A stretch of DNA of 64,000 bases, from positions 160,001 through 224,000 of the forward strand of contig CAXXLF010000002.1 of NCBI GenBank assembly GCA_963664015.2, given 5' to 3'. The DNA comes from Candidatus Binatia bacterium (lineage in GTDB: Bacteria; Desulfobacterota; Binatia; UBA9968; CAXXLF01). The notes under the pieces are model-generated. The model saw nothing but the letters and a program-made list of their open reading frames with translations. It did no database searches and was not told the DNA's origin. Numbering within the stretch: the first letter of the stretch is position 1; every line of letters starts with the position of its first letter. Position numbers and translations under genes: made by a program. Below, piece after piece: positions 1 to 64,000 of the stretch.

Positions 1-141
1 ACCACCAAAGCCGCCGCAGATCAATACCGCCCCTTGTTCGGCAATGGCCTTACCAACGGATTCGGCAAGAGCAAGGGTGGACCTATCTGCATCGGTTCCG
101 CCTACCACAGAGATCTGAAGAAACTTGTTTTTTTGCGCCAT
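1..141 (-). CDS. TIGR00725/LOG-like Rossmann-fold protein, 5' part only (runs off the window edge)
   Basis: Manual translation from ATG at 141: MAQKNKFLQISVVGGTDADRSTLALAESVGKAIAEQGAVLICGGFGG; the ISVVGG...GAVLICGGxGG pattern fits this family. Confidence 0.75.
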   Translation of the reverse strand, partial: MAQKNKFLQISVVGGTDADRSTLALAESVGKAIAEQGAVLICGGFGG

Positions 142-212
142 AGAAGCCCCTCATCAATAAGAGTATTTTGATCGGTTGACTTTTCCCCCCAGCAATCTAT
201 TCTATAGAGACT

Positions 213-725
213 TTGATGGAATCCCCACAACAAAAACTAGCATCTAATTATGGCGAAGAGAAACTTCTCGCCGATGGGGTGGTGCTTACCCGCTTGGACA
301 AGGCTGTTGGCTGGGCGAGAAAGTATTCCATATTCCCATATCCTTTTGCCACGGCCTGTTGCGCAATGGAATTCATGTCTCTGACCATGGCTCCTTATGA
401 TATCGATCGATTTGGTGCCCTACTCCCTCGTTTCAGCCCACGCCAGGCCGATCTTCTTATGGTTATTGGAACTGTAAACCATAAGCTGTCACCTGTCCTC
501 AAGCGAATCTATGAACAGATGGGGGACCCCAAGTGGGTCATGGCATTCGGAGCTTGTGCTGCAAGTGGTGGTTTTTATGATAATTATGCCACGGTACAGG
601 GCATTGACCGCATTATTCCCGTGGATGTTTACGTCCCCGGCTGTCCCCCTCGCCCGGAAGCGGTTCTCGATGGGCTCATGGAACTTCAAGGCAGGATTGC
701 CCGGCAGAAACATCCACTGAGATAG
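213..725 (+). CDS. nuoB: NADH-quinone oxidoreductase subunit B (stand-alone copy)
   Basis: TACCAME, SPRQADL, GACAASGG and YVPGCPPRPE motifs; four N2-cluster cysteines present. Confidence 0.95.
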   Translation: MMESPQQKLASNYGEEKLLADGVVLTRLDKAVGWARKYSIFPYPFATACCAMEFMSLTMAPYDIDRFGALLPRFSPRQADLLMVIGTVNHKLSPVLKRIYEQMGDPKWVMAFGACAASGGFYDNYATVQGIDRIIPVDVYVPGCPPRPEAVLDGLMELQGRIARQKHPLR

Positions 726-741
726 AAAAGTCCAGCCGTAA

Positions 742-1068
742 ATGGCAAGCTCCGATGAAGGTGAAGCGCTCCAGGATATTCTGGGTAATATGGACCTGTT
801 CTACCACGGCGTCATTGTAAAGCTGTTTCCTAGAAACAACCTGGGAATTGTCCGTACCGCAAGCGGTCGTGAGATAGCCTTCGCGTACAATTTGGTCATT
901 GTTCTGAGTGATTCTCAGGATCCCAATGATCTGAAACAAGGACAAAAGGTTGGGTACGACCTGGGCTGGACGTCCAGCGGACTCAGGGTGACAAAGATCA
1001 AGGTCTACCCGGAACCCGGCGCTGAAGAGAAACCACCGAATCTAGAGGGGCAAGGTAGTCAAGGATAA
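742..1068 (+). CDS. small cold-shock/OB-fold-like hypothetical protein
   Basis: 16 bp after the nuoB stop; beta-strand pattern HGVIVKL..GIVRT..GREIAF..LKQGQKVGYDL resembles a CSD fold but lacks the canonical RNP aromatics. Confidence 0.6.
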   Translation: MASSDEGEALQDILGNMDLFYHGVIVKLFPRNNLGIVRTASGREIAFAYNLVIVLSDSQDPNDLKQGQKVGYDLGWTSSGLRVTKIKVYPEPGAEEKPPNLEGQGSQG

Positions 1069-1872
1069 GAGCTGCCTCCCCAATATCTCGCCGACTACGA
1101 CTCCCAACAAGGCAATATAAAAGAGACCGGTAGCCGCCATGGTGTTGGGTATCTTTAACGTCTGCCAAATCATATAGGATAGGATGAGTGGCCCCACCTG
1201 GGAGACACACAGCCTCGCAGCAAGCAAGAAGAAGTGGTCGTTCCACAATTTTTCGACTCCTTCGACCGCCTGCGGCGCCCCCAAGAAATAGAGTACTGCT
1301 GGTGCAAAGACCAGGAATGAAGTGTGGATAATGAGCACCACCACAAAAAACCTGAATACACGGAGAAAGGGATCCAAGCTTTGGCCGGCATCGATCAGAT
1401 ACCAATGACCTATCAGCATACCTACCGTGACAGCCCCAAGGAGGAGCGATGAGAGCAGAAAACTGAAGGGGTATAGAACAGTCTCGATAGATCCAATGGG
1501 CGCATCATGAAAACCGAAGGACGTGAGAACCAGGCCCGCAAGTCCAAGAAGTAACGCCGTTGAAAAGGCCCTGGCCCGAATCCACACGCGCTCCCCCCAC
1601 AAGGACACGAAATATATCAGAATGAGTACGACAAACAGGATGAAAATCGATAGATCGATCGTGGCCATCAAGCCATCGCCCGGCAGGTAGGACTTCAGAT
1701 AGAGGTCCACCTTGCCCCATAGGGCGAGGAGAGCCATGACCACGAGAACCCCGGTTGTTGATTTATAAAACCCTCGCTCCAAATCCTGGAATGGCGTTAC
1801 GGCCAATGCAAACAGCCCTCCCAAGGAGACTTGCTGTAAAAGAAAGAGAAAGCTAACTGGGTAGGTTTTCAT
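1042..1872 (-). CDS. multi-pass membrane protein (GHWYL motif), function unknown
   Basis: About 8 hydrophobic segments; start at 1872 overlaps the ubiE stop (ATGA). Confidence 0.75.
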   Translation of the reverse strand: MKTYPVSFLFLLQQVSLGGLFALAVTPFQDLERGFYKSTTGVLVVMALLALWGKVDLYLKSYLPGDGLMATIDLSIFILFVVLILIYFVSLWGERVWIRARAFSTALLLGLAGLVLTSFGFHDAPIGSIETVLYPFSFLLSSLLLGAVTVGMLIGHWYLIDAGQSLDPFLRVFRFFVVVLIIHTSFLVFAPAVLYFLGAPQAVEGVEKLWNDHFFLLAARLCVSQVGPLILSYMIWQTLKIPNTMAATGLFYIALLGVVVGEILGRQLLSLTTLPL

Positions 1873-2597
1873 GGTTTGTGTGGCTTTTGCGCAATGTGAA
1901 GGCAAACAGCTCCTCGAAGAAATCTCTCGATTCTAATTCCCTTAAAGCCCGCATTAGCGATCACTTCAGCAATGCTCTCTGGGCCAGCGAAACCCTTGAC
2001 CGATTCTGAGAGATAACGATAGGCGCCTCCATGGCGGGTCAGGCCGGCTCCGATCCATGGCACCAGACGAAAAAAATAGAGCGAATAGAAGACATAGAAA
2101 AGACCCTTGCGGGGGGGGAACATGTCCAGAGTGGCTAACCGTCCTCCGGGTTTCAAGAGACGGTAAGCCTCGACAAAGAAAAGATTGAGGTCAGAGACAT
2201 TTCGCAAAACGAAGCCCGTCATGACAGCCTCGAAACTATTGTTCTTGAAGGGGGCTGCAAGGGCACTACCCAGGACGAACAGGGTCTTATCGCCACCCGT
2301 ATGATTTTTCTTTTTAGCATTGGCTAATTGGAGCATTTTCGGTGCAAAGTCCAATCCGACCACCCTGCCCTCGGCTGCGAGTCCATTGGCTGCTGTAAAG
2401 GCCAGGTCTCCGGTTCCGCTCCCTAGGTCCAAAATGTTTACCTTTTTCTCCGCGAGGTTAAGGCTTTTTACGGCCTTCTTGCGCCAGATGGTATCCAGAT
2501 GAAAACTGATTATCCGGTTGAGAAGATCGTAACGGCCGGCGATTCTATCAAAGATCTGCTGTACAAATCTTTCATGCTGGTTTCTAGGTGAAGGCAT
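1869..2597 (-). CDS. ubiE: ubiquinone/menaquinone biosynthesis C-methyltransferase (UbiE/MenG)
   Basis: FDRIAGRYDLLN, LDLGSGTGD (SAM motif I), FVLRNV, AYRYLSESV. Confidence 0.92.
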   Translation of the reverse strand: MPSPRNQHERFVQQIFDRIAGRYDLLNRIISFHLDTIWRKKAVKSLNLAEKKVNILDLGSGTGDLAFTAANGLAAEGRVVGLDFAPKMLQLANAKKKNHTGGDKTLFVLGSALAAPFKNNSFEAVMTGFVLRNVSDLNLFFVEAYRLLKPGGRLATLDMFPPRKGLFYVFYSLYFFRLVPWIGAGLTRHGGAYRYLSESVKGFAGPESIAEVIANAGFKGIRIERFLRGAVCLHIAQKPHKP

Positions 2598-2635
2598 GGC
2601 CCGATTGTGGAGACCAAGGGCAGACGGGGATAAGG

Positions 2636-3721
2636 TCAGAAATCCCTTTCGACAATGAGACGAGCCAGGCTCTCGAGCCCGTTTCGATAGATGGATGGTT
2701 CAAGCTTCTCAATAAGTTTAGTGGCCTCAAGGGCGTATCCCTTGGACATCACTTTAGCCTGGTGAATGGATTTACCTTGCCTCATAGCCTCGATGGCACC
2801 TTGGATACACAACTCGGATGGATGCGGCGATTCAAAGGCCTCCATAACGGTTTTCTCTCCTTCATTAACCGATAAAACGATCGGCAATGACGGATTCCCG
2901 TCTCGAAGATCCATGCCAATAGGCTTTCCCAGCAACTCTTTGTGGCCTATCACATCCAGGACGTCGTCAATCATCTGAAAGGCCATCCCCAGGTTGAGAC
3001 CGTATTCCTTCATCTGTCGGATGGACTCGTCCCCTCCATCGGCCATGTAGGCCCCGAGTTGGGCCCCAGTCTGGAACAATGAGGCGGTTTTGCGTTTGAT
3101 AATCCGTAGATAATCTTCGAAAGTAACCGTCCTGTTACGGTTAAATGAACTCTGAAGCATCTCCCCCTCAGTCAAACGTGTGCACGCATCAGCAGTCCAC
3201 TGAACCACCGTCTCGTCGAATTTTCCGGCAAATTCGAAGGCCTTAATAAACAGGAAATCACCCGTGACCAGCGTCGATTTGAGCCCAAATTTCTTATAGG
3301 CCGATTCTTTCCCTCGTCGCACATCGGCGCCGTCGATAATGTCATCGTGAAGCAGGGTGGCTGTATGAAGGAGTTCCAGGGCGGTAGCGATGTCAACCAT
3401 CTCTTCCGTTCGGGTGCCGCCGCATGCCTTGAAAGCGAGCAAGGCCACGAGCGGGCGGACCCTTTTCCCCCCGCTATCGATCAGGTGAGCAGAAATCTCC
3501 GTCAATGTCCGTTCGCTTGAGCGAATAGATTTTGCCAGATTTTTTTCGACCAGATCGAGCTCGGTGGCAAGGCAATCGAATAGATCCTCCGACTTCATCG
3601 GTAGGTCGGTCGAGTTTTGCCCATTGCTTAAAGGGACGGTGTTTTGCATCTGATTAATATTAGGTGTGGGTGCCGGTTGAGCTCCCCGCTCTGTATCGGT
3701 GACAATGGCAAAAAGTGGCAT
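2636..3721 (-). CDS. long-chain polyprenyl diphosphate synthase (IspB/HepT-like); true start may be near 3598
   Basis: GGKRVRP, ATLLHDDIID (small residue 5 before the first Asp-rich motif indicates long chain), KTASLF, FQMIDDVLD. Confidence 0.9.
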   Translation of the reverse strand: MPLFAIVTDTERGAQPAPTPNINQMQNTVPLSNGQNSTDLPMKSEDLFDCLATELDLVEKNLAKSIRSSERTLTEISAHLIDSGGKRVRPLVALLAFKACGGTRTEEMVDIATALELLHTATLLHDDIIDGADVRRGKESAYKKFGLKSTLVTGDFLFIKAFEFAGKFDETVVQWTADACTRLTEGEMLQSSFNRNRTVTFEDYLRIIKRKTASLFQTGAQLGAYMADGGDESIRQMKEYGLNLGMAFQMIDDVLDVIGHKELLGKPIGMDLRDGNPSLPIVLSVNEGEKTVMEAFESPHPSELCIQGAIEAMRQGKSIHQAKVMSKGYALEATKLIEKLEPSIYRNGLESLARLIVERDF

Positions 3722-4020
3722 ATATCCATAGCCAGGTCAAGCTGAACCTCTAGCGACGGAGCCGAAACCGGTGGCAATCGAAAAGCCCTACCCCTGTCCC
3801 CCACCCGAGGGCTGGGCGTTAGATCGAATGAAAGGTTGATGGGTTGCTGGCGCTCGTTCTTCATCCTGAAGAATCCCATCGCCTCATCCGGTTTGCAGAA
3901 GTTGCTGGCAACTTGGATCTCTAAAGGTGCCTAGTCTCGTATTTTCCCTTGACAACTTTGCACCAAGCTTAATATATAGGGAACGTAGTCAACATTAACA
4001 GGGGACGAAGGAGGCCGTTC

Positions 4021-4716
4021 ATGGAAGCTTATCTCTTTATTTTGCGTTGGATTCATTTCCTTTCCGGTATTACGTGGATTGGCATTCTCTATTATTTTAA
4101 TTTCGTACAGACACCGTTTTTTGCAGAGACCGAGGCTCCGGTTAGAAGCGGTGCCGTTCAAAAATTGGTCCCTCGCGCTCTCTGGTGGTTCCGCTGGGGC
4201 GCCATGTTTACCTTCTTGTCAGGCATTCTGATGTATATGCACAAGCTGGCAGAGGTGGGAAGCTCCATCTATTTCGCTTCCCCTTACGGGCTGGCAATAA
4301 CCATAGGCGGAACGATGGGAACACTGATGTTCCTGAATGTTTGGCTGGTGATCTGGCCCGCGCAAAAGGTCGTGATCGCTTCGGCGGTTCAGGTTGCTGA
4401 GGGTGGACAAGCCATTCCCGAGGCCGCCCGCCGTGCCCGGAGGGCTTCGCTTGCATCAAGGACCAATACGCTGTTTTCGATTCCCATGCTCTTCTTCATG
4501 GGCGCCGCCAGTCACTATCCTTCAATCGGTGCGGCAATGGGATCGGCAACAGGATTTTGGGTTGTCGCTCTTGGGATTATTGCTGTCGTGGAACTGAATT
4601 GTCTAGTGGGGACCCAGGGCGCTGCCAAGAAGCCTTTGGATTCGGTTTCGGGTACCATTTGGTCAGGTTTTCTGCTGACTCTGATGCTCTGGCTGGTCTT
4701 CAGGTTCCTCTTATAA
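4021..4716 (+). CDS. urate hydroxylase PuuD-like (DUF989) membrane protein without a cytochrome c domain
   Basis: RWIHFLSGITWIGILYYFNFVQ, WWFRWGA, MFLNVWLVIWPAQK, SRTNTLFSIPMLFFM; GGAGG RBS. Confidence 0.8.
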   Translation: MEAYLFILRWIHFLSGITWIGILYYFNFVQTPFFAETEAPVRSGAVQKLVPRALWWFRWGAMFTFLSGILMYMHKLAEVGSSIYFASPYGLAITIGGTMGTLMFLNVWLVIWPAQKVVIASAVQVAEGGQAIPEAARRARRASLASRTNTLFSIPMLFFMGAASHYPSIGAAMGSATGFWVVALGIIAVVELNCLVGTQGAAKKPLDSVSGTIWSGFLLTLMLWLVFRFLL

Positions 4717-4735
4717 TAGAGGAGTCTGCGGGCGC

Positions 4736-5086
4736 TCAGCGAAGATAGACTGCAATGTCCGGAATCGCTTTTCTGAGGTGCGGAAAGGCCGGCATGGCAA
4801 CAGACTTGCGCTTGGGAACATAACCAAGAGGATATTTTCGGTGGAGGATTCGGGCCTCCAGTAAAACCTGGGAAGATCCTTTAAGGGCTGGTCCCGTTGG
4901 TCCATCCTTCGCCGGGTCCCTGTTGTGGCAGGGGGTACAGTTTACTAGGAAGAGTTTCCTTCCCCGGTCCGGATTGGGGCCTTGGGTCGATGCTGTCTTG
5001 TTATTCGAATCCCCGAAACAAGCCATCAGGCCCATTACGAGACAAAGAGAACTCAGAGAAAGATATATAGAAGTTCGACCGAGCAC
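4736..5086 (-). CDS. monoheme cytochrome c, probable lipoprotein
   Basis: Hydrophobic N-terminus with LMAC lipobox-like motif; CTPCH heme site; distal MPAF. Confidence 0.85.
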   Translation of the reverse strand: MLGRTSIYLSLSSLCLVMGLMACFGDSNNKTASTQGPNPDRGRKLFLVNCTPCHNRDPAKDGPTGPALKGSSQVLLEARILHRKYPLGYVPKRKSVAMPAFPHLRKAIPDIAVYLR

Positions 5087-5179
5087 GCTAGAAATTTAGC
5101 CTACCTCAATTTACATCGCAACATCCGGAATCCCCCTCCTGTGCCAAAAGTGACAACCGTTCGACCCCCGATTCATTCA

Positions 5180-6175
5180 TTATCCGGCCAAATCGGGCAC
5201 CTCGACCAATTGGGAGGGGTTTCGGATGTCTTGCTTCCAAAGCTCAAGTAATTTCTTAGCAATTGGACCGGGCCGGCCGGTACCGATAGTCCGATTGTCC
5301 CACTCGACAACGGGTACAATTTTAATTGTACTACCAAAAAGAAGCATCTCTGCCGCCGCGTAACCTTCTTCAATAGATACATCGTAAAAAACAATATCCT
5401 TCAGGTCTCCCTGCTGAACCAGGCGGCGAGCGAGTTGGGCCATGCGCCGAACGGTGATACCCGTAAGGATAGATTCAAAAGAAGGGTGACGAAGGATTAG
5501 GTCCTTGTCCACAAAAGCAACGTTCATGTTGGAGCCTTCCCCAATCATGCCCTGACGGTCAAGGAAAATTCCGTTTTGGGCCCCCCGGTCCTTCGCATCG
5601 AGGACCACTAGCGCGTTGGGCAGGTAATTCGTCGATTTGATGCGAGCAAAAAACGGAGCCTTTATGGGTATGGAACTGGTTACGACTTTGATTCCTTCAG
5701 TATAATACCACTCCGGATAGCCCGCCTGCCTAAAGATCATTACATAGAAGGCACTGGCGATGCATTCGCTGGAATCCAAGCCGAACCCACCTGGCCCAGC
5801 TGAAAGCCAGTAGCGAACAGAGCCGCCACGGTGCCCACTTGCGGCTGCAGTGTCCAAAATAATCTGCCGTATCCGCTCTGGGTTAAAAGGGAGCGGAATG
5901 CGCGCTAATTTGGCCGAATCGTAAAAGCGCTGTAGATGATCGTCCAGTTGGTAAAGCCTGCCATCAATCAACGTGGCGGTATCGAAAATACCATGGCCGC
6001 GATGCACCATGTGATCGTCAAGGGGAATGAGCATCAGAGCCGGATCGGTGACAATCCCTTCGATCCGGCTGGAGTACATGGCAAAGAAATTCCCCGCATT
6101 GGAATGAACCGCCCGCCGTAATCCATCGACTGCTTGTTGGGTTGTAAAAAGCGGGGTTTTCACAACACTCGGCAT
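5180..6175 (-). CDS. class IV PLP aminotransferase (D-amino-acid transaminase/ADC lyase type)
   Basis: DDHMVHRGHGIFDT, KSTNYLPN (PLP Lys), EGSNMN, ILTGIT. Confidence 0.9.
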   Translation of the reverse strand: MPSVVKTPLFTTQQAVDGLRRAVHSNAGNFFAMYSSRIEGIVTDPALMLIPLDDHMVHRGHGIFDTATLIDGRLYQLDDHLQRFYDSAKLARIPLPFNPERIRQIILDTAAASGHRGGSVRYWLSAGPGGFGLDSSECIASAFYVMIFRQAGYPEWYYTEGIKVVTSSIPIKAPFFARIKSTNYLPNALVVLDAKDRGAQNGIFLDRQGMIGEGSNMNVAFVDKDLILRHPSFESILTGITVRRMAQLARRLVQQGDLKDIVFYDVSIEEGYAAAEMLLFGSTIKIVPVVEWDNRTIGTGRPGPIAKKLLELWKQDIRNPSQLVEVPDLAG

Positions 6176-6338
6176 ACGTCTTTTCCCCTTAAAAAACGGT
6201 AAGCATTCCATAAATAAATTTTAAACCGGACCATAGAAGACAATACGTGCACGAATTGTATGGATGGCTTAGCTCTCGCCCGCGGTCTGAATTCAAGCTA
6301 CCAGCGAGAGGATACGTACAAATCAGAAGGAGCCTTTT

Positions 6339-6563
6339 CTAGGTTCGCTGATACCTGCGGGCGAAGAAACGCGCTCCAAAAAAACCGATAATTCCGACGA
6401 ATATCATGACCAGCCCAATGGATATCGCTCCGGACTTTGCATCCGTCGAGTATGCTGAGATAATAACGAAAAGCCCCAACCCGGCCACAAGACCAAGGCT
6501 ATGCTGTATTGCAGTCCAAATCTTCACAGATTGATACCAATTCACCGTCTGATTTAATTTCAT
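6339..6563 (-). CDS. small two-helix membrane protein, hypothetical
   Basis: Two hydrophobic segments and a basic tail; start uncertain. Confidence 0.4.
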   Translation of the reverse strand: MKLNQTVNWYQSVKIWTAIQHSLGLVAGLGLFVIISAYSTDAKSGAISIGLVMIFVGIIGFFGARFFARRYQRT

Positions 6564-6881
6564 ACCACAATGGAGGCACAAAGCAATGAAGAGAATGAGA
6601 ATCCCTGACACCACAGGCCCAAAACACCCTAGCGCTCGGTTATCCGCCTTCCCAGACGACCATGGGAGCCTACTCGGTGGTAGCAGCACAGCCACGCAGG
6701 CTGGATAAGCCCATGGGGAATGGGTCAGTCGGCCTCTCAGACCTTCGTTGGCCATATTCGATTTCGGTCAGCGACGGCCGAGTCTCAAGACCTGAATGTG
6801 GGCGCATCGTGGAATTCCCCGAAGAAATACGGCTGGAAGGCCCAGGAGGCTTTATTTTCGTTCCGGAGGATATCTGGATTG

Positions 6882-7495
6882 CTAGCGGTGTGCCAAGTTC
6901 AATGGCATGAATTGATACGTTCTATGGAACCTAAAACTTGAGGTGACTTCAAGCAGGATCAATAGGTTAGAAACAAGCGCCTTGAAATAAGCCGGGATCG
7001 ATCGAATACGGGCGAGGTGACTTCGACGTCCAGTCGACGTGTGTTCTTTGTCGCCATTCAAGATCTGATTGATCCCTTCCATAAGTTGCCTCTTAGTCAA
7101 CCGCATAGGAATATAACAATCTGCCCCTGACTTATAGCCCTCCAGTGTGTTTTCAAACTGAATCTTTGCCGTAACCATAATGACCGGTATCGTAGCCGTT
7201 TCGGGGGAACCTTTCAGTCGGATCAGTACTTCGAATCCATGCATGTGGGGCATCATAACATCAAGAATGATCAGGTCGGGGTTTTTCTCTCCCAGGGAAG
7301 TAAACAGTTGGCGACCACTGTAGGCACAGAGGACATTGAATCCATTGTGCTCGAGAATTAGCCTGAGAATGGTGACCAGATCCGGGTCGTCGTCAAGAAC
7401 GAAGATGGTCTGTTTCTCGTGGGCTTTTTAACCACCAGGGAAGGGCTTTCTGCTTTTGCCGTCCACTTCTCTATGCTCATCCAATTGTCTCCCAT
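6882..7495 (-). pseudogene. degenerate single-domain response regulator (REC)
   Basis: Frame reads QTIFVLDDDPD...PDLIILDVMMP...IMVTAK. In-frame TAA at 7428-7430 separates it from any start codon, and the conserved KP is replaced by IPMR. Confidence 0.65.
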
Positions 7496-7517
7496 AAGTC
7501 TAGATGGATCAATGAGA

Positions 7518-7534
7518 AGCTAGAAATGTGCCAA
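7518..7534 (-). promoter_or_regulatory. putative sigma-54 -24/-12 promoter
   Basis: TTGGCAC-ATTTC-TAGCT on the minus strand (GG-N10-GC), upstream of the REC gene. Confidence 0.5.
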
Positions 7535-8399
7535 AGGGTTGGGCGGCCAACGCTCTCTAATTAATTTTAGGAGTTTCAGGGATTTATCCAACATGCTGAA
7601 AGGATTGTCCAATGCGATCCTTACCGGGGTTGCAGTGGGATTGTTACAAATTGTGTCGACTCGTCACCTATTTTACCATCGTGCTACGATTGATACGGTC
7701 GGTAAAGTCCCCGTATGCACAGGCTCCGGTTACTAGGATGTACAGGATAAAACAGGGGGGGGGCCTAAGCAAGGAACCGATAGACACCGTGAAACCGTCT
7801 AATATGGAAACACCTGATTCAATCTGGCCTAGTCTCGCGCGTTCCTTTCACATCCGCATTTACCACTAACAGCGCAACTACTCTAATTTTCAATGGATTC
7901 CTGTCTGGCATAACTTTGGCTTTAGTGTAGAGGAAGACAGCGCCGAAAATGAATAGCGCAGACAAGGATAGCAAACAAGGATCAAGAAATACTTTTACGA
8001 TTTCATCGAATATTCGGGACTTATCTCTATCACCTGGTATTTTGGAATTTTGTAAAAGCACCCCGAAATAATCATTCCTCTCCTTGTTCTCTGGATCGCA
8101 GAAGGCGAGATTCATAACCTGTTTAACAGAGTACGCTAGATAAGTAATCTGTACAGTTCTCCCCTGCCCTTAGGCTTCCCTGCCGCCGCACACGCCTTAC
8201 AATCATTTCACTAACCAACGGTATTTACGACAACTTGCAGCCTTCTGCTACAACGCACCTGATCGTTGAGAGGAGAAGGGATCCATCTGCCAGAACCGTA
8301 GAGAAAAGAAGCAGCCTGTTCCCCCGGCAAGTTTTTACGAGCTTTTGACTATGGTTTCTTTGATTTCATCACTGGAATTGCCCGAAGCGCCCTCCTTCG

Positions 8400-8469
8400 C
8401 TTGCCCCGTGGAGTAGTTTTTTACTCGGGGGTTCTCATCTTGATCGTGGGAAGTACTCCACGGGGCGAG
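8400..8469. repeat. small inverted-repeat element, copy 1 (GCCCCGTGGAGTA-N38-TACTCCACGGGGC)
   Basis: 13-bp perfect arms at 8403-8415 and 8454-8466; second copy at 45360-45423. Confidence 0.8.
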
Positions 8470-8687
8470 TTGAGCTTCAGCCGTCGCGGGCCGTAGTCGG
8501 CTATGGCCGACGAAGGTCTGAGAATTCGACCGTGACTTTAATCCATGGGCTTAGTCCTTGCTCTACTGGGAAAACGGGAAATACAAAGAAAAATACGGGA
8601 GAGCCCTCTGAATCAGGGCTCGTTGTCGGGAGTGAGTCGTTGTATGGACGCCCGGCACTCACGTGCTGGGCCCTGAATGGCGTGCGG

Positions 8688-8730
8688 GTAACCTCCCAAT
8701 CGTGCCCCTAGGGGCACGATTGGAGGTTAC
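8688..8730. repeat. 28-bp perfect palindrome (REP-like or terminator hairpin) abutting the DUF2914 stop
   Basis: CCAATCGTGCCCCT|AGGGGCACGATTGG at 8696-8723; extends with one bulge to 8688-8730, overlapping the stop codon. Confidence 0.75.
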
Positions 8731-9176
8731 TGGACTTCGAAATGGGCGACGCAGAGAACCTTGCTCGGATCGCTAGCCGTGGTTACTTCGACACTCCATT
8801 TTCCGATATGGAAGTTGGGATCGATAATTTTAGAACTCCAGGTGCGATAGCCGGACGATTCACCAAGGTTTTGCTCTACCGTAGCAACCTCCATGCCATC
8901 CTTATACCAACGGTGGCGAAGGACACCCCCTGTGGCCGACTTGATTCGGTTCCACAAATAGACCTTGCGATCTTCTTGTGAATTGATTACGGGAACCTGC
9001 CCGCTGGGTTGGGATTTATTGCCACAGTAGGTCCCGGGCTGAAAAGGGGCAACCGGCTCTCGGTCTGATACATCCCGAGCAAATATGATTTCGACAATTT
9101 CCTGACCCGAGGAAAGGGTTGGAAAGGCCACTAAGGTCGTAAAAACTAAAAGAGAAACGATAAGGAATCCAGGCAT
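8727..9176 (-). CDS. DUF2914 domain secreted protein
   Basis: Signal peptide; VSDREP, HRWY, GYRTWSSK, GKWSVEV; GGAGG RBS. Confidence 0.85.
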   Translation of the reverse strand: MPGFLIVSLLVFTTLVAFPTLSSGQEIVEIIFARDVSDREPVAPFQPGTYCGNKSQPSGQVPVINSQEDRKVYLWNRIKSATGGVLRHRWYKDGMEVATVEQNLGESSGYRTWSSKIIDPNFHIGKWSVEVTTASDPSKVLCVAHFEVQ

Positions 9177-9215
9177 AATTTAACCTCCTGAACTTTGCTT
9201 CTGAGGGAATATAGC

Positions 9216-9232
9216 AGCAATTGGGATGCCAA
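9216..9232 (-). promoter_or_regulatory. sigma-54 -24/-12 promoter for the DUF2914 gene
   Basis: TTGGCAT-CCCAA-TTGCT on the minus strand, near consensus, about 40 bp upstream of the ATG. Confidence 0.7.
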
Positions 9233-9419
9233 TGGGTAAGTGTTGTATTCTATTAGAGTTTGCCTCTTGTCGATTGATAAAAGTGTACCATTCTGGGAAT
9301 TTATTTGCAAAATTGTTCATTCGATTCTTGTTGAATGCCTCTATCCTCCCATCATCCGGCCCTGCACTAACAAAATCGCTGGATAATTTAAGCCTCCACG
9401 GGCCAATCTAGCCCTTCTG

Positions 9420-9446
9420 GCCTTTGTAGCCGCAGGCTACAAAGGC
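9420..9446. terminator. hairpin downstream of the Rieske gene (terminator or REP)
   Basis: GCCTTTGTAGCC-GCA-GGCTACAAAGGC, 12-bp perfect stem; no clear U tract. Confidence 0.45.
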
Positions 9447-9591
9447 GGAGTAAGCCGCCCGCACAATCTTTCCTTTACAATATCTCGGAGCTCTTGGATG
9501 GCCTGCCCAATAGATCTTAAAGGGGGGTGCTTTTATTTTAATTGTTGTCCAATGCCACAAATTCGGTTTGATCGTAACCGCCTCATGCCAA

Positions 9592-10911
9592 TTAACTGGT
9601 TAGTCCAACATCACTGGCTATTTCATCCTGCTCTTGATCCGGTTTTCCAGTCGAACCCACCACCATGGAACTGGAACCGTTGGCCTTCCGTGCCAGGCGC
9701 GAAGCCAATTTTCTCCATTGAATCAAGGCAATATCCGTATTGGAGAGATGTTCACCGTCCCGGTAGCGCTGGACTTCGATCTGGCGCCGGTCCTGCTTGA
9801 GAAACAGTTGGTGAACGTGCCGAAAATAGATGTTGTACCAAAGTTTCAGAGCCAAACGATGGATTGCGTTGCTTGGATGGGTCACCAGAAAATTCAGGTG
9901 TCGAGTCCGTTTCTCATCGATGGCGACCGGCCACCCCATATTGGATATGTGAATTCCACAGTAGACATCGCGGACCTTCACTATAATATTACCCGGCATA
10001 CGAATATCCCCTCCGGCCGTGGAGGACTCGCCGCTCAACTCTTTTCTCTTGTAGCGCCGCCGCACAACACGCCACCATAGATGAGCCGGGAATTTTCCAA
10101 CCCCTGGATAATCCGCTTGAAGGCCTCCCCCTATTCCGCGGACGTGCATTCCTCTTCCGTCGGGTAGAAGCTCCATATGAACCTTCCCCCAAGCGGGCAG
10201 CTTGTTGAATATCACTTCAACCGATTTTCGATGCACATAGGGGGCGTGAAGAATGTCGGGATAGTTCTCGACGACGGTGCGCCAATTACATGACCACTCG
10301 CTGAAGGTGAAGTGGGTCATGATCCCTGGCTCTTTAAGCTCCGGCGGAAGGTCGTCATCCAACGGCGGCGGTTCCCCTTCACCTATAAACGCCCAGATAA
10401 TCCCAAAACGTTCTTCCGTTGGATAGGACTTCACTCGCACATTTCCCGGAAGGTTCGATTCGGGACCTTCGACGATAGCAGCGACACATTCCCCCTTCTC
10501 ATCGTAGGTCCAGCCGTGGTACCCGCAACTCAGCGTGCCAGGGAAGAGGATGCGCCCGCGTGAAAGCATTGTACCACGGTGCGGGCAACGATCCGTCAAT
10601 GCGGCAACCTTGCCGCCCTTACCGGGGAACAGTACGATATCTTCGCCCAGAATCTTGACAGAAACTGGGCGGCGCCCCAACCGTTTAGCGTCAACCAAGG
10701 GGTACCAGTAATTGCGATACCCAAGCAGGGGCGCGTCGGGAATTGAAACTAGATCAGTCTCCACAGCTCCACTCTCCTCTCCTGTTGATGTTCCATCTAG
10801 GTCCTCCAGTACCTTGGCAGATTTAGAGTAACCGTATCCATTGATTTTATCCCGCGTTACCGTGCTTATGTCAAGAAGGGACTGATTTTGCCCCGCCAGC
10901 GGTTCTTGCAC
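9592..10911 (-). CDS. Rieske non-heme iron aromatic oxygenase, alpha subunit
   Basis: RCPHRG...CGYHGW Rieske motif; ENYPDILHAPYVH and a downstream Asp (QDR) for mononuclear Fe. Confidence 0.9.
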   Translation of the reverse strand: MQEPLAGQNQSLLDISTVTRDKINGYGYSKSAKVLEDLDGTSTGEESGAVETDLVSIPDAPLLGYRNYWYPLVDAKRLGRRPVSVKILGEDIVLFPGKGGKVAALTDRCPHRGTMLSRGRILFPGTLSCGYHGWTYDEKGECVAAIVEGPESNLPGNVRVKSYPTEERFGIIWAFIGEGEPPPLDDDLPPELKEPGIMTHFTFSEWSCNWRTVVENYPDILHAPYVHRKSVEVIFNKLPAWGKVHMELLPDGRGMHVRGIGGGLQADYPGVGKFPAHLWWRVVRRRYKRKELSGESSTAGGDIRMPGNIIVKVRDVYCGIHISNMGWPVAIDEKRTRHLNFLVTHPSNAIHRLALKLWYNIYFRHVHQLFLKQDRRQIEVQRYRDGEHLSNTDIALIQWRKLASRLARKANGSSSMVVGSTGKPDQEQDEIASDVGLTS

Positions 10912-11118
10912 CGCTACTGGCCGTCCTTTACAGTGAACAAGGGATTATCCTACTTGGGGCAGACGCACGGAGCATGTTGTTTGATCGGTTCTTCTGCCTG
11001 CCTACCGGAACTGTATGGCTAAGATAAGTTCCCCTGGATCCCGAACTCAGCGTCGACGACAAGGTGAATCCTTCGCATTGAAGAAAAGGTACTACATAGC
11101 TGACGGAGCAAATGGGTT

Positions 11119-11847
11119 ATGAGGGAATACGTCGTAGGTGATATCCATGGTTGTCTGAACGAATTGGAATATCTCATAGGGGCCCTTCCCCTCAAGTCCG
11201 AAGACCAGCTGGTATTTCTTGGGGATTATGTGGACCGAGGGCCCGATTCAAAAGGGGTTATCTCTTACCTGATTGAGCTACGCTCCAAGGCAAAGTTCGA
11301 ACTCGTGTTGTTGAAGGGCAACCACGAAGATATGCTGCTATCCTATATCGGGGTACAGGGGAACCATGGAGACGTATTTCTAGTCAATGGTGGATCGGCG
11401 ACTCTCGCGAGTTATGGGGTCAGTGAAAAAGGCGCTGGGGGGGATCTCTTCCGCTCAAAAATTCCCCTGGATCATCTTGATTTCTTCAAGGGTTTAAAGA
11501 GCTACCACATCATGGACTCTTACCTCTGTGTCCACGCGGGGATCAATCCGGTAAAGCCTCTGGGGGAGCAAAATGACGATGAAATGCTCTGGATTCGCCA
11601 CGACTTTATTAGCGCGGGGCACAGTCTTCCTTATACTGTGCTATTCGGCCATACTTCTTTTGATTCAGTCCTTTTCGACCTTCCTTTTAAGGTTGGTTTG
11701 GATACCGGGCTGGTTTACGGCAATACCTTGAGTTGTCTCGAGGTCTCGGAAAAACTCTTATTTCAGATCAAGAGAGGCAGCAAGCAGGTAAGCCAACTTG
11801 CGGTGAAGAGTCACTGGGGCCCAAAAGAGAGCACCCGTCCCGGTTGA
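11119..11847 (+). CDS. metallophosphoesterase (PphA-like Ser/Thr phosphatase)
   Basis: GDIHG, GDYVDRG, GNHE, HAG, GHT and DTG motifs. Confidence 0.9.
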   Translation: MREYVVGDIHGCLNELEYLIGALPLKSEDQLVFLGDYVDRGPDSKGVISYLIELRSKAKFELVLLKGNHEDMLLSYIGVQGNHGDVFLVNGGSATLASYGVSEKGAGGDLFRSKIPLDHLDFFKGLKSYHIMDSYLCVHAGINPVKPLGEQNDDEMLWIRHDFISAGHSLPYTVLFGHTSFDSVLFDLPFKVGLDTGLVYGNTLSCLEVSEKLLFQIKRGSKQVSQLAVKSHWGPKESTRPG

Positions 11848-11955
11848 TTCTTAAATCCTGTGTGATCCTTTTTTCTCTCCAAGGGATTCTTTACTTCACT
11901 AGAGATCCCGATAGTACAGAGAATTCATGACTCAGATATGCGGTGGAGGAATTTT

Positions 11956-13071
11956 ATGATTTTTGACTCTGATGCCCATGTAGAAGAAAATGCAGAGACC
12001 TTTGAGTCACTGGCACAAAGCGAGAAGTTTATCAAATCCATGCCACGGATCAGTGAAGGATCGGGGCGAGCATTCTGGTTAATCGAAGGGAAGGTCTTCC
12101 CCAAGCTCACCGTTAAGGGAGTGTTCACTTTCGGCACCCCTCACGGTCCGTCCGAGGGAAATCAGGCGGACAAAGCGAGAAGAACCTCACGGGGAAGCCA
12201 AGAATTAACCGACCCGGTGGCGCGGCTCGGGACTATGGATGAGGAAGGTATAAACGTTTCGGTCATCTTTCCAACCCTCTTCCTTACCTACCCGGTAGGT
12301 GAGAATCGTGCATTCCGTCACGCTCTATGTCGAAATTACAATACCTGGATGGCTCGACAGTGTCAGGCAAGTGGCGGCAGGCTCCGATGGGTTGCGGCCC
12401 TACCACTGCCCGATATTGAAGCGAGCGTTGAGGAAATTGACCATGCGAAGTAGCTCGGGGCAAGCGGCCTGCTTACCCTTGGGACTGCGGGAGACTTGCT
12501 CCTCGACGATCAGAGCTTGGATCCTTTTTATGCCGCCGCTGAACGGAAGAATCTTTCAGTTTGCGTCCACGTGGGTTGGGCGTATCCACCACTAACGGCC
12601 CTGTACGACAACGTCTTTCTCTCCCAATCTTCGGCCTTTGTTCTGCCGATTTTTATGGCCTTTGTCAGTATCATGGCCGGTGGCGTACTCGATCGCTTCC
12701 CCAGACTTAAGGTCGGCTTTTTCGAGGCGGGAGTCGAGTGGGTCCCATACTGGATTGACAAGATCGAGAGACTCCATCGCCAGCCTCCGGGAGGATTGGC
12801 GAATCGGGACCTGCCCGGTAAATACGCCCAGGAGTACGTTCAAGAGGGCCGCGTCTATTTTAGCTGCGAGCTGGACGAAAAACGGATCGCCGAGGTTGCT
12901 AGGGATATAGGTGACGAGTGCATCCTCTATGCGTCAGACATCCCCCACACGCACCGGGTCTTTGACGCCGTTGGCCTCTTCCGCAAGCGTACGGAAATTG
13001 CTGAGTCCACTAAGGAGAGAATCTTGGGAAAGAATGGGGCGAGATTCCTTGCCGAAGACGAGGCCCACTAA
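11956..13071 (+). pseudogene. amidohydrolase_2 family protein interrupted by one in-frame TAG
   Basis: DSDAHVEE start with GGAGGA RBS; the two ORFs are in the same frame, split by TAG at 12451-12453; VHVG, EAGVEW and ASDIPH motifs. Confidence 0.8.
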
Positions 13072-13074
13072 TCC

Positions 13075-13512
13075 TCAATCACCATGAGAGCCGGACGTTT
13101 TAATCAGCTCACCTTGGGCTAACTTTTCCACAAGGGCACCATCCCCATCCAAAAACTCCAAATTGCGTAGCTCGGGCGGCTCGACCCAACAGATGGCGTG
13201 GAAGGCCAGGTTGGCGGGTGTCCCTTGGTAGCGGTCCACCCGGTAAAATCTAACGAATACATCTAAGCCATTGGGATAAAGATGCCGTTGGCAGAAGACC
13301 TCAGTCGCTGAAAGAACGTTGATCCCTAACTCCTCATTCATCTCCCGCTGTAATGCGATTTCAGGTTGTTCACCTGCTTCCACCTTCCCTCCTGCAAACT
13401 CCCACTTTAGAGGGAAATTGCCGTCCTCCTTCTTTCTCTGGCAGACCAGCAGCCTTCCATCGTGATGAAGAATACCAGCCACCACCTGTAAGGGACTCTC
13501 CAGATTGGTCAC
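13075..13512 (-). CDS. NUDIX hydrolase (MutT/NudG-like)
   Basis: GGKVEAGEQPEIALQREMNEELG Nudix box; GTG start with AAGGAG RBS. Confidence 0.88.
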   Translation of the reverse strand: MTNLESPLQVVAGILHHDGRLLVCQRKKEDGNFPLKWEFAGGKVEAGEQPEIALQREMNEELGINVLSATEVFCQRHLYPNGLDVFVRFYRVDRYQGTPANLAFHAICWVEPPELRNLEFLDGDGALVEKLAQGELIKTSGSHGD

Positions 13513-13576
13513 GAATCGGATCTCCTTGTCGCTTGAATTCGAAATTACCCCCCCCAGCATTCTTAACGACGAAATC

Positions 13577-14425
13577 TCATAAGTTTTGCGAAGCGAGAAA
13601 TGCGCGGATCGCTTCACTCCAGCCCTCGGGCCCGATCTTGTCAGTCCTCTGAACAGTTGGGTACTCCCTCAGTAGGGTAGCATCCCACGTACCGTCCGGA
13701 TTTTTGACGACCACCGGGTAGTCTACATGGCTTAATAAGGAAATGTCGTTGCTCGAATTCCCCAAACCCAGGCTCAGTACGGTTGAACCGGTTTTACGGT
13801 ATAAATCCAGCAGGAGGTGTACCGCCCTACCCTTATCATGGCCCCCGGTGAGGTGGGCGAAACGGTCGCCCATGGTCACCTGATACCCTTGACTGCGTAG
13901 CCGAGCAAACAGCCCTTCACAGTCACCGGCCTCGACCACAAATGGCTCGTCGTATTCCCGGGCTGCCGCCAGTCGCGCTTCGGCTTTGCCCAGCCCCGTC
14001 AAGTGCCCGATTTCCTCCAAACTCATCGAACCGAAGGGTTTAATCCGGACCTGAGATTCACAGGCTGCGTTTTTCAGTGATATTCGTAATTGGGAAATGT
14101 TGCTTCCCAAAGAGATGACCTCCAATGAGTTGGTTTCTCTCGTCTCTTCAATGGCGAAGGGAAAATAGTCCTTGGAAAAGCATAGGGCACCGCCGTTTTC
14201 TATAATGAACGGGTCCGCGAGACCCAACTCCCGCCACAGAACAATCATTTCGCTTCGGGTTTGACTAGAACAAAGAATAAGCGGAATGTTCAGGACTTTG
14301 AGTCGCTCTATCGCACCTCGACTGGCTTCATAGCTGTAGGTTTGCTGATCCAGGAGGGTCCCGTCCAGATCAGTGATGACTATAATTTTCGTGGATCGGG
14401 CGGACCCGGTTGAAGTCCCAGTCAA
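13577..14425 (-). CDS. mannosyl/glucosyl-3-phosphoglycerate phosphatase (HAD-IIB, MpgP/GpgP)
   Basis: TDLDGTLLD, PFIIENGG, REYDEPF, DKG and GPEGW. Motif IV reads GNSSND and SSQT replaces the usual SSKT. Confidence 0.85.
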   Translation of the reverse strand: MTGTSTGSARSTKIIVITDLDGTLLDQQTYSYEASRGAIERLKVLNIPLILCSSQTRSEMIVLWRELGLADPFIIENGGALCFSKDYFPFAIEETRETNSLEVISLGSNISQLRISLKNAACESQVRIKPFGSMSLEEIGHLTGLGKAEARLAAAREYDEPFVVEAGDCEGLFARLRSQGYQVTMGDRFAHLTGGHDKGRAVHLLLDLYRKTGSTVLSLGLGNSSNDISLLSHVDYPVVVKNPDGTWDATLLREYPTVQRTDKIGPEGWSEAIRAFLASQNL

Positions 14426-16314
14426 GATACCGTTGCACTTTCAGAATCCAGGGGAGTTTTATGGGCTGCCTGATATTCCGGAAGGGTCACTATGGGAGGA
14501 CGTTCCAGGTCTCGTATCTCCCTTACCTCCAAGGAATAAGCCTTACGATTTGCTTTGACAAGCTTCATACTACGACTCACCTCCTCAATAAGTTCGATCC
14601 TATTTGTCTCCTGTAGCCTTTGAAGAAAGACCTGGATTAGGGCGAAGGACATCTGACTCAAGGCCGGCAGAGCCTGGTTCCGGTGAATTCGCTCTCCCAA
14701 GTCCACCTGGGCGATGCCGCGCTGGCCGAGTAAATTGTAGATGTCGATGAGGAGACCCGTCTCCACACCGTATCCAGTAAAGAACGGAACCCGTTCCAGA
14801 ATCTCTCGCCTCCCTCCGTATTCACCGGCCAGGGGTTGGACAATGCCAGAAAGCTCCGGATAAAAAAGGTTCAAGAAGGGGCGCGCCGTAAGTTCAGTAA
14901 CTCTGCCGCCGCCACTCGCCGAGATATTTCCTCCAACCCGAATGGGCCGCCGGTAAAATCCTTTGATGTATTGAATCTTTGGTTCTTTTAGTAGCGGTCC
15001 TACGAGACCGTAAACGAAGCCTGGATGAATATTTTTTATATCCGTATCGATCCAGACGATCAGATCTCCCTTTAGCACATGAAGACTCTTCCATAGAGCT
15101 TCCCCTTTCCCTCGATAGGAGCCATATTCGGGAAGGACCTCTGTATGCTTGAAGACCGGGATGCCCTCATCGGTTGCTATTTTAACCGTGTCGTCGGTCG
15201 AGTTCGAATCGATAAGAACGATCTCGTCCAAAAGGGGAAAATCGTCCATCAAACGGGACTTGATGGTGCGGATAATATTCCCGACGGTCTCTTCTTCGTT
15301 CAAGGCGGGCAACCCGAGACTAACAGTTAGCCCCTGTTTCTGTTTCAACTCTACCAGCTTCGAGATGCCGGCAAACTCCCGTGCACGGAATGAATTCTCA
15401 GCAAACCATTGATCTACTCTTTCGGACAGGGGTTTTTGAGGATCTGGCGGATGTTGCTTCCATGGCTGTAAGGACCGTGGGGTCTTGACGACGATTAGGG
15501 GCTTTTGCATCTGCTGTGCGACATGTTCGACCACCGTCCCCAGGAAAAATGCCTGAGGATCCATTTGTGCTCCGGCACCGAGAATTACCAGATCGTGGCG
15601 ATCGGCTTCCTCCATAATGGCCGCCTCGGGATCAGCCTGCACAGCTAAAAATCGTTTGATTTGTGGATGGAAACGCAGGCTGCTCAGAAAGTCCAGATAG
15701 GGTCGATCTTGGTACCTCGACTCACCTCCAGGCGGTTCACAGTGAAGCAATGTGAATTTTCCGTTGAGGACCCGAGCCAATTGGCTGGTTACCTCCAGTG
15801 CAAACTCCGCATGAGGCCCGCCCCGAACCGGAAGAAGAATGCTTCGGCAATTGAAGATATCGGGGGTGCGCACCACCAGGATCTTGCACGGGGGATGATC
15901 CAATAGCTTATCGATGGTGACCCCGAAAAGTTGTTCCTGGGATGAGGCGTATCCCTTCCAGAAAAGTAAAAGAAGATCACACCCTTCGCTCTGTACGGTT
16001 TCGACGATCCCTTCGGACACCTTTCGGGAGACACGAACAAGAGTCCGGAGTTCAATTCTTTCCTCGGGAAACTGCTCCTTTAGCTTATCCAGTGCCGCTC
16101 GATCGGTTGGGGCCTTTTCCGCCCCTTCGCTGAGGGAGTCCTCTTCGGGAACACAGACAACTTTTAAGCCTACGACCTTGCCGGTCGGAGGAAGCAAGGC
16201 AGCGGCAAGTTTCAAGGAGGACCCGGCCTGAGCGGGATCTAGGATCGGAATGAGAATCTTTTGTGCGACGGCCATAGCTGCTGCCAGCATAGATGCATCG
16301 TAAAGGAGTGTCAA
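14422..16314 (-). CDS. gpgS: glucosyl-3-phosphoglycerate synthase with two N-terminal universal stress protein domains
   Basis: N-half has KILIPI...FGVTIDKLL and SILLPVRGGPH...LGTVVE (USP); C-half has LPALNEE, GKGEALWKS, DTD, GGGRVTEL, QPLAGEY and GYGVETG. Start uncertain (16275-16314). Confidence 0.88.
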   Translation of the reverse strand: MTLLYDASMLAAAMAVAQKILIPILDPAQAGSSLKLAAALLPPTGKVVGLKVVCVPEEDSLSEGAEKAPTDRAALDKLKEQFPEERIELRTLVRVSRKVSEGIVETVQSEGCDLLLLFWKGYASSQEQLFGVTIDKLLDHPPCKILVVRTPDIFNCRSILLPVRGGPHAEFALEVTSQLARVLNGKFTLLHCEPPGGESRYQDRPYLDFLSSLRFHPQIKRFLAVQADPEAAIMEEADRHDLVILGAGAQMDPQAFFLGTVVEHVAQQMQKPLIVVKTPRSLQPWKQHPPDPQKPLSERVDQWFAENSFRAREFAGISKLVELKQKQGLTVSLGLPALNEEETVGNIIRTIKSRLMDDFPLLDEIVLIDSNSTDDTVKIATDEGIPVFKHTEVLPEYGSYRGKGEALWKSLHVLKGDLIVWIDTDIKNIHPGFVYGLVGPLLKEPKIQYIKGFYRRPIRVGGNISASGGGRVTELTARPFLNLFYPELSGIVQPLAGEYGGRREILERVPFFTGYGVETGLLIDIYNLLGQRGIAQVDLGERIHRNQALPALSQMSFALIQVFLQRLQETNRIELIEEVSRSMKLVKANRKAYSLEVREIRDLERPPIVTLPEYQAAHKTPLDSESATVS

Positions 16315-16496
16315 CGACTAGCTAAACTCTGCCTTCATAAATAAAATTCCGATATTGGTTATTAAAACTAGCGTTCCCTTGTTAGGTAATGGAGTTGGAA
16401 ACATTGAACCATGGCTAATGAAAGAACCACACTTTCAAAAACAATCACTAATTTTATTTAAGTGGCAATGTTGGAAGGCTCATTACCATGGGCTTG

Positions 16497-17766
16497 TCAG
16501 GAGGGAAGTTGTTTGCCAAAGCTAAAGAAACGATTGTTCATGTAAGGCTTGTTCTTCTCGAATATCTTTGCCTGCTCCTGATCCACAGATTCGACCTCAC
16601 CTGCATACATGTCCATTACTTGTTGGCAGTAGCTTTTTGTGCGTCCGAAGTGTAATGGGTAAAAATATTGACTAATGTACGTCTATTTCTTTCCCAAAGC
16701 TGATAAACACAGGCAAAATCATAAAGGATCTTGCTCCATAGATCCGTATCCAACTCCGCCTCCTCACTGTTGCTCCACTTGCGGTGAATGGTTTTTAGGC
16801 TTTCCCAGTTTTCGGCACTTAGGATCTCCTGATACATAGGCCGAAAATGATTAAAGCCATCGATAAATTCAGAATGCAGTTTGGATAGGCCCACAGAGAC
16901 AGCTATTAATTAAAGCTCCTCGTGTTTTAGGCCGTTGACGGGAACCGGTTGATGCGGATTGTCATGGCGCCACTGGTGGGCGTATCTTCCCATGAGGTAG
17001 AAGAGAGTGCTAATCAGCTGTTGGAACATAGGTCCCAAATCGGAACCTGGATCTTTAGCACCATGGATTTTCGTCCCAAGATAGGCCTGAACAACCTTAA
17101 ATCCCTCATTGATTGCTGAGGTCGTCATCCAGATGTCGATACCGAAGCGTGCGACGTCCGAGTCCCATACGTCCTCGTCCATATAGAAGGCAGCGAGCTC
17201 TGGCGAAAACCCGAAGTCACCACCGATGGGTTGCCGGATATCGACACCATATAGCGCGCGAGTCAGTTAGGATAGACGATCTGATTGGTGATAGTCCCGT
17301 CGAATTTATGCCTGCGACAATAGGGAGGGACGAAAGCGGCGGATCTGTCAAGAATCAGTTGTATCAAGGATTTTATCTACTCGGGAGTGATGCTGCTCAG
17401 GTCCGAATTCATCATAGCAGCGGCCTTCGCTTTTGAAAGGATGAGCAATTCAAACACCCCCCGTAGAGACGACCCCTTACCGGGAAGTCCCCGGTAGATC
17501 GTGACGCGCTTGAGAACCCCTTCCGGTGTGGGCGTTTCATAGACCCTCTCCCGTGTATCGTCCAGGGATCCCCCGGCACAGACAAATAAAGCACACTTCT
17601 GGTCTAGAAAATATTTCGCTAGACCGATGCCCGCCTGCTGGACCACATACTCGATACTGTCCTCGTTGTTAAAGCAAGGAATCTCTACCAGAATGTCCAC
17701 ATTGTCAATTTACCTTAACCATAGATGAACGTCCTCTCTCAGTGCCGATGAGTATTTTCTTGCCAT
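16497..17766 (-). pseudogene. glucosylglycerate synthase (Ggs)-like GT-A glycosyltransferase, multiply disrupted
   Basis: Fragments IPCFNNE, YRGLPGKGS, SITPE, IRQPIGGDFG, DVARFGIDIWMTT and AKDPGSDLGPMF; stops at 17710-17712 (TAA) and 17377-17379 (TAG), plus frameshifts. Confidence 0.8.
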
Positions 17767-17906
17767 TAAATTCCTCTGTTTAATAAACTATGGGCTTCGG
17801 GGGTCTTGCTTGCAGATAATAATTATATGAGAACATCTTTCCTGGTTTGTAGTAAGACCTAAGTGAAAACTATGACTCCAGATAGGAATCTGGTAAATCA
17901 ATCCCT

Positions 17907-19276
17907 ATGCGAGTGTTTATGATCGCTTCTGAGATCGCCCCATTAGCAAAGACGGGTGGTTTGGCAGATGCTGTCGCTGGACTTTCCCAAGCCCTGATAG
18001 CACTTGGGGTTAAGGTCTCTCTTGTCATGCCGGCCTACCAGGAAGGGCTTAGGGCGGGAGTCCCCTGTCAGCCAGCTGGGATTAAGATAGGAGTTGACAT
18101 GGGAGGCAAAACTAAACACGCTGGCGTTTGGGAGGCACGGCTGGGAGGGAATGTGCCAGTTTACCTAATCCGGGCGGACAATTATTTCCTAAGCGACGGG
18201 CTGTACGGTACGGGGTCCGGAGATTACCCGGATAATGCCGAACGGTTTATCTTTTTCAGTAAGGTCGCACACCAATTAGCGAGCAGGACGGGCCCCTGGG
18301 ACATCCTCCACTGCAACGACTGGCAGAGTGCTCTCGTGGCTGTTTAGCATAAACTAAACTCAGACCAGGACCAAGTACGCAAGGTTCTCCTCACTATCCA
18401 CAACCCAGCTTATCAAGGATCCTTCCCCGACAGCGATTGGAAGCTACTGGATTTGGAAGGCCGTTACTTCGATCCTAAATACCTGGAGTTTCTCGGCAGA
18501 ATCAATCTCCTCAAAGGCGGTATGCTCTTTGCAGACGGTTTGAGTACCGTGAGCAGGAGATACGCCGAGGAGATTCGGACGGCCGAATTTGCCTGTAGAT
18601 TGGAAGGTGTTCTTCAGACTCGGGAAAAGAACTTTTATGGCATCTTGAACGGCGCCGATTACACCCAATGGAATCCCCAGAGCGATCCGTATATTGTAGA
18701 GAATCACGGTCCCGACAATCTGGCGGAGAAAAAGAAATGCAAAAGGGATTTACAAGAGCTATTTGAACTACCCCAGGAACCCTCGACCCCGCTCGTAGGG
18801 ATGGTCGCCCGGCTCGATAAGCAGAAGGGGATCGACATTCTTCTCGATGTCCTGGACAAGATCGTAGATTTGGATATGCAACTGGTTCTCCTTGGGACCG
18901 GTGCGGCGGGCTATGAGAAAGCTCTTGCCGCCTTCAACGGCCGTGGCAAGAGAATTGGGGTCAAGATCGCGTTTGACAATAGCCTAGCCCATAAAATAGA
19001 AGCTAGTGCGGACATGTTCCTTATGCACTCTCTGTATGAACCCTATGGATTCAATCAGATCTACAGCCTCAAATACCGGACTATCCCGATTGTGCGGGCT
19101 CTGCCTTGCTGGATACGATCTAGAGAGCCCATACGGTCTACAGCAATCAACCGTCATGGGAGAAATTGGTGAGACGTGCCATGGCCTGTGACTTTTCTTG
19201 GAGCGATTCGGCCCGTGAGTACTTAAGTCTTTACCGTACTGTCTTGGGTAGTGGAAATGGTGAGCCCATTAGTTGA
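17907..19276 (+). pseudogene. glgA: glycogen synthase pseudogene
   Basis: KTGGLAD, HCNDWQ, GILNGAD, QKGID; in-frame TAG at 18345-18347; deletion/frameshift near 19100; eroded motifs (EPYG, YRT); C-terminal DFSW is in another frame. Confidence 0.88.
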
Positions 19277-19330
19277 TCCGTTTTATCTGTAATGGGAAAC
19301 ATGCTTGGAGAGTTCTTTTACCGTGACAAA

Positions 19331-20663
19331 TCAGCCTACCAATATAAGCCTCAGATCCATGACGTTGGTATAGGTCGGGTCTGTGAGTAGGAGGTCCCCA
19401 AGGCTTTGGAAAAAGTGATATGAATCATTCTGCTTGAGATAGTGGTCGGCGTCCAGGCGGGAGTCTTGCGCCCTTTGAATAGTTGAACCGTCAACTATCG
19501 CGCCGGCAGCATCGGTTGGACCGTCGGTCCCATCGGTCCCCCCACTCAAAAGGGCCACGGCGTTCAGACCCGCGATATCGATAGCTGCTGCCAACGCAAA
19601 CTCCTGATTTCGGCCCCCGACCCCTCCCCTTTAATCGTAACGGTGGTTTCGTCTCCAGAGATCACGCAGGCGGGTCTTGGAATTGGGTTGCCCGATGTCA
19701 GGATCTCTCTCGCGATGGCGGCATACACCCTGGCGACCTCTCGGGTTTCGCCTTGCACGGAACTGGACAGTATCAGAGTGTGGTAACCCAACTCCTCACC
19801 CTTGGCCCTTGCTGCGTCGAGTGCTATGAGGTTGCTTCCGATAATAACATTATGGGTTTGGCTAAATAATAGAGGATTCTCCGGCTCTTGTGTGGAGACC
19901 TGCTCTTCCCGGGCCTTCTTCTCCAAGAAGCTCAAGATGTTTTATGGTGTCTTTTTTTTCAGCTGGTATTTTTCCAGTATTTTCAGGCAATGGATAAAAC
20001 GGCTGGTATCGGGTACCGTTGGCCCGGATGCAATGGTCCCCATGTGGTCATCTACAACGTCGTACAGGATCAATGAGATCACAGGGGCAGGATAGGCGAT
20101 TTGCACCAAGCGGCCCCCTTTCAGTTGTGATAGATGTTTTCTCAAGCTATTCAGTTCATGGACGGAGGCACCGCATTTCAGAAGCAGTCCTGTGAGTGTT
20201 TGCTTGTCCTCCAGAGTCAGTCACTCAGCAGGACACGACATCAATGCAGATCCACCTCCGGAAATCAGGCAAAAGACCAGGTCATTTCCTGAAGCCCGTT
20301 CCAAGAGGTCCACGATTTGCGCCGTCCCCCGAACCCCCGCATCGTCCGGTACCGGATGGCCTGCTTAATTGATCTGGATCGTTTTCAGAGGTAAGCTATG
20401 CCCGTATTTGACATTAACGACACCGGATGTCACCTTGGCACCAAGGATGTCTTCGATCACTTGAGCCATCTTGGCGCAGGCTTTCCCCGCACCCACCACC
20501 ACAATTCGCTCATAACGCGAAAGATCATAAATCCGCCCCTGGACATTCAACCGGTTCCCTGAAGGCTGACGACTTTTTTTGTAGCAGCGAATGGATCTAC
20601 CGCATGGACGGCATTGTGAAAGATGGTCACTGCATGGGCGCGTAACTCTGCCAGGTTATTCAT
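19331..20663 (-). pseudogene. glycerate 2-kinase (MOFRL/TtuD family) pseudogene
   Basis: GAGKA, AGHPVPD, ISGGGSAL, RKHLSQLKGG, IASGPT, GTDGTDGPTDAAGA and TNVMD; stops at 20365-20367 (TAA) and 20221-20223 (TGA), plus several frameshifts. Confidence 0.88.
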
Positions 20664-20834
20664 TGAGTTCAATTCGATGGTGGTATTTCTGACCCTCTTA
20701 AGATTATCCAATGTGGTTGCCAAGGGCAACCCGATCGGGTGTCTTTTTGAATTTGCGCGAGGTATATTTTTGTTATAGCTAAGAGCTTCAGAGACATGAC
20801 ATCGTTCGTCATCGCACCTTCATAAGGAAGAAAG

Positions 20835-22457
20835 ATGAACACACTGGATTGGGGAGTTATTACCGCTTATAGCATATTGATAATCGGGGTGGGTGCTGTT
20901 CTGGGAAGTTCCCAGAAGACAATTAGTGATTACTATCTCGGTGGCAGAACTATCCGTTGGTGGCAGTCGGGACTGTCGACCATGGCGACTCAACTGGGAG
21001 CTGTGAGCTTTGTATCGGCTCCGGCGTTTGTCGTCCTTAAAGAGGGGGGTGGGTTGAAGTGGATTGCATACGAATTCGCTGTCCCCCTGGCCCTTTTACT
21101 GGTCATGATCGTGATCCTTCCCACCTTTCACCGCCGCGGTGTCATTAGTATTTACGAGTACCTTGAGGATCGTTTCGATCAAGGGACGCGGACGCTGGTG
21201 AGCCTTCTCTTCCAGATTGGCAGGGGGCTGGCAACGGCAGTCGCTCTGCTCGCCGGTGGCCTTATCCTTTCGACCGCCCTTGGAATCTCGACGGTTACTG
21301 CCATCATTGCCATCAGCCTCATTACCATAGTCTACGACGTATTGGGTGGAATCAGGGTTGTGATCATCAGCGACGTCATCCAAATGGTCATTATCCTTGC
21401 CGGCGTTCTGGTTTGCGGTGGGGTTGCCCTCTCCATCGTCGGATGGGATAGCGCGTGGTCGGTTCTAGATCCGCAGCGGCTCAAAATACTAGATTTTGAT
21501 CACTGGGGCTCGGATGCGGACGGAACCTATGCTTTTTGGCCAATGGTTATCGGGGGCTTTTTTCTCTACGCGTCGTATTACGGCTGTGACCAGAGTCAGG
21601 TCCAAAGGGAATTGACCGTAGGGAAAATCGATGACGTAAAAAAGTCCCTTTTGCTCAACGCCTTTGGACGGTTTCCCATGGTCTTACTCTACTGTTTAAT
21701 GGGGGTGTTTGTGGGCGCGGTTGTTGCGACTCCTGAATTTTTAGAGCGGGCCGCTCAGATTGTGGGATCGCCCGCTCAGACTGTTGCGCAAACACTACAG
21801 CGAGACCCCGATCGCATGGTCCCTCTTTTTATCCTGGCCTACCTTCCCCATGGGGTGATCGGTTTTATCTTTGTCGCCATTCTCTCCGCGCTCATGTCCA
21901 GTCTCGATTCAGCGTTAAACTCGATGAGTGCGGTAACGATGCGCGATTTTTACCAACGTCGCTGGGTAAAAAATGCCGACGATAGACATTATTTGCTAGT
22001 ATCCAAGGGGATCACGCTGTTCTGGGGTGTTTTCTGCGTTGGTTTTGCCTTACTATTTGCCAGTACCCCCGAGGCGACTCGGCAGACGACGATCGTCCTG
22101 ATCAATGTCATCGGTAGTTTTCTTTACGGCCCCATCCTTGCCGCATTTCTCGTGGGAATGACCACCCATTGGGTGGGTCCGCGGGCAATCAAAGCCGGGA
22201 TTCTAGCAGGAGTCGTCCTCAACCTCTGCTTGTGGCAGTTCACTACAATTTCCTGGGTCTGGTGGAATATGACAGGATTTCTTGTCGCTGTGGCAGTTGC
22301 GGGTTTGATAGGGTTGTGGGATCAGGCGTCCCCAAAACCCGTCCAAGAAGCATCATTAGAACCCAGCAGTATCAACTGGTCAATCGTCTACGTCCTGGTC
22401 GGGGCCTATTTCCTTCTGATCGTAGCTTTTGCGCGGTTTATTGAACGGTCGGGTTAG
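20835..22457 (+). CDS. sodium:solute symporter (SSS family)
   Basis: DYYLGGR, SIYEYLEDRF, DQSQVQR, ALMSSLDSALNS; about 13-14 TM segments. Confidence 0.92.
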   Translation: MNTLDWGVITAYSILIIGVGAVLGSSQKTISDYYLGGRTIRWWQSGLSTMATQLGAVSFVSAPAFVVLKEGGGLKWIAYEFAVPLALLLVMIVILPTFHRRGVISIYEYLEDRFDQGTRTLVSLLFQIGRGLATAVALLAGGLILSTALGISTVTAIIAISLITIVYDVLGGIRVVIISDVIQMVIILAGVLVCGGVALSIVGWDSAWSVLDPQRLKILDFDHWGSDADGTYAFWPMVIGGFFLYASYYGCDQSQVQRELTVGKIDDVKKSLLLNAFGRFPMVLLYCLMGVFVGAVVATPEFLERAAQIVGSPAQTVAQTLQRDPDRMVPLFILAYLPHGVIGFIFVAILSALMSSLDSALNSMSAVTMRDFYQRRWVKNADDRHYLLVSKGITLFWGVFCVGFALLFASTPEATRQTTIVLINVIGSFLYGPILAAFLVGMTTHWVGPRAIKAGILAGVVLNLCLWQFTTISWVWWNMTGFLVAVAVAGLIGLWDQASPKPVQEASLEPSSINWSIVYVLVGAYFLLIVAFARFIERSG

Positions 22458-23910
22458 GAGATGTCCGAATGACGTTCGGTATCCGTAGCTTAGGTTGGGC
22501 GGTGTTTTGCGCCAGGGATTTAAGAAACGTATCGCACCACCAGTTAGCGTCCCGATTTCGGAGGGCGCGTCGCAATCTTTGCATGCGTCTCTTTTTTTCA
22601 CTCTCGTCCATGGTAAGGCAACGGTCTATGGTGTCTGCAAGTCCTTCGATATCGTACGGATTTACGACGATTGCATCTTTGAGGATGCCCGCGGCGCCGG
22701 CAAATTCGCTTAGGACAAGACAACCATCATCGTGTATCCTTGAAGCCACGTATTCCTCTGCCACCAAATTCATGCCGTCTCTTAGCGGCGTAATGAGAGC
22801 CAAATCCGCCGCTGCATAATATTGAGCCAACCTATCCATGGGGTAGGCCCTATAAAGGTAGCGGATGGGGACCCACTTCCCAGTACTGAAACGACCACTG
22901 ATACGCCCAATGATCTCATCGATCTTTTGCCTCAAGGTTCTGTACTCCTGCAGCTGTGTTCGTGAAGGAACGGCAATCTGTATGAAGCAAACATTCTCCC
23001 GGTATTTGGGATACTTTTCGAGAAAACGTTCATAGGCCAGGAGGCGCTCCAGAATCCCCTTGGTATAGTCGAGACGGTCAGCGCCAAGTAAAACATGCTG
23101 GACCCCGACTTCGTTGCGGATCTGCTTTGTCATCTTTTCGCTCGATGTTGTGGAGGCTAACGCGTTCCATTTTACGTAGTCGATCCCAACCGGGAACGCT
23201 CCGACTTTCACCTTGCGGCCTTCATACTCGATTTGGGAGCGGGTTCTGTCTATAGGCAGTTGCAAGACATCTTCAACCGATTGGAGAAAGTTATCCGCGT
23301 GAATCTTTAATTGAAACCCGATCAGGTCACTTCCAAGCATACCCCGCAAGACCTCTTCTCGCCAAGGCAGAACCCGGAATAAAGGTGATGCGGGAAAAGG
23401 GATGTGCCAGAAAAACCCAATGGATAGATTGTGCCTAGCCTCCCTGAGCATGCCGGGCAGCAGGGTCAAATGAAAATCGTGGATCCAAATGCTGCTCTGA
23501 TCGTCGAATTGGGAAATAAAGGTTTTAGCAAACTTGCGATTAACTGTGTCATAAGCCTTCCAGTATTCGTTGTTAAACTGGCACCGCTCGACGAAGTAGT
23601 GGCAGAGAGGCCACATGACACGATTGGAAAATCCCTGATAGTAGTTTCTTACTTCCTGCTCAGTGAGCTGGATGAGACGCATGGAATACTTGGGATCACC
23701 CTCAGGGACACGGATCTCGGCCGACGAACCCAGATCTTCTCCCCAGGCAATCCAGTTGCCGCCCCTTTGGCACATGATCTCATCCAGGACCGAAACTAAG
23801 CCACCTACGGTTCTCTCATATCTAGTGGATCCGGATCTCTTCTTTGGATCGTAGGGTGCGCGATTGGAGATAATGGTTAAAGGGCCGTCTTGGTCTTTTT
23901 TATCTCCCAT
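22438..23910 (-). CDS. otsA: trehalose-6-phosphate synthase (GT20)
   Basis: SNRAP, GGLVS, YYQGFSN, WIHDFHL, HIPFP, DRLDYTKG, DGMNLVA, LSEFAGA. Confidence 0.88.
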   Translation of the reverse strand: MGDKKDQDGPLTIISNRAPYDPKKRSGSTRYERTVGGLVSVLDEIMCQRGGNWIAWGEDLGSSAEIRVPEGDPKYSMRLIQLTEQEVRNYYQGFSNRVMWPLCHYFVERCQFNNEYWKAYDTVNRKFAKTFISQFDDQSSIWIHDFHLTLLPGMLREARHNLSIGFFWHIPFPASPLFRVLPWREEVLRGMLGSDLIGFQLKIHADNFLQSVEDVLQLPIDRTRSQIEYEGRKVKVGAFPVGIDYVKWNALASTTSSEKMTKQIRNEVGVQHVLLGADRLDYTKGILERLLAYERFLEKYPKYRENVCFIQIAVPSRTQLQEYRTLRQKIDEIIGRISGRFSTGKWVPIRYLYRAYPMDRLAQYYAAADLALITPLRDGMNLVAEEYVASRIHDDGCLVLSEFAGAAGILKDAIVVNPYDIEGLADTIDRCLTMDESEKKRRMQRLRRALRNRDANWWCDTFLKSLAQNTAQPKLRIPNVIRTSPNPTVQ

Positions 23911-24080
23911 GGTAAATCGAGTGGCCAGCCAGGTGCCGAATGGCGCACACCTGGGCCGTTCCAAGCATAGGTGGTAAGCCCTGGGGTGTCAACCGGGTTG
24001 CGGACGTTTTTTTTTGCTATTTGGATCTAAACAGGCTATTCAACACAGTTTCAGGTCAACTCATCCGGAGGAGTCGCATC

Positions 24081-25100
24081 ATGGGAGAGCCTACACTACT
24101 GAGCGCGTGCTTATTCTTTGCTATTAGCGCCGGAGTTATTATTATCGCCGGGACGAAGCTTTCGAAATACGGAGACCTCCTGGCTGACATTACGGGCCTG
24201 GGGCGGGTTTGGATTGGCGCACTACTGCTCGCTGGGGCAACCTCTCTGCCGGAAGCCCTTACCTGCATCAGCGCCGTAGCGTGGGTGGATGCCCCGGATC
24301 TTGCATTGGGTAATCTGTTCGGTGCTTGTATGCTCAACATGTTCACACTCGCCCTGGTCGATCTGCTGTATCGTAAGGCAAAGGTCTGGCACGGGGTCTC
24401 TTATTCTCAGATCCTACTGGCGGGCCTGGCCATCTCGCTGGCTGGACTTGTCTCCCTTTTTATCCTTTCGGATGTGGAAACCTTGATCTTTGGGTGGGTT
24501 GGTTGGGATACCCTGGTCATCGGGCTTGTCTACGTCCTTGGAATCCGATTCGTTCTGAATTATGAGATGCAACTGAAAGCCGCCGAAGATTCCGAGCCCA
24601 GTACATACGATGGAAGCGTTTCTCTTTCTCGTGCGATTTTTTTCTTCAGCCTAGCGGCTATTGCCATCCTCCTCGTCGCCCCGCTGCTGGCCAAATCAGC
24701 CAAAACAATCGCCGACGTCACCGGAGTGGGGACCACATTCATCGGAGCCTCCCTGGTAGCATTGGCAACATCTCTCCCTGAGATGGTGACTGCACTGGCG
24801 GCGGTTCGGCTTGGTGCGTACGACCTAGCCGTGGGGAACCTCTTCGGAAGCAATGCCTTCAACATGATGCTCGTTCTTCCAACGGACGTGGCTTACTCGA
24901 AGGGGAGTCTGCTGCAAGCGGTATCCACGACACAAGTGACGGCCGGGCTGTTGGCCATCATACTGATGAGCATCGGTATTATGGGACTTATTTTCCGTAG
25001 GGAAAAGCGCTGGTATTTGTTGGAACCCGATAGCCTCATATTGGCGCTCGCCTATTTTGCCGGGCTATTTATGTTATTCCGCCTGGGAGTCGCTATCTAG
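24081..25100 (+). CDS. sodium/calcium antiporter (CaCA family)
   Basis: Two alpha repeats, ATSLPE...GNLFG; GGAGGA RBS before ATG 24081. Confidence 0.9.
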   Translation: MGEPTLLSACLFFAISAGVIIIAGTKLSKYGDLLADITGLGRVWIGALLLAGATSLPEALTCISAVAWVDAPDLALGNLFGACMLNMFTLALVDLLYRKAKVWHGVSYSQILLAGLAISLAGLVSLFILSDVETLIFGWVGWDTLVIGLVYVLGIRFVLNYEMQLKAAEDSEPSTYDGSVSLSRAIFFFSLAAIAILLVAPLLAKSAKTIADVTGVGTTFIGASLVALATSLPEMVTALAAVRLGAYDLAVGNLFGSNAFNMMLVLPTDVAYSKGSLLQAVSTTQVTAGLLAIILMSIGIMGLIFRREKRWYLLEPDSLILALAYFAGLFMLFRLGVAI

Positions 25101-25176
25101 GTTCATACGGTCAAAGAATAGAGCGTCTCTTATCAAAATGGGTTGATCTTTCCAACCCCCACTATGTAAATAACTT

Positions 25177-26994
25177 CTAGCTCAAACGGATCAAGATCCA
25201 TCCCAGAACGACAAAGACGAGGACAACCATGAGCACCGCCCAACCCAACCGGGGTCGGTACAGATTCTCATTGTAACCCGTTCCTCTTTCAGCAAGCGGC
25301 ACAAATTCACCCGCCCCTCCGTCTCGACCTTTGTGTGTTAAAGGTTTAAGAGCCTGCCCCGTCAGGATATTCCGTGTTCGGAATAGAAACACTTCAAAAT
25401 AATAGTGTGGATCGCTGCTAATGCGTCCCACTGATGCCACGGCTGCAGAAGCCCATCTCTGAGTGGTTCGACCACTTGTGTCGATAATGTCAGTACAAAA
25501 CCGTAAGAAACCAATGCCGAATTTTCTGTACAACCAATCCGTGTCAAGGATGACGACGTCTTCCATGACAAGCTTTTTATAGAGTAAGCGATAGCCCAGG
25601 ATTGTTCCCAGCAGGATGCCCATGGTTCTGATGACGTGATTTGCGGTATAGGGATGATAATCTGTTTGGAACGGGAGGAGGCGGTACAGAAAATCTGGGT
25701 AAATGCCAATGATCACGCACAGTGCGGACATTAACCCCATTGCTAGCAGCATGTTCCATTGGGGATCGCGTGCGTCAACGTTCATGTGCCCCCTAAGGAA
25801 GACTTTGTAGGGAATTTTAACGCCGATGCATAGAAAGGTCCCAACGGATGCTACAAGCAGCAGAATTTCGATAATGGGTTGGTGGTTGAGGGCGGCCCCG
25901 GTAATGATCATGCTTTTACTTATGAACCCGTTAAACAGAGGAACTCCGGAGATTGAGAAGGCTCCTATCATGTAGCACACGAACGTCCACGGCATCTTTT
26001 TGGCCAGTCCGCCCAATTCTGTGAACTTACTTCGGCCGGTTATATGGAGAACGGCACCGGCCGCCATAAAGAGAAGTGCCTTGTAAAGAATGTGACAAAA
26101 AGCATGAGCGGCGCTGCCATTGAGTGCCATCTGGGATCCTAGGCCCACGCCGCACACCATATATCCTACTTGGCTTACGATATGATAGGCCAATAGACGT
26201 CGTATATCGCTAACGACAAAGGCAAAAATAACACCATAAACGGCCATGATCGCGCCCACCCAAACCAGAATCTCTACTCCGGGAAAGGTACGGGCCAGGA
26301 CATAAACACCGGTCTTGGTGGTAAAAGCGGTCATAAAGACACTTCCGGTTACCGTACCTTCCGGATAAGCATCCGTAAGCCATGCGTGAAGCGGGGGAAT
26401 AGCCGAATTGAGTCCGAACCCGAGGAGGATCAGATAGAACCCTAACCCAGGCCCTGGTGTGACAAAGTCCAGAGACCCCGTTTGGCTCCATTGAATCACG
26501 ACTCCTCCCAGAAGTAAGGATCCTCCAGTCATGTGCACCAGAAGGTAGCGAAACCCAACCGCTGTCGATGTCTCCTTTCTCCGCAAAAGGATCAGGAACA
26601 CGGAGGAGATGGCCATGATCTCCCAAAAGATGAAAAGGCTAAAATAATCCCCGCAAAAAACGACCCCGAGGGAACCGCCCACATAGGCCAGGGCCGCCAG
26701 ATGCTCGCCGATTCCTTTTATCTGCAAGGCATAGATAAAAGAGACAAAACTCATGATCACGAAAACAAGGCCAAATAGGAAGCTCAGGCGATCAACACGA
26801 AGCAATACGATCTGTAAACCTGAGTAATCAAGAACAAACTGATCACCGGGTGAAAGAGCAAGCAGATTGAAGAATGCTGCTAGGGGGACGAGCAAAAGGC
26901 ATGCTTGGCGAAGTTTGCCCTTAAAAAGTAGTACAAGGGGTATTCCCAGGAAGTAAATAACCGCGGGAGGAATACCGTCAATCATAATAGTCAT
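25177..26994 (-). CDS. mrpD: Mrp Na+/H+ antiporter subunit D-like (third copy)
   Basis: PPLHAWLTDAYPE, FTTKTGVY, LAYHIVSQVGYM, HILYKALLFM. Confidence 0.88.
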   Translation of the reverse strand: MTIMIDGIPPAVIYFLGIPLVLLFKGKLRQACLLLVPLAAFFNLLALSPGDQFVLDYSGLQIVLLRVDRLSFLFGLVFVIMSFVSFIYALQIKGIGEHLAALAYVGGSLGVVFCGDYFSLFIFWEIMAISSVFLILLRRKETSTAVGFRYLLVHMTGGSLLLGGVVIQWSQTGSLDFVTPGPGLGFYLILLGFGLNSAIPPLHAWLTDAYPEGTVTGSVFMTAFTTKTGVYVLARTFPGVEILVWVGAIMAVYGVIFAFVVSDIRRLLAYHIVSQVGYMVCGVGLGSQMALNGSAAHAFCHILYKALLFMAAGAVLHITGRSKFTELGGLAKKMPWTFVCYMIGAFSISGVPLFNGFISKSMIITGAALNHQPIIEILLLVASVGTFLCIGVKIPYKVFLRGHMNVDARDPQWNMLLAMGLMSALCVIIGIYPDFLYRLLPFQTDYHPYTANHVIRTMGILLGTILGYRLLYKKLVMEDVVILDTDWLYRKFGIGFLRFCTDIIDTSGRTTQRWASAAVASVGRISSDPHYYFEVFLFRTRNILTGQALKPLTHKGRDGGAGEFVPLAERGTGYNENLYRPRLGWAVLMVVLVFVVLGWILIRLS

Positions 26995-27193
26995 CTCCTC
27001 GTTGAAGCCAATGCTTGGCCAAAAGCTTGGAGCATTTAATGATCAAGACGCACGCAACGAGGCCGAGGAGAAAATCGAAGGCGGGCGTTTCGTGCCACCA
27101 GAAAACCGGGTGGTCCCGCTCTGCTATTAAAAAGTCAGCGAGGACGCTTACGGCGATGGCGATGCTTAGGACAATTCCGGCCTTGGTCTTCAT
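26978..27193 (-). CDS. small membrane accessory protein of the Mrp operon
   Basis: Two TM helices; the WLQRGDDYYD C-terminus is typical of this position in such operons. Confidence 0.75.
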   Translation of the reverse strand: MKTKAGIVLSIAIAVSVLADFLIAERDHPVFWWHETPAFDFLLGLVACVLIIKCSKLLAKHWLQRGDDYYD

Positions 27194-27199
27194 TTGGAT

Positions 27200-28684
27200 T
27201 TATCCCATCCCCAAGATGTTTCGTACCGACATTCGAGTCAAGTGAAGAAGACTAATAAAGGCATTGGGGACCAGGCCAAGGACAATAGCCAAGATGGCCG
27301 TAATAGCCAGCGGTACCACCATGAACGGAGAGGCTTCGTCCCTTCCCGTGAATTCCTCCGAGGTTCGGAAAAAAGCTCGAAATACGATCGGAAAGAAATA
27401 GGCAATATTCAAAACTGCGCTCGAAAGGAGGACCACCAGAAACACGGTCTCGTGGGCTTCCAGAGTACCCAAACAGAGGTACCACTTGCTCAAGAAGCCA
27501 CTGACCGGGGGGACCCCCGCCATTCCCAGGGCCCCGATAGTAAATGCTGCCATGGTAATTGGCATTTGTCGCCCGATGCCGTTCATTTGGCTGATATTCT
27601 CTACGCGGGTCTTGGCATAGATGGCTCCTGCCACAAAAAACAGGGTGATCTTCATGAACGCGTGGTTGGAAATGTGGAGGATGGCGCCCGTGAGTGAATT
27701 GGGAGTAACGAGAGCCGCTCCTAAAATGATGTAGGAAAGCTGGCTTATGGTAGAGAATGCGAGACGCCGCTTGAGATTATTCTGAGCGAGAGCAAACATG
27801 GAGGCCACCAGTATGGTAAAGGACGCGAGATAGGCCAAGATAATCCATAGGTCGATCTCTTTGAGGAGATTGGGGCCAAACACGTAGCCAATGATTCTCA
27901 CGCTTCCGAACACGCCGGCTTTGACAACGGCCACGGCGTGCAATAGTGCGCTGACTGGGGTTGGGGCCACCATGGCTGTCGGTAGCCAGGCGTGGATGGG
28001 CATAATGCCGGCTTTAGCCCCGACTCCAAGCATGAAGGTCACGAATAGAATTTGAAGCACCTCTCTGCTCGCATGCCCAGCCAGGAAACCGCCCGGTACG
28101 AAGTCGAGATTGCCCACAAGGTTATAGGTCCAACCGATTGAGAACAGGAGAAACACGCTTGCCGTAAGAAGATAGGCAAGATACTTTCGTCCGGCCATAA
28201 TGGCTTCGGGGGTTTCTTTATGGATAACCAGAGGATAAGTGGAAATGGTGAGCATTTCGAAGAATACGAAAAAGGTCATGAGGTTGCCGGCAAAGGCAAT
28301 GCCCATGGTGGCGGAAAGGCAAAGTGCAAAACTGAAGAAGTATCGGGTCTGGGCGTGCTCTTTCAGACCACGCATGTAACCGATGGAATAAAGGGAGGTC
28401 AGAATCCACAGACCTGATGCTACCAGCGCAAAATAGAGACCGAAGGTATCTACCCGGAGCTGGAGAGGAACACCCGGAAGGATGTCTAAAATAGTGAATT
28501 CCACCACCTTCCCATCCAATACCGTTGGAAGCAATGAGGCCACCAAAGAAAACTTGGTGACCGCAGCCAAAAGTGTCCATAGCTCGCGGACATTGGGGCG
28601 GCGATTCGAGGAAAGTATAAGGAATGCAGCAACCAAAGACACCAGAATGGTGAGGGCGGGTCGGATGGAGTGAACAACTTCCAT
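27200..28684 (-). CDS. mrpD: Mrp antiporter subunit D-like (second copy)
   Basis: HAWLPTAMVAPTPVSALLHAVAVVKAG, LAFSTISQLSY. Confidence 0.9.
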   Translation of the reverse strand: MEVVHSIRPALTILVSLVAAFLILSSNRRPNVRELWTLLAAVTKFSLVASLLPTVLDGKVVEFTILDILPGVPLQLRVDTFGLYFALVASGLWILTSLYSIGYMRGLKEHAQTRYFFSFALCLSATMGIAFAGNLMTFFVFFEMLTISTYPLVIHKETPEAIMAGRKYLAYLLTASVFLLFSIGWTYNLVGNLDFVPGGFLAGHASREVLQILFVTFMLGVGAKAGIMPIHAWLPTAMVAPTPVSALLHAVAVVKAGVFGSVRIIGYVFGPNLLKEIDLWIILAYLASFTILVASMFALAQNNLKRRLAFSTISQLSYIILGAALVTPNSLTGAILHISNHAFMKITLFFVAGAIYAKTRVENISQMNGIGRQMPITMAAFTIGALGMAGVPPVSGFLSKWYLCLGTLEAHETVFLVVLLSSAVLNIAYFFPIVFRAFFRTSEEFTGRDEASPFMVVPLAITAILAIVLGLVPNAFISLLHLTRMSVRNILGMG

Positions 28685-28733
28685 TGGACTATATCTTCTT
28701 CACCTGTTTGATCCGTTCGCCTAAGTAAGGATG

Positions 28734-30227
28734 CTATTGAATTACCTTGGGAACCGCGGCATCGAGAACTGAGGAGACAATTTTCCCGCTAGACAAACCG
28801 ATAACGAGGATCGCAGCTGCCATGATCCATGTTGGTAAAAGCATGCTGATGGGTGCTTCGTTCCGGATTCCACCTGCTAAATGTTCGTTCTCTCCTACAT
28901 GACTTGGCTCAAGGTAGGCTTTCTCGATGACCCGGAAGAAGTAAACCGCATTCAGAAGGCTACTCGCTAAAATAACCACAGTGAGGCCCCACTGATTGGC
29001 CTCAATCGTTCCCAAGAGCAAATACCACTTGCTGAAAAATCCCGCCGTTGGGGGAATCCCGATCATGGAAAGGGCTGCAATCACGAAGGCTGCCATGGTC
29101 CAGGGCATGGTTCGATGCACTCCCCTCAAACGAAAAATATCTCTCATGCCGTGTCGGAACATGAGTGAGCCCGAAACCATGAACAGGCAGCCTTTCATGA
29201 GAGCGTGATTGAGAATGTGTAAATAGGCGCCAATGATGGCCAGCCGGTTACCCAGTGCAATGCCGAGGAAAATGTAGCCTATTTGACTGACGCTCGAGTA
29301 TGCAAGCATCCTCTTGAGGTCCCTCTGGGCGATGGCCATGACCGATCCTACAATGATGGCAATACCAGCCACTACGGATAGGATGGTTCCCACCGGCAAG
29401 AGCTCGAAACTGAAGCGAGGCTCAAAAACGGTAAACATGGTCCGGATGAGCGCGTAGGCGGCAACCTTAGTCATGAGGGGAGCAATGAAGGCGCTCACTG
29501 CAGATGGGGCGTAGGTATAGGCGTCGGGCAGCCAAGTGTGTAGCGGGAACAGGGCAATTTTGATCCCCAACCCTACGGTAATGAAAGCAAACGCGATACG
29601 AATTACCGGGGAGCCGTAGAGCTCGGGCAGAAGACCCCTCAAGTCCGCCATGTTTAATGTACCGGTCATGATGTACAGGTACCCAACGCCAAGAAGGTAA
29701 AGGCTTGCGCCGATAGTTCCCAGGATTACGTAGTTGAACGCGGCCAGCGGAGCTCCGTCCTCACCGATGGCAATCAACGCATAGGCCGTGATGGAAGATA
29801 TCTCCAGAAAGACAAAGAGGTTGAACATGTCTCCCGTGACGAGCATTCCCAAAAGACCCGTGGTTAACAAGAGGTAAAGACAGTAGAAATGGACGAAGCG
29901 GTCAGGGATTTCCTTGAGCAGGCTTCGACGTGAATATATACCGACCAGCAAGGCAATGCCCGAAACAAATGGCAGCATATAGGCGTTGAGGTGATCGATG
30001 ACGATTTCGATCCCCCAAGGGGGCGGCCAACCCCCAAGGGAGTAATGGATGTTGTCTCCACGGAGCACCGTCGCCAGGATGTCCAAGGAACAGACAAAGG
30101 TGGCTCCAAGAGCGGCTATGGTGAGAACAAACGACAACTCTCGTCTGAGCCAAGCCACAAGGGGCACCAGGAACGAACTCATCAAGGGAATGATTATAAT
30201 GAGAATGGGGCTTTGATCCCCGATCAT
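28734..30227 (-). CDS. mrpD: Mrp antiporter subunit D
   Basis: GGWPPPWGIE, GDMFNLFVFLE, PLHTWLPDAY, LAYSSVSQIGY. Confidence 0.92.
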   Translation of the reverse strand: MIGDQSPILIIIIPLMSSFLVPLVAWLRRELSFVLTIAALGATFVCSLDILATVLRGDNIHYSLGGWPPPWGIEIVIDHLNAYMLPFVSGIALLVGIYSRRSLLKEIPDRFVHFYCLYLLLTTGLLGMLVTGDMFNLFVFLEISSITAYALIAIGEDGAPLAAFNYVILGTIGASLYLLGVGYLYIMTGTLNMADLRGLLPELYGSPVIRIAFAFITVGLGIKIALFPLHTWLPDAYTYAPSAVSAFIAPLMTKVAAYALIRTMFTVFEPRFSFELLPVGTILSVVAGIAIIVGSVMAIAQRDLKRMLAYSSVSQIGYIFLGIALGNRLAIIGAYLHILNHALMKGCLFMVSGSLMFRHGMRDIFRLRGVHRTMPWTMAAFVIAALSMIGIPPTAGFFSKWYLLLGTIEANQWGLTVVILASSLLNAVYFFRVIEKAYLEPSHVGENEHLAGGIRNEAPISMLLPTWIMAAAILVIGLSSGKIVSSVLDAAVPKVIQ

Positions 30228-30595
30228 TTACCTGCCTCTAAAATCTCGTTTTCCTCCAGTGTCTTGTACCTGTTGTAGATCATCTTTACGATGGCAAGGG
30301 CCACGCCCGTGGTGCTGACCATGACGACGATGGCCGTCAACATGAGAACGTGGGGTAAGGGGTTGGCATATTTGGAAGGATCCACAGCGGTGTTGAACGC
30401 GTGATTTATGAGAATGGGCACCGTTGCCCCGCTTTTAACCGCAATGGATACAAAATAAAGGATAATGGCCGTCTGGAAAATATTCATCCCGATCAGTTTC
30501 TTGACCAGGTTCTTCTTCCCGATCATGGCGTAAAAACCGATCATCATCATGAGGATATAGATCCAGTAGTTGTAATTGTTAACTAGATATTCCAT
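30224..30595 (-). CDS. mrpC: Mrp antiporter subunit C
   Basis: NLVKKLIG, NPLPHVLMLTAIVV. Confidence 0.92.
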   Translation of the reverse strand: MEYLVNNYNYWIYILMMMIGFYAMIGKKNLVKKLIGMNIFQTAIILYFVSIAVKSGATVPILINHAFNTAVDPSKYANPLPHVLMLTAIVVMVSTTGVALAIVKMIYNRYKTLEENEILEAGK

Positions 30596-31043
30596 CGTCT
30601 TCCTCGGAGGAGGGCTCAGGTTCCAATAAACTGACGAATATGGACACCATCATGGCCATGACTGTAATCCCAACGCCGATTTCAATGCCCAGCATGCCCA
30701 GGTATCTTGCCTTTGCCGGCGTAGTGCTCAGAAAGGCTAAAGCCGAATAATCAAGGTAGTTGCCTCCGAAGATCACGCAGGCCAATCCAATCCCGGAATA
30801 AATGAGTACCCCCATGCTGGCTAGTAGCTCCCTCGACCGCTCTGTCAGCCGCCTCCCTACTTCTTCCCTTCCCAGGGAAATACACAATAGAATGAAGCTG
30901 GCTCCAAAAATGACCCCTCCCTGAAATCCACCTCCCGGGCTGCTGTGGCCATGAAGGATAACGTACAACGCATAAAGCTGCAGGAACGGTACCAGGATGC
31001 GACAAATGGTCGCCACGATAACGCTACGGTACTCAAAAATCAT
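30579..31043 (-). CDS. mrpB: Mrp antiporter subunit B
   Basis: HGHSSPGGGFQGG, EIGVG. Confidence 0.9.
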   Translation of the reverse strand: MIFEYRSVIVATICRILVPFLQLYALYVILHGHSSPGGGFQGGVIFGASFILLCISLGREEVGRRLTERSRELLASMGVLIYSGIGLACVIFGGNYLDYSALAFLSTTPAKARYLGMLGIEIGVGITVMAMMVSIFVSLLEPEPSSEEDDGISS

Positions 31044-31315
31044 CGTCGTTTTTTTCGAGCCAGGAGAAAGAGACAGGCGATGCCGGCACTAAAGATCACC
31101 GTGACTTCACCCAGCGTATCAAAACCCCGGTAGTCTGCCAGAACCGCGGTCACGACATTCGGAGTATTGGTTTCTTCCATGGATTTTTCCAGGTAGCGTG
31201 GCGAGACGTGCCGGCTGGCAGGCGACTTGGGGTCTCCCCACCCGGGCATGTCACCGGTGCTATAAATCAGCAATGCCCCCATCAAGACCGATACGAGAAG
31301 CGCAAAAAGCTTCAA
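31040..31315 (-). CDS. MbhE-like Mrp fragment subunit
   Basis: PNVVTAVLADYRGFDTLGE motif. Confidence 0.85.
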   Translation of the reverse strand: MKLFALLVSVLMGALLIYSTGDMPGWGDPKSPASRHVSPRYLEKSMEETNTPNVVTAVLADYRGFDTLGEVTVIFSAGIACLFLLARKKRR

Positions 31316-31578
31316 TCCTTAGACCTCCGATTCGTGGTCGCAATGGTCGTGATAAATAGAACTGTGGATATTCCAGCACCGACTGCGGCCTCAGTGAATG
31401 AAACATCCACTGCAGCCATCTCAGCCCACAAAAGGGCCATAAAAAAGCTATAGGCACTCAGTATCATGACCGAACTGGCGAGGTCCTTGACCGTAACGGC
31501 CGCCAAGGCGCAGATGACCACGAAAATCAGGAGAATAAAATCGAGCTGCCAAATCACTTCTTTGGCCCCACTTTCCAC
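31312..31578 (-). CDS. DUF4040/MbhD-like Mrp fragment subunit
   Basis: AVDVSFTEAAVGAG motif. Confidence 0.85.
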   Translation of the reverse strand: MESGAKEVIWQLDFILLIFVVICALAAVTVKDLASSVMILSAYSFFMALLWAEMAAVDVSFTEAAVGAGISTVLFITTIATTNRRSKD

Positions 31579-31856
31579 AGCAGCTCACCCGAGTAGAGGG
31601 CAGCCCGAAGCATGGCGTGGGTTGCAGTGGGGTTGGCCAGCATAATGAAAACGGTGATTAAGAGGAGCTTCAGGCTCACAAGATTCACCCCGTTAGTAAC
31701 CGCAATGCCCAGGAGGATCAATTGAGCCCCCAGCGTGTCGCACTTCCCGGCCGCGTGCAATCGTGTGTAGACATCGGGGAATCGAAGGAGTCCGGCGGTA
31801 CCCGTGAAAAAGAAGAAAAGGCCGGCCACGATTAGAATGATCGCCACGAGACCCAT
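31554..31856 (-). CDS. mrpG: Mrp antiporter subunit G
   Basis: GLLRFPDVYTRLHAAGK, NPTATHA. Confidence 0.92.
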   Translation of the reverse strand: MGLVAIILIVAGLFFFFTGTAGLLRFPDVYTRLHAAGKCDTLGAQLILLGIAVTNGVNLVSLKLLLITVFIMLANPTATHAMLRAALYSGELLWKVGPKK

Positions 31857-32126
31857 TTACTGGGCTGCCTCCTTTGACTCTAGATACTTGGCGACGGCCA
31901 GAGTGCCGATAAAATTCAAGAGCCCATAGGCCAAGGATATATCAACGAACATGTCCAATCGCCCCTTGATCATACCAATCAGGGCCAGAATGACCACCGT
32001 TTTGGTCCCAATGACATTAATGGCAACGATTCGATTGAAAATCGCAGGTCCAAAGACTGCACGGATCAGTGAGAGGATCACGAGCAAGGAAAGAAAAAGC
32101 ACCGAACCTAGAAGAAACCCTTCCAT
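31857..32126 (-). CDS. mrpF: Mrp antiporter subunit F
   Basis: GPAIFNRIVAIN, DISLAYGLLNF. Confidence 0.9.
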   Translation of the reverse strand: MEGFLLGSVLFLSLLVILSLIRAVFGPAIFNRIVAINVIGTKTVVILALIGMIKGRLDMFVDISLAYGLLNFIGTLAVAKYLESKEAAQ

Positions 32127-32131
32127 GCACC

Positions 32132-32698
32132 TTAGTCCTTTCGTGCCATCGGCCGCTTATCTTCCCTGTATATGGCGGCCACACGTTTTTCCATTTCACC
32201 ACTGAGGAGATCATCAGCTACTTTTTGTGTGATGGCATGTACGCAAAGGGTGCCCTCTCGGACATCAGCGGTAATGGTGCCTGGCGTTAGCGTAATGGAG
32301 GTTGCCAAGGTCGTCAATGCCCACTCACTTTTGAGGCCCGTGTGCAATTCCACAATACGAGGTGCTATGGGCAGTCTGGGGTGAAGAACCAATTTAACGA
32401 CGTGTAGGTTTGCCAGAAGGATCTGATAGAACAACCAGGGTAGATAGCGGCAAAATCGAAGCAAAATTCCGACCGATCCTGCAACCTCATAGTTCGGTAG
32501 TAATAGATCGTGCGAAAGATATGCCACTAACGTGGCACAAAGGAGCCCGAACCCAACATGAAAGAGATCGAATTGCCCGGACAATACCAGCCACAGAGCA
32601 AAGAGTACGCAGAAGGTGAAAAAGAATGCGGCCCTGTTGAAGCGACGCGCTGATTTCGAATGATCAGATTTCACGCTCTTTATCCGAGTGGCGTGCAT
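32132..32698 (-). CDS. mrpE: Mrp antiporter subunit E
   Basis: LWLVLSG, ANLHV, SITLTPGT, VHA. Confidence 0.9.
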   Translation of the reverse strand: MHATRIKSVKSDHSKSARRFNRAAFFFTFCVLFALWLVLSGQFDLFHVGFGLLCATLVAYLSHDLLLPNYEVAGSVGILLRFCRYLPWLFYQILLANLHVVKLVLHPRLPIAPRIVELHTGLKSEWALTTLATSITLTPGTITADVREGTLCVHAITQKVADDLLSGEMEKRVAAIYREDKRPMARKD

Positions 32699-32839
32699 GA
32701 ATAGGCTTGGAGCGAAATTAAACTCATTTTGAGTCTTAGAGCTGAACTGGCCCTCCTATTTACCTGGTCCCAGATGATTCTGCAAGCATCTTTTTCCCTC
32801 TTTCCGCGACGCCGGCCCCCAGGTGGAAGGAGCAAAATT

Positions 32840-34747
32840 TTAACTTTCATTTTCCTTAAATCCAAGCTTATACCATAACGGTATCAGGCCCAACCCGGAG
32901 ATCAATAATAGGCCGATCCAGGAAGATTGCCATGGGAACCAGAACGGAGCCGGGCTACCTATGAGCCAGGAGCCGATTCCCACAAGCAGGCAAAACACTG
33001 ACAGTCCGCAAGACGTCATAGCTCCTATGGCGCGCCACAAGCGGCGGGGTCCATGATCCTTCTCAACACCCACTTCCCTGGCAATGGGCCCCCAAAAACC
33101 GATAGGCCTCACTTTGGTGTAAAAGGATAACAACCGACTCCTTTCCTCTGGACCAGCCAGTCCCATGGCCAGTAGGGCTGCTAAAGTGGACACCACAGCC
33201 ATAACCAGCAATCGCAATGCGTGTTGTTGATCGTCGACATAAACGAGTAATATGGGCGCAATGACTGAAGATACTAAGATTGCCGTAATTTCTGCCCATG
33301 CGTTCATGCGCCACCACACCCATCGCAGGATTAAAACGACTCCCATTCCTGCCCCCAGGAGAAGACTCAACTCCCAGGCTTGATGGATAGAAGTCAGTTG
33401 GGTCATAATCAGCAACGCAATGGTCAATATGAGAATATTGGAAAAACGAGCCACCCAGACCAGGGAGCGCTCACCGGGTTCTCGCCTCAGCCAAGCCTGA
33501 CAGATAAACCTTTTGTAAATATCATTAGTCCAATAGGAAGCCCCCCAATTCAAATGGGTATCCACTGTGGAGGCCAAGGCCGCCAGCATGGCGGTCAGCA
33601 TCAACCCCATCAATCCCGGGGGTAACAGTTCAGCCATTCCCCTCACGTAAGTTGCCTCTCGATCGGCGTGCAGGTACTCCTGCGTCAGGTTGGGGTCAGC
33701 AGGGAATAGAAGCAAAAGCCCTAACCCCAAGGGTAACCACAACAAACTTCTCAGTAGGACCTGGGCAAAGGTAAAGACAATGGCTGCGATTTTCGCGTCT
33801 TTTTCGCTGCGACAGGCCATGGATCTTTGAGCGAGATAACCCGTCCCGTCTGAATTGAGTTGGATGATCCACTGAAGGGCGAAAAGAAAGAGCAAGGCCG
33901 AGGAGGCATCCTTGGCCTGGTCCGGGGTGAAAGCCAATATCTGCTGGGGCAGAATACCACCGGGTCCCCCAGTAGCAAATTTCTCAAAAATTTGATTCTT
34001 GATCGCCTCTAACCCGCCCACCTTGCCAACCACAATGATAGTGAAGCTGAGGGTCCCCAGTAACATTATGAAAAACTGTACGATATCGGTAGCCACAACG
34101 CTTCTCAATCCCCCCGTGGCCGAATAAAGGGTCGTGATAAGGACAATCGATCCTATGGAAATCAGGTTGGCTGCGGACTTGACCCAAATCTCTGGATCGT
34201 TGGCCGGGGCTGCGGTCAAAGGAACTTCCACCCATCTTACAAAATCGACAACGGGCTGAAACATCGCTGATGGCAACCAAAGGTCCCAGAGGAGAAACGG
34301 TTCAGCGATCTTGGCGGCGGCAAATAGCACCCAAGCAAGGACGGTACAGTTGAAGATGGTACCAAAATAAACGGCCTTAACCCCTCGAAGGACGGCGGCG
34401 GGTGATCCTCCATAACGGACCTCAGTGAGTTCTGCGTCGGTAATGACCCCTGCCCGCCGCCAACTGGACGCAAGGACAAATCCCATGAGCAAAAAGGCAA
34501 GAGCATAAATCCATAATTGCCACAGCGCAAATATCCCAGCCGTCGCGATAATTCCGGTCACTAGCAAGGGGGTGTCGGCCGCGAATTGAGTTGCCGCCAT
34601 GCTCAGTCCAGCCTTCCATCCAGGGAGACTGCGCCCTGCCAGGAAATACTCTTCTATGTTCTTGGAAGCCTGACTACGGTTTTTAAGGCCGGAACAGATT
34701 GCGTAGATGACAAACAGGGCGATAATGCTCACATCGATCCAACTCAT
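32840..34747 (-). CDS. sodium:solute symporter (PutP-like)
   Basis: EYFLAGRSL, ATQFAADTPL, GYLAQR, STVDTHLNWG. Confidence 0.9.
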   Translation of the reverse strand: MSWIDVSIIALFVIYAICSGLKNRSQASKNIEEYFLAGRSLPGWKAGLSMAATQFAADTPLLVTGIIATAGIFALWQLWIYALAFLLMGFVLASSWRRAGVITDAELTEVRYGGSPAAVLRGVKAVYFGTIFNCTVLAWVLFAAAKIAEPFLLWDLWLPSAMFQPVVDFVRWVEVPLTAAPANDPEIWVKSAANLISIGSIVLITTLYSATGGLRSVVATDIVQFFIMLLGTLSFTIIVVGKVGGLEAIKNQIFEKFATGGPGGILPQQILAFTPDQAKDASSALLFLFALQWIIQLNSDGTGYLAQRSMACRSEKDAKIAAIVFTFAQVLLRSLLWLPLGLGLLLLFPADPNLTQEYLHADREATYVRGMAELLPPGLMGLMLTAMLAALASTVDTHLNWGASYWTNDIYKRFICQAWLRREPGERSLVWVARFSNILILTIALLIMTQLTSIHQAWELSLLLGAGMGVVLILRWVWWRMNAWAEITAILVSSVIAPILLVYVDDQQHALRLLVMAVVSTLAALLAMGLAGPEERSRLLSFYTKVRPIGFWGPIAREVGVEKDHGPRRLWRAIGAMTSCGLSVFCLLVGIGSWLIGSPAPFWFPWQSSWIGLLLISGLGLIPLWYKLGFKENES

Positions 34748-34801
34748 TGAATCCCTCAGAAACCGGAGTAGAAACGAAGTTCCCTCATGGGTGGAACCGT
34801 A

Positions 34802-35558
34802 TTAAGACGTCCAAACGCCCTTTGGGTCATATTTTCTCACGGCGGCGATCTCATCCATCGAAGGCGGAGTGGTTTCTTGAATCTCATCTGCAGGTTTTAG
34901 GGTCCAGGCCGTTTCGCGTTGGATCTCCTGAACCGTGCCACCAAGGTGATCGGAGCTCAGAACCATTTCACGGCTCGTGGAATCAAATGAAAAGATTCCT
35001 AGGCTCGTAATGACGCGACTGGGTCCTCCACCTCTAAGACCCTGCTTTTGTCGCCAATCATAACCGCTACCGTATCCTGGTGAGGTCATAAAGTGGACCT
35101 TAGGGGAAAACCGACGTCTCTCATGATTCATGATAATAATGCATCGGCCCGCCAGGGCCGCGATGTCTGCGGCCCCACCACTCCTGGGAAGCCGAGTTCG
35201 CTTCATTCGGTCTGCGACCCAGTGGGTGTTCAGGTTGCCCAACTGATCCACCTCGGCTCCACCGATAAATCCCAATTCGACTCGTCCGCTCTGAAGCAGA
35301 CCCATCACATCCAACAGGCCGCCGCAGGAGAGGGAACGGGCCACGTTGGGAGGATCGCTCATGGTGAAGATGGGGGTCCAGGGCGGGCCAATCCCGGATC
35401 ACCCCGTTTTCAAAGATTCCTATCGTCGTAGGGACGTGAAGTTCCTTTGCGACAACGAACCCAAGCAGAGGCAGCCGCATGCCGACAAAGGCCTTTTCCC
35501 CGTCGTGGATCTCACGAGCGGCGGCCACAACCATCAATTCTCTACGCGTATAATCCAT
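34802..35558 (-). pseudogene. gctB: glutaconate-type CoA-transferase beta subunit, frameshifted
   Basis: N-part ELMVVAAARE...FVGMRLP...FENG and C-part GGAEVDQLGNLN...GGAADIA are in different frames; the shift maps to a G5 run at 35372-35376. Confidence 0.8.
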
Positions 35559-35560
35559 CG

Positions 35561-36471
35561 TCAAAGGCCGAAATTAACGGGTAGCGGGAGTAGTTCGGCC
35601 CGTGGCTTGAGGTTAGCCACCCGTTTTTGACCCAGTCGTTGAAGAAACTCCGAATGATCCCTAATGCCGAGCACCCAGTTATCCAGCCAACGCAAAGATT
35701 CGTCCATGCTTCGGGATTGCTTGTGGTAATCAAAGAAAAAATAGTCATCCCGACCAACGTAATCTTGCGTGGGCGAGGCATGGGAAGCAAAGGGTTCATG
35801 AACAACCCTGGATACGACAAATCCGGGGATGACCGTACGGTTGGGATCCGTAAGGATCTCTTCGTGAGTTACGATCTCCTCACAGGTCAGGATCACCCTT
35901 CGGGCCGCCATTGCCGCTTCCTGCACAACTCCTAGATTGCCCCAGAGATGGGCGTTACGCTCGGGGTCGCCCTCTGGACATGAAGAATGGCAACATCGGG
36001 AACAATGGACCGAACGACCAAAAGCTCCTCACCGGTATACGGACAACGGAGCGGTTTAAACTGGGTGTCGTGGCTAAAAGCGCTTTCCCGGATCGTCTGA
36101 GTTGGCAGGAAAGGTAATCCAATCGCTGCAGCCTTGAGACCCACGCGCAAGGTAAAATTTGAATGTTCCTCAATTTCCAATGGGCCGGGTATTTTTTCCT
36201 CCATGGCCCGTGTAAAGTTATGCCCCAAGCCTGCCGCCACATTTCCAACCCAGGCTGTGAGGACCTTTTTCGCACATCCGGCCCCTATGAGTTGATCAAA
36301 CTGAATATCGGAAATTGGGGCGATCAGCGTCAGGTTCCTTTTATTCTGCCTAACGATTTCATGACTAGCCGCGAATGGGATCAGAGATTCAAGCCCACAG
36401 CCCATAGCGACCGACATGCCATCCACAATTTCTTCGCCAATTGCCTCCTGCATTGAGCAGAGTTTCTCCAT
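35561..36471 (-). pseudogene. gctA: glutaconate-type CoA-transferase alpha subunit, frameshifted
   Basis: IPFAASHEIVRQ, DQLIGAG, CPYTGE, PDVAILHVQRA, then a frameshift near 35967 into GNAHLWG-like...EEIV...DPNRTVIPG. Confidence 0.8.
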
Positions 36472-36523
36472 GGCCCTTCTATCTATCTGTTCATTTAAAA
36501 TCGGAACTTCCTAGTTTAAGGTC

Positions 36524-37744
36524 TTATCTAACGCCATCGGATTTCAGTTTAGCGATTAGGAAAGCTTGATCCCTATCTCCCTTGGTGCTGTTACATGCCC
36601 CGCAGAGCAGTTGCAGGTTGTCCAAATGATCGCTCCCACCCTTACTCTGAGGAACCATGTGGTCCACCGTGAAATTGCGGAAGGGGAAGAACACCCTGCA
36701 ACCTCCGCACAGACCCTCTTGCTTGCCGAATAGTTGATGCTTGTGGGTCCGGTATCTTGGCAATTCTCCCTGGTCCGTCCGCTTCGGTATGTCGGATCGG
36801 CGGATCGGCTTGAAGTTGTGGAATAGGTCAATCTCCTTACGGATTCGTACCTGCACAAGATCGACTGCTTTCTCAGAAATGTCGATGCCTACCCACTGAC
36901 GGCCCAGACGTTCGGCTGCGACACAGGCCGTGGCGCACCCGGCGAAGGGGTCTAGCACCATATCACCATCGTTGGAGCTGGCCTGGATGATACGGGCCAG
37001 CAGGGCTAAGGGTTTTTGTGTAGGGTATCCGACCCGTTCTTTAGCGTTCGGGTTTATTATAGAAATCTCCCACCAATCGGGACACGGACTCTTGGCTTCA
37101 CTGTCTGTGGACGTTGCCAGCCTCATGCCATCTTGGAAAACGGCCTGCTGCTTTTTCCCCTTCCACCGCTTCATGGTGCCCTTCGACACCGGAACATACT
37201 GCGGGTTGAACGTCGCAAGGTCAGCATTGGAGTAGAAGAGGATGGTGTCGTGGTTTCTAACGAATTGTTTAGCTTCAACAGACCATTTCCTGTAGCACCA
37301 AGAAACCTCATTTCTAAACTCTCTCACTCCGAATACTGCATCCATGAGCAGCTTCAGGTAATGGCTCGCCGTGGGATCGCAGTGAAGGTAGACGGAGCCG
37401 GTGTCTTTGAGTATCCGCCGCATCTCTAGCAACCGGACGGCCATCATGATCAGATAGGATTTCATGCTGTCCCCATTCGCCAACCCCGCCGAACCGATAA
37501 CTGAGTACATAGTCGGGTTCTGCTCGGCGATTTCCCCGTGCCAAGCCACGTCTACATCGTCAAGGGTCCAGGTGTCCTTGAAGGCCGCTCCGGCTGCCTC
37601 CGAACCGATAGGAGCACTGTAGTTGCGGTCACTTTTGAACGGCGGGTCCAGGTAGATCAGGTCAACACTCTCGGAGTTCATACCCCGCATGATGTCCAAG
37701 TTGTCCCCGGTCCACATGGTTCGGTTTTTCCAGTTTGGTTCCAT
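36524..37744 (-). CDS. N6A/N4C DNA methyltransferase (beta class) fused to a C-terminal HNH endonuclease domain
   Basis: GDNL, YLDPPF (motif IV), GYPTQKP and DPFAGCAT (motif I), followed by CGGC...VDHMVPQSKGGSDHLDNLQLLCGACNSTKG. Confidence 0.9.
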   Translation of the reverse strand: MEPNWKNRTMWTGDNLDIMRGMNSESVDLIYLDPPFKSDRNYSAPIGSEAAGAAFKDTWTLDDVDVAWHGEIAEQNPTMYSVIGSAGLANGDSMKSYLIMMAVRLLEMRRILKDTGSVYLHCDPTASHYLKLLMDAVFGVREFRNEVSWCYRKWSVEAKQFVRNHDTILFYSNADLATFNPQYVPVSKGTMKRWKGKKQQAVFQDGMRLATSTDSEAKSPCPDWWEISIINPNAKERVGYPTQKPLALLARIIQASSNDGDMVLDPFAGCATACVAAERLGRQWVGIDISEKAVDLVQVRIRKEIDLFHNFKPIRRSDIPKRTDQGELPRYRTHKHQLFGKQEGLCGGCRVFFPFRNFTVDHMVPQSKGGSDHLDNLQLLCGACNSTKGDRDQAFLIAKLKSDGVR

Positions 37745-38647
37745 TCAATCTTCTGTGTCCGGCAAGTCTAGATCAAGATTTGTATTAATTCTGGGTCGCC
37801 ACCTTTGCAGTCTACGCTTAAACTCACTCCATGCCCGTTCTGGGTCGTGATGGGTGACAGTATTCATGATGGCAATTGCGCCATGTAGATGTTGCATTAA
37901 TTCCAGATAGCCCACTTCCCTAGTCAGGTGTTGATGATGCTTGCCTTCCCTTTCTCCACTCTCCATCCTTGGGTTGAATAATTCCAGTTGATCTAGTAAC
38001 CCAGGCGCTAGTCTTGCGTACACAATGTCATTTGTGTAATAGCCTACGACTTGTGGTCTATTGATATTCATTCCTTGCCATGCCCACCCCTTGAGCCTAA
38101 AGATTTCCTTGTAAAACTCATCAGGGAATGTCTTGGCCCATGCTGCCCGTGTAGGCGTCAGGTATCGGTCCAGAATCGCTTGTAATGCCGCTTTGTCTCT
38201 GATTTCCTGATAGTTAGTGGCCTCATCGACTAATGCTGCGATTCCTACATGAGCAAATCCACGCAACAAGATTTCAGCTTGTTCTGCTATATGCGTCTGT
38301 GACTGATATAACGCATTCGCGTCACGGGCTTTAAGATATACCTCACAGACACCCGGCAAAATCTCTGCCGAATATCCAAAGATCAGATGTTTTTCGAACC
38401 AAAACTGTACAACACTTGTCGCCATCATTAAGTCTTTGGATATAAAGGGTTTTAGGTTGTTTTGGGCTAGAAATGGGGGCAGTTTGTCGCCACCCCCTGT
38501 CCCCCCTCTAATTGAACCAGACCTGCCTAAAGCACCTAAGACACCACGCTGACTCAAAATCCTGCGTCCATCAGCTAGTACAAAACATGTGAATCTTATA
38601 TCTCCTATCTTCAATTCCCCACTATGGGTAGCCTGTGGGACGTTCAT
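37745..38647 (-). CDS. P63C domain-containing protein
   Basis: ATHSGELKIG...DGRRILSQRG, VGIAALVDEATNYQ, WAKTFPDEFY, TNDIVYARLAPG, KHHQHLT. Confidence 0.88.
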   Translation of the reverse strand: MNVPQATHSGELKIGDIRFTCFVLADGRRILSQRGVLGALGRSGSIRGGTGGGDKLPPFLAQNNLKPFISKDLMMATSVVQFWFEKHLIFGYSAEILPGVCEVYLKARDANALYQSQTHIAEQAEILLRGFAHVGIAALVDEATNYQEIRDKAALQAILDRYLTPTRAAWAKTFPDEFYKEIFRLKGWAWQGMNINRPQVVGYYTNDIVYARLAPGLLDQLELFNPRMESGEREGKHHQHLTREVGYLELMQHLHGAIAIMNTVTHHDPERAWSEFKRRLQRWRPRINTNLDLDLPDTED

Positions 38648-39534
38648 GCTGCCACCCCCAATCCAAGATTGATGGTGGAGTTAAAGGCCAGGAGAGGGTT
38701 TACCTTGCGTAGATTGTAGCGGTAGCAGAACTCATCAACATAGCGTTGCAGGTGCTTTCGGCTCACGCTGTGGAACTGGCCGAACATACCGCGCTTCAAG
38801 AGAGCCCAAAATCCCTCAATCGTATTGGTGTGAATGTCGCCGTCTACGTACCATTCTTGATGCTTGATGACGGAATGAGGCAGAACCTTGGACATACTGA
38901 GATAACCCTTGTATTCATCTGTGATTAAACGGGTGGTTGATGTATCAATCTTGCTTCGTACGAAGGCGCGCATGTGTCTGCCCTTCATCTTATCCTTAGC
39001 AACGGACTTAGCTGTAACCTTCCCCCCACGCTCCACAGCCCCGATTACCGGAGCTTTAGGGGTCCCGCGTCCTCTTTTGTGACTACCGCCAGGTCCATCA
39101 CCTGGGGTCCCTTTTCTTGGTTTCCCCCCTACATAAGTCTCATCCATCTCAACGATGCCTGTTAGCATCCCGCGTTGCTCGCTTTGAGTCATGGATTTAC
39201 GGATCTGCATAGCGATCCTCCAAGCCGTGTTTTTATTCACCTTGAGATCGCGGGAAAGCTGAAGTGATGAAAGCCCCTTCCTAGCGTTCAATACCAGCAT
39301 GACTGCAAGGAACCACTTTTGAAGCGGCATATGGGTATGGTGAAATATCGTGCCGACCATCACACTAAAAGATGTTTTACAATCGTAACAGCGGTGGCGA
39401 TGCTGGTTGCGTGCTGTATTGATTGATCGGCAATAAGGACAAACTGGCTTATCCTTCCAGCGGGCCTTTTCCAGGTGAGCTATGCAATCTTTTTGGGTTG
39501 GAAACTGCTCGAAAATCCTTGTAATATTCATCAT
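38644..39534 (-). CDS. IS1595-family DDE transposase
   Basis: Zn ribbon CPYC...CYDC, HTH, EMDETYVGG, ITDEYKGY, HTNTIEGFW, YVDEFCYRYN. Confidence 0.96.
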   Translation of the reverse strand: MMNITRIFEQFPTQKDCIAHLEKARWKDKPVCPYCRSINTARNQHRHRCYDCKTSFSVMVGTIFHHTHMPLQKWFLAVMLVLNARKGLSSLQLSRDLKVNKNTAWRIAMQIRKSMTQSEQRGMLTGIVEMDETYVGGKPRKGTPGDGPGGSHKRGRGTPKAPVIGAVERGGKVTAKSVAKDKMKGRHMRAFVRSKIDTSTTRLITDEYKGYLSMSKVLPHSVIKHQEWYVDGDIHTNTIEGFWALLKRGMFGQFHSVSRKHLQRYVDEFCYRYNLRKVNPLLAFNSTINLGLGVAA

Positions 39535-39565
39535 GCTACGTCCTTTCCCATTGACTATAGGAAGG

Positions 39566-39594
39566 ATCGTACCATGAATCTAAATAGATGTCAA
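39566..39594 (-). promoter_or_regulatory. inward sigma-70 promoter of the IS
   Basis: TTGACA (39589-39594, overlapping the TIR), 17-bp spacer, TGn-TACGAT (39566-39571); GAAAGGA RBS at 39541-39547. Confidence 0.75.
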
Positions 39595-40134
39595 GACCTT
39601 AAACTAGGAAGTTCCGTTTAAAATTGCGCAAATCCTATCACTTATAAATGTGTAAATCCCACTCTTGGCAGCTGTTCGCCTCATATGGCTTTCCAACCGT
39701 CGGTTTAAAACAGGAGGATACCATTTCTTGGATTTTGGTGTTCTCATGGATTGACGTGCTCGCCTGTCGTCATGCTCTCGAATTCGTTCACGGGCATACC
39801 CAAGGAACGCAAGATCTAGTGGTAATAGGCAGGAAAACACAATATCGACCCTACGGCCCATCAGGGCTCCAAATGTTCAGCGGAGAGTGCCCTAGGAAGC
39901 TTACCCAGTTATTGGTAAGTTATTGATTTGTAGTCATATTCGCAGCTTATGATTTAAGCAATACGCTGGCGAACGCTACTTTTGGCCCCCGTGGCTCTCC
40001 CCGAACCCACTTATGCACAACTTAATGAACAGATTTAGTGGAAACTTTAACGCCAGGTCAGTCAAAAAAGTAAGGATTTGGCCGCCTTGTTTTCCAACCG
40101 TGGAAATGCTACGTGAACTTCCTGGATTTAAACC

Positions 40135-40674
40135 ATGGAATCGATTGAAGAGTTGGCAAGGCTCCTGACGGAGCAGAATCGCGTGGATGAGAAATTGGAA
40201 GAGACTCAGGCCTCTCTTTCTTGTATTAGAAAAGAGATCTCAGAATCCCTCCCACGTGCCTCGTTGAACGAAAAAGAGGAGCCCCCATACATGGATGAAG
40301 GACTCGTACAGAAAGAACAGACCTTTGAACGCTTGCTTCAGGCGTTACAGGACATGAAGGGTGAGGTGCAGGCAAAAATTCGTCCCTTGAAGGAGCAGAT
40401 TGTTCAGGCCAACATCAACAATCTCTTAGAAGTCCACGCCAGTGAGGTAGACAGGCTGGAGAGTTGTCTCAACGCCATTGACCAGACGATTCTCGACTGC
40501 CGATCCCTTGTCGACAAGTCCGCTAAATCCCATGAAGAACTCAATAGTATAAATGAAAAATTTTCTCGCTTCGGTGCCGAACCCATGACCATCGCAAATT
40601 CCATCAGCAGCAACGAAATTGAAAAGACACTTCGAGAGCGCATCGAGCATTTGAGACTGCAAGGGAAGCTCTAG
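40135..40674 (+). CDS. coiled-coil hypothetical protein
   Basis: 179-aa E/K/L-rich helical ORF with no recognised motif. Confidence 0.7.
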   Translation: MESIEELARLLTEQNRVDEKLEETQASLSCIRKEISESLPRASLNEKEEPPYMDEGLVQKEQTFERLLQALQDMKGEVQAKIRPLKEQIVQANINNLLEVHASEVDRLESCLNAIDQTILDCRSLVDKSAKSHEELNSINEKFSRFGAEPMTIANSISSNEIEKTLRERIEHLRLQGKL

Positions 40675-40869
40675 AACCACCCATCCTACGCTCTCGATCG
40701 AATCAATGCCGGATGTGAAGGGCAATGGACCGGTAACCCTTTCAATTTTCCCGACCACTCACCCGATTACCTTAGTTTATCATTCATCTACAGCCGAATT
40801 CCCTCTCAATTCGAGAGCCGTTTGAGTTCTGAGCCGTTTCGGGGAATACTTGCGTAGACCACCTATACG

Positions 40870-42138
40870 ATGCTCAGTTCCCTTCGTTATCGCAATTTCA
40901 GACTCCTCTGGATTGGAACCGGCCTATCCCATACTGGCGACTTCATGCAGGTCATGGCCCAGGGTTGGCTGGTCTGGCAATTAACCGACTCCGCCCTTCT
41001 TCTTGGAATTGTGGGTTTCTGCCAGGCGCTACCTCGCCTTCTATTGAGCGCCCTTGGAGGGGTGCTGGTTGACCGCACGGACCGGCGCCGGCTTCTCTTG
41101 GTAACCCAGAGTCTGGCCATGGCCCAATCATTCATATTCTGGGCGTTGGTCTACTTCGACCTTATTCAATATTGGCAGATTCTCGTCCTGGTCGTGTTTC
41201 TGGGAATCGTAAACTCGATTCATCAGACGGCACGTCATTCCCTTATCCGCCACATCATTCCTCGCGAGCAGATCGTGAACGCGGTGGCGTTGCATTCGTC
41301 CTTAGCCAACTTCACCAAGATCGTTGGACCCTCCCTGGCCGGGATATTAATCAGCACCATTGGTGTCTCCGGGTGCCTTTTTATCAACGCCCTAAGTTTT
41401 TCAGCAATCATTGTCTCACTGTCGATGATGGATCTGCCGCACTGGCAAAAGGAAGAGCGCCCCGACGGTTTTTGGTCTGAGTTCGGCGAGGGGTTTGAGT
41501 ACATACGGTCCAACCATCGTGTCTATGCCGCCTTGTTGATGGCTTATATCCTCGCCCTGCTGGGCTCCCCTTACTCTCGTTTCCTACCCATATTCGCAAC
41601 GGATATTCTTAATGTTGGCGCCACAGGATTTGGCTTGCTCATGTCGGCACCGGCCCTGGGTGCGGTGGTCGCCGGCCTCTGCCTCGCCTCCCTAGAAAAA
41701 CTACACATGCGGAACTACATTCTATTTGCATGTGTTATCATATTTTCACTGTTCCTCATCCTTTTTGCCCTGTCACGTTCGATGGTTATTTCCTTGGCCT
41801 GTCTGACCCTTGTAGGAGCCAGTCAGATGAGCTTCCGCTCTATGCTAAACGCAAGGCTTCAGATGGATACCCCGCCGCAGCTGCTGGGAAGAGTTCTGAG
41901 CCTGATGTTCATGGATCGAGGTCTCTGGTCCTTTGGGACGGTTCTCATTGGTAGTCTGGCGACTCTTATGGGAACGTCAATGGCCATCGTACTTTGCGGA
42001 TCGTGCTGTGCGGTAATGGGGTCGTTGTTTATGTATTCTGGGTCGATGCGGTCCAGAGCTCGGGCAAGTCTGAATTCCGAAGTCCCAGGTTATCTTCCAG
42101 GTCGTCCGAGGGAGGGCGGAATCAAAGGGGACAAATAG
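40870..42138 (+). CDS. MFS transporter (MFS_3/DUF894-like)
   Basis: YRNFRLLW, GGVLVDRTDRRR, LLGRVLS; 12 TM segments. Confidence 0.9.
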   Translation: MLSSLRYRNFRLLWIGTGLSHTGDFMQVMAQGWLVWQLTDSALLLGIVGFCQALPRLLLSALGGVLVDRTDRRRLLLVTQSLAMAQSFIFWALVYFDLIQYWQILVLVVFLGIVNSIHQTARHSLIRHIIPREQIVNAVALHSSLANFTKIVGPSLAGILISTIGVSGCLFINALSFSAIIVSLSMMDLPHWQKEERPDGFWSEFGEGFEYIRSNHRVYAALLMAYILALLGSPYSRFLPIFATDILNVGATGFGLLMSAPALGAVVAGLCLASLEKLHMRNYILFACVIIFSLFLILFALSRSMVISLACLTLVGASQMSFRSMLNARLQMDTPPQLLGRVLSLMFMDRGLWSFGTVLIGSLATLMGTSMAIVLCGSCCAVMGSLFMYSGSMRSRARASLNSEVPGYLPGRPREGGIKGDK

Positions 42139-42141
42139 TCT

Positions 42142-43314
42142 TCAAGGGATAACGCTTTGATCCGATAATCCGGCGGGGGTGGTCCATTTCTTCAGGGGAC
42201 GTGCTTCGGCCAAGGCCTGAAGCTCCCGTTCCCAGATCTTTCGCAACAGAAAGGTTCCCACATCCGACCGCCCTAGGCATTCGCTCGAGCGGTCCGCAAC
42301 GGCCCCTTGCCCAACCTGTACCGCATAGTCTTCCGCAAGGAAGAGCTGATACATGTTGGTTTTCTGATCGATCTCCTTTAACTCCATTTTGCCTTTCAGC
42401 ACATCGTCGCCCAGATCCTTGTGAGACCTGACCATGGAAGAAAAGGTCGACCGAGCCTGAAGACGCCGTTCTTGAAAATCCGTGGCTGCCGGTCCCTGCA
42501 GCGGTATCCAATCAGTGGAGTAACTCACCGAGTGGTTGTCATCAACGGGTACCCTCCAGAAAAGCCGGTCTGACCACAGGGAACCTGCGTCTTCTAGAGC
42601 CCCCTCGATCATCACCTGGATTCGTACCTGATTGATATTGGGCATATGAAAATTGAGGTAAATCACTGGTTTACCAGGGACATTGATGGCCGTCTTGATC
42701 CCGTATTCAGTCTCTTCGGCAGAGATCTGCCGTACGGCCAACTGGTCAGGCCTGCCCGACCGGACGATAGAATCCCGGTGGGTGAAGATGACATGTCCCG
42801 CATCGCAGGCGTTGTCGATCCGGTTGAAGTAATTGCATGGCCAGTCCTCGACTGTGCCCGCATCGACAATGCCGGGTCTTTCAAAGTCCGGGAAACGCCG
42901 TAACGGAGGAGGCTCCCCTTCGCCCAGATAGGCAAATATGAGATCGAGGTACTCCTGGGTCGGATAGCTCTGTATTCGCACTTTACTTGAAGAGGACTCT
43001 TCTTCGCCGGGCTGTTCCACGCACTGCCCCGATGACTCGTATCGCCACCCGTGATACCGGCATCGAATCGAGTCCCCTTCTACCCAGCCCGTGGAAAGCT
43101 GGGTCCCACGGTGAGCACAGCGGAACGATACCACATGGGGTAGACCTGTATCGCCTCGATAAAGAGTCAGGTTCTCTCCCATGATGCGGATAGGAACGGC
43201 TCGTCCCCGCTCCAGGTCCTTGACCCGGTAGACCGGCTGCCAGAACATCCTCAAATAACGACCGGCCATCGTATCGGGTCCGGTCTTAACAAAATCAACA
43301 GCTGGAGTACTCAT
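42142..43314 (-). CDS. Rieske aromatic oxygenase alpha subunit (phthalate dioxygenase-like family)
   Basis: TGPDTMAGRYLRMFWQPV, RCAHRG...CRYHGW, DNACDAGHVIFTH, AEDYAVQVGQG. Confidence 0.92.
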   Translation of the reverse strand: MSTPAVDFVKTGPDTMAGRYLRMFWQPVYRVKDLERGRAVPIRIMGENLTLYRGDTGLPHVVSFRCAHRGTQLSTGWVEGDSIRCRYHGWRYESSGQCVEQPGEEESSSSKVRIQSYPTQEYLDLIFAYLGEGEPPPLRRFPDFERPGIVDAGTVEDWPCNYFNRIDNACDAGHVIFTHRDSIVRSGRPDQLAVRQISAEETEYGIKTAINVPGKPVIYLNFHMPNINQVRIQVMIEGALEDAGSLWSDRLFWRVPVDDNHSVSYSTDWIPLQGPAATDFQERRLQARSTFSSMVRSHKDLGDDVLKGKMELKEIDQKTNMYQLFLAEDYAVQVGQGAVADRSSECLGRSDVGTFLLRKIWERELQALAEARPLKKWTTPAGLSDQSVIP

Positions 43315-43439
43315 TATCGTGCCCTATCTATGGTCACGCTTTATGCTTTGGAATCGTGGTTGGATATTCGAAGCAGTTCAGCGACATCGCAAATTCATGT
43401 ATAACGTATGGTTACTGCTTATATCTAACTAATGTTACT

Positions 43440-44273
43440 CTATTTATTTCTATCTTGTACGGCCAGTAGCCGAAGGCCGGCTGCGACCAGCTGCTCGGTT
43501 ATTGGAATATCAACGCCGTACTTTTTCCCCAATTGAGCCGCCAACGGTAGATCCTTGTCGTAAAGATTCATCCCTACTTTCGGGGTTGAACCTTTTCCTG
43601 ATGGGTCGAACCTATTCTCCCATTCCGTGATCATGCTCCCCGTATAAACCCGCTTCATCATTTCAAGGGCGTCGCAATACTTGATGCCGCAGGCCTCGCC
43701 AATCTTGATAGCCTCGTGAACGATGAGGGTTTCGGATCCGGTCAACAAGTTCTTGATGAGTTTTGCTGCATTCCCCGCACCTAGCGGTCCCATATGCATC
43801 ACGGCCTTACCCATTGCGAGCAGATGGGGACGAGCGCGGTCCACCAACTCAACCGCTCCCCCGGCCAGAAAGGTGACCTCCCCTTTCTGTACCACTCGGG
43901 GAACACCAACCATGCAAGCATCAATGACCTCGACTCCCTTGTCACGGGCCGCCTCGGCTACTTTTTTGGTCGTCGTTGGTAAAATCGTACTGTGAAGCAA
44001 GACAAGGGTTCCCTTCTTTGCACCCTTCAAGATACCGGACTCGCCTAAGGTGCAGTCCAGAATTTCATCGTCGGTCCGCACCACCACATCGATAATTGAG
44101 GCGCTTTCGGCAACGGCAGCGGCCGAAGGCGCTGGCACTGCACCCATCCCGCGAGCTTTCTCGAGAGCCGGTTGGGCCGAATCGTACACGGTGACCTGCA
44201 AATTGGCCAACCGCAGGCGACCCAAAAGCGAACTGCCCATTGCACCGACGCCTACCATTCCGAGCTGTGTCAT
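43440..44273 (-). CDS. NAD(P)-dependent beta-hydroxyacid dehydrogenase family protein
   Basis: GVGAMG, HSTILP, GAGNAAKLIKN, KDL. Confidence 0.88.
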   Translation of the reverse strand: MTQLGMVGVGAMGSSLLGRLRLANLQVTVYDSAQPALEKARGMGAVPAPSAAAVAESASIIDVVVRTDDEILDCTLGESGILKGAKKGTLVLLHSTILPTTTKKVAEAARDKGVEVIDACMVGVPRVVQKGEVTFLAGGAVELVDRARPHLLAMGKAVMHMGPLGAGNAAKLIKNLLTGSETLIVHEAIKIGEACGIKYCDALEMMKRVYTGSMITEWENRFDPSGKGSTPKVGMNLYDKDLPLAAQLGKKYGVDIPITEQLVAAGLRLLAVQDRNK

Positions 44274-44367
44274 CTGTGCCTCCCCTTGGATTGTTCTCTA
44301 GATCCGGTTATTTGAAATAATCCTGGCTGCATGGTGTCTTTTGGAAGAAAAATCCAGCTTCTCTGAT

Positions 44368-45297
44368 TCACCGTTTCATCCCGCCAATCAGTTGATCGAT
44401 AAACCCCTCGTCATCAAGCCGCTTGACCCAATAGAGATCCCAGGGTGCCAGGGGGTTTTTCAAAGCCTTGCCCGCGGGCCATTCATCGGTGGAGATCTCG
44501 TGAGTATTGATAATCGCATCCGACGTGGGATAGGGTTTAACCTGCAATTTTTCGGTCATGGAGTCAACCTGCCGCTCCAGTTCCTTCCTATCCTGGATCT
44601 TCATCAGCCTCATGGGTTCCTGTGCGGCGATTTCTATGGCCTCCTCCCGCCGGAATTTTAACAGGCAGAGGGCATGGATGACAGATCTCACGTAGCTCCC
44701 CAGGACCTCGTGCTTTTTTAGGGCGAAAACGGCGGTACAGGCCTGCGCGAAATGACCGATGGATGGGAGTTCGGGCGTAGGCAAGACCTTCAAGCCTGCC
44801 TCCAGCGCGTCGGGTAGATAAATCGAATCCATGTAGGTCGCGATGCATTCACCGCTGACGACTTTTTTCCACTGTCCCCAGCGGCCCACCTCATCATCGG
44901 TGACAATGACCCTTTCAACGTCATTTTCCAGCCCGATCATTTTGAGCCTGAGAAAGATCGTATAGGGCCTACCGGAAGATCTGACGGCTATCTTTTTACC
45001 CTTGAGATCATCAATGCTCGAGACATGGGGGGGGACCACCAGGTTCGCGGCACTTGTGATGACGGGAGCACAGAACATGGTGACCTTTTTACCCTGGGCC
45101 GCCTCACCAAAGAGATAGTCCAGACGCTCGATAATGATGTCGGCCATGTTGTCGAAGATGGCCGCTTCATAGTCGCCGGCGCCGCGTATCTGCAACACCT
45201 TGACGTCCAGGTTGTAATGCCGGCGGGCCATTTTCTTGATACAATAGATCACCGGAGTCCGGTCGTTGTCTCGGTAAGCAAGTCTTACTTCTTCCAT
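44368..45297 (-). CDS. PBP2-fold (NMT1/SsuA-like) protein lacking a signal peptide
   Basis: SIDDLKGKKIAV, C-terminal KPYP...LDDEGFIDQL; no hydrophobic N-terminus; GGAG RBS. Confidence 0.75.
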   Translation of the reverse strand: MEEVRLAYRDNDRTPVIYCIKKMARRHYNLDVKVLQIRGAGDYEAAIFDNMADIIIERLDYLFGEAAQGKKVTMFCAPVITSAANLVVPPHVSSIDDLKGKKIAVRSSGRPYTIFLRLKMIGLENDVERVIVTDDEVGRWGQWKKVVSGECIATYMDSIYLPDALEAGLKVLPTPELPSIGHFAQACTAVFALKKHEVLGSYVRSVIHALCLLKFRREEAIEIAAQEPMRLMKIQDRKELERQVDSMTEKLQVKPYPTSDAIINTHEISTDEWPAGKALKNPLAPWDLYWVKRLDDEGFIDQLIGGMKR

Positions 45298-45356
45298 GAA
45301 TCGGTCTCCCCTCGCCTAGAGTGTAACCAGTCAAAGCATTTGAAAGTTAAAGATGA

Positions 45357-45426
45357 CTCGCCCCGTGGAATATTACCCCGGCTCGAGACAATCCAACTCG
45401 GTTGAGCTGTTACTCCACGGGGCGAT
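45357..45426. repeat. small inverted-repeat element, copy 2
   Basis: GCCCCGTGGAATA (45360-45372), 38-nt spacer, TACTCCACGGGGC (45411-45423). Confidence 0.8.
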
Positions 45427-45471
45427 AAACTTTGTTGAAGTCGTTCTGTTGATCATATCAAAGATAAGAAT

Positions 45472-46668
45472 CTAGGCCCGTAATCTCGGACATATCCGCA
45501 GCGCGTTTCCGCCGAGAATCTTAGCCTTGGCCTTTTCTGACAATCCCGGTAGATCGACGATTTGCTCCACGCCCTTGGGCCATTGAGTTCCCTTATGCGG
45601 ATAGTCCGTAGCAAATAACCAAATATCCTCCCCCATGCTCTCCACACTCTGTTGAATACTACTCTCCCAGGTATCCAGTGCATGTGCATAACGGCCGTCA
45701 GTTACGACCTCCCGGGGCAGACGGTTCAGATGGGGGACATGATCGGGAGAGGCAAGATAGTGGGAATCCAAACGGTCGACGATGACCGAGACCCAACCCC
45801 CACTGGTTTCTATGACGGCAGCGCGGAGTTTTGGAAAGAGATCAAAGATTCCACCACCCACCAGGGCCGCCATGGCAGTCATCCCGGCCCAGGGATTCAA
45901 AAGGCTCTGAATCATGAACCACGCACCGTCCATTTCAAAGGTCCCGGGGGTGTAGGGAGGCCGTCCTGTCCCTGGGTGAACCAGGAGAGGCAGATCCAGG
46001 TCCTGGGCCACTTGATAAATGGGATGATAATCAAGATTATCAAGGAGTTTTCCCTCAGGGCCGACCTGGGGCAGGTAGATCCCGATCATATTCATGTCGC
46101 GGTCAGCCCAATGTTTAATTTCCGCTACCCCCGCCTCAATATCGCGCATATTAATTGCGAGAGTCCACTTGAGCCGACCGTTACCCTGCGAGCAGAAGTC
46201 GGACACCCAACTGTTATAGGCGCGGTAAAGGGCCGTTTCGAACCCCACATCCCTAAGGGCGCAGTAACTCGATACATGGGTCGCATAGATTACGTTGATA
46301 TCCGTTGACGCCTGGTCCATATCTTCCAGTCGTGCCTTGGCATCCCAGCTGACTTCCGGCCGAATGAGCTGGGTTTGCCGAGAACTGCTCTTTTCTTTGA
46401 TAATCCTCTTGCCGGAACCCCGTTGACGGCTCAAGCCGAATGAATCACGGACTCCGAGAGCCCGGCCAGCCTCAAAGGGCTCAATAACCGCGTGACGTGT
46501 ACCAAATAGCGAGTAACTTAGCCCCGCCTCCGCCTGTTTTTCAATAGCCGAGCACAACTGTTGATAGGGCTCTTGATAGGCCAAAGGGATATATTCCCCA
46601 TACATACGGTCCGGTCGTTCATAAACATGAGTATCCATATCGATCACTTTATGGCCGTTCCAACTCAT
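45472..46668 (-). CDS. amidohydrolase_2 family protein (decarboxylase/hydrolase)
   Basis: IDMDTHVYE, LLVHPG, ETSGGW, FATDYPH, ILGGNA. Confidence 0.88.
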   Translation of the reverse strand: MSWNGHKVIDMDTHVYERPDRMYGEYIPLAYQEPYQQLCSAIEKQAEAGLSYSLFGTRHAVIEPFEAGRALGVRDSFGLSRQRGSGKRIIKEKSSSRQTQLIRPEVSWDAKARLEDMDQASTDINVIYATHVSSYCALRDVGFETALYRAYNSWVSDFCSQGNGRLKWTLAINMRDIEAGVAEIKHWADRDMNMIGIYLPQVGPEGKLLDNLDYHPIYQVAQDLDLPLLVHPGTGRPPYTPGTFEMDGAWFMIQSLLNPWAGMTAMAALVGGGIFDLFPKLRAAVIETSGGWVSVIVDRLDSHYLASPDHVPHLNRLPREVVTDGRYAHALDTWESSIQQSVESMGEDIWLFATDYPHKGTQWPKGVEQIVDLPGLSEKAKAKILGGNALRICPRLRA

Positions 46669-46831
46669 AAATGCCTCGCTTTCTAACTAAACGGATTACG
46701 ATGCTCGCAGCATATATGACACAGGGGCTTGAGATGCGTTATCTTTGCTATCTTAAGGAGAACAGGTTGTCAAATATTGGAGCAGATTAGGCAGGTTAAA
46801 CTAGTGACACTGGAGCGCGGTAAGAGTAACG

Positions 46832-48319
46832 TTAACCTTCAAACACAAGGCTCTTGACCACGACCGGGACATAGGAATCGGGGCCTGTGGGACTGCCGAT
46901 ATCAATAAAATCCAACTCGGATAGCGAAATCTCATCGATGGACAAAATCTTGAGGTCATCTCCCAGCGATTCTCCAACCACTCGACCAATATTTTGATCA
47001 AAGACCAATGCCCGGGGACGGTTCTCTGGGTCCACCGACTCCAATGCTCCCCGAAGCCCCTTGGCCAGTTCCAGGGCCGTACCGTATCCTATAAATGGCG
47101 GTGACAGGACGGCAAGGGCGAAGGGCTCCCCTTTGACCACTGGATCCATGCCTTGGATTGTATTTAATATGACTCTCTCCGCTTTTTCCGAAATCGCTTT
47201 CCCCCATTCCACCGACACCACGACGACACGGAGATTCCTGAACGGGAGCACACTGGGATCCGGGATGTGAATGGTCTCGCCGCTTAACTGCAAGGAATAC
47301 TGGGACGCACCAATAACCGTGGCTCGGAGTCCTTCAGTGCCGTCAAGGATCCTCAGGCCAACCCGTTCTGCCCGTGCCTTTATTTGCAGACCCAAGTAAG
47401 GCCCCAGATCGCCATAGTTAGTTTGCTCACGGCCATAGATATACTCGGAGACACCCCCGGAAAAGACGACGCCATCGATCCCGGCGAGTTGCGGCGAGAC
47501 CTCAAAGGGAGAGACTACGAGTTCGTCTGCCGGCTTTTCCCCCCCGAGGATCTCAAATAAGACATCGGACATCTTCTTAGATACCAGTTCGCAGATGTCC
47601 GTATCTATTGCCTCTCCAACCCGATGGGGCTTGCCTACCTGTTCCAAAAAATATCGTCCGGTTTCTTCCAGGCGTTTAAGGACACCGTCTTCATAGGCGA
47701 TCACCCGCGCACCTATATTAAAAATTCCGCCATCCACTAACCTGCCGTTTTTGATCAGTCCGATCTTGGTGGTCCCGCCTCCAACATCGATATTGAGCAG
47801 GGTTAATCCCCTCTCCCGACTCACGAGAACGGCGCCAGACCCATGGGCCGCCAGCAGCAATTCCAATCGGGGGCCCGCGGTGGCACAGACAAATCGACCG
47901 GACTCGTCCGAGAACAGGTCAACGATAGCCCGAGCGTTACTTCTTCGGGCCGCCTCACCGGTAATGATCACTGCGCCGGTATCAACCTCACTGGGCTTCA
48001 AATCGGCCTGATCGAAGGCCCTCTTGATCAGATCCTGTAATGGCTGTGTCTCAATAGTCCAGTCCTGAGTGAACGGCGTGAGCAGGACGGTTGATCGACT
48101 AAGCACGCTACGCTCGAGGACCTCGGGACGGCGAGTATGAAGGGACGGATACCCGATCCGTATACGGGAGAACATCAAATGAGAGGTCGAAGAACCGATA
48201 TCAATCCCGACGCTCGTCAGGTTTCCCAGATTAACCCCTTGCAACTCATCATGGTCATGGGAATGGCCATGGGAGCCTTCATGGGAGTGGGAATGTTGGT
48301 CGTGCTTGTGCTCAGCCAT
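46832..48319 (-). CDS. EutA-like reactivase ATPase (ASKHA fold) with His-rich N-terminus
   Basis: SVGIDIGSSTSHL, TGAVIITGE, FVCATAG, LNIDVGGGTTK, FSGGVSE, RATVIGASQ, LDFIDIG, VPVVVKSLVF. Confidence 0.85.
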   Translation of the reverse strand: MAEHKHDQHSHSHEGSHGHSHDHDELQGVNLGNLTSVGIDIGSSTSHLMFSRIRIGYPSLHTRRPEVLERSVLSRSTVLLTPFTQDWTIETQPLQDLIKRAFDQADLKPSEVDTGAVIITGEAARRSNARAIVDLFSDESGRFVCATAGPRLELLLAAHGSGAVLVSRERGLTLLNIDVGGGTTKIGLIKNGRLVDGGIFNIGARVIAYEDGVLKRLEETGRYFLEQVGKPHRVGEAIDTDICELVSKKMSDVLFEILGGEKPADELVVSPFEVSPQLAGIDGVVFSGGVSEYIYGREQTNYGDLGPYLGLQIKARAERVGLRILDGTEGLRATVIGASQYSLQLSGETIHIPDPSVLPFRNLRVVVVSVEWGKAISEKAERVILNTIQGMDPVVKGEPFALAVLSPPFIGYGTALELAKGLRGALESVDPENRPRALVFDQNIGRVVGESLGDDLKILSIDEISLSELDFIDIGSPTGPDSYVPVVVKSLVFEG

Positions 48320-48376
48320 GGGCTGTTCTCACCTCAATTATGCAAATATTGAGCTGGCTTGGAAGGGCTCAGCCGA

Positions 48377-49348
48377 TCACAACTCGTGGCAGGCAGCGTA
48401 GTGTTGGGGGCGTTTATCTTCCAGAAGGGGCTCTTCTCCCTTGCAACGCTCAACCCGAATCGGGCAACGGGGCTCAAACCGGCAGCCCAAAGATGGGTTA
48501 ATGGGGAGAGCAACCTCGCCCCAGAGAATCTCTTGCTTTGTTATGTCGGCGTTGGGATCGATGATAGGGTTCGAGGCAATCAATCCCTTGGTATAGGGAT
48601 GGAGCCTATGGGTGAACAGTTCTGAGGTTGCGGCGATTTCTACCATTTTACCAGCGTACATGACGGCTACCACATCCGCCATGTACTCCACGACGTTGAG
48701 GTCATGAGAGATGAAGAGGAGTGTCAGGTTGAGCTCCCGTTGAAGCCTCTTGAACAGGTTGAGAACCTGGGCCTGAACCGAGACATCGAGGGAAGATACG
48801 GGTTCATCGGCGATGATCAGTTTGGGCTGGGGCGCCAGGGCCCGCGCAATACCGATTCGCTGGCGCTGCCCGCCACTGAATTCATGGGGATAACGATTCA
48901 TCTGATCCGGCTGGAGCCCAACAAGCTCCAGCAACTCGCCCACCGCGAGGGCTTTTTTCCTACCACTCAACCCGCGATAGAGCGTCAGGGGGCGGCCCAC
49001 AATGTCTAAGATACTCATCCGGGGATTTAGCGAGGCATAGGGGTCTTGGAAAACCATCTGGATATGTCGCCTGAGGTCACGGACCTCCCTTTTGGGAAGA
49101 GTGAGGATGTTCTGCCCCTGAAAGAAGACTTCGCCTCCGGTCGCTGGAACCAGCCGAGTAATGAGGCGGGCGGTGGTGGACTTGCCGCAACCACTTTCAC
49201 CCACCAGGCCGAACAGGGCCCCTTCTTCAATGGAAAAACTGACATGGTCGACTGCTTTTAAGATGCGTTCGCCATATATTAATCCTGTGACAAATCCTGA
49301 ATTGAGATCAAAATACTTGGTAAGATTACGAATTTCTAAAAGTTTCAT
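48377..49348 (-). CDS. oligopeptide/dipeptide-type ABC ATPase (DppF/OppF-like)
   Basis: GESGCGKS, FSGGQRQR, DEPVSSLD, Cys-rich C-terminus; start at 49348 overlaps the upstream stop. Confidence 0.92.
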   Translation of the reverse strand: MKLLEIRNLTKYFDLNSGFVTGLIYGERILKAVDHVSFSIEEGALFGLVGESGCGKSTTARLITRLVPATGGEVFFQGQNILTLPKREVRDLRRHIQMVFQDPYASLNPRMSILDIVGRPLTLYRGLSGRKKALAVGELLELVGLQPDQMNRYPHEFSGGQRQRIGIARALAPQPKLIIADEPVSSLDVSVQAQVLNLFKRLQRELNLTLLFISHDLNVVEYMADVVAVMYAGKMVEIAATSELFTHRLHPYTKGLIASNPIIDPNADITKQEILWGEVALPINPSLGCRFEPRCPIRVERCKGEEPLLEDKRPQHYAACHEL

Positions 49349-50331
49349 TACTTTTGGCCTCCGGGAAAATAACAGGCCACCGAACCGCTCGCTGACTTGG
49401 TTTCCAACTCTGGAGACTCGGTCTTGCAGATTTCTTTGGCTTTGTAGCAACGGGGGTGGAATTTGCAACCGGAAGGAGGATCTAGAAGATTGCAGATGGT
49501 CCCCGGTACCGCCGTTAGGGGTTTATCACGGTATTCAGGCCTGGGAATCGCCTGCATAAGCCCCTGGGTGTAGGGGTGGAGAGGATTGGTAAAGAGATTT
49601 TTCTTATCTGTCAACTCCACCAGGGATCCCGCATACATTACGCCGATACGGTTGCAGAGCGATGCAACAACGCCCAGATTATGGGAGATGAAGATGAGGG
49701 CCATCTTGAATTTTTCCTGTAGTTCTTTGAGCAATTCCAGGATCTGAGCCTGGATGGTTACATCCAGGGCCGTGGTCGGCTCGTCGGCGATCAAGACCCT
49801 TGGCTGGCATGCCAACGCCATCGCAATCATCACTCGTTGCCTCATCCCGCCGCTGAGTTCGTATGGGTAGCGATCTATCAGCGTCTTGGGTGATGGGACA
49901 CGGACCGAGCTAAGAACTTCCTCCGACCGTTCACGGGCCACCTTCCTCGAGTCTCCCATATGGATCCGATAACATTCGGAGATCTGGTTGCCGATGGTAA
50001 AAGAAGGGTTCAATGATGTCATCGGTTCCTGGAAGATCATCGAGATTTGACTTCCACGTATCTTTTGCATCTTTTTATCGCTCTTTTTAAGTAGGTCGGA
50101 GCCATCAAATATGATCTCCCCATTGGCGATGCGTCCTGGGGGAGACGGGATGAGGCTTAAGATGGAAAAGGCCGTGACACTTTTGCCAGAGCCCGTTTCC
50201 CCGACGATACCCAGGGTCTCACCTTCACGGAGAGAGAAGGAGACGTTATTGACGGCTCTCAGAATTCCCTGTTTGAGTTGGAATTCAACGGTGAGATTGC
50301 GGACGTCGAGAAGCGGTGTGTTAGAGTTCAT
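49348..50331 (-). CDS. oligopeptide/dipeptide-type ABC ATPase (DppD/OppD-like)
   Basis: [32 protein letters not shown]. Confidence 0.92.
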
Positions 50332-50332
50332 A

Positions 50333-51235
50333 TTAACGATCGTATTGCCTCGGATCAAAGACGTCCCGGAGTCCATCTCCGAAGAGATTAAAACCTAGAA
50401 TCATGAAGGATATTGTCAATCCGGGGAAAAATGCAGCCCATGGTTGTAGCTCCAGAAAGGGACTGACCTCCTTTAACATAAGGCCCCAGCTGGGCGTAGG
50501 AGGCGGAAACCCCAGGCCAAGAAAACTCAGGGACGATTCGGTCAAGATGGCATTTGCAAAATCGAGGCTAAGGCGCACCAGCAGCGGTGGTAGACAGTTG
50601 GGCAGGATATGCCTGAACATGATCAAGCTGTCCGTTTCACCGGTCATGCGGGCGGCCTCCACGTATTCCTTTTCCTTCTGGGTCAGCACGGCGCCGCGCA
50701 CGATACGGGCGAAAGATGGTATAGAGCTCACACCAATAGCCAGATATAGCGAAAAAAGCCCCCCTCCAAGGGATGCCACCAGGGCGATGGCAAGGAGACG
50801 CCCGGGGAAGGCCAGGATGGAGTCCATCACCCGCATCAGCGACATGTCGACCCAGCCCCCAAAATAACCCGCAAACATACCAATGGGTATCCCTAGTAGC
50901 GCCCCCAGCATTACGGCTCCGATGGCAACCAGGAAGGCCGTCCGGGCGCCAAATATCATCCGGGTATAGGTGTCCCGACCCATGAAATCCGTCCCGAGCC
51001 AGTGAGGCCGGCTGGGACCCTGAAGCCGCTCGGAGATGTTGATCTCAAAAGGATCATGGGTAACCAGGAATGGGGCGAAGACCGCCGCAAAGAGCCCGAC
51101 GAGAATAATTACCAAACCTATCAAGGCGAGTCGATTGCGCGCAATGACCTGGAAGCCGGCGGTGAAACGCAAGGCTGCCAATCTCAAACCCGCGGGCGAG
51201 GAAGATCCATTATTCTGTAAAGAGACAGTTTCCAT
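50333..51235 (-). CDS. ABC permease (DppC/OppC-like)
   Basis: HWLGTDFMGRD, YVEAAR, HILPN, LSFLGLG. Confidence 0.92.
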   Translation of the reverse strand: METVSLQNNGSSSPAGLRLAALRFTAGFQVIARNRLALIGLVIILVGLFAAVFAPFLVTHDPFEINISERLQGPSRPHWLGTDFMGRDTYTRMIFGARTAFLVAIGAVMLGALLGIPIGMFAGYFGGWVDMSLMRVMDSILAFPGRLLAIALVASLGGGLFSLYLAIGVSSIPSFARIVRGAVLTQKEKEYVEAARMTGETDSLIMFRHILPNCLPPLLVRLSLDFANAILTESSLSFLGLGFPPPTPSWGLMLKEVSPFLELQPWAAFFPGLTISFMILGFNLFGDGLRDVFDPRQYDR

Positions 51236-51238
51236 TAA

Positions 51239-52204
51239 TTATTCCAACTTGATCCGGGGATCCAGCCATTTATAAAGGATGTCAACAATCAGGTTAATCG
51301 CGACGTAGGTCAAAGCGATAATCAGCACCGCCCCCTGGACAATGGGATAGTCCCGGCCATAGATCCCCTCCAGAAGAAGGCTAGCGACGCCAGGCCACGT
51401 GAAGACCGTTTCAATAATCGTAGATCCTCCCAGCAAACGTGCGATGTCCAAGCCAAGTATGGTGACGATCGAAATCATTGAGTTTTTTGCCGCGTGTTTG
51501 ACAATGACCATTTTGGGTGGGAGTCCCTTAGCGCGGGCCGTGCGAACATAATCCTGGCTCAGCTGCTCGAGCATCTCTGCTCTCATATAGCGGGTTACGG
51601 AAGCCGCCATGGAGGTTCCAAGCACAATAGCGGGTAAAGAGACGTGCTGCAGGAACTTGAACGGGTCTTCCAATGGGCTTGCGTAACCGATGGACGGGAC
51701 GATTCCCAGCTTGAGGCTGAAGAGTAAAATCAACATAAGGGCCAACCAAAAGTTGGGTATGGCCATTCCCCACATGGCGTACCCCATGGCGCTGTAATCG
51801 ACAAGAGTGTTCTGCCGGACAGCGGCAATGATACCGGCCGGCAGTGAGATGAAGATGACCGTGATAAAGGCCGAAAAGGCGAGATAGATGGTCGCGGGAT
51901 AACGCTCGAGTAATATGTCTAAGACGGGACGCCGGGATTGGAGCGAGAGCCCCAGATCCCCATTGAGGACTCTTCCCAGCCAACGGAAATACTGGACATA
52001 CACAGGCTGGTCAAATCCCAATTGTTTTTGAAGCGCTCGGTACTGGTCCTCACTATAAGAGGCGCCAACCTCCGGGTCAACGCCTAGCATAACCAGGATC
52101 GGATCCCCGGGGATTATGTGAACGATTAAAAAGACGATCAGGCTTACCAGGAAAAGAACCGGGATAAGCTGCATGATGCGCTGGATGATGTAACGGCCTA
52201 ACAC
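51239..52204 (-). CDS. ABC permease (DppB/OppB-like)
   Basis: PGDP, GDLGLS, DYVRTARAKGL, ETVFTWPG, LDPRI. Confidence 0.92.
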   Translation of the reverse strand: MLGRYIIQRIMQLIPVLFLVSLIVFLIVHIIPGDPILVMLGVDPEVGASYSEDQYRALQKQLGFDQPVYVQYFRWLGRVLNGDLGLSLQSRRPVLDILLERYPATIYLAFSAFITVIFISLPAGIIAAVRQNTLVDYSAMGYAMWGMAIPNFWLALMLILLFSLKLGIVPSIGYASPLEDPFKFLQHVSLPAIVLGTSMAASVTRYMRAEMLEQLSQDYVRTARAKGLPPKMVIVKHAAKNSMISIVTILGLDIARLLGGSTIIETVFTWPGVASLLLEGIYGRDYPIVQGAVLIIALTYVAINLIVDILYKWLDPRIKLE

Positions 52205-52344
52205 AAGAAAAAGTCCATGGAAATAGTATTACTTAACCCTGCAGATTGATGACCATCGCCCACTTGACGTTGCGTCACGCCCCCACTCATGAAACACCCA
52301 TCCGAAACAAACTCAAAGACTCAATTCGTTTTTATCCTTATTTT

Positions 52345-53328
52345 TTAGCCGTTCCCCTTCGCGTACAGCGCATCGATAAAACCGGTATCATCGATCTCCC
52401 TGAGATAGTGGGTATCCCAGGGCTCCATCGGGGCAATAAAGTTAACTTTCGGATCATGGGCCACATCCAGGTTGTAAACGTTCCAAATGGCGACCGGATG
52501 GGGATAGGGCTTTTCACTAAGAAGCTCGCTCCACTCCTGATGTAAATGTTCAACCTCATCGTCGGACGTAACCTTAATCATAGGAGCCAGTTCACGTTTC
52601 AGAATCTCGCATACCTTCTGTTTCTCGGTCTTAAAAAAGTGAACTGCTTCGATAAACCCCTTTAAGAAAGCGGTCACCTTTTCCTCGTTTTTGAGAGTGA
52701 AATCAGTACTGGCACAGATCGTCGTGTTATGAATAACAGGTACGGAAGGGAGCTTAACCGGATGGAACCCTTTCTTTTTACCCTGAAGGTCAAAGGGGAT
52801 ATCCACATTGGCCGCGTCGATCTCACCGCGGGAGAGCATTTCGATCGCTGTATTTCCCCTGTCAGCCATCGTGACGTTAGGCTTATTGTAGATAAATTCT
52901 ACCTTTGAGGTATCCACCCCGGCTAACGCTAATGAATGTTCCAGATTTCCCCCTACGCACGGGGCACGATTGGTCAAGATCCTTTTGCCCTCTAAATCTT
53001 TGGCCTCTGGAAACTCCGGTCTGGCTATCAACCGGTCGTCCCAGTCATTTTGTGCCTGTCCTAAATAGACAAATCGCTTGTCTCCTTTGGCGCGGTAGAT
53101 GTAGGTTTCATGGTGGAGCCCGCTCAAGAACTCGTATTCTCCTTCGAGAAGAGAAGTAGCACGTTCTTTCATACTCCGAACCGGTCGCCCGCTCTTGGGT
53201 GGTATCGTGGCCACGTCGACTTCGAGATCGAAGCCGTGTTTTTGTGGTGCCCCACAGTCACGAAACACAGAAAGCAGCGCCATATGGGAAATATCGCTAC
53301 AAAGCATGCTCATTTTGCCAAAATCCAT
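52345..53328 (-). CDS. PBP2-fold (NMT1/SsuA-like) protein lacking a signal peptide; paralogue of 44368-45297
   Basis: KDLEGKRI, C-terminal KPYP...PWD...IDDTGFIDALY; AAAGGAG RBS; no signal peptide. Confidence 0.78.
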   Translation of the reverse strand: MDFGKMSMLCSDISHMALLSVFRDCGAPQKHGFDLEVDVATIPPKSGRPVRSMKERATSLLEGEYEFLSGLHHETYIYRAKGDKRFVYLGQAQNDWDDRLIARPEFPEAKDLEGKRILTNRAPCVGGNLEHSLALAGVDTSKVEFIYNKPNVTMADRGNTAIEMLSRGEIDAANVDIPFDLQGKKKGFHPVKLPSVPVIHNTTICASTDFTLKNEEKVTAFLKGFIEAVHFFKTEKQKVCEILKRELAPMIKVTSDDEVEHLHQEWSELLSEKPYPHPVAIWNVYNLDVAHDPKVNFIAPMEPWDTHYLREIDDTGFIDALYAKGNG

Positions 53329-53563
53329 TGATATAATTCTCCTTTCACTCCGATAACTAGCTTAGGTAAGACCCTACCTGTAGGGATTTTAGATTAATAG
53401 TGGAAGGAGGATGTATATCGGCAAAAAGGTACAGTTGTCAACCCCATTTGAGTGTCATCGAGCAAGAAAAGCCTTGCAAGAAAAGAACGATTGGGAGGAT
53501 GAGGAGGTGTTTTATCGACCATCATTGAGAATTGGGTGTCTCAGGAGCCTCCGGCCTGCCGGA

Positions 53564-54763
53564 TCATAAGTGACCCACCTTTTGCTCCTCATGCCTAACC
53601 TTTCGCCCGGCCTTTAAAACCCACAAACGGCTCCCTAGGGCCACCAACAGGAAAAAGGTTCCCGTAACCAAAAAGGTAAACTTGAAACCCTTCGAGTCTG
53701 CGAGCCAGCCAAGTATTAAGGGTGAGATCATAAGGGATAAAGGCCATCCCAGCGAAGTGGTCGCCATGGCCATAGACCGGTCCCTCGCCTCACTCAACTC
53801 AGTAGCCTGCATTTGATACCACAGGTCCAACACACCGCCGCAGGCTCCCACGGCCATAATGCAGGGGCTAAGGAAGTAAAGCCCTTCCAGAATTCCACTA
53901 CCGGTGATGAAAATGCCCAAACCTCCCATTCCTAGAGCAAAAAATCCCATCAGCCGAGGTGGCGTAATCAATGGACCCAGGATCAAGACCATGGTTATTG
54001 TCCCCAGGGCCCGCCCCGAGACCGCGAGTCCTATCCACTGCTCGCCATAACCCATCTGGGACAAATAGACCGGAAAGAGGGTCTGGGTGAGCGTCGAAGG
54101 AAGTGCAGCGCCGAACGATGCGAAGATCCCCAGCCACACTGGCCGATGCCCGAGGAAACGTCCGATTCCGGCCGTAATCTGCCACACAGTCCTACCACTT
54201 GGTTTTCTTGCCACATGGGGGATCATCAGACCAAGGAGAACACACGCGACGGACATACCGGCCAATATAAGAAACGATCCATAGTATCCTATCAAGGCCG
54301 CGAGGGCTCCACCCATGCTCATACCAAGCAGGTTCCCAAGATGGTTCCAGGCGGAAAGGTGCCCAAGTCTTTTCCCCATGCTGGGGCCTGGGAGCTGGGT
54401 GGCCAATGATTGAGCGGCTATCCAGAAAATACTCCGCGAAATATTGGCGGCCCCTTGACTAACCAGCAAGGAAGCAAAGCCATCCGCTTGAAGCAACAGA
54501 ATCGCCGCCAATACCAACAACAGGTAGCAGATCTGCAAAATCAAACGCTCGCCAAAACGGTCGCAAAGCGCTCCGCCCACGAATCGGACCGCGAGCATAA
54601 CCAATACGGGAATTGCAATAACACTGCCGATCTTTAAGACGGAGAAGCCCAGTGAAAGAGCGTAAAGAGGAACCAGTATCATCATCATGCCATTTACGAG
54701 GTTCCACAGAGCCACGCTGCTGTAAAACAGGATAAGACTAATGACCGGATTGTGAAATTTCAT
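53564..54763 (-). CDS. MFS transporter
   Basis: GALCDRFGER motif A; 12 TM segments. Confidence 0.88.
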   Translation of the reverse strand: MKFHNPVISLILFYSSVALWNLVNGMMMILVPLYALSLGFSVLKIGSVIAIPVLVMLAVRFVGGALCDRFGERLILQICYLLLVLAAILLLQADGFASLLVSQGAANISRSIFWIAAQSLATQLPGPSMGKRLGHLSAWNHLGNLLGMSMGGALAALIGYYGSFLILAGMSVACVLLGLMIPHVARKPSGRTVWQITAGIGRFLGHRPVWLGIFASFGAALPSTLTQTLFPVYLSQMGYGEQWIGLAVSGRALGTITMVLILGPLITPPRLMGFFALGMGGLGIFITGSGILEGLYFLSPCIMAVGACGGVLDLWYQMQATELSEARDRSMAMATTSLGWPLSLMISPLILGWLADSKGFKFTFLVTGTFFLLVALGSRLWVLKAGRKVRHEEQKVGHL

Positions 54764-54853
54764 TTAACCCTTTCCTTAATAATGTTCATCGGTCTCTAAA
54801 AACTTAACACAGTGTTTCGCGGATGGATTCAGAAGGATATCCCTTTAATAATA

Positions 54854-55056
54854 TCACCGCAAAGGCGCCCCTCGACCCCACTCGGAACCCGGAACCCGTC
54901 GAAGGGCAGAGGGCACAGGGAATTAAATGTTGGTCGTTTGCGAAACGCCGACAAACAAAAATATTACTCAGATTAGAGCTGTAAGTGTTTGCCCAATCGT
55001 CGTCTCCCGATTGGGCAAAAGGGATTCTCTCAGTGTGCTCCGCGTCTCAGCAGTGA
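54854..55056. repeat. MITE/REP-like element with a nested REP-like insertion and an internal hairpin
   Basis: Degenerate arms TCACCGCAAAGGCGC..AGAGGGCACAG and CTCAGTGTGCTCCGCGTCTCAGCAGTGA; nested CCCTCGAC...GTCGAAGGG; 12-bp perfect stem at 54988-54999/55008-55019. Confidence 0.6.
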
Positions 55057-55285
55057 AATGTCCGAATCCTTATCTGCGTAAATCTGCATTAACATCTTTT
55101 GATGATTTCACGACTGAGGTTGGCTATCAGCTGTTCCCGGCCCTAACTTTTCGACCATGCTCAGGGTCATGGCGCGGCATTCGAACCATGAGGCTCTCGA
55201 AGGGCTGTGCTCACCACTTTAAGCGCCCTTTGTTGACGTTTGCGATTTTCCTCTTGTATGGTGGCTTTAGAAAGGAAACCCATCG

Positions 55286-56725
55286 GTGGACCCACGAATC
55301 AATCTCTTGCTTCTTTGCAACACGATGCTGGGAAACTTCATGTCCGGCCTGGCATCGAGAATCTTTGCCATTTCCCTGCCTACGGTAGCCAATGCCTTGA
55401 AAACTGATATTGCGGGAGTTTCCTGGGCCCTTATCGCCTTTAATCTCACAAGCCTCGGGCTGGCCCTCGTCTTTGGGAGGTTGGGTGATATCTATGGGAG
55501 GGGTAAACTTTACGGGTTCGGATTTGCAATCTTTGCAGTGAGCTCGCTCCTATGCGGCCTGTCCCAATCGATTTTCCAGTTAATTCTGTTCCGGATCCTG
55601 CAAGGGGTTGGCGCCGCCATGACTCAATCCGTAGGGCGGGCTTTGGCCGCAGAGGCCATGCCGGAGGATCAGGGCAGCAAGGCGCAGGGTTTTATGACAA
55701 CGGCCTTCCACTCGGGCTTTCTCTTGGGACCAACTCTGGGTGGGCTTCTCATCGATAATGTCCACTGGCGGGCGGTTTTCTTTGTTCTGGTCCCGGTGGC
55801 GGTCGTCGGTTCGATTCTCGCCTTCGTGCAAACCAAGTCCTTCCAGCGGCCTAGTAAAGTGCAGCCCATCGATTATCTTGGAGCGGTGCTTTTAATCTCG
55901 ATCACGACCTCGTTGATTCTGCTTTTGGACCGGAGCACGAGAGAGGCGTTGCCACCCGAATTCACGTATTTTGTATTCCTCGCTATCCCGGTCCTCTTGG
56001 TCGCATTCTTTTATCGAGAACTTAAGATTTCAAGCCCCATCGTCAATCTTAGTCTGTTTAAGAATCGAATGTTTTCCTTCAGCTGCGTCTCCCTACTGCT
56101 CGTCACCCTGTCGCATTCCATGTCGGGGTTTCTCTTGCCCTTCTATTTGCAGGAGGTGCTCTTTATGACTCCAACCTTTATGGGGGTTCTCTTCATGTCT
56201 GCCCCCATCTTTACGGTCATGCTGGCTCCGGTCAGCGGGCAGATAGCCGACCGTATCGGACCGAGAATCCCGGCGACCACGGGAGCCGCCATGATGTTCT
56301 TTTCGGCTATTGTAGGGATACTTCTACGGCCGAACTCCCATTGGTTCCTTCCAGCGGCCATGCTGGGATTTACAGGGTTGGGATCGGCTTTCTTCAATTC
56401 GCCCAATCACGGGGCCATGATCGGCTCGGTTCCCAAGGAACACCGGGGTTTTGCTAACGGGGCGATCCAGGTTTGTTTTAACCTGGCCCATATGTTTGGG
56501 ATTTCCCTGGGAACCTTTTTGATGACTTTAAACTTTCAGCGTTATGTGGGCCGCGGGGCTGCCGTAACCACCACCAACCCAACGGCCTTCGTTTCATCCC
56601 TGAATGCCACCTTCATGATCGGTGGTGTGGTCTCTATGATTGCCGTGATAACGTCTTCCATGCGGGGAAAACCCGAGCAGCGAGTGGCGGGAGGAAAAGC
56701 AGATTTAGATAAAGCCAAGCCTTGA
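55286..56725 (+). CDS. MFS transporter, DHA2 (14-TM) family
   Basis: GRLGDIYGRG, FRILQGVGAA, GPTLGG, DYLG; GTG start with AGGA RBS. Confidence 0.9.
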   Translation: MDPRINLLLLCNTMLGNFMSGLASRIFAISLPTVANALKTDIAGVSWALIAFNLTSLGLALVFGRLGDIYGRGKLYGFGFAIFAVSSLLCGLSQSIFQLILFRILQGVGAAMTQSVGRALAAEAMPEDQGSKAQGFMTTAFHSGFLLGPTLGGLLIDNVHWRAVFFVLVPVAVVGSILAFVQTKSFQRPSKVQPIDYLGAVLLISITTSLILLLDRSTREALPPEFTYFVFLAIPVLLVAFFYRELKISSPIVNLSLFKNRMFSFSCVSLLLVTLSHSMSGFLLPFYLQEVLFMTPTFMGVLFMSAPIFTVMLAPVSGQIADRIGPRIPATTGAAMMFFSAIVGILLRPNSHWFLPAAMLGFTGLGSAFFNSPNHGAMIGSVPKEHRGFANGAIQVCFNLAHMFGISLGTFLMTLNFQRYVGRGAAVTTTNPTAFVSSLNATFMIGGVVSMIAVITSSMRGKPEQRVAGGKADLDKAKP

Positions 56726-56876
56726 ATTTTGGACGAGTGGGAGATAATTACTCTGATTTTATCCGCCTTCCAAATGGACCATGGCCATGCGGGAACTCCC
56801 AGCCGAACAGGCATAAACCCGTCGCGGCTTCATTTTAAATTACCAACTCGACGATAGCTTGCTTGGCTAACCCTGC

Positions 56877-57905
56877 TCAGGCGGTAGAAGCCTGTTTTTT
56901 CCCCTCGGCTAACCCCATTGCAACCTCGACGATCTGGTCCTCCTGTCCTCCCACCAGCTTACGCTTGCCGATTTCCACCAGGATGTCCCTGGCCTCGACG
57001 CCAAACTTTTCGGCCGCCCGGTCCGCGTGCAGCAGAAAGCTGGAATAGATCCCCGCGTATCCCATAGTCAGGCTCACCTTGCCGATTCGTACAGGCTTCA
57101 GCATCATCGGTCGCACCACATCTTCGGCCACATCCATGATCTTCCACATATCGATGCCTGTGTCATACCCCAATTTGTCCAGCACCGCTGAAATGACTTC
57201 CGTCGGGGTATTTCCCGAACCGGCTCCTAGCCCACAGGTGCATGCATCGAGCCAGCGGGCCCCCTCTTCAATCGCAGCAACCGTGTTGGCCACCGCAAGC
57301 GAGAGGTTGTTATGACCGTGAAATCCGATATCGATCTTGACAGATGCTCTTAGGGCTGCGATTCGCTCCCTCGCCGTATGGGGCATGAGGGCACCAGCCG
57401 AATCCGTGACGAGGACCACGTCTGCCCCGTAACTTTCCACCAGTTTTCCTTGTTCGGCGATCTTTTCAGGCGAGCCCATGTGGGACATCATGAGCATGGA
57501 GATCACCTTCATGCCCATCTTCTTGGCCAGGCCGATGTGCTGCTCGGCGATATCCGCTTCGGTTACATGGGTCGCAATCTGCGCTACTTTTGCTCCAAAA
57601 TCAGCGGCCATTTTCAGATCTTCTTTGGTCCCGATTCCAGGGAGAAGCAACACGGCTAGCTTGGCCCTCTTGATTACGGACGCAGCCGCTTTGAGCAGCT
57701 CCATTTCAGATTGCTTCGAGAAACCGTAGGTAACCGTTGAGCCTCCGAGCCCGTCTCCATGAGAGACCTCGATGATCTCGAGGCCGGCCTCATCCAAACC
57801 TTTAACCACCTGCATCACCTGCTCAGCCGTAAACTGATGGGCCAGGGCATGGCTTCCATCTCTTAACGTGCTGTCTAGAATATGGATCTTGGTCATCTCG
57901 CTCAT
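56877..57905 (-). CDS. mhpE: 4-hydroxy-2-oxovalerate aldolase
   Basis: [49 protein letters not shown]. Confidence 0.96.
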
Positions 57906-58828
57906 ACCCGTGCCTCCATGGTCTCCTTTTTTTGCCAGGTCCCTGCTACCAGGTGTTTGCCGATTTCTTCTCCCACCTTTACGGCAGCCGAGGTCATGAT
58001 GTCCAGGTTTCCCGCATACTTGGGTAGATAGTCGCCGGCTCCCTCCACTTCGACAAAGACCGTGACCTTCTTTTTCCCCTTGCCACCGGGAAAATCCTCA
58101 ACCAGTGGTTTGGCCTTGAGTCGATAACCTGCAACGTACTCCTGGGTCCGTCGGACCATCGCTTCAATGGATTGCCGAAGCTTCTCTGGATCCGCTTCTT
58201 CCACAATACCGTAAACCGTGTTTCTCATTAGGACGGGCGGCTCCGCCGGGTTCAAGACGATAATTGCCTTGCCGCGGCTCGCCCCGCCGACAGTTTCCAA
58301 CCCGTGGGCGGTCGTGTTCGTAAACTCGTCGATATTTTGCCTTGTCCCCGGCCCGGCGCTCTTGCTCGCGATGGATGCGACGATCTCAGCGTATTCGACC
58401 GGTGCCACCTGCCCCATGGCATGGACACAGGGGATCGTGGCTTGCCCACCACAGCTGACCATATTGACGTTGGGCTCGCCGACATGCTGGTTAAGGTTCA
58501 CCAGCGGTACCACGTAGGGCCCGATTGCTGCCGGCGTCAGGTCTATGGCCACCTTGTTGGCCTTTTTGAGCAGCGGCGCATGCTCCAGATGGGCACTTGC
58601 GGTGGTCGCCTCAAATACGATATCGAACTGGTCCGCAAGGGCAAGAAGCCCCTCGATCCCCTCATGAGTTGTGACCAACCCATTGTCCCTCGCCCGTGCC
58701 AATCCCTCCGACTCGAGTACGATACCAGCCATCACGGTGGCATCCAGGAATTTGCTCCGCTTCAGTTTGTGCATAAGATCGGTGCCGATATTCCCGGAAC
58801 CTAAAATTGCCACTCTTGCGTTCTCCAT
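57902..58828 (-). CDS. mhpF: acetaldehyde dehydrogenase (acylating)
   Basis: [41 protein letters not shown]; GGAGGA RBS. Confidence 0.96.
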
Positions 58829-58862
58829 GAACTCCTCCGATAAAATTTTCAAGTAAACTAAT

Positions 58863-59654
58863 TTAGATAAATCGTACTGAGACCGTGCCTAACCCATCAA
58901 AGTTAGCACGAATTGTATCTCCTGGAGCCACATCGGCAGCGGCGCAAAGGGCTCCCGGCATGATGACCTCGCCGGCTTTCAGGGTCACACCGAACTCTCC
59001 TACCACGTTGGCCAGCCACGCAACGGCGTTGGCCGGGTGACCCAATGCGGCTGCGCCGGCACCGGTCTGAACCACTTCGCCGTTCTTTTCCATCACCATA
59101 CCTATCAGCCTGAGATCCACCTGATCCACACGCCGAGGGGTCTCGCCTAAAACGATACGGGCAGATGACGCATTGTCCGCAATGGTGTCACTGAGTTTGA
59201 TCTTCCAACTCTCGAACCGGCTGTCGATAATCTCCAGTGCTGGAAGGACAAAGGCCGTAGCCGCAAGGACCTGGACAGTCGTCACTCCCGGTCCTTTTAA
59301 ATCTTTGTCCAGGATGAAGGCGATCTCGGGTTCGATTCTCGGCTGTATCAGATCTTTGGCTGGGAATTGGGCCCCGTCTTGCAAGACCATGCCGTCCAGG
59401 ATATGCCCGTAGTCCGGACTATCCACGCTGAGCATCTTTTGCATGGCCGTGCTCGTGAGGCCGATCTTTTTCCCGACTACCTTTGCCCCGTCCTTTTTCT
59501 TCAGCTCTATAAGCGAGAGCTGGATCCGATAGGCGTCATCGGGAGCGATGCCCTCGTATTGCTCGGTAAATTGACGGATCGGCCGACGTTCTTTTTCGGC
59601 GACGTAGAGGTCCTTCGCCGCCTTTTCGATAGACTGTTCATTCAGGCTGGCCAC
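58863..59654 (-). CDS. mhpD: 2-oxopent-4-enoate hydratase
   Basis: [46 protein letters not shown]. Confidence 0.93.
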
Positions 59655-59839
59655 GTGTTCAACCCTCCTCTATCTGCGTGAATATATAAAAGGTGAGAAT
59701 GCCTACCTGATTCCCTACCAAGGGAGCTTTTCCGGGTCAAGACAAACCCCTAACTCCTTATTAAAGCGCCCCAAGCATAGCCTTTTATAAAGGACGGGTC
59801 CAGGTCTAGCCCCACAGACACAACCGGAACAAGATTGCT

Positions 59840-59938
59840 CGCGCAAAGAACCCAAAGGGCGCAAAGTTCGCCAAGGTAGGAAAATTTAGGATCTAGGAAA
59901 TTGTATTTCCCTTTGCGAGCTTGCCCGCCTTGGCGCGC
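59840..59938. repeat. degenerate 9-bp-period (nnGCAAAG-like) inverted repeat, MITE-like
   Basis: CGCGCAAAG AACCCAAAG GGCGCAAAG TTCGCCAAG ... CTTTGCGAG CTTGCCCGC CTTGGCGCG. Confidence 0.5.
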
Positions 59939-60330
59939 TCTTCTTCGCCCAGAACGGTGGGGCTAGCCGCTTGGATATCGAATCGATGGCGGTCACCCCC
60001 CGACAAGGAATTCCATAACAGGAGATAGTCGAGTGTTTTATTTCAGACTTGCGACACTTGCGTGTCTTCATCAGTAATATGGTTCGGACCTGATATCTCT
60101 TATTTAAGAATTTGTGTAGAGGGATCACTGGAGCGATAAAACTTTTCGAAATCTTATCCTTGGAAGTGGCCCCAAGTTGACATATAAATGGATACCATCT
60201 TGTACTCCTAGGCCAAGGGTGGGTGAGTCGGCTATCGTTGGATTCTTGTTGACTATATTTAAAAAACAAGCTCTATTAAGTTCTAGTTATTTCCGATCAG
60301 AATGAAGGGGTTGCGTTTTGTGATTAAGCT

Positions 60331-62301
60331 ATGCTAACCGATGCCGCCTTGAATCTCACCGATTGGGGTTTCTGTCAGCGGTCGCTGAAGGAGGTCTCCC
60401 GTACTTTCAGTCTACCCATCGCAATGTTGCGCGAGCCGCTCGAGCAAGCAGTCACCTGCGGTTACCTACTCTGTCGAATTGCCGATACCATTGAGGACGA
60501 GCCCAACCTTGGGCTGGCAGAGCGGGACGCCCTCTTTTCGTCGTTCCTCGCCTGCCTGGAGGATGAGGCTTCAGCGTCGGCCCTCGCAAGCCGGTTCCCT
60601 GATAATGACCAAAAACCGGCGAGTGCCGAGCGTCGACTTATGCAAAATCTGCCGCGCCTCCTTGGCGTCTTCGCCGAGCTGAACGATACAGCCAAGCAAG
60701 CGATTCGACGAAGCGTGTGCGAGATGGTCCGCGGGATGGCCATCTACAACCGGCGCCCTGCCGGTACAGATGGAATCGTGGCATTGACCACGATCGCCGA
60801 CCTCGAACGTTATTGCTACTTTGTCGCAGGGACGGTTGGGCACATGCTTACCGACTTGTTCACGTCCACCTGCGATCTCGATGCTGAACGGACCCACACC
60901 TTGCGCACCAACGCAGAGGAGTTTGCCGTTGGCTTGCAGCTGACCAACATACTCAAGAACATCACTGAGGACTGGGAGCGCGGCGTCTGCTATGTCCCAC
61001 GCACGATCTGCAAGGAAGCGGGCCTCGAGGTTGCGGAATTGTTGCAACCGGACTCCCGAGAGCGAGCCCACATGGCACTAGCTCCCCTGTTCCAAAGAGC
61101 CGAGCGCTCGTTCGAGCATGCACTCACCTACTGCTTGGCGATCCCGGCTGTGGAGCGGGACATGCGCCTGTTTTGTCTCTTGCCCTTGTGGATGGCGGTA
61201 CGCACCCTTGCCTACGCCCGGAGAAACGACGCACAGATCATCCGCGGCCAGGAAGTGAAGATTTCACGTGCAGAGGTCGAGCAGCTGATCCAGGATTGTG
61301 CCAACCATGTGGACAACGACGAAGCGCTACGCGCCAGTTTTCACCGCCTGAATCGGGACCCCCTGACCATCACAGCACCCCGCCGGAGCACGGCCATAGT
61401 CGAGACGTCGACCGAGTTGATGAGCAGCTACATGACTGCTAGGCGGGAGCTTGTTGAAAAAGCTCTGGACCTATCGCTCCCGAGCGGGGCGACGCCCTAC
61501 CAACTTGCCGACGCGGTTCGCTACCCGGTACTGGCTGGCGGTAAACGGTTGCGGCCAATCCTGGCAATTGCGGCTGCGGAGTCCGTGGGGGCCACCGCGA
61601 ACGACGCGATGTTGCCAGCGCTTGCGGTCGAGCTCATTCACACCTATTCGTTGGTGCACGACGACTTACCGGCCTTGGACAACGACGATCTGCGTCGGGG
61701 CAAGCCAACCACTCACAAGGTATACGGCGAAGCGATGGCAATTCTTGTCGGGGACGCGTTGCTGACCCGTGCTTTCGAGCTACTGGCAGATCCGGCGCTC
61801 TCAGAGCGCATCGGATCCTCCCGAGCCATTCGTCTCGTTTATGAGATCTCATCTGCTGTAGGAGCCCACGGTATGGTAGGCGGGCAGGTCATTGACATCC
61901 TCTCCGACGGACAACAGCTCGACACCGACACCCTCATACGCTTGCACCAAATGAAAACTGCGGCACTCCTGCGCACATCTGTTGTAGCGGGCGGTATCGC
62001 GGGCCGCGCCACCGATGAGCAGCTCAGACAGCTAGCGATTTACGGCGAGCGCATCGGCCTCGCGTTTCAGATCGTCGATGACATCCTCGACGTTACCGCT
62101 ACCACCGAAAAGCTCGGCAAGCCGCAAGGCAGCGATGAGCGCCACCGCAAAGCAACATTCGTAACGGTACTTGGCATCGAGGTCTCCCGCCAGCGAGCCA
62201 AGCAGCTTATCGAAGAGGGGAAAGAGGCGATCAGTTCATTCGGGAACGATGCTCGTGTGCTTCATGCGCTGGGGGACTTCATCGAAGAGCGGACCCACTA
62301 A
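60331..62301 (+). CDS. fusion of a squalene/phytoene synthase-family domain (N) and a short-chain FPP/GGPP synthase (C)
   Basis: N: VSRTF, YLLCRIADTIED, YCYFVAGTVG, GLQLTNILKNITED, RLFCLLP, KISR. C: GGKRLRP, YSLVHDDLPALDNDDLRRG, GQVID, KTA, FQIVDDILD. One uninterrupted 656-aa frame. Confidence 0.9.
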   Translation: MLTDAALNLTDWGFCQRSLKEVSRTFSLPIAMLREPLEQAVTCGYLLCRIADTIEDEPNLGLAERDALFSSFLACLEDEASASALASRFPDNDQKPASAERRLMQNLPRLLGVFAELNDTAKQAIRRSVCEMVRGMAIYNRRPAGTDGIVALTTIADLERYCYFVAGTVGHMLTDLFTSTCDLDAERTHTLRTNAEEFAVGLQLTNILKNITEDWERGVCYVPRTICKEAGLEVAELLQPDSRERAHMALAPLFQRAERSFEHALTYCLAIPAVERDMRLFCLLPLWMAVRTLAYARRNDAQIIRGQEVKISRAEVEQLIQDCANHVDNDEALRASFHRLNRDPLTITAPRRSTAIVETSTELMSSYMTARRELVEKALDLSLPSGATPYQLADAVRYPVLAGGKRLRPILAIAAAESVGATANDAMLPALAVELIHTYSLVHDDLPALDNDDLRRGKPTTHKVYGEAMAILVGDALLTRAFELLADPALSERIGSSRAIRLVYEISSAVGAHGMVGGQVIDILSDGQQLDTDTLIRLHQMKTAALLRTSVVAGGIAGRATDEQLRQLAIYGERIGLAFQIVDDILDVTATTEKLGKPQGSDERHRKATFVTVLGIEVSRQRAKQLIEEGKEAISSFGNDARVLHALGDFIEERTH

Positions 62302-62588
62302 TATATTGTGTTCCTTGACCACTCAAGCAGAAAGATTCTCCCGACTCCGCCCCTCATACTTACCCGTCTAAGACTTCCAGGCGCGATTTCATTAGGCGCT
62401 ACCTCTAATTTGGCTCAAAACCGGTATGGGCTTGGGTTTGCTCGGCATTAGATCCCCGGAACGCATTTAATGAGCTAATCTGTTGCGTCTTACTGATATA
62501 AGGATCGAAGGAAATGACGAGAGCCTGCTCATTCCGTGTTAAGAAGAAATGGACAGTCGCAATGAGTTACCGGGGCTTTTGCGTACGC

Positions 62589-62795
62589 TTACGCGTCAGG
62601 ACACGGCGATCGCGGGCGTAACCGACCATAGCGGAAGGACGGGCTTTTATCGTGCTTTGTTGGCCCCTCCTTTTGGCGAACCGTGGAGGTCCGAATCACG
62701 CTCTGCATCACCTTGATCTGCTGGTCTATCCTTGCTCTCAGTGCCTGCAACTCTCGCAAAACTCCCTTGAGGGTTGGAGTGAAGTTGATGGCCAT
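62589..62795 (-). CDS. small hypothetical protein with an N-terminal coiled coil
   Basis: Strong GAGGAGGA RBS; TTGACA at 62837-62842 on the minus strand; amphipathic LRELQALRARIDQQI. Confidence 0.55.
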   Translation of the reverse strand: MAINFTPTLKGVLRELQALRARIDQQIKVMQSVIRTSTVRQKEGPTKHDKSPSFRYGRLRPRSPCPDA

Positions 62796-63037
62796 TGATC
62801 CTCCTCATAGGGACAGTATTCAACACCGTGCAGTTATGTCAACTCGACCTAGCAATTAAACGACGCTTTAATTGAGTCCTACCAAACTGAAAAAGGAAAC
62901 TTGACAACCCACTGGAACTCATCGATATTACGGGTGACCTTGCAGAGCGGGCATTTAAATTGTTCCCGAGATAGGCTGCGAGGGGGAGAGCCGTATTCCT
63001 AATAGTTAGATAGACCTACTGTCACAGACGAGGAGTC

Positions 63038-63301
63038 ATGCCAAAAGTCGTATTTACACACTCTGTTAGTGATCCTGCCCATTGGGCGAGCAAGCACTCG
63101 GAGCGAGTTGAACGGTTCGCTTCGTGGGGATCGAACGTGCTCGACTACCTCAGCGCTGACGGCAGCAAAAACGTGGCCGTGAGTGTGAACGTTCACGATC
63201 TGGCGGCCGTACAGCCGGCGCTCGACTCGCCCGAGATCGAGGCCGCGAAGCAGGCTCACGGGGTCCTGGAGCCCCTTACGATCCACGTCGAGAAAACTTA
63301 A
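63038..63301 (+). CDS. small dimeric alpha/beta-barrel-like protein (DUF3764-like); gene cassette ORF
   Basis: GAGGAG RBS; HSVSDPAHW...AKQAHGV pattern. Confidence 0.75.
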   Translation: MPKVVFTHSVSDPAHWASKHSERVERFASWGSNVLDYLSADGSKNVAVSVNVHDLAAVQPALDSPEIEAAKQAHGVLEPLTIHVEKT

Positions 63302-63335
63302 GCAAGATTGCGGAGACGCTCTACGACCTGGGAAT

Positions 63336-63428
63336 TTCTAACCAGCGATTGAACTCGACAAAGCTCGCACGTCACTTCGCAGTTGTTCGAATCCTGTAGT
63401 GTCGCGGGTTAATCGCTAATCGTTAGGG
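63336..63428 (+). mobile_element. integron attC-like site closing a cassette of about 63006-63422
   Basis: R'' TTCTAAC, then AGCGATT-G-AAC pairing with GTT-AATCGCT around one extrahelical base, and R' GTTAGGG; matching core GTTAGAT at 63005-63011 upstream of the ORF. Confidence 0.68.
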
Positions 63429-63788
63429 TTGCTACCAATTTTTATCCCCACGATGCAATTCAACGATGCCTCAATTGCATCCTAAAGATTAAATATTGGG
63501 TGTCAGACTAGCCTAGCTGGGCTTACTTGGCCGATTTGCCTGATCAGACTCACAATTTGATTCAGGCCTGAGATTTATCATTAAATACTTCGGATGCTTC
63601 GACCAGGCAACACCCTATCGATCGCGTCTCTTTTCGCCGAATGCTCTACATGCTAGTAAATGGAACCCGCATCCGTCTAATTGGGGGCTCCAACAACAAA
63701 CAAGCGAACCTGCACACCAAGACAGTAGACCAATGAGTTTTTTCAAGGATTCACGGAGCTTACCGTGATTCAGCACCACCGTTCCCCA

Positions 63789-64000
63789 ATGATGGGCATC
63801 CTGCCGTACGTGGTAACTATTTTTGTAGGCGCGTTCCTTCTATTCCAGGTGCAGCCCCTGATCACGAAGTACATCTTGCCGTGGTTCGGTGGTGGCCTGA
63901 CGGTATGGACAACCAGCATGTTGTTCTTCCAGGTCTTGCTTCTTGGGGGATACCGTTACGCTCACTTGAGCATCTGTCGGTTTAGACCGCGGCTCCAGGC
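63789..64000 (+). CDS. fused membrane/spermidine synthase-like protein, 5' part only
   Basis: Manual translation: MMGILPYVVTIFVGAFLLFQVQPLITKYILPWFGGGLTVWTTSMLFFQVLLLGGYRYAHL. Confidence 0.8.
   Translation, partial: MMGILPYVVTIFVGAFLLFQVQPLITKYILPWFGGGLTVWTTSMLFFQVLLLGGYRYAHLSICRFRPRLQ

Follow-up and report, generated by a model that had tools for sequence, protein, structure and literature searches.

A modular IS1595-family element with P63C and a methyltransferase-HNH passenger in Candidatus Binatia

Introduction

Insertion sequences with passenger genes are known mostly through those that carry resistance genes and regulators. In a 64-kb stretch of DNA from a Candidatus Binatia bacterium (the window), a single pair of inverted repeats encloses genes for a transposase, a P63C-domain protein and a DNA methyltransferase fused to an HNH nuclease. 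This raises the question of what kind of element it is, and which of its genes belong to the transposon and which are carried by it.

Members of the IS1595 family that carry passengers have been named transporter IS (tIS; by Siguier, Gagnevin and Chandler, 2009, as cited in PMC11891212, which lists ISNha5 as a carrier of transcription regulators). The window element shares with them a zinc-ribbon DDE transposase, short inverted repeats, an 8-bp duplication and extra genes within the repeats. It differs in having P63C coupled to the transposase and a methylase-nuclease as cargo, neither of which is mentioned in the literature that we searched, nor does that literature link P63C or methylase-HNH to IS1595. 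We consider that the element as a whole is best explained, with a probability of about 0.6, as an intact IS1595 transporter IS composed of three exchangeable modules, namely a transposition core, P63C and a passenger slot.

Structure of the element

The features of the element are as follows.

36494..36501, no strand: left copy of the target-site duplication, 8 bp, TTTAAAAT, identical to 39617-39624
36502-39616, 3115 bp: the IS1595 element proper
36502..36525, plus strand: terminal inverted repeat of 24 bp on the cargo side, matching the other arm without mismatch
36524..37744, minus strand: passenger gene MTase-HNH, 406 aa (Pfam, PADLOC, structure matches and alignment)
37745..38647, minus strand: P63C-domain protein, 300 aa, the conserved second gene of the IS group (Pfam and locus comparison)
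38644..39534, minus strand: tnp, IS1595-family DDE transposase with N-terminal zinc ribbon, 296 aa (Pfam and NCBIfam)
39566..39594, minus strand: promoter-like site, TTGACA, 17 nt, TACGAT, with an upstream TG (consensus match only)
39593..39616, minus strand: terminal inverted repeat of 24 bp on the transposase side, matching the other arm without mismatch
39617..39624, no strand: right copy of the target-site duplication, 8 bp, TTTAAAAT (read from the sequence)

The original prediction was of a complete IS1595-family element with extra genes, and this is borne out by the perfect 24-bp ends, the exact 8-bp duplication and the transposase models described below. The window contains just two occurrences of the end pattern CGGAACTTCCTAGTTTAAGGTCTT, at 36502-36525 (+) and 39593-39616 (-), both free of mismatches, and no match to it with up to three mismatches was found in any of 100 shuffles. 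The ISfinder end consensus of the ISNha5 group, which we take to be CGGnnTT, would fit the CGGAATTT of the relatives.

All three genes are on the minus strand and are tightly packed. The stop of tnp and the start of P63C overlap as ATGA, the stop codon of P63C (TGA) directly abuts the ATG of the methylase, and the methylase stop codon (36524-36526) shares 2 nt with the inverted repeat. Apart from the 58 nt that separate the right repeat from the tnp ATG, there is no non-coding DNA of any length. The description of three coupled genes with almost no spare DNA was also accurate. The putative promoter is the sole sigma-70-like match within 36300-39900, and its -35 hexamer shares 2 nt with the inner end of the repeat. 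The base composition of the element (0.47-0.54) shows no anomaly relative to the adjoining DNA (0.46-0.55). A search of Rfam at E ≤ 1 gave a sub-threshold glutamine riboswitch outside the element as its sole match, and a tRNA search found none.

The transposase matches PF12762, the IS1595 (ISXO2-like) DDE type (113.8 bits, cut-off 27), the zinc-ribbon family PF12760 (33.5 bits, cut-off 25.4) and the NCBIfam model for IS1595 transposases, NF033547 (198.3 bits, cut-off 75). Residues C32, C35, C49 and C52 are invariant among the 16 sequences aligned, as are D131, D206 and E240, which would form the catalytic triad. The closest plasmid matches are only 41% identical and are labelled 'IS1595 family transposase'.

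A fixed core and a variable cargo

The element was compared with 80 loci from many phyla. They were collected through P63C, so the frequency of P63C among all IS1595 elements cannot be deduced from them. At 28 of the 80 an IS1595 transposase lies directly upstream on the same strand, and 18 of those 28 have clear inverted repeats, sharing CGGAAT.TCC.A. Perfect 8-bp duplications are found in 11 of the 18, and also at L045. In the 17 elements with a full-length transposase, P63C always starts between -8 and +10 nt from the transposase stop (as an ATGA overlap in 10 of them), and this coupling is seen with or without a methylase. Three minimal elements (L026, L031 and L083, 1.87-2.0 kb) have the same ends and consist of the transposase and P63C, with no room for cargo. 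An IS1-like transposase accompanies P63C at a further 14 of the 80 loci, five of which have inverted repeats sharing the core GTCCTAGTTT with the IS1595-P63C group. No transposase was found nearby at 33 of the 80 with the queries used.

The cargo is variable. Methylase plus nuclease is present in 5 of the 12 distinct cargo-bearing elements. HNH fusions are carried by the window element, L057 and L045, a distant relative; the pairing of P63C with MTase-HNH does recur elsewhere. In L025 a homologous methylase (45% identical) is fused to Mrr_cat, while L090 has a methylase and a separate nuclease that gives full-length matches to PADLOC REase_II (5e-43) and Hpy99I (3fc3, 7e-43). The cargo of L052 matches 1TM-TIR, a TIR-domain defence candidate. 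The other 7 of the 12, and all the minimal elements, have P63C without a methylase. Cargo-bearing elements with perfect duplications of their own are L025, L090, L098, L045 and L092/L093, the last being two copies with different duplications.

By comparison, the extra genes within the repeats would be dispensable for transposition, given the minimal elements and the cargo that differs across the 12, and MTase-HNH is a true passenger because sister elements with the same ends are without it. P63C had been assigned to the cargo operon. Its coupling to the transposase in 17 of 17 elements and its presence in minimal elements argue against this, and it is instead a fixed companion of the transposase. 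On this comparison, the arrangement is a transposase-P63C core with an exchangeable cargo slot behind P63C.

The core itself can be divided. At G004/L076 the transposase is 90% identical to that of the window element in DNA and 92% in protein, while P63C is only 44% identical, and the DNA match stops at the boundary between the two genes. No partner end for the G004 element could be found within 14 kb. The element has an IS21 next to it, and a matching end is on another contig.

The P63C protein

The P63C domain was reportedly defined by Iyer, Koonin and Aravind in 2002. In the literature that we searched, the term 'P63C domain' appears only in gene lists. The protein matches PF10546 at residues 158-250 (100.6 bits, cut-off 26.1), as do all 35 aligned homologues. 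A Pfam search at E ≤ 1 gave no family for the N-terminal half. The family is large, with at least 4673 clusters at 50% identity.

The fold evidence comes from one mediocre model (pLDDT 69.9), with which Foldseek found nothing at E ≤ 0.001. The best VIA-align match of the N-terminal half is weak (4ye7, Z 6.0, rmsd 3.4, 95 residues aligned), as are those to Swi6 (2xfv, Z 3.7) and Mbp1 (1bm8, Z 2.8), and the comparison with KilA-N/APSES-like folds depends on this single model. A profile of the P63C alignment (130 sequences) gave nothing below E 0.065 against PDB sequences. P63C probably binds DNA in the manner of the Ant/KilA-type regulators of mobile elements.

Full-length homologues are found in phages, in moron-like positions, and on small plasmids, with 38-48% identity across 95-99% of the protein. 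Phage and plasmid proteins such as ST933Wp35 of phage 933W and PHROG 2384 have the same full-length architecture, but they stand alone in accessory regions, whereas here P63C is coupled to a transposase inside an IS. On the tree, P63C sequences linked to IS are intermixed with the others, and at least 9 changes are forced. Because the same protein lives alone in temperate phages and small plasmids, we infer that it acts independently of the transposase.

P63C might alternatively be a dedicated cofactor or regulator of transposition, which binds the ends or the transposase and is not an autonomous module. This would agree with the translational coupling, the minimal elements and the weak matches of the N-terminal domain to DNA-binding folds. 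It would also agree with the association with a second, IS1-like transposase, five of these loci sharing the repeat core, since tight coupling in two IS families could mean a role in transposition. We regard such a role as possible but doubtful, given the 33 loci without a nearby transposase, the full-length homologues that occur alone, the interleaving of contexts on the tree and the exchange of P63C behind nearly identical transposases.

The methylase-HNH passenger

MTase-HNH is a fusion of a beta-class N4/N6 DNA methyltransferase (PF01555, 153.1 bits), with a DPPF motif, to a C-terminal HNH nuclease (PF01844, 49.3 bits). The motifs DPPF (aa 33-36) and DPFxGCAT (aa 265-272), which correspond to the catalytic and SAM-binding motifs of methyltransferases, are invariant in 24 sequences, and the presence of DPPF suggests N6-adenine methylation. 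The predicted nuclease site is equally conserved: C346, C349, D361, H362, N376, C381, C384 and N385 are invariant in the 24 homologues. The middle region (about aa 150-235) differs in length and sequence among these proteins, which are 45-80% identical elsewhere, and is probably a variable target-recognition region. The nearest relatives with a solved structure are MboIIA, CcrM and RsrI (E down to 3e-17).

Single-chain (type IIC/IIG-like) restriction-modification enzymes such as MmeI and Eco57I combine an amino-methyltransferase, a variable recognition region and a nuclease. MTase-HNH would likewise have all three in one polypeptide. The known single-chain enzymes have, to our knowledge, a gamma-class methylase and an N-terminal PD-(D/E)xK nuclease, whereas here the methylase is beta-class and the putative HNH nuclease is C-terminal. 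A second comparison is with PluTI, a restriction-modification unit that lies on a putative mobile element whose terminal repeats derive from an IS (PMC2875022). In both cases a restriction-modification system would be moved by a small unit related to IS. PluTI has direct repeats, separate R and M genes and no transposase of its own, whereas the window element is autonomous and has nuclease and methylase in one protein.

The original prediction was of a mobile defence or epigenetic module. The cargo of L025, L090 and L052 lends this comparative support. For MTase-HNH itself PADLOC gave methylase models only (MTase_II, 1.4e-69) and no restriction-enzyme model. The reading as a mobile restriction-modification unit is supported by comparison, because methylase-plus-nuclease cargo recurs in sister elements.

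It is also conceivable that methylase-HNH is a phage-type gene acquired by chance, with a protective methylase and an HNH domain for packaging or homing, and is a hitch-hiker with no role in restriction or addiction. HNH domains can serve packaging in phages, and the lack of a PADLOC restriction-enzyme match for the HNH part would fit. The gene also belongs to a very large family of high conservation: each of the 8000 candidates scored has E ≤ 1e-20, and the top 120 all have both PF01555 and HNH. Homologues adjoin a Mu-type portal gene (L008), lie beside a weak portal match (L010; 34.3 bits, under the cut-off of 39.1) or near an integrase (L013), and 752 phage records match the methylase part. 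We consider this origin unlikely. Only 5 of the 752 phage records cover at least 80% of the fusion, and the end pattern has 0 matches in viral_contigs. In related genomes, 5 of 10 homologues are behind other IS1595 transposases, without P63C, and not beside phage genes. In the same slot of sister elements, methylases are found with nucleases of three unrelated types, including a full-length Hpy99I homologue.

P63C and methylase-HNH could finally be one obligate system, with P63C as the controller, toxin partner or anti-defence partner that had been proposed, and the pair does recur in three elements including the distant L045, while outside IS P63C adjoins DNA methylase or restriction genes in phage 933W and plasmid pMPPM01 and lies beside a LlaMI-type enzyme on an Acinetobacter plasmid and a type ISP enzyme at L051; but this is very improbable, as 7 of the 12 cargo-bearing and all the minimal elements have P63C without a methylase, P63C is absent from 10 of 10 MTase-HNH loci in related genomes, and 3 of 4 inspected phage contexts have no methylase adjoining P63C. 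Nothing shows P63C to be a dedicated methylase partner, its coupling being to the transposase whether or not a methylase is present.

Close relatives of MTase-HNH occur in 2 of 301 genomes from an even sample of the phylum, one of which is the window's own genome; the five copies present in G069 align with the methylase part alone. An in-frame stop interrupts the L057 copy, and some relatives have several split copies. A second IS1595 lineage with MTase-HNH and without P63C (L239-L241) forms a discrete block of about 2.5 kb with differing flanks; it was rejected as an IS because no inverted repeats were found.

A model for the element

Our preferred reading of the element as a transporter IS of three modules can be set out as follows. 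The transposition core comprises the 24-bp repeats, the promoter-like site at the transposase-side repeat and the zinc-ribbon DDE transposase, which would make 8-bp duplications in AT-rich targets. The second module is the translationally coupled P63C, which is fixed in this IS group and is present also in an IS1-like group. The third is the passenger slot, which here holds a single-chain methylase-HNH that may work in the way of a restriction-modification unit. Its target sequence would be determined by the variable middle region. The methylase would place marks on the host's genome, and DNA without them would be cut by the HNH domain. The outcome would be some defence for the host and an element that is costly to lose.

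More tentatively, and with rather less confidence than in the model itself, the P63C-bearing IS1595-type and IS1-like elements may together be an unrecognised group that crosses phyla and is found almost only in genomes of uncultured bacteria. They could serve as minimal, self-mobilising vehicles for restriction-modification and other defence genes. The element, at 3.1 kb, might then be among the smallest autonomous mobile restriction-modification units known, and its enzyme might be of a new design in which a beta-class methylase is combined with a variable recognition region and HNH. P63C could be a protein common to phages, plasmids and IS that is functionally tied to DNA methylation or restriction, or to conflict between elements.

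The comparison shows a very small autonomous transposon that repeatedly carries methylase-plus-nuclease units, one of them a classical type II system. If the units are active, insertion sequences would be a route by which restriction-modification specificities and defence genes move across phyla, and addiction would be a simple explanation of the persistence of the element. P63C, from a large family, is here in a compact and genetically tractable setting. New sequence-specific enzymes may come from the methylase-HNH family, in which the catalytic parts are invariant and the recognition region can be swapped.

Mobility and occurrence

The window's genome has one full copy of the element, and no empty site or second insertion of the exact element was seen in it. 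Contigs of four runs, which can hide rare variants, contained no joint that skips the whole element. Recent insertion had been claimed and is plausible because the ends are perfect and the genes intact; against it, no empty site was seen, and a run of a different study (X3) has contigs with the same insertion at 100% identity.

The end pattern was found in at least 120 stretches of metagenome_contigs. Nearly all of the 80 examined are fragments at the ends of contigs, MITE-like pairs or solo ends, and only two (L155 and L183) have transposase and P63C, so this search added no data on cargo. MITE-like pairs of the same ends are present in G058 as well as in the metagenome contigs. An RNA library (X16) gave short contigs on P63C and on the junction of transposase and P63C, which are not proof of transcription.

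A variant of the element is present in other DNA contexts. In contigs from two other studies the match ends exactly at 39616. The variant in X6 and X8 is about 98% identical to the window element in P63C and about 92% in the transposase, and is without the window's flanks; in X8, a contig of 7479 bp matches 38797-39616 and then continues into unrelated DNA.

Structure of the element

The window contains exactly two copies of the 24-nt sequence CGGAACTTCCTAGTTTAAGGTCTT, inverted relative to each other, at 36502-36525 and 39593-39616; the sequence had no match in 100 shuffled sequences with up to three mismatches permitted. TTTAAAAT directly flanks both ends of the element so delimited, and its interior is occupied by three genes on the minus strand:

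38644-39534, minus strand, transposase (tnp)
37745-38647, minus strand, P63C
36524-37744, minus strand, DNA methyltransferase fused to an HNH nuclease (MTase-HNH)

The original prediction of paired ends, a flanking duplication and three-gene content is confirmed overall, as are all of the gene junctions it described: tnp and P63C overlap by ATGA, the TGA of P63C is immediately followed by the MTase ATG, and the MTase stop codon extends into the repeat by 2 nt. Pfam and NCBIfam assign the first protein firmly to the IS1595 family, and identify a P63C domain in the second and an N4/N6 methylase domain followed by HNH in the third. The 58-nt leader contains the sole sigma-70-like match in 3.6 kb, a putative site recognized by its consensus, whose −35 hexamer extends into the inner end of the repeat.

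IS1595 members with passengers are established, according to a passage in PMC11891212 that cites Siguier et al. (2009), and this element is an additional member of that known kind. Restriction-modification units on IS-related mobile units are likewise known, as in the case of PluTI (PMC2875022). A literature search found neither P63C as a fixed partner of IS1595 nor recurrent methylase-nuclease cargo in this IS group, nor any study of the beta-methylase-HNH fusion; an earlier description in ISfinder, TnPedia, REBASE or the 2009 paper is possible. Judged from sequence comparison, the group revealed here, of P63C-coupled IS1595 and IS1-like elements, is a probable new variant of passenger-carrying IS, which ferries predicted restriction-modification and other defence-type genes across phyla.

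P63C as a core component of the transposon

Relatives of P63C number 2896 proteins at E ≤ 0.001 in a word-indexed search, and at least 4673 clusters at 50% identity in an exhaustive search. The comparison set of 80 genomic loci was retrieved via P63C alignment and covers P63C-bearing loci; because it was collected through P63C, the frequency of P63C among all IS1595 elements is not derivable from it. In 28 of the 80 loci the gene immediately preceding P63C, in the same orientation, encodes an IS1595 transposase; going by their titles, all 28 records are metagenome-assembled or uncultured genomes. Inverted repeats could be defined in 18 of the 28. They have CGGAAT.TCC.A in common, in Pseudomonadota, Acidobacteriota, Gemmatimonadota, Chloroflexota and others, and 11 of the 18 elements have perfect 8-bp duplications. 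The P63C start is −8 to +10 nt from the transposase stop in all 17 elements with a full-length transposase, with the same ATGA overlap as here in 10 of them. Three elements of 1.87-2.0 kb (L026, L031, L083) have no space for a third gene, and two further elements have a short spacer only. P63C belongs to the core of this IS group, and the third position, behind P63C, is a passenger slot.

In another 14 of the 80 loci, a different DDE gene is found upstream of P63C and is read divergently from it. It is IS1-like, matching NF033558 at 53-96 bits, under the cut-off of 100. In five of the 14, inverted repeats following the pattern GGTAGTGTCCTAGTTTGAA enclose the two genes, and the core of these repeats recurs in the IS1595-type ends:

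L094, 4928-7043
L041, 3960-7485
L048, 4871-8664
L034, 193-3032
L033, 4874-7902

Five more P63C loci, including L045, have IS1595 genes or fragments in other positions, bringing the IS-linked total to 47 of 80.

Cargo of the passenger slot

Twelve distinct cargo-bearing elements were compared, consisting of 10 of the 18 with defined repeats, L045 and this element; the duplicate pairs L027/L028 and L092/L093 were counted once each, and L030 was excluded, its extra DNA being a second, truncated transposase. A methylase with a nuclease is present in five of the twelve, and another five contain ORFs without a family match.

Cargo with a family match
This element: methylase-HNH fusion
L057: same MTase-HNH fusion, 68-84% identical, one in-frame stop
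L045, 4290-8554 (4263 bp): distant IS1595 lineage (transposase 35% identical); perfect 27-bp repeats; duplication ATTACTTT; overlapping genes in the order tnp, ClpP-like, P63C, with MTase-HNH convergent
L025: homologous methylase fused to an Mrr-type nuclease domain in place of HNH
L090, about 5028-8467 (3440 bp): sister element; 37-nt inverted repeats; duplication TTAATTAA; separate methylase and 187-aa nuclease
L052: match to the 1TM-TIR defence candidate (7e-9)
L098: ClpP-like gene, as also in L045

Together, the two L090 genes are predicted to make up a complete restriction-modification pair of type II. The nuclease aligns end to end with PADLOC REase_II (5e-43) and is also a full-length homologue of the solved restriction enzyme Hpy99I (7e-43). 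Cargo-bearing elements possess their own perfect duplications, and one genome holds two copies, L092 and L093, whose duplications differ. Therefore whole elements move together with their cargo.

The methylase-HNH enzyme

An alignment of 24 MTase-HNH homologues shows no variation in the methylase motifs DPPF and DPFxGCAT or at the HNH positions (two CxxC pairs, DH, N, N); the region between the two methylase halves varies strongly in length and sequence. In methylases of this class the target-recognition domain sits between the two halves. The nearest solved relatives are the beta-class adenine methylases MboIIA, CcrM and RsrI, and by the motif rule DPPF points to probable N6-adenine rather than N4-cytosine modification. 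The enzyme belongs to a very large family: each of the 8000 candidates that were scored has E ≤ 1e-20, and both domains are kept in all of the best 120 of the 8000.

Neighbourhoods were inspected for 10 loci of related genomes, with homologues at 47-63% identity. The enzyme is encoded behind a distant IS1595 transposase, without P63C, in five of these, behind a Mu-type portal gene in one, behind a weak portal match in one, and near an integrase in one. P63C and MTase-HNH are thus separate modules that are combined in some cases, and the enzyme is a habitual passenger of IS1595-type genes that is present in prophages too. A block of about 2.5 kb with different flanks was also seen in related genomes (L239 4795-7410, L240 4499-6976, L241 3841-5871). 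Besides genes for a distant IS1595-type transposase and MTase-HNH, it contains a conserved ORF (about 60 aa). A search for inverted repeats in this block was negative; the L241 copy has the short direct repeat GGGTAAACT at both ends.

Exchange of modules

The modules of these elements undergo exchange. At locus L076 (probably the same as G004:C7, and counted once) the transposase is 90% identical to that of this element in DNA and 92% in protein, P63C is 44% identical only, and the DNA match ends at the gene boundary. About 400 nt past the P63C gene of the element in genome G004 is an IS21-type pair of IstA/IstB-like ORFs (L016 4243-6822). The far end of that element was not found within 14 kb; a matching end is present on another contig of the genome. 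A tree built from 78 P63C sequences interleaves IS1595-linked and IS1-like-linked members with those from other contexts, with hosts of different phyla side by side, and its well-supported branches require at least nine changes of the IS1595 label.

Possible role of P63C

Full-length P63C relatives (38-48% identity) occur in accessory positions of temperate phages: between a Dam-like methylase and roi in 933W (L108 3127-4885), adjoining the integrase in Gordonia phage Petra and Burkholderia phage DC1, and inverted within the nin region of SEN34. Relatives in the same identity range are found on small plasmids, beside Abi, an LlaMI-type enzyme or a 933-aa methylase, the last in Methylorubrum plasmid pMPPM01 (L242 959-7238) in the order AAA ATPase, P63C, methylase. 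On pMPPM01 and 933W, P63C genes outside IS elements directly adjoin DNA methyltransferases.

The protein matches PHROG 2384, a family without assigned function, over its full length, and its P63C part weakly matches an Ant anti-repressor family. A single AlphaFold model (pLDDT 69.9) gave no matches in a Foldseek search; its N-terminal domain weakly resembles small DNA-binding folds, APSES domains among them. Since this protein also functions where no transposase is nearby, we favour an autonomous function, probably DNA-binding and beneficial to mobile elements, at a rough probability of 0.55. That P63C is instead a dedicated transposition cofactor is a tentative second reading, and a role other than these two is improbable.

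Many homologues have an N-terminal extension of 45-60 aa. Some stand-alone P63C genes are surrounded by imperfect inverted repeats of 36-54 nt (L053 5923-6979, L078 5906-6952, L065 5962-6935); one short peptide motif, approximately PE.RSEIA.KAA..RW, seems to be encoded by both strands of these repeats.

Occurrence in other data

Contigs from run X3, of another study, contain both junctions of this exact insertion with no differences. Runs X6 and X8, of two further studies, are without the window flanks yet contain a variant of the element, in which P63C differs by about 1.3-2.5% and the transposase by about 8%, with the P63C/methylase junction conserved. A 7479-bp contig of X8 matches as far as the final base of the repeat (39616), beyond which it runs on in other DNA. 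The same ends occur as MITE-like pairs, with a spacing of 290-500 bp, in genome G058 (L023/L024, contig 1, 742421-742870) and in metagenome contigs (L122 825-1336, L124 2454-2768, L143 3003-3514 and others). Many contigs from metagenomes stop about 100 nt inward of such an end, suggesting a high copy number in some communities.

Host genome and insertion site

The host genome (3.5 Mb, two contigs) has one full copy of the element, and its MTase-HNH gene is single-copy. A second, decayed element of another lineage lies on contig 2 at about 431068-432433, outside the window (L002/L110). It consists of a frameshifted transposase remnant (81% DNA identity) and, behind it, a P63C remnant (49% identity) interrupted by a stop, and no matching ends were found for it.

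The element is followed, after 23 nt without a terminator-like site, by the ATG of a co-directional CoA-transferase gene. The insertion has therefore probably cut the CoA-transferase operon off from its upstream DNA, and the operon may now rely on transcription reading through out of the element. Each of the two CoA-transferase genes that directly follow the insertion (34802-36471) appears to be broken into two ORFs in different frames:

35932-36471 and 35561-35926, CoA-transferase gene 1
35121-35564 and 34802-35362, CoA-transferase gene 2

These splits could reflect decay after the insertion severed the upstream DNA, or indel errors in the assembly.

Follow-up and report, generated by a model that had tools for sequence, protein, structure and literature searches.

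Chain-elongating prenyltransferases tethered to the consumer of their product are known from fungal chimeras such as fusicoccadiene synthase, which combine a cyclase with a synthase of GGPP or GFPP, and from artificial fusions of farnesyl-diphosphate (FPP) synthase (FPPS) with squalene synthase (SQS), which were built to raise squalene yields. The gene described here has the same general plan but arose naturally, pairs the prenyltransferase with a head-to-head synthase as the consumer and apparently also provides the cell with its only FPP. Single-enzyme SQS (Sqs/FDFT1/Erg9; structures 7wgh, 3asx and 1ezf) ends in a C-terminal membrane anchor, in place of which the present protein has a linker and an FPPS domain. 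Other fusions with SQS, reverse-order and triple ones among them, also exist in bacteria: PT-SQS (P0192, P0214), HMG-CoA reductase-PT-SQS (P0202) and squalene epoxidase (SE)-SQS (P0021, P0116, P0144) likewise join SQS to a neighbouring pathway step, but each carries its SQS at the C-terminus, none comes from the lineage of the window (the whole stretch of 64,000 nucleotides that was analysed, to which positions refer unless another contig is named), and the prenyl synthase of the PT-SQS proteins has the motif DDLQD with no insertion.

A dedicated FPPS is also coupled to SQS in the FPPS-SQS-SHC clusters of six related genomes (G009, G017, G023, G035, G037, G039), as separate genes with FPPS first and squalene-hopene cyclase (SHC) after; four of them, G009, G017, G035 and G037, have overlapping FPPS and SQS orfs, with an overlap of 4 nt in the first and the last. 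The FPPS and SQS of these clusters fall in other clades than the domains of the fusion, and these genomes retain a housekeeping ispA as well. The natural IDI-SQS fusion of a diatom, PtIDISQS, as it is described in PMC12168105, resembles the present protein in joining SQS to an upstream isoprenoid enzyme, but the partner is an IPP isomerase rather than a prenyl synthase, the organism is a eukaryote and the domain order is different. No natural bacterial SQS-FPPS fusion, described or characterised, was found in the literature, in agreement with the preliminary description, which knew of no characterised bacterial example; the words 'fusion' and 'fused' are not used of Sqs in the main texts of Hoshino & Gaucher (2021, PMC8237579) and Santana-Molina et al. 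(2020, PMC7306690), the supplements of which might list domain architectures.

Structure of the fused gene

The features of the locus, with the evidence for each, are as follows.

59655..60330, + strand: AT-richer intergenic region of 676 bp, presumed to hold the promoter (G+C 0.43-0.46 over 59950-60399)
60331..62301, + strand: fused gene, 656 codons plus stop (ORF list; two Pfam domains in one protein)
60385..61272, + strand: SQS_PSY domain, squalene-synthase type, aa 19-314 (Pfam PF00494, E 6e-49)
60484..60498, + strand: first Asp-rich motif of the SQS domain, D52-T-I-E-D56 (alignment with human DTLED)
60958..60972, + strand: second metal-binding motif of the SQS domain, N210-I-T-E-D214 (homologue alignment)
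61333..61425, + strand: inter-domain linker, aa 335-365, with a disordered core at aa 344-358 (AlphaFold2 pLDDT, dN/dS)
61438..62298, + strand: IspA-type farnesyl-diphosphate synthase domain, aa 370-656 (NF045485, PF00348, Foldseek)
61645..61680, + strand: chain-length Tyr439 and first Asp-rich motif D444-DLPAL-D450 of the FPPS domain (read from the sequence)
62077..62091, + strand: second Asp-rich motif of the FPPS domain, D583-D-I-L-D587 (read from the sequence)
2636..3721, - strand: long-chain trans-prenyl synthase, the genome's only other one (PF00348; present twice owing to a contig-end duplication)

The preliminary description of a single orf of 656 aa that carries two class I isoprenoid folds was accurate: the gene matches the ORF list exactly, a TAA stands two codons 5′ of its ATG, and SQS_PSY and polyprenyl_synt (PF00348, aa 392-629, E 2.6e-57) lie in one protein. 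The frame, which that description proposed to check across the linker, is open and contains no stop. Three public runs, belonging to two studies and including one that may be the source sample, yield contigs that cover positions 60001-62600 with 0 differences and 0 gaps; a diverged seawater strain has the orf without an indel, and the orthologues of two other genomes (G002 and G004) align without gaps across 656 codons. The fusion is thereby confirmed as a real single gene and not an assembly slip. Purifying selection acts on both domains, with dN/dS of 0.14-0.19 in the N-domain and 0.13-0.15 in the C-domain across three genome pairs, but it is relaxed in the linker (0.52-0.89). A frameshift within the FPPS domain of one metagenome copy (P0140 plus P0134) and the loss of ~80 residues from the same domain in another (P0124), which may be assembly errors or true defective alleles, would suit an artefact of assembly or annotation, or a pseudogene in decay, but the identical contigs over the whole gene, the recurrence of the full architecture in other genomes and clusters, and dN/dS well below 1 leave this explanation with practically no probability.

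The linker (aa 335-366) is rich in T, R, P and S, as had been noted. In the AlphaFold2 model, pLDDT is below 50 at aa 344-358 and aa 341-359 form a coil, so that a disordered part of ~19 aa lies between two confidently folded helical domains, which it would tether. The sequence and length of the linker vary among three groups of fusions. A disordered, nearly neutrally evolving linker with two Met codons (Met364 and Met368) at its C-terminal end is what might be seen if two separate enzymes were produced, by internal initiation at either Met or by linker cleavage, the fusion then being only a device for transcriptional and translational coupling. This is quite unlikely, as there is neither a stop before Met364 (61420) nor a Shine-Dalgarno-like sequence in the 15 nt before 61420 or 61432, and the frame stays open in different genera and in fusions that are 40-49% identical and have different linkers. 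As a natural SQS-first fusion with a defined linker, tuned by evolution, the protein offers a test of the benefit of tethering and is a candidate part for engineering.

No sigma-70-like site was found on the + strand before the gene, scans for promoters and terminators gave nothing above chance, and no Rfam match at E <= 0.1 was obtained around the gene. Its neighbours are meta-cleavage pathway genes, glpX, a phosphoglycerate mutase gene and genes of unknown function; no hpn, crt or sterol gene is among them, as the preliminary description had observed. Among the orfs within ~8-14 kb of the fusion in the window's genome (G000), G002 and G004, no homologues besides the fusion itself are shared, and the Pfam families of the neighbours are unrelated to terpenoids. 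Genes for an MMPL/sterol-sensing protein and a DUF1302 protein beside the G002 fusion were considered and set aside, having no homologue in G000 at E 1e-10.

Predicted activities of the two domains

The fused gene probably encodes a bifunctional enzyme that proceeds from IPP and DMAPP through FPP to squalene, acquired by horizontal transfer and serving also as the housekeeping source of FPP. The C-domain, being of the IspA type, is predicted to condense DMAPP with two IPP to give FPP. It scores 351.4 bits with the NCBIfam model NF045485 FPPsyn, above the cut-off of 275, and 339.1 bits with the CrtE GGPP synthase equivalog, under the cut-off of 460; its model superimposes on Escherichia coli FPPS (1rqj) with a TM score of 0.92 and an rmsd of 1.9 (Foldseek). 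An aromatic residue five positions before the first Asp-rich motif directs synthesis to a C15 product. In the chain-length region of the C-domain, IHTYSLVHDDLPALDNDD, Tyr439 stands five residues ahead of D444 and the first motif is DDxxxxD, with the two-residue insertion, as stated in the preliminary description, which took these features for a signature of C15/C20 products; the domain carries the FPPS signature. The solved FPPS 5ayp has HTYSL at this place, like the fusion, whereas the cyanobacterial CrtE GGPP synthases 6sxl and 6sxn have HTMSL. Y439, D444, D445 and D450, and D583, D584 and D587 of the second Asp-rich motif, are invariant in 10/10 aligned fusion proteins. The C-domain thus resembles IspA (1rqj, 5ayp) in passing the FPPsyn cut-off, in both Asp-rich motifs, in the insertion and in the Tyr at -5, but it sits behind an SQS domain and outside the xseB-ispA-dxs locus. 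Since FPP synthases are dimers, the holoenzyme is probably a dimer bearing two SQS domains.

The N-domain would act as a single-enzyme, 'eukaryote-type' SQS, joining two FPP head-to-head into presqualene diphosphate and then reducing this intermediate with NADPH to squalene. It matches PF00494 with 167.5 bits (cut-off 26), and its best NCBIfam head-to-head model is TIGR01559 squal_synth, with 131.8 bits, below the cut-off of 286.75. The best PDB matches, each over aa 14-326, are 7wgh, a chain titled squalene synthase (E 8e-24), and human SQS (E 3e-18). The similarity to single-enzyme SQS, to the solved members of which sequence identity is low, includes the fold over this range, the DTxED first motif (D52, E55 and D56 being invariant in 190/190 homologues), Y161 (190/190) and F281 (186/190), which align with human Y171 and F288, Q203, N206 and a VKI(S/T)R stretch. 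The catalytic positions R24, F26, Y45, R49, D52, E55, D56, Y161, Q203, N206, D214, R217, F281 and K310 hold residues that are invariant or dominant in the family. Among the nearest homologues of the N-domain (50-57% identity) are many SQS-SE fusions, with or without cyclase repeats, and because the SQS of an epoxidase-fused protein must make squalene, the N-domain is expected to make squalene too.

Carotenoid synthesis starting from a CrtM-like or CrtB-like activity, with dehydrosqualene or phytoene as the product, has to be weighed here. A weak lead towards it is a CrtO-like flavoprotein of the CrtI family (G000:C2:767055-768665), whose orthologues in the remaining two genomes with the fusion are 74% identical, against paralogues of only 31-33% identity in the two fusion-less members of the family; this gene lies among aromatic-catabolism-like genes, however, and phylogeny confounds its joint occurrence with the fusion. 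The N-domain matches the models of the alternative head-to-head synthases over part of its own length and reaches none of the HpnC, HpnD and CrtB equivalog cut-offs: HpnD scores 70 bits (cut-off 278.6), HpnC 48.8 bits (cut-off 250.45) and CrtB 41-54 bits (cut-offs 480-550), and CrtB, CrtM, HpnC and HpnD together span 41-70 bits against 132 for the SQS model. CrtM and PSY structures match aa 153-304 only. The C-domain carries the signature for FPP, not GGPP. The first motif, DTxED, has the form DTxxD that is given for Sqs by Santana-Molina et al. (2020, PMC7306690), the other subfamilies having DDxxD. A carotenoid product is accordingly held to be highly improbable. The preliminary description had allowed either a C30 or a C40 hydrocarbon; C30, in the form of squalene, is favoured, and a C40 product (phytoene) appears unlikely with an N-domain of the SQS type and a C-domain of the FPP rather than GGPP type.

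A peculiarity overlooked in the preliminary description is that the second motif of the SQS domain is NxxED instead of DxxED. Position 210 is D in 174/190 homologues, N in 15/190 and E in 1/190, and 14 of the 15 sequences with Asn belong to the fusion's own clade; D214 is invariant across the SQS homologues, and both E213 and D214 are present in the fusion. Mutation of the first Asp of the second motif of rat SQS reportedly abolishes activity. If the Asp-to-Asn change has weakened or repurposed the SQS domain of what is otherwise a working FPPS, the reaction of the N-domain might end at presqualene diphosphate or lead to hydroxysqualene or a different C30 product, or the domain might be a regulatory one that binds FPP. 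Besides the rarity of N210, two observations are in keeping with such a loss, namely the score of the N-domain under the NCBIfam SQS cut-off and the failure to find a squalene-consuming enzyme in the genome. However, the N-domain is under selection like that on the essential C-domain, all other catalytic positions that were checked are typical of the family, the orthologue of G004 (P0004, 80% overall identity) keeps Asp at position 210, and Asn has arisen independently in P0116, an SQS fused to SE. Asn can also serve as a ligand of Mg2+ in other class I terpenoid synthases. A weakened or repurposed SQS domain is therefore considered unlikely.

Origin and distribution

The fusion is not unique: the full SQS-FPPS architecture is found in three genomes (G000, G002, G004) and in about 10 clusters at 90% identity. 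A scan of GTDB contigs for named relatives of the fusion returned stand-alone FPPS genes only, the FPPS motif having dominated the matches, and the metagenome contigs, scanned with the N-domain and linker, yielded none.

The ispA genes of the order group with its SQS-linked FPPS genes at 100% SH-aLRT support, and the C-domain of the fusion, which is only about 43% identical to the ispA of the lineage itself, lies outside this group. The SQS genes of the relatives are far from the N-domain in its tree. A foreign origin of both domains is supported by these phylogenies. The spot counts of G+C in the preliminary description, which had invoked composition in proposing horizontal acquisition, are exact (38/60 at 61501-61560 and 17/60 at 60241-60300), but composition lends little to the case: the gene as a whole, with G+C of 0.596 where ORFs average 0.550 (sd 0.027), is only at the 96th percentile, and its GC3 is at the 90th. 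As this signal is mild, base composition was abandoned as evidence of transfer and phylogeny was used instead.

P0006 and P0007 are fusions of 49% identity, and a 'Deltaproteobacteria' protein is among the 49%-identical relatives. Grouping P0006 and P0007 with the window's clade is not rejected for either domain (p-AU 0.66 and 0.99) and scores higher. The two domains probably arrived as a ready-made fusion, common to the 49%-identical 'Deltaproteobacteria' protein. The recipient, which the gene probably reached in the fused state, would have been the ancestor shared by two genera in an uncultured marine lineage whose nearest named relatives are labelled Candidatus Binatia.

Source of FPP for the cell and predicted fate of squalene

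In G000, which is 97.3% complete, PF00348 detects the fusion and one long-chain synthase only, and PF00494 detects the fusion only. The fusion is thus the only recognisable short-chain prenyl synthase of the genome and its only SQS_PSY domain. The canonical site of ispA is between xseB and dxs, and the gene is intact in relatives that have no fusion, among them G001, with an ispA of 299 aa adjoining dxs. The ispA of G000 is a pseudogene, reduced to two pieces, IspA residues 3-103 and 216-299, which differ in frame and both carry a stop; about 110 codons are missing. That of G002 is an in-frame remnant of 167 aa with an internal deletion and no second Asp-rich motif, and that of G004 is full length with its GQxxD region replaced or carrying an insertion. 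The fused enzyme has apparently taken the place of the ordinary FPPS gene: the fusion would have assumed the housekeeping supply of FPP, after which the native ispA decayed. Three stages of this decay are thus preserved in three genomes, an instance of a horizontally acquired fusion displacing an essential housekeeping gene.

With ispA a pseudogene and no other recognisable short-chain synthase, the fusion must also feed the housekeeping consumers of FPP and is more than an accessory enzyme, so that the one-protein route proposed earlier needs amending to that extent; part of its FPP must leave the protein for the synthesis of undecaprenyl, long-chain prenyl and other compounds. UppS, which needs FPP, is present in G000. 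The long-chain synthase at 2636..3721 has Ala at -5 and DDIID with no insertion, and all NCBIfam models score under their cut-offs with it, the best being heptaprenyl synthase; it is likely to be a consumer of FPP supplied by the fusion, and much less probably it might be a second source of FPP. Because the fusion also supplies housekeeping FPP, substrate channelling, which had been suggested, is implausible in its complete form; tethering would bias the flux towards squalene without full channelling.

A gene that consumes squalene was not found in G000, which counts against the preferred reading of a bifunctional squalene-forming enzyme. In the genome search that the preliminary description had recommended, the cyclase and epoxidase profiles PF13243 and PF08491 were each absent from G000 (0/1), and SHC/OSC domains were absent from all five genomes of the family: PF13249 was found in 0/5 and PF13243 in 0/5, against 8/18 for PF13243 in another family (f2; that of the fusion is f1). 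With no cyclase or epoxidase, squalene or a derivative is the likely end product. An SQS gene without a cyclase bears on the reading of metagenome SQS genes as proxies for hopanoids or sterols.

A more far-reaching proposal, put forward tentatively and with some doubt, is that squalene is tied to the sole FPP supply in one polypeptide, that uncyclised squalene or a derivative is a constitutive end product, and that the fusion is a mobile module that displaces ispA. If this is true, squalene or its derivative could be, for example, a hydrocarbon for membranes or for storage, the making of squalene and essential isoprenoid metabolism would be linked one-to-one in the protein itself, and the fusion would be a self-sufficient 'squalene module' able to displace the ispA of its host after transfer.

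Two amine-oxidase candidates were also inspected and rejected. One is HemY, encoded beside hemE, and the other is a decayed HemY-like pseudogene.

Structure and integrity of the fusion gene

The fusion gene (window 60331-62301, + strand) is a single uninterrupted ORF of 656 codons, as the preliminary description stated, with a TAA two codons upstream of its ATG. Pfam recognizes both claimed domains in the same protein, SQS_PSY at residues 19-314 (E 6e-49) and polyprenyl_synt at residues 392-629 (E 2.6e-57); T, R, P and S are indeed abundant in the linker between them, and the reported G+C spot counts (38/60 and 17/60) were reproduced exactly. An AlphaFold2 model (input alignment of 72 rows, mean pLDDT 88.9) consists of two confident all-helical domains with pLDDT below 50 at residues 344-358; their relative orientation is undefined because pTM is 0.55.

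The fusion is real and conserved, not an artefact. Contigs from three public runs in two studies, one of which runs may be the source sample, each cover window 60001-62600 without a single difference or gap, and a diverged seawater strain has substitutions but no indel within the ORF. A full-length, stop-free frame is present in three of 41 related genomes, those of the window (G000) and of two sisters (G002 and G004), all in family f1 (genera g1 and g3), and the three genes align without gaps over all 656 codons. Among them the N-domain has a dN/dS of 0.14-0.19 and the C-domain one of 0.13-0.15, against 0.52-0.89 for the linker; therefore both halves are under comparable purifying selection while the linker evolves almost freely. 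Ahead of Met364 (61420), the start of the second gene if there were two, there is neither a stop nor a Shine-Dalgarno-like sequence. On metagenome contigs, one copy of the G004-like fusion (P0140 and P0134) is split in two by a frameshift that follows GGK in the FPPS domain, and another copy (P0124) lacks about 80 residues of that domain; these are either assembly errors or defective alleles.

The FPPS domain, IHTYSLVHDDLPALDNDD, bears the claimed chain-length signature, Tyr439 at position -5 relative to a first Asp-rich motif DDxxxxD, and its second Asp-rich motif is FQIVDDILD. The chain-length position is also Tyr in the solved FPPS 5ayp, versus Met in the solved cyanobacterial CrtE GGPP synthases 6sxl and 6sxn. 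The C-domain scores 351 bits against the NCBIfam FPP synthase cut-off of 275 and 339 bits against the CrtE GGPP synthase cut-off of 460, thus above the former and below the latter, and its fold matches that of E. coli FPPS (1rqj) at a TM score of 0.92.

The best model for the N-domain is the squalene synthase equivalog TIGR01559 (131.8 bits, under the cut-off of 286.75); the HpnD, HpnC and CrtB models give only partial matches of 41-70 bits. Residues 14-326 align with 7wgh (titled squalene synthase) and human squalene synthase, and only residues 153-304 with structures of CrtM and phytoene synthase. Across 190 aligned homologues, the catalytic positions D52, E55, D56, Y161, Q203, N206, D214, R217, F281 and K310 are present and conserved; the sole exception is Asn210, which opens the second Asp-rich motif, where 174 homologues have Asp, 15 Asn and one Glu. 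The main doubt about the protein, judged unlikely, is that Asn210 in this metal-binding motif has left the SQS domain catalytically weakened or repurposed beside a working FPPS. Fourteen of the 15 Asn carriers belong to the window's own clade, the G004 orthologue retains Asp, and the fifteenth carrier is an unrelated SQS fused to squalene epoxidase (P0116). Among the nearest N-domain homologues (50-57% identity), many are likewise the C-terminal SQS of squalene epoxidase proteins, with or without cyclase repeats; since such proteins must make squalene, they support it as what this SQS clade produces. Large bacterial proteins of this kind, often with cyclase repeats, include P0019-P0118, P0144, P0021 and P0116, several of them labelled Myxococcota.

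Loss of ispA and the proposed reaction

In G000 (97.3% complete, two contigs), PF00494 matches only the fusion, and PF00348 matches nothing but the fusion and a single synthase of long-chain type; the genome also encodes UppS, an enzyme that takes FPP as its starting substrate. The prenyl synthase loci besides the fusion are:

Window 2636-3721: long-chain-type prenyl synthase, with Ala at -5 and DDIID
G000:C1:544061-544611 (outside the window): ispA pseudogene between xseB and dxs

The long-chain synthase is counted twice because contig C1 opens with 12,742 bases (G000:C1:1-12742) that are 99.99% identical to the reverse complement of G000:C2:152105-164845, overlapping window 1-4845; the copy is either an assembly overlap of contig ends or a real large inverted duplication.

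The canonical locus order is xseA-M23 peptidase-xseB-ispA-dxs-tlyA. In G000, what remains of ispA is a pair of fragments in separate frames, corresponding to IspA residues 3-103 and 216-299 and each containing a stop, and about 110 codons have been lost; in G002 it is a 167-aa in-frame remnant without the GQxxD, KT and second Asp-rich regions; and in G004 it is full length, with an insertion replacing the GQxxD region. In the fusion-less members of family f1, ispA is intact (G001, 299 aa, followed by dxs) or gives an uninterrupted match (G003). That ispA bears a different lesion in each of the three genomes with the fusion argues for an active C-domain that made ispA dispensable.

Judged from sequence, the fusion is probably a bifunctional enzyme that converts IPP and DMAPP via FPP to squalene and doubles as the cell's only FPP synthase. 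The C-domain would condense IPP and DMAPP to FPP and the N-domain would convert FPP to squalene, with part of the FPP leaving for other pathways. Because a housekeeping FPPS has to release FPP to those pathways, substrate channelling, put forward earlier as a possibility, is unlikely to be strict. Comparable architectures are the prenyltransferase-cyclase chimeras of fungi and FPPS-SQS fusions made by engineering.

Origin and distribution

Trees were computed with IQ-TREE at a quick setting. The N-domain tree has 85 rows, omitting near-copies P0121-P0141 and retaining 23 of the 112 rows with SQS behind another domain; the C-domain tree has 72 rows, comprising 26 fusions or relatives and 46 stand-alone hits (the 25 closest, then every third one thereafter), and omits P0172, P0235 and one duplicate locus. 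In the C-domain tree, a single clade (100% SH-aLRT) unites the order's canonical ispA genes, those of G001 and G004 among them, with its SQS-linked FPPS genes and leaves the fusion's C-domain outside, and the relatives' SQS genes are remote from the fusion in the N-domain tree; therefore, both halves are foreign to the lineage. The proposal of horizontal acquisition is thus upheld by both trees, with composition adding only a mild signal: the G+C content of the fusion is 0.596 versus an ORF mean of 0.550 (sd 0.027), at the 96th percentile of 1405 ORFs, and its GC3 is at the 90th percentile.

A single N-domain clade of the ten same-order fusions was rejected (AU p 0.006, lnL lower by 97), and therefore the architecture arose at least twice. 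Constraining the window's clade together with the 49%-identical P0006 and P0007 gave, for both domains, higher likelihoods than the quick search reached unconstrained (p-AU 0.66 and 0.99), a grouping that is unproven as a clade and fits the transfer of a ready-made fusion. The three fusion-bearing genomes share no neighbouring genes besides the fusion itself.

In a collection of 5.8 billion proteins, ten of the 120 matches listed have both Pfam domains, namely the window's protein, four others at 78-83% identity, two at 49%, of which one is named 'Deltaproteobacteria bacterium HGW-Deltaproteobacteria-14', and three at 40%. Among the best 150 of an exhaustive search of 1.84 billion representatives are three same-order fusions (P0004, P0006, P0009), two reverse-order prenyl synthase-SQS fusions (P0192, P0214), an HMG-CoA reductase-prenyl synthase-SQS triple fusion (P0202) and an SQS-SQS tandem (P0194). 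Of 401 genomes sampled from the phylum, G000 alone encodes it. Runs that contain part of the gene include some labelled seawater or marine metagenome, and proteins annotated 'Candidatus Binatia bacterium' match the G000 Dxs at 88% and 82% identity.

The claimed lack of a characterized bacterial example agrees with a full-text literature search, which found no natural bacterial SQS-FPPS fusion. The main texts of the two principal evolutionary papers (Hoshino & Gaucher 2021, PMC8237579; Santana-Molina et al. 2020, PMC7306690) do not use 'fusion' or 'fused' concerning Sqs; the latter states that Sqs is readily transferred between lineages and carries a DTxxD motif, both in agreement with the fusion. 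Natural IDI-SQS fusions are described in diatoms (PMC12168105).

Fate of squalene and gene surroundings

A Pfam search of G000 found neither SHC/OSC domains (PF13243, PF13249) nor squalene epoxidase (PF08491), and none of the five genomes of family f1 has an SHC domain. Single-strand FPPS-SQS-SHC clusters are present in six genomes of sister family f2, which also have a separate housekeeping ispA:

L104-L109: G009:C241, G035:C76, G039:C4, G037:C48, G017:C65, G023:C873

Four of these clusters (G009, G017, G035, G037) have listed FPPS and SQS ORFs that overlap, by 4 nt in G009 and G037. Thus, these relatives turn squalene to hopanoid synthesis via unrelated genes, while family f1 has the fusion without a cyclase.

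The G000 genome has no phytoene synthase. One locus may bear on squalene:

L119: CrtO-like, CrtI-family flavoprotein (G000:C2:767055-768665) and DUF6062 protein (770131-770958)

The flavoprotein (74% identity) and its DUF6062 neighbour (67-69%) are kept only in the fusion-bearing G000, G002 and G004; G001 and G003 have only flavoprotein paralogues of 31-33%. The flavoprotein is the only candidate squalene-modifying enzyme, and a weak one, its context being catabolic-looking and its co-occurrence confounded by phylogeny.

Upstream of the fusion lie:

Window 56877-59654 (- strand, divergent to the fusion): DmpG-like 4-hydroxy-2-oxovalerate aldolase, acetaldehyde dehydrogenase and FAA-hydrolase-family hydratase
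Window 59655-60330: intergenic region of 676 bp, unusually long and AT-richer

The trio covers the lower steps in the meta-cleavage of aromatic compounds. The intergenic region has no Rfam match and no sigma-70-like site on the + strand upstream of the fusion, and a 127-aa minus-strand ORF within it (59886-60269) is probably spurious. In G002 (L102:11211-15585), the fusion is directly downstream, on the same strand, of genes for a DUF1302 protein and an MMPL transporter that matches a sterol-sensing domain, neither of which has a homologue in G000. Elsewhere in G000, a decayed paralogue with several stops (C1:598432-599974) resembles protoporphyrinogen oxidase, and an intact hemY adjoins hemE (C2:2015090-2016505).
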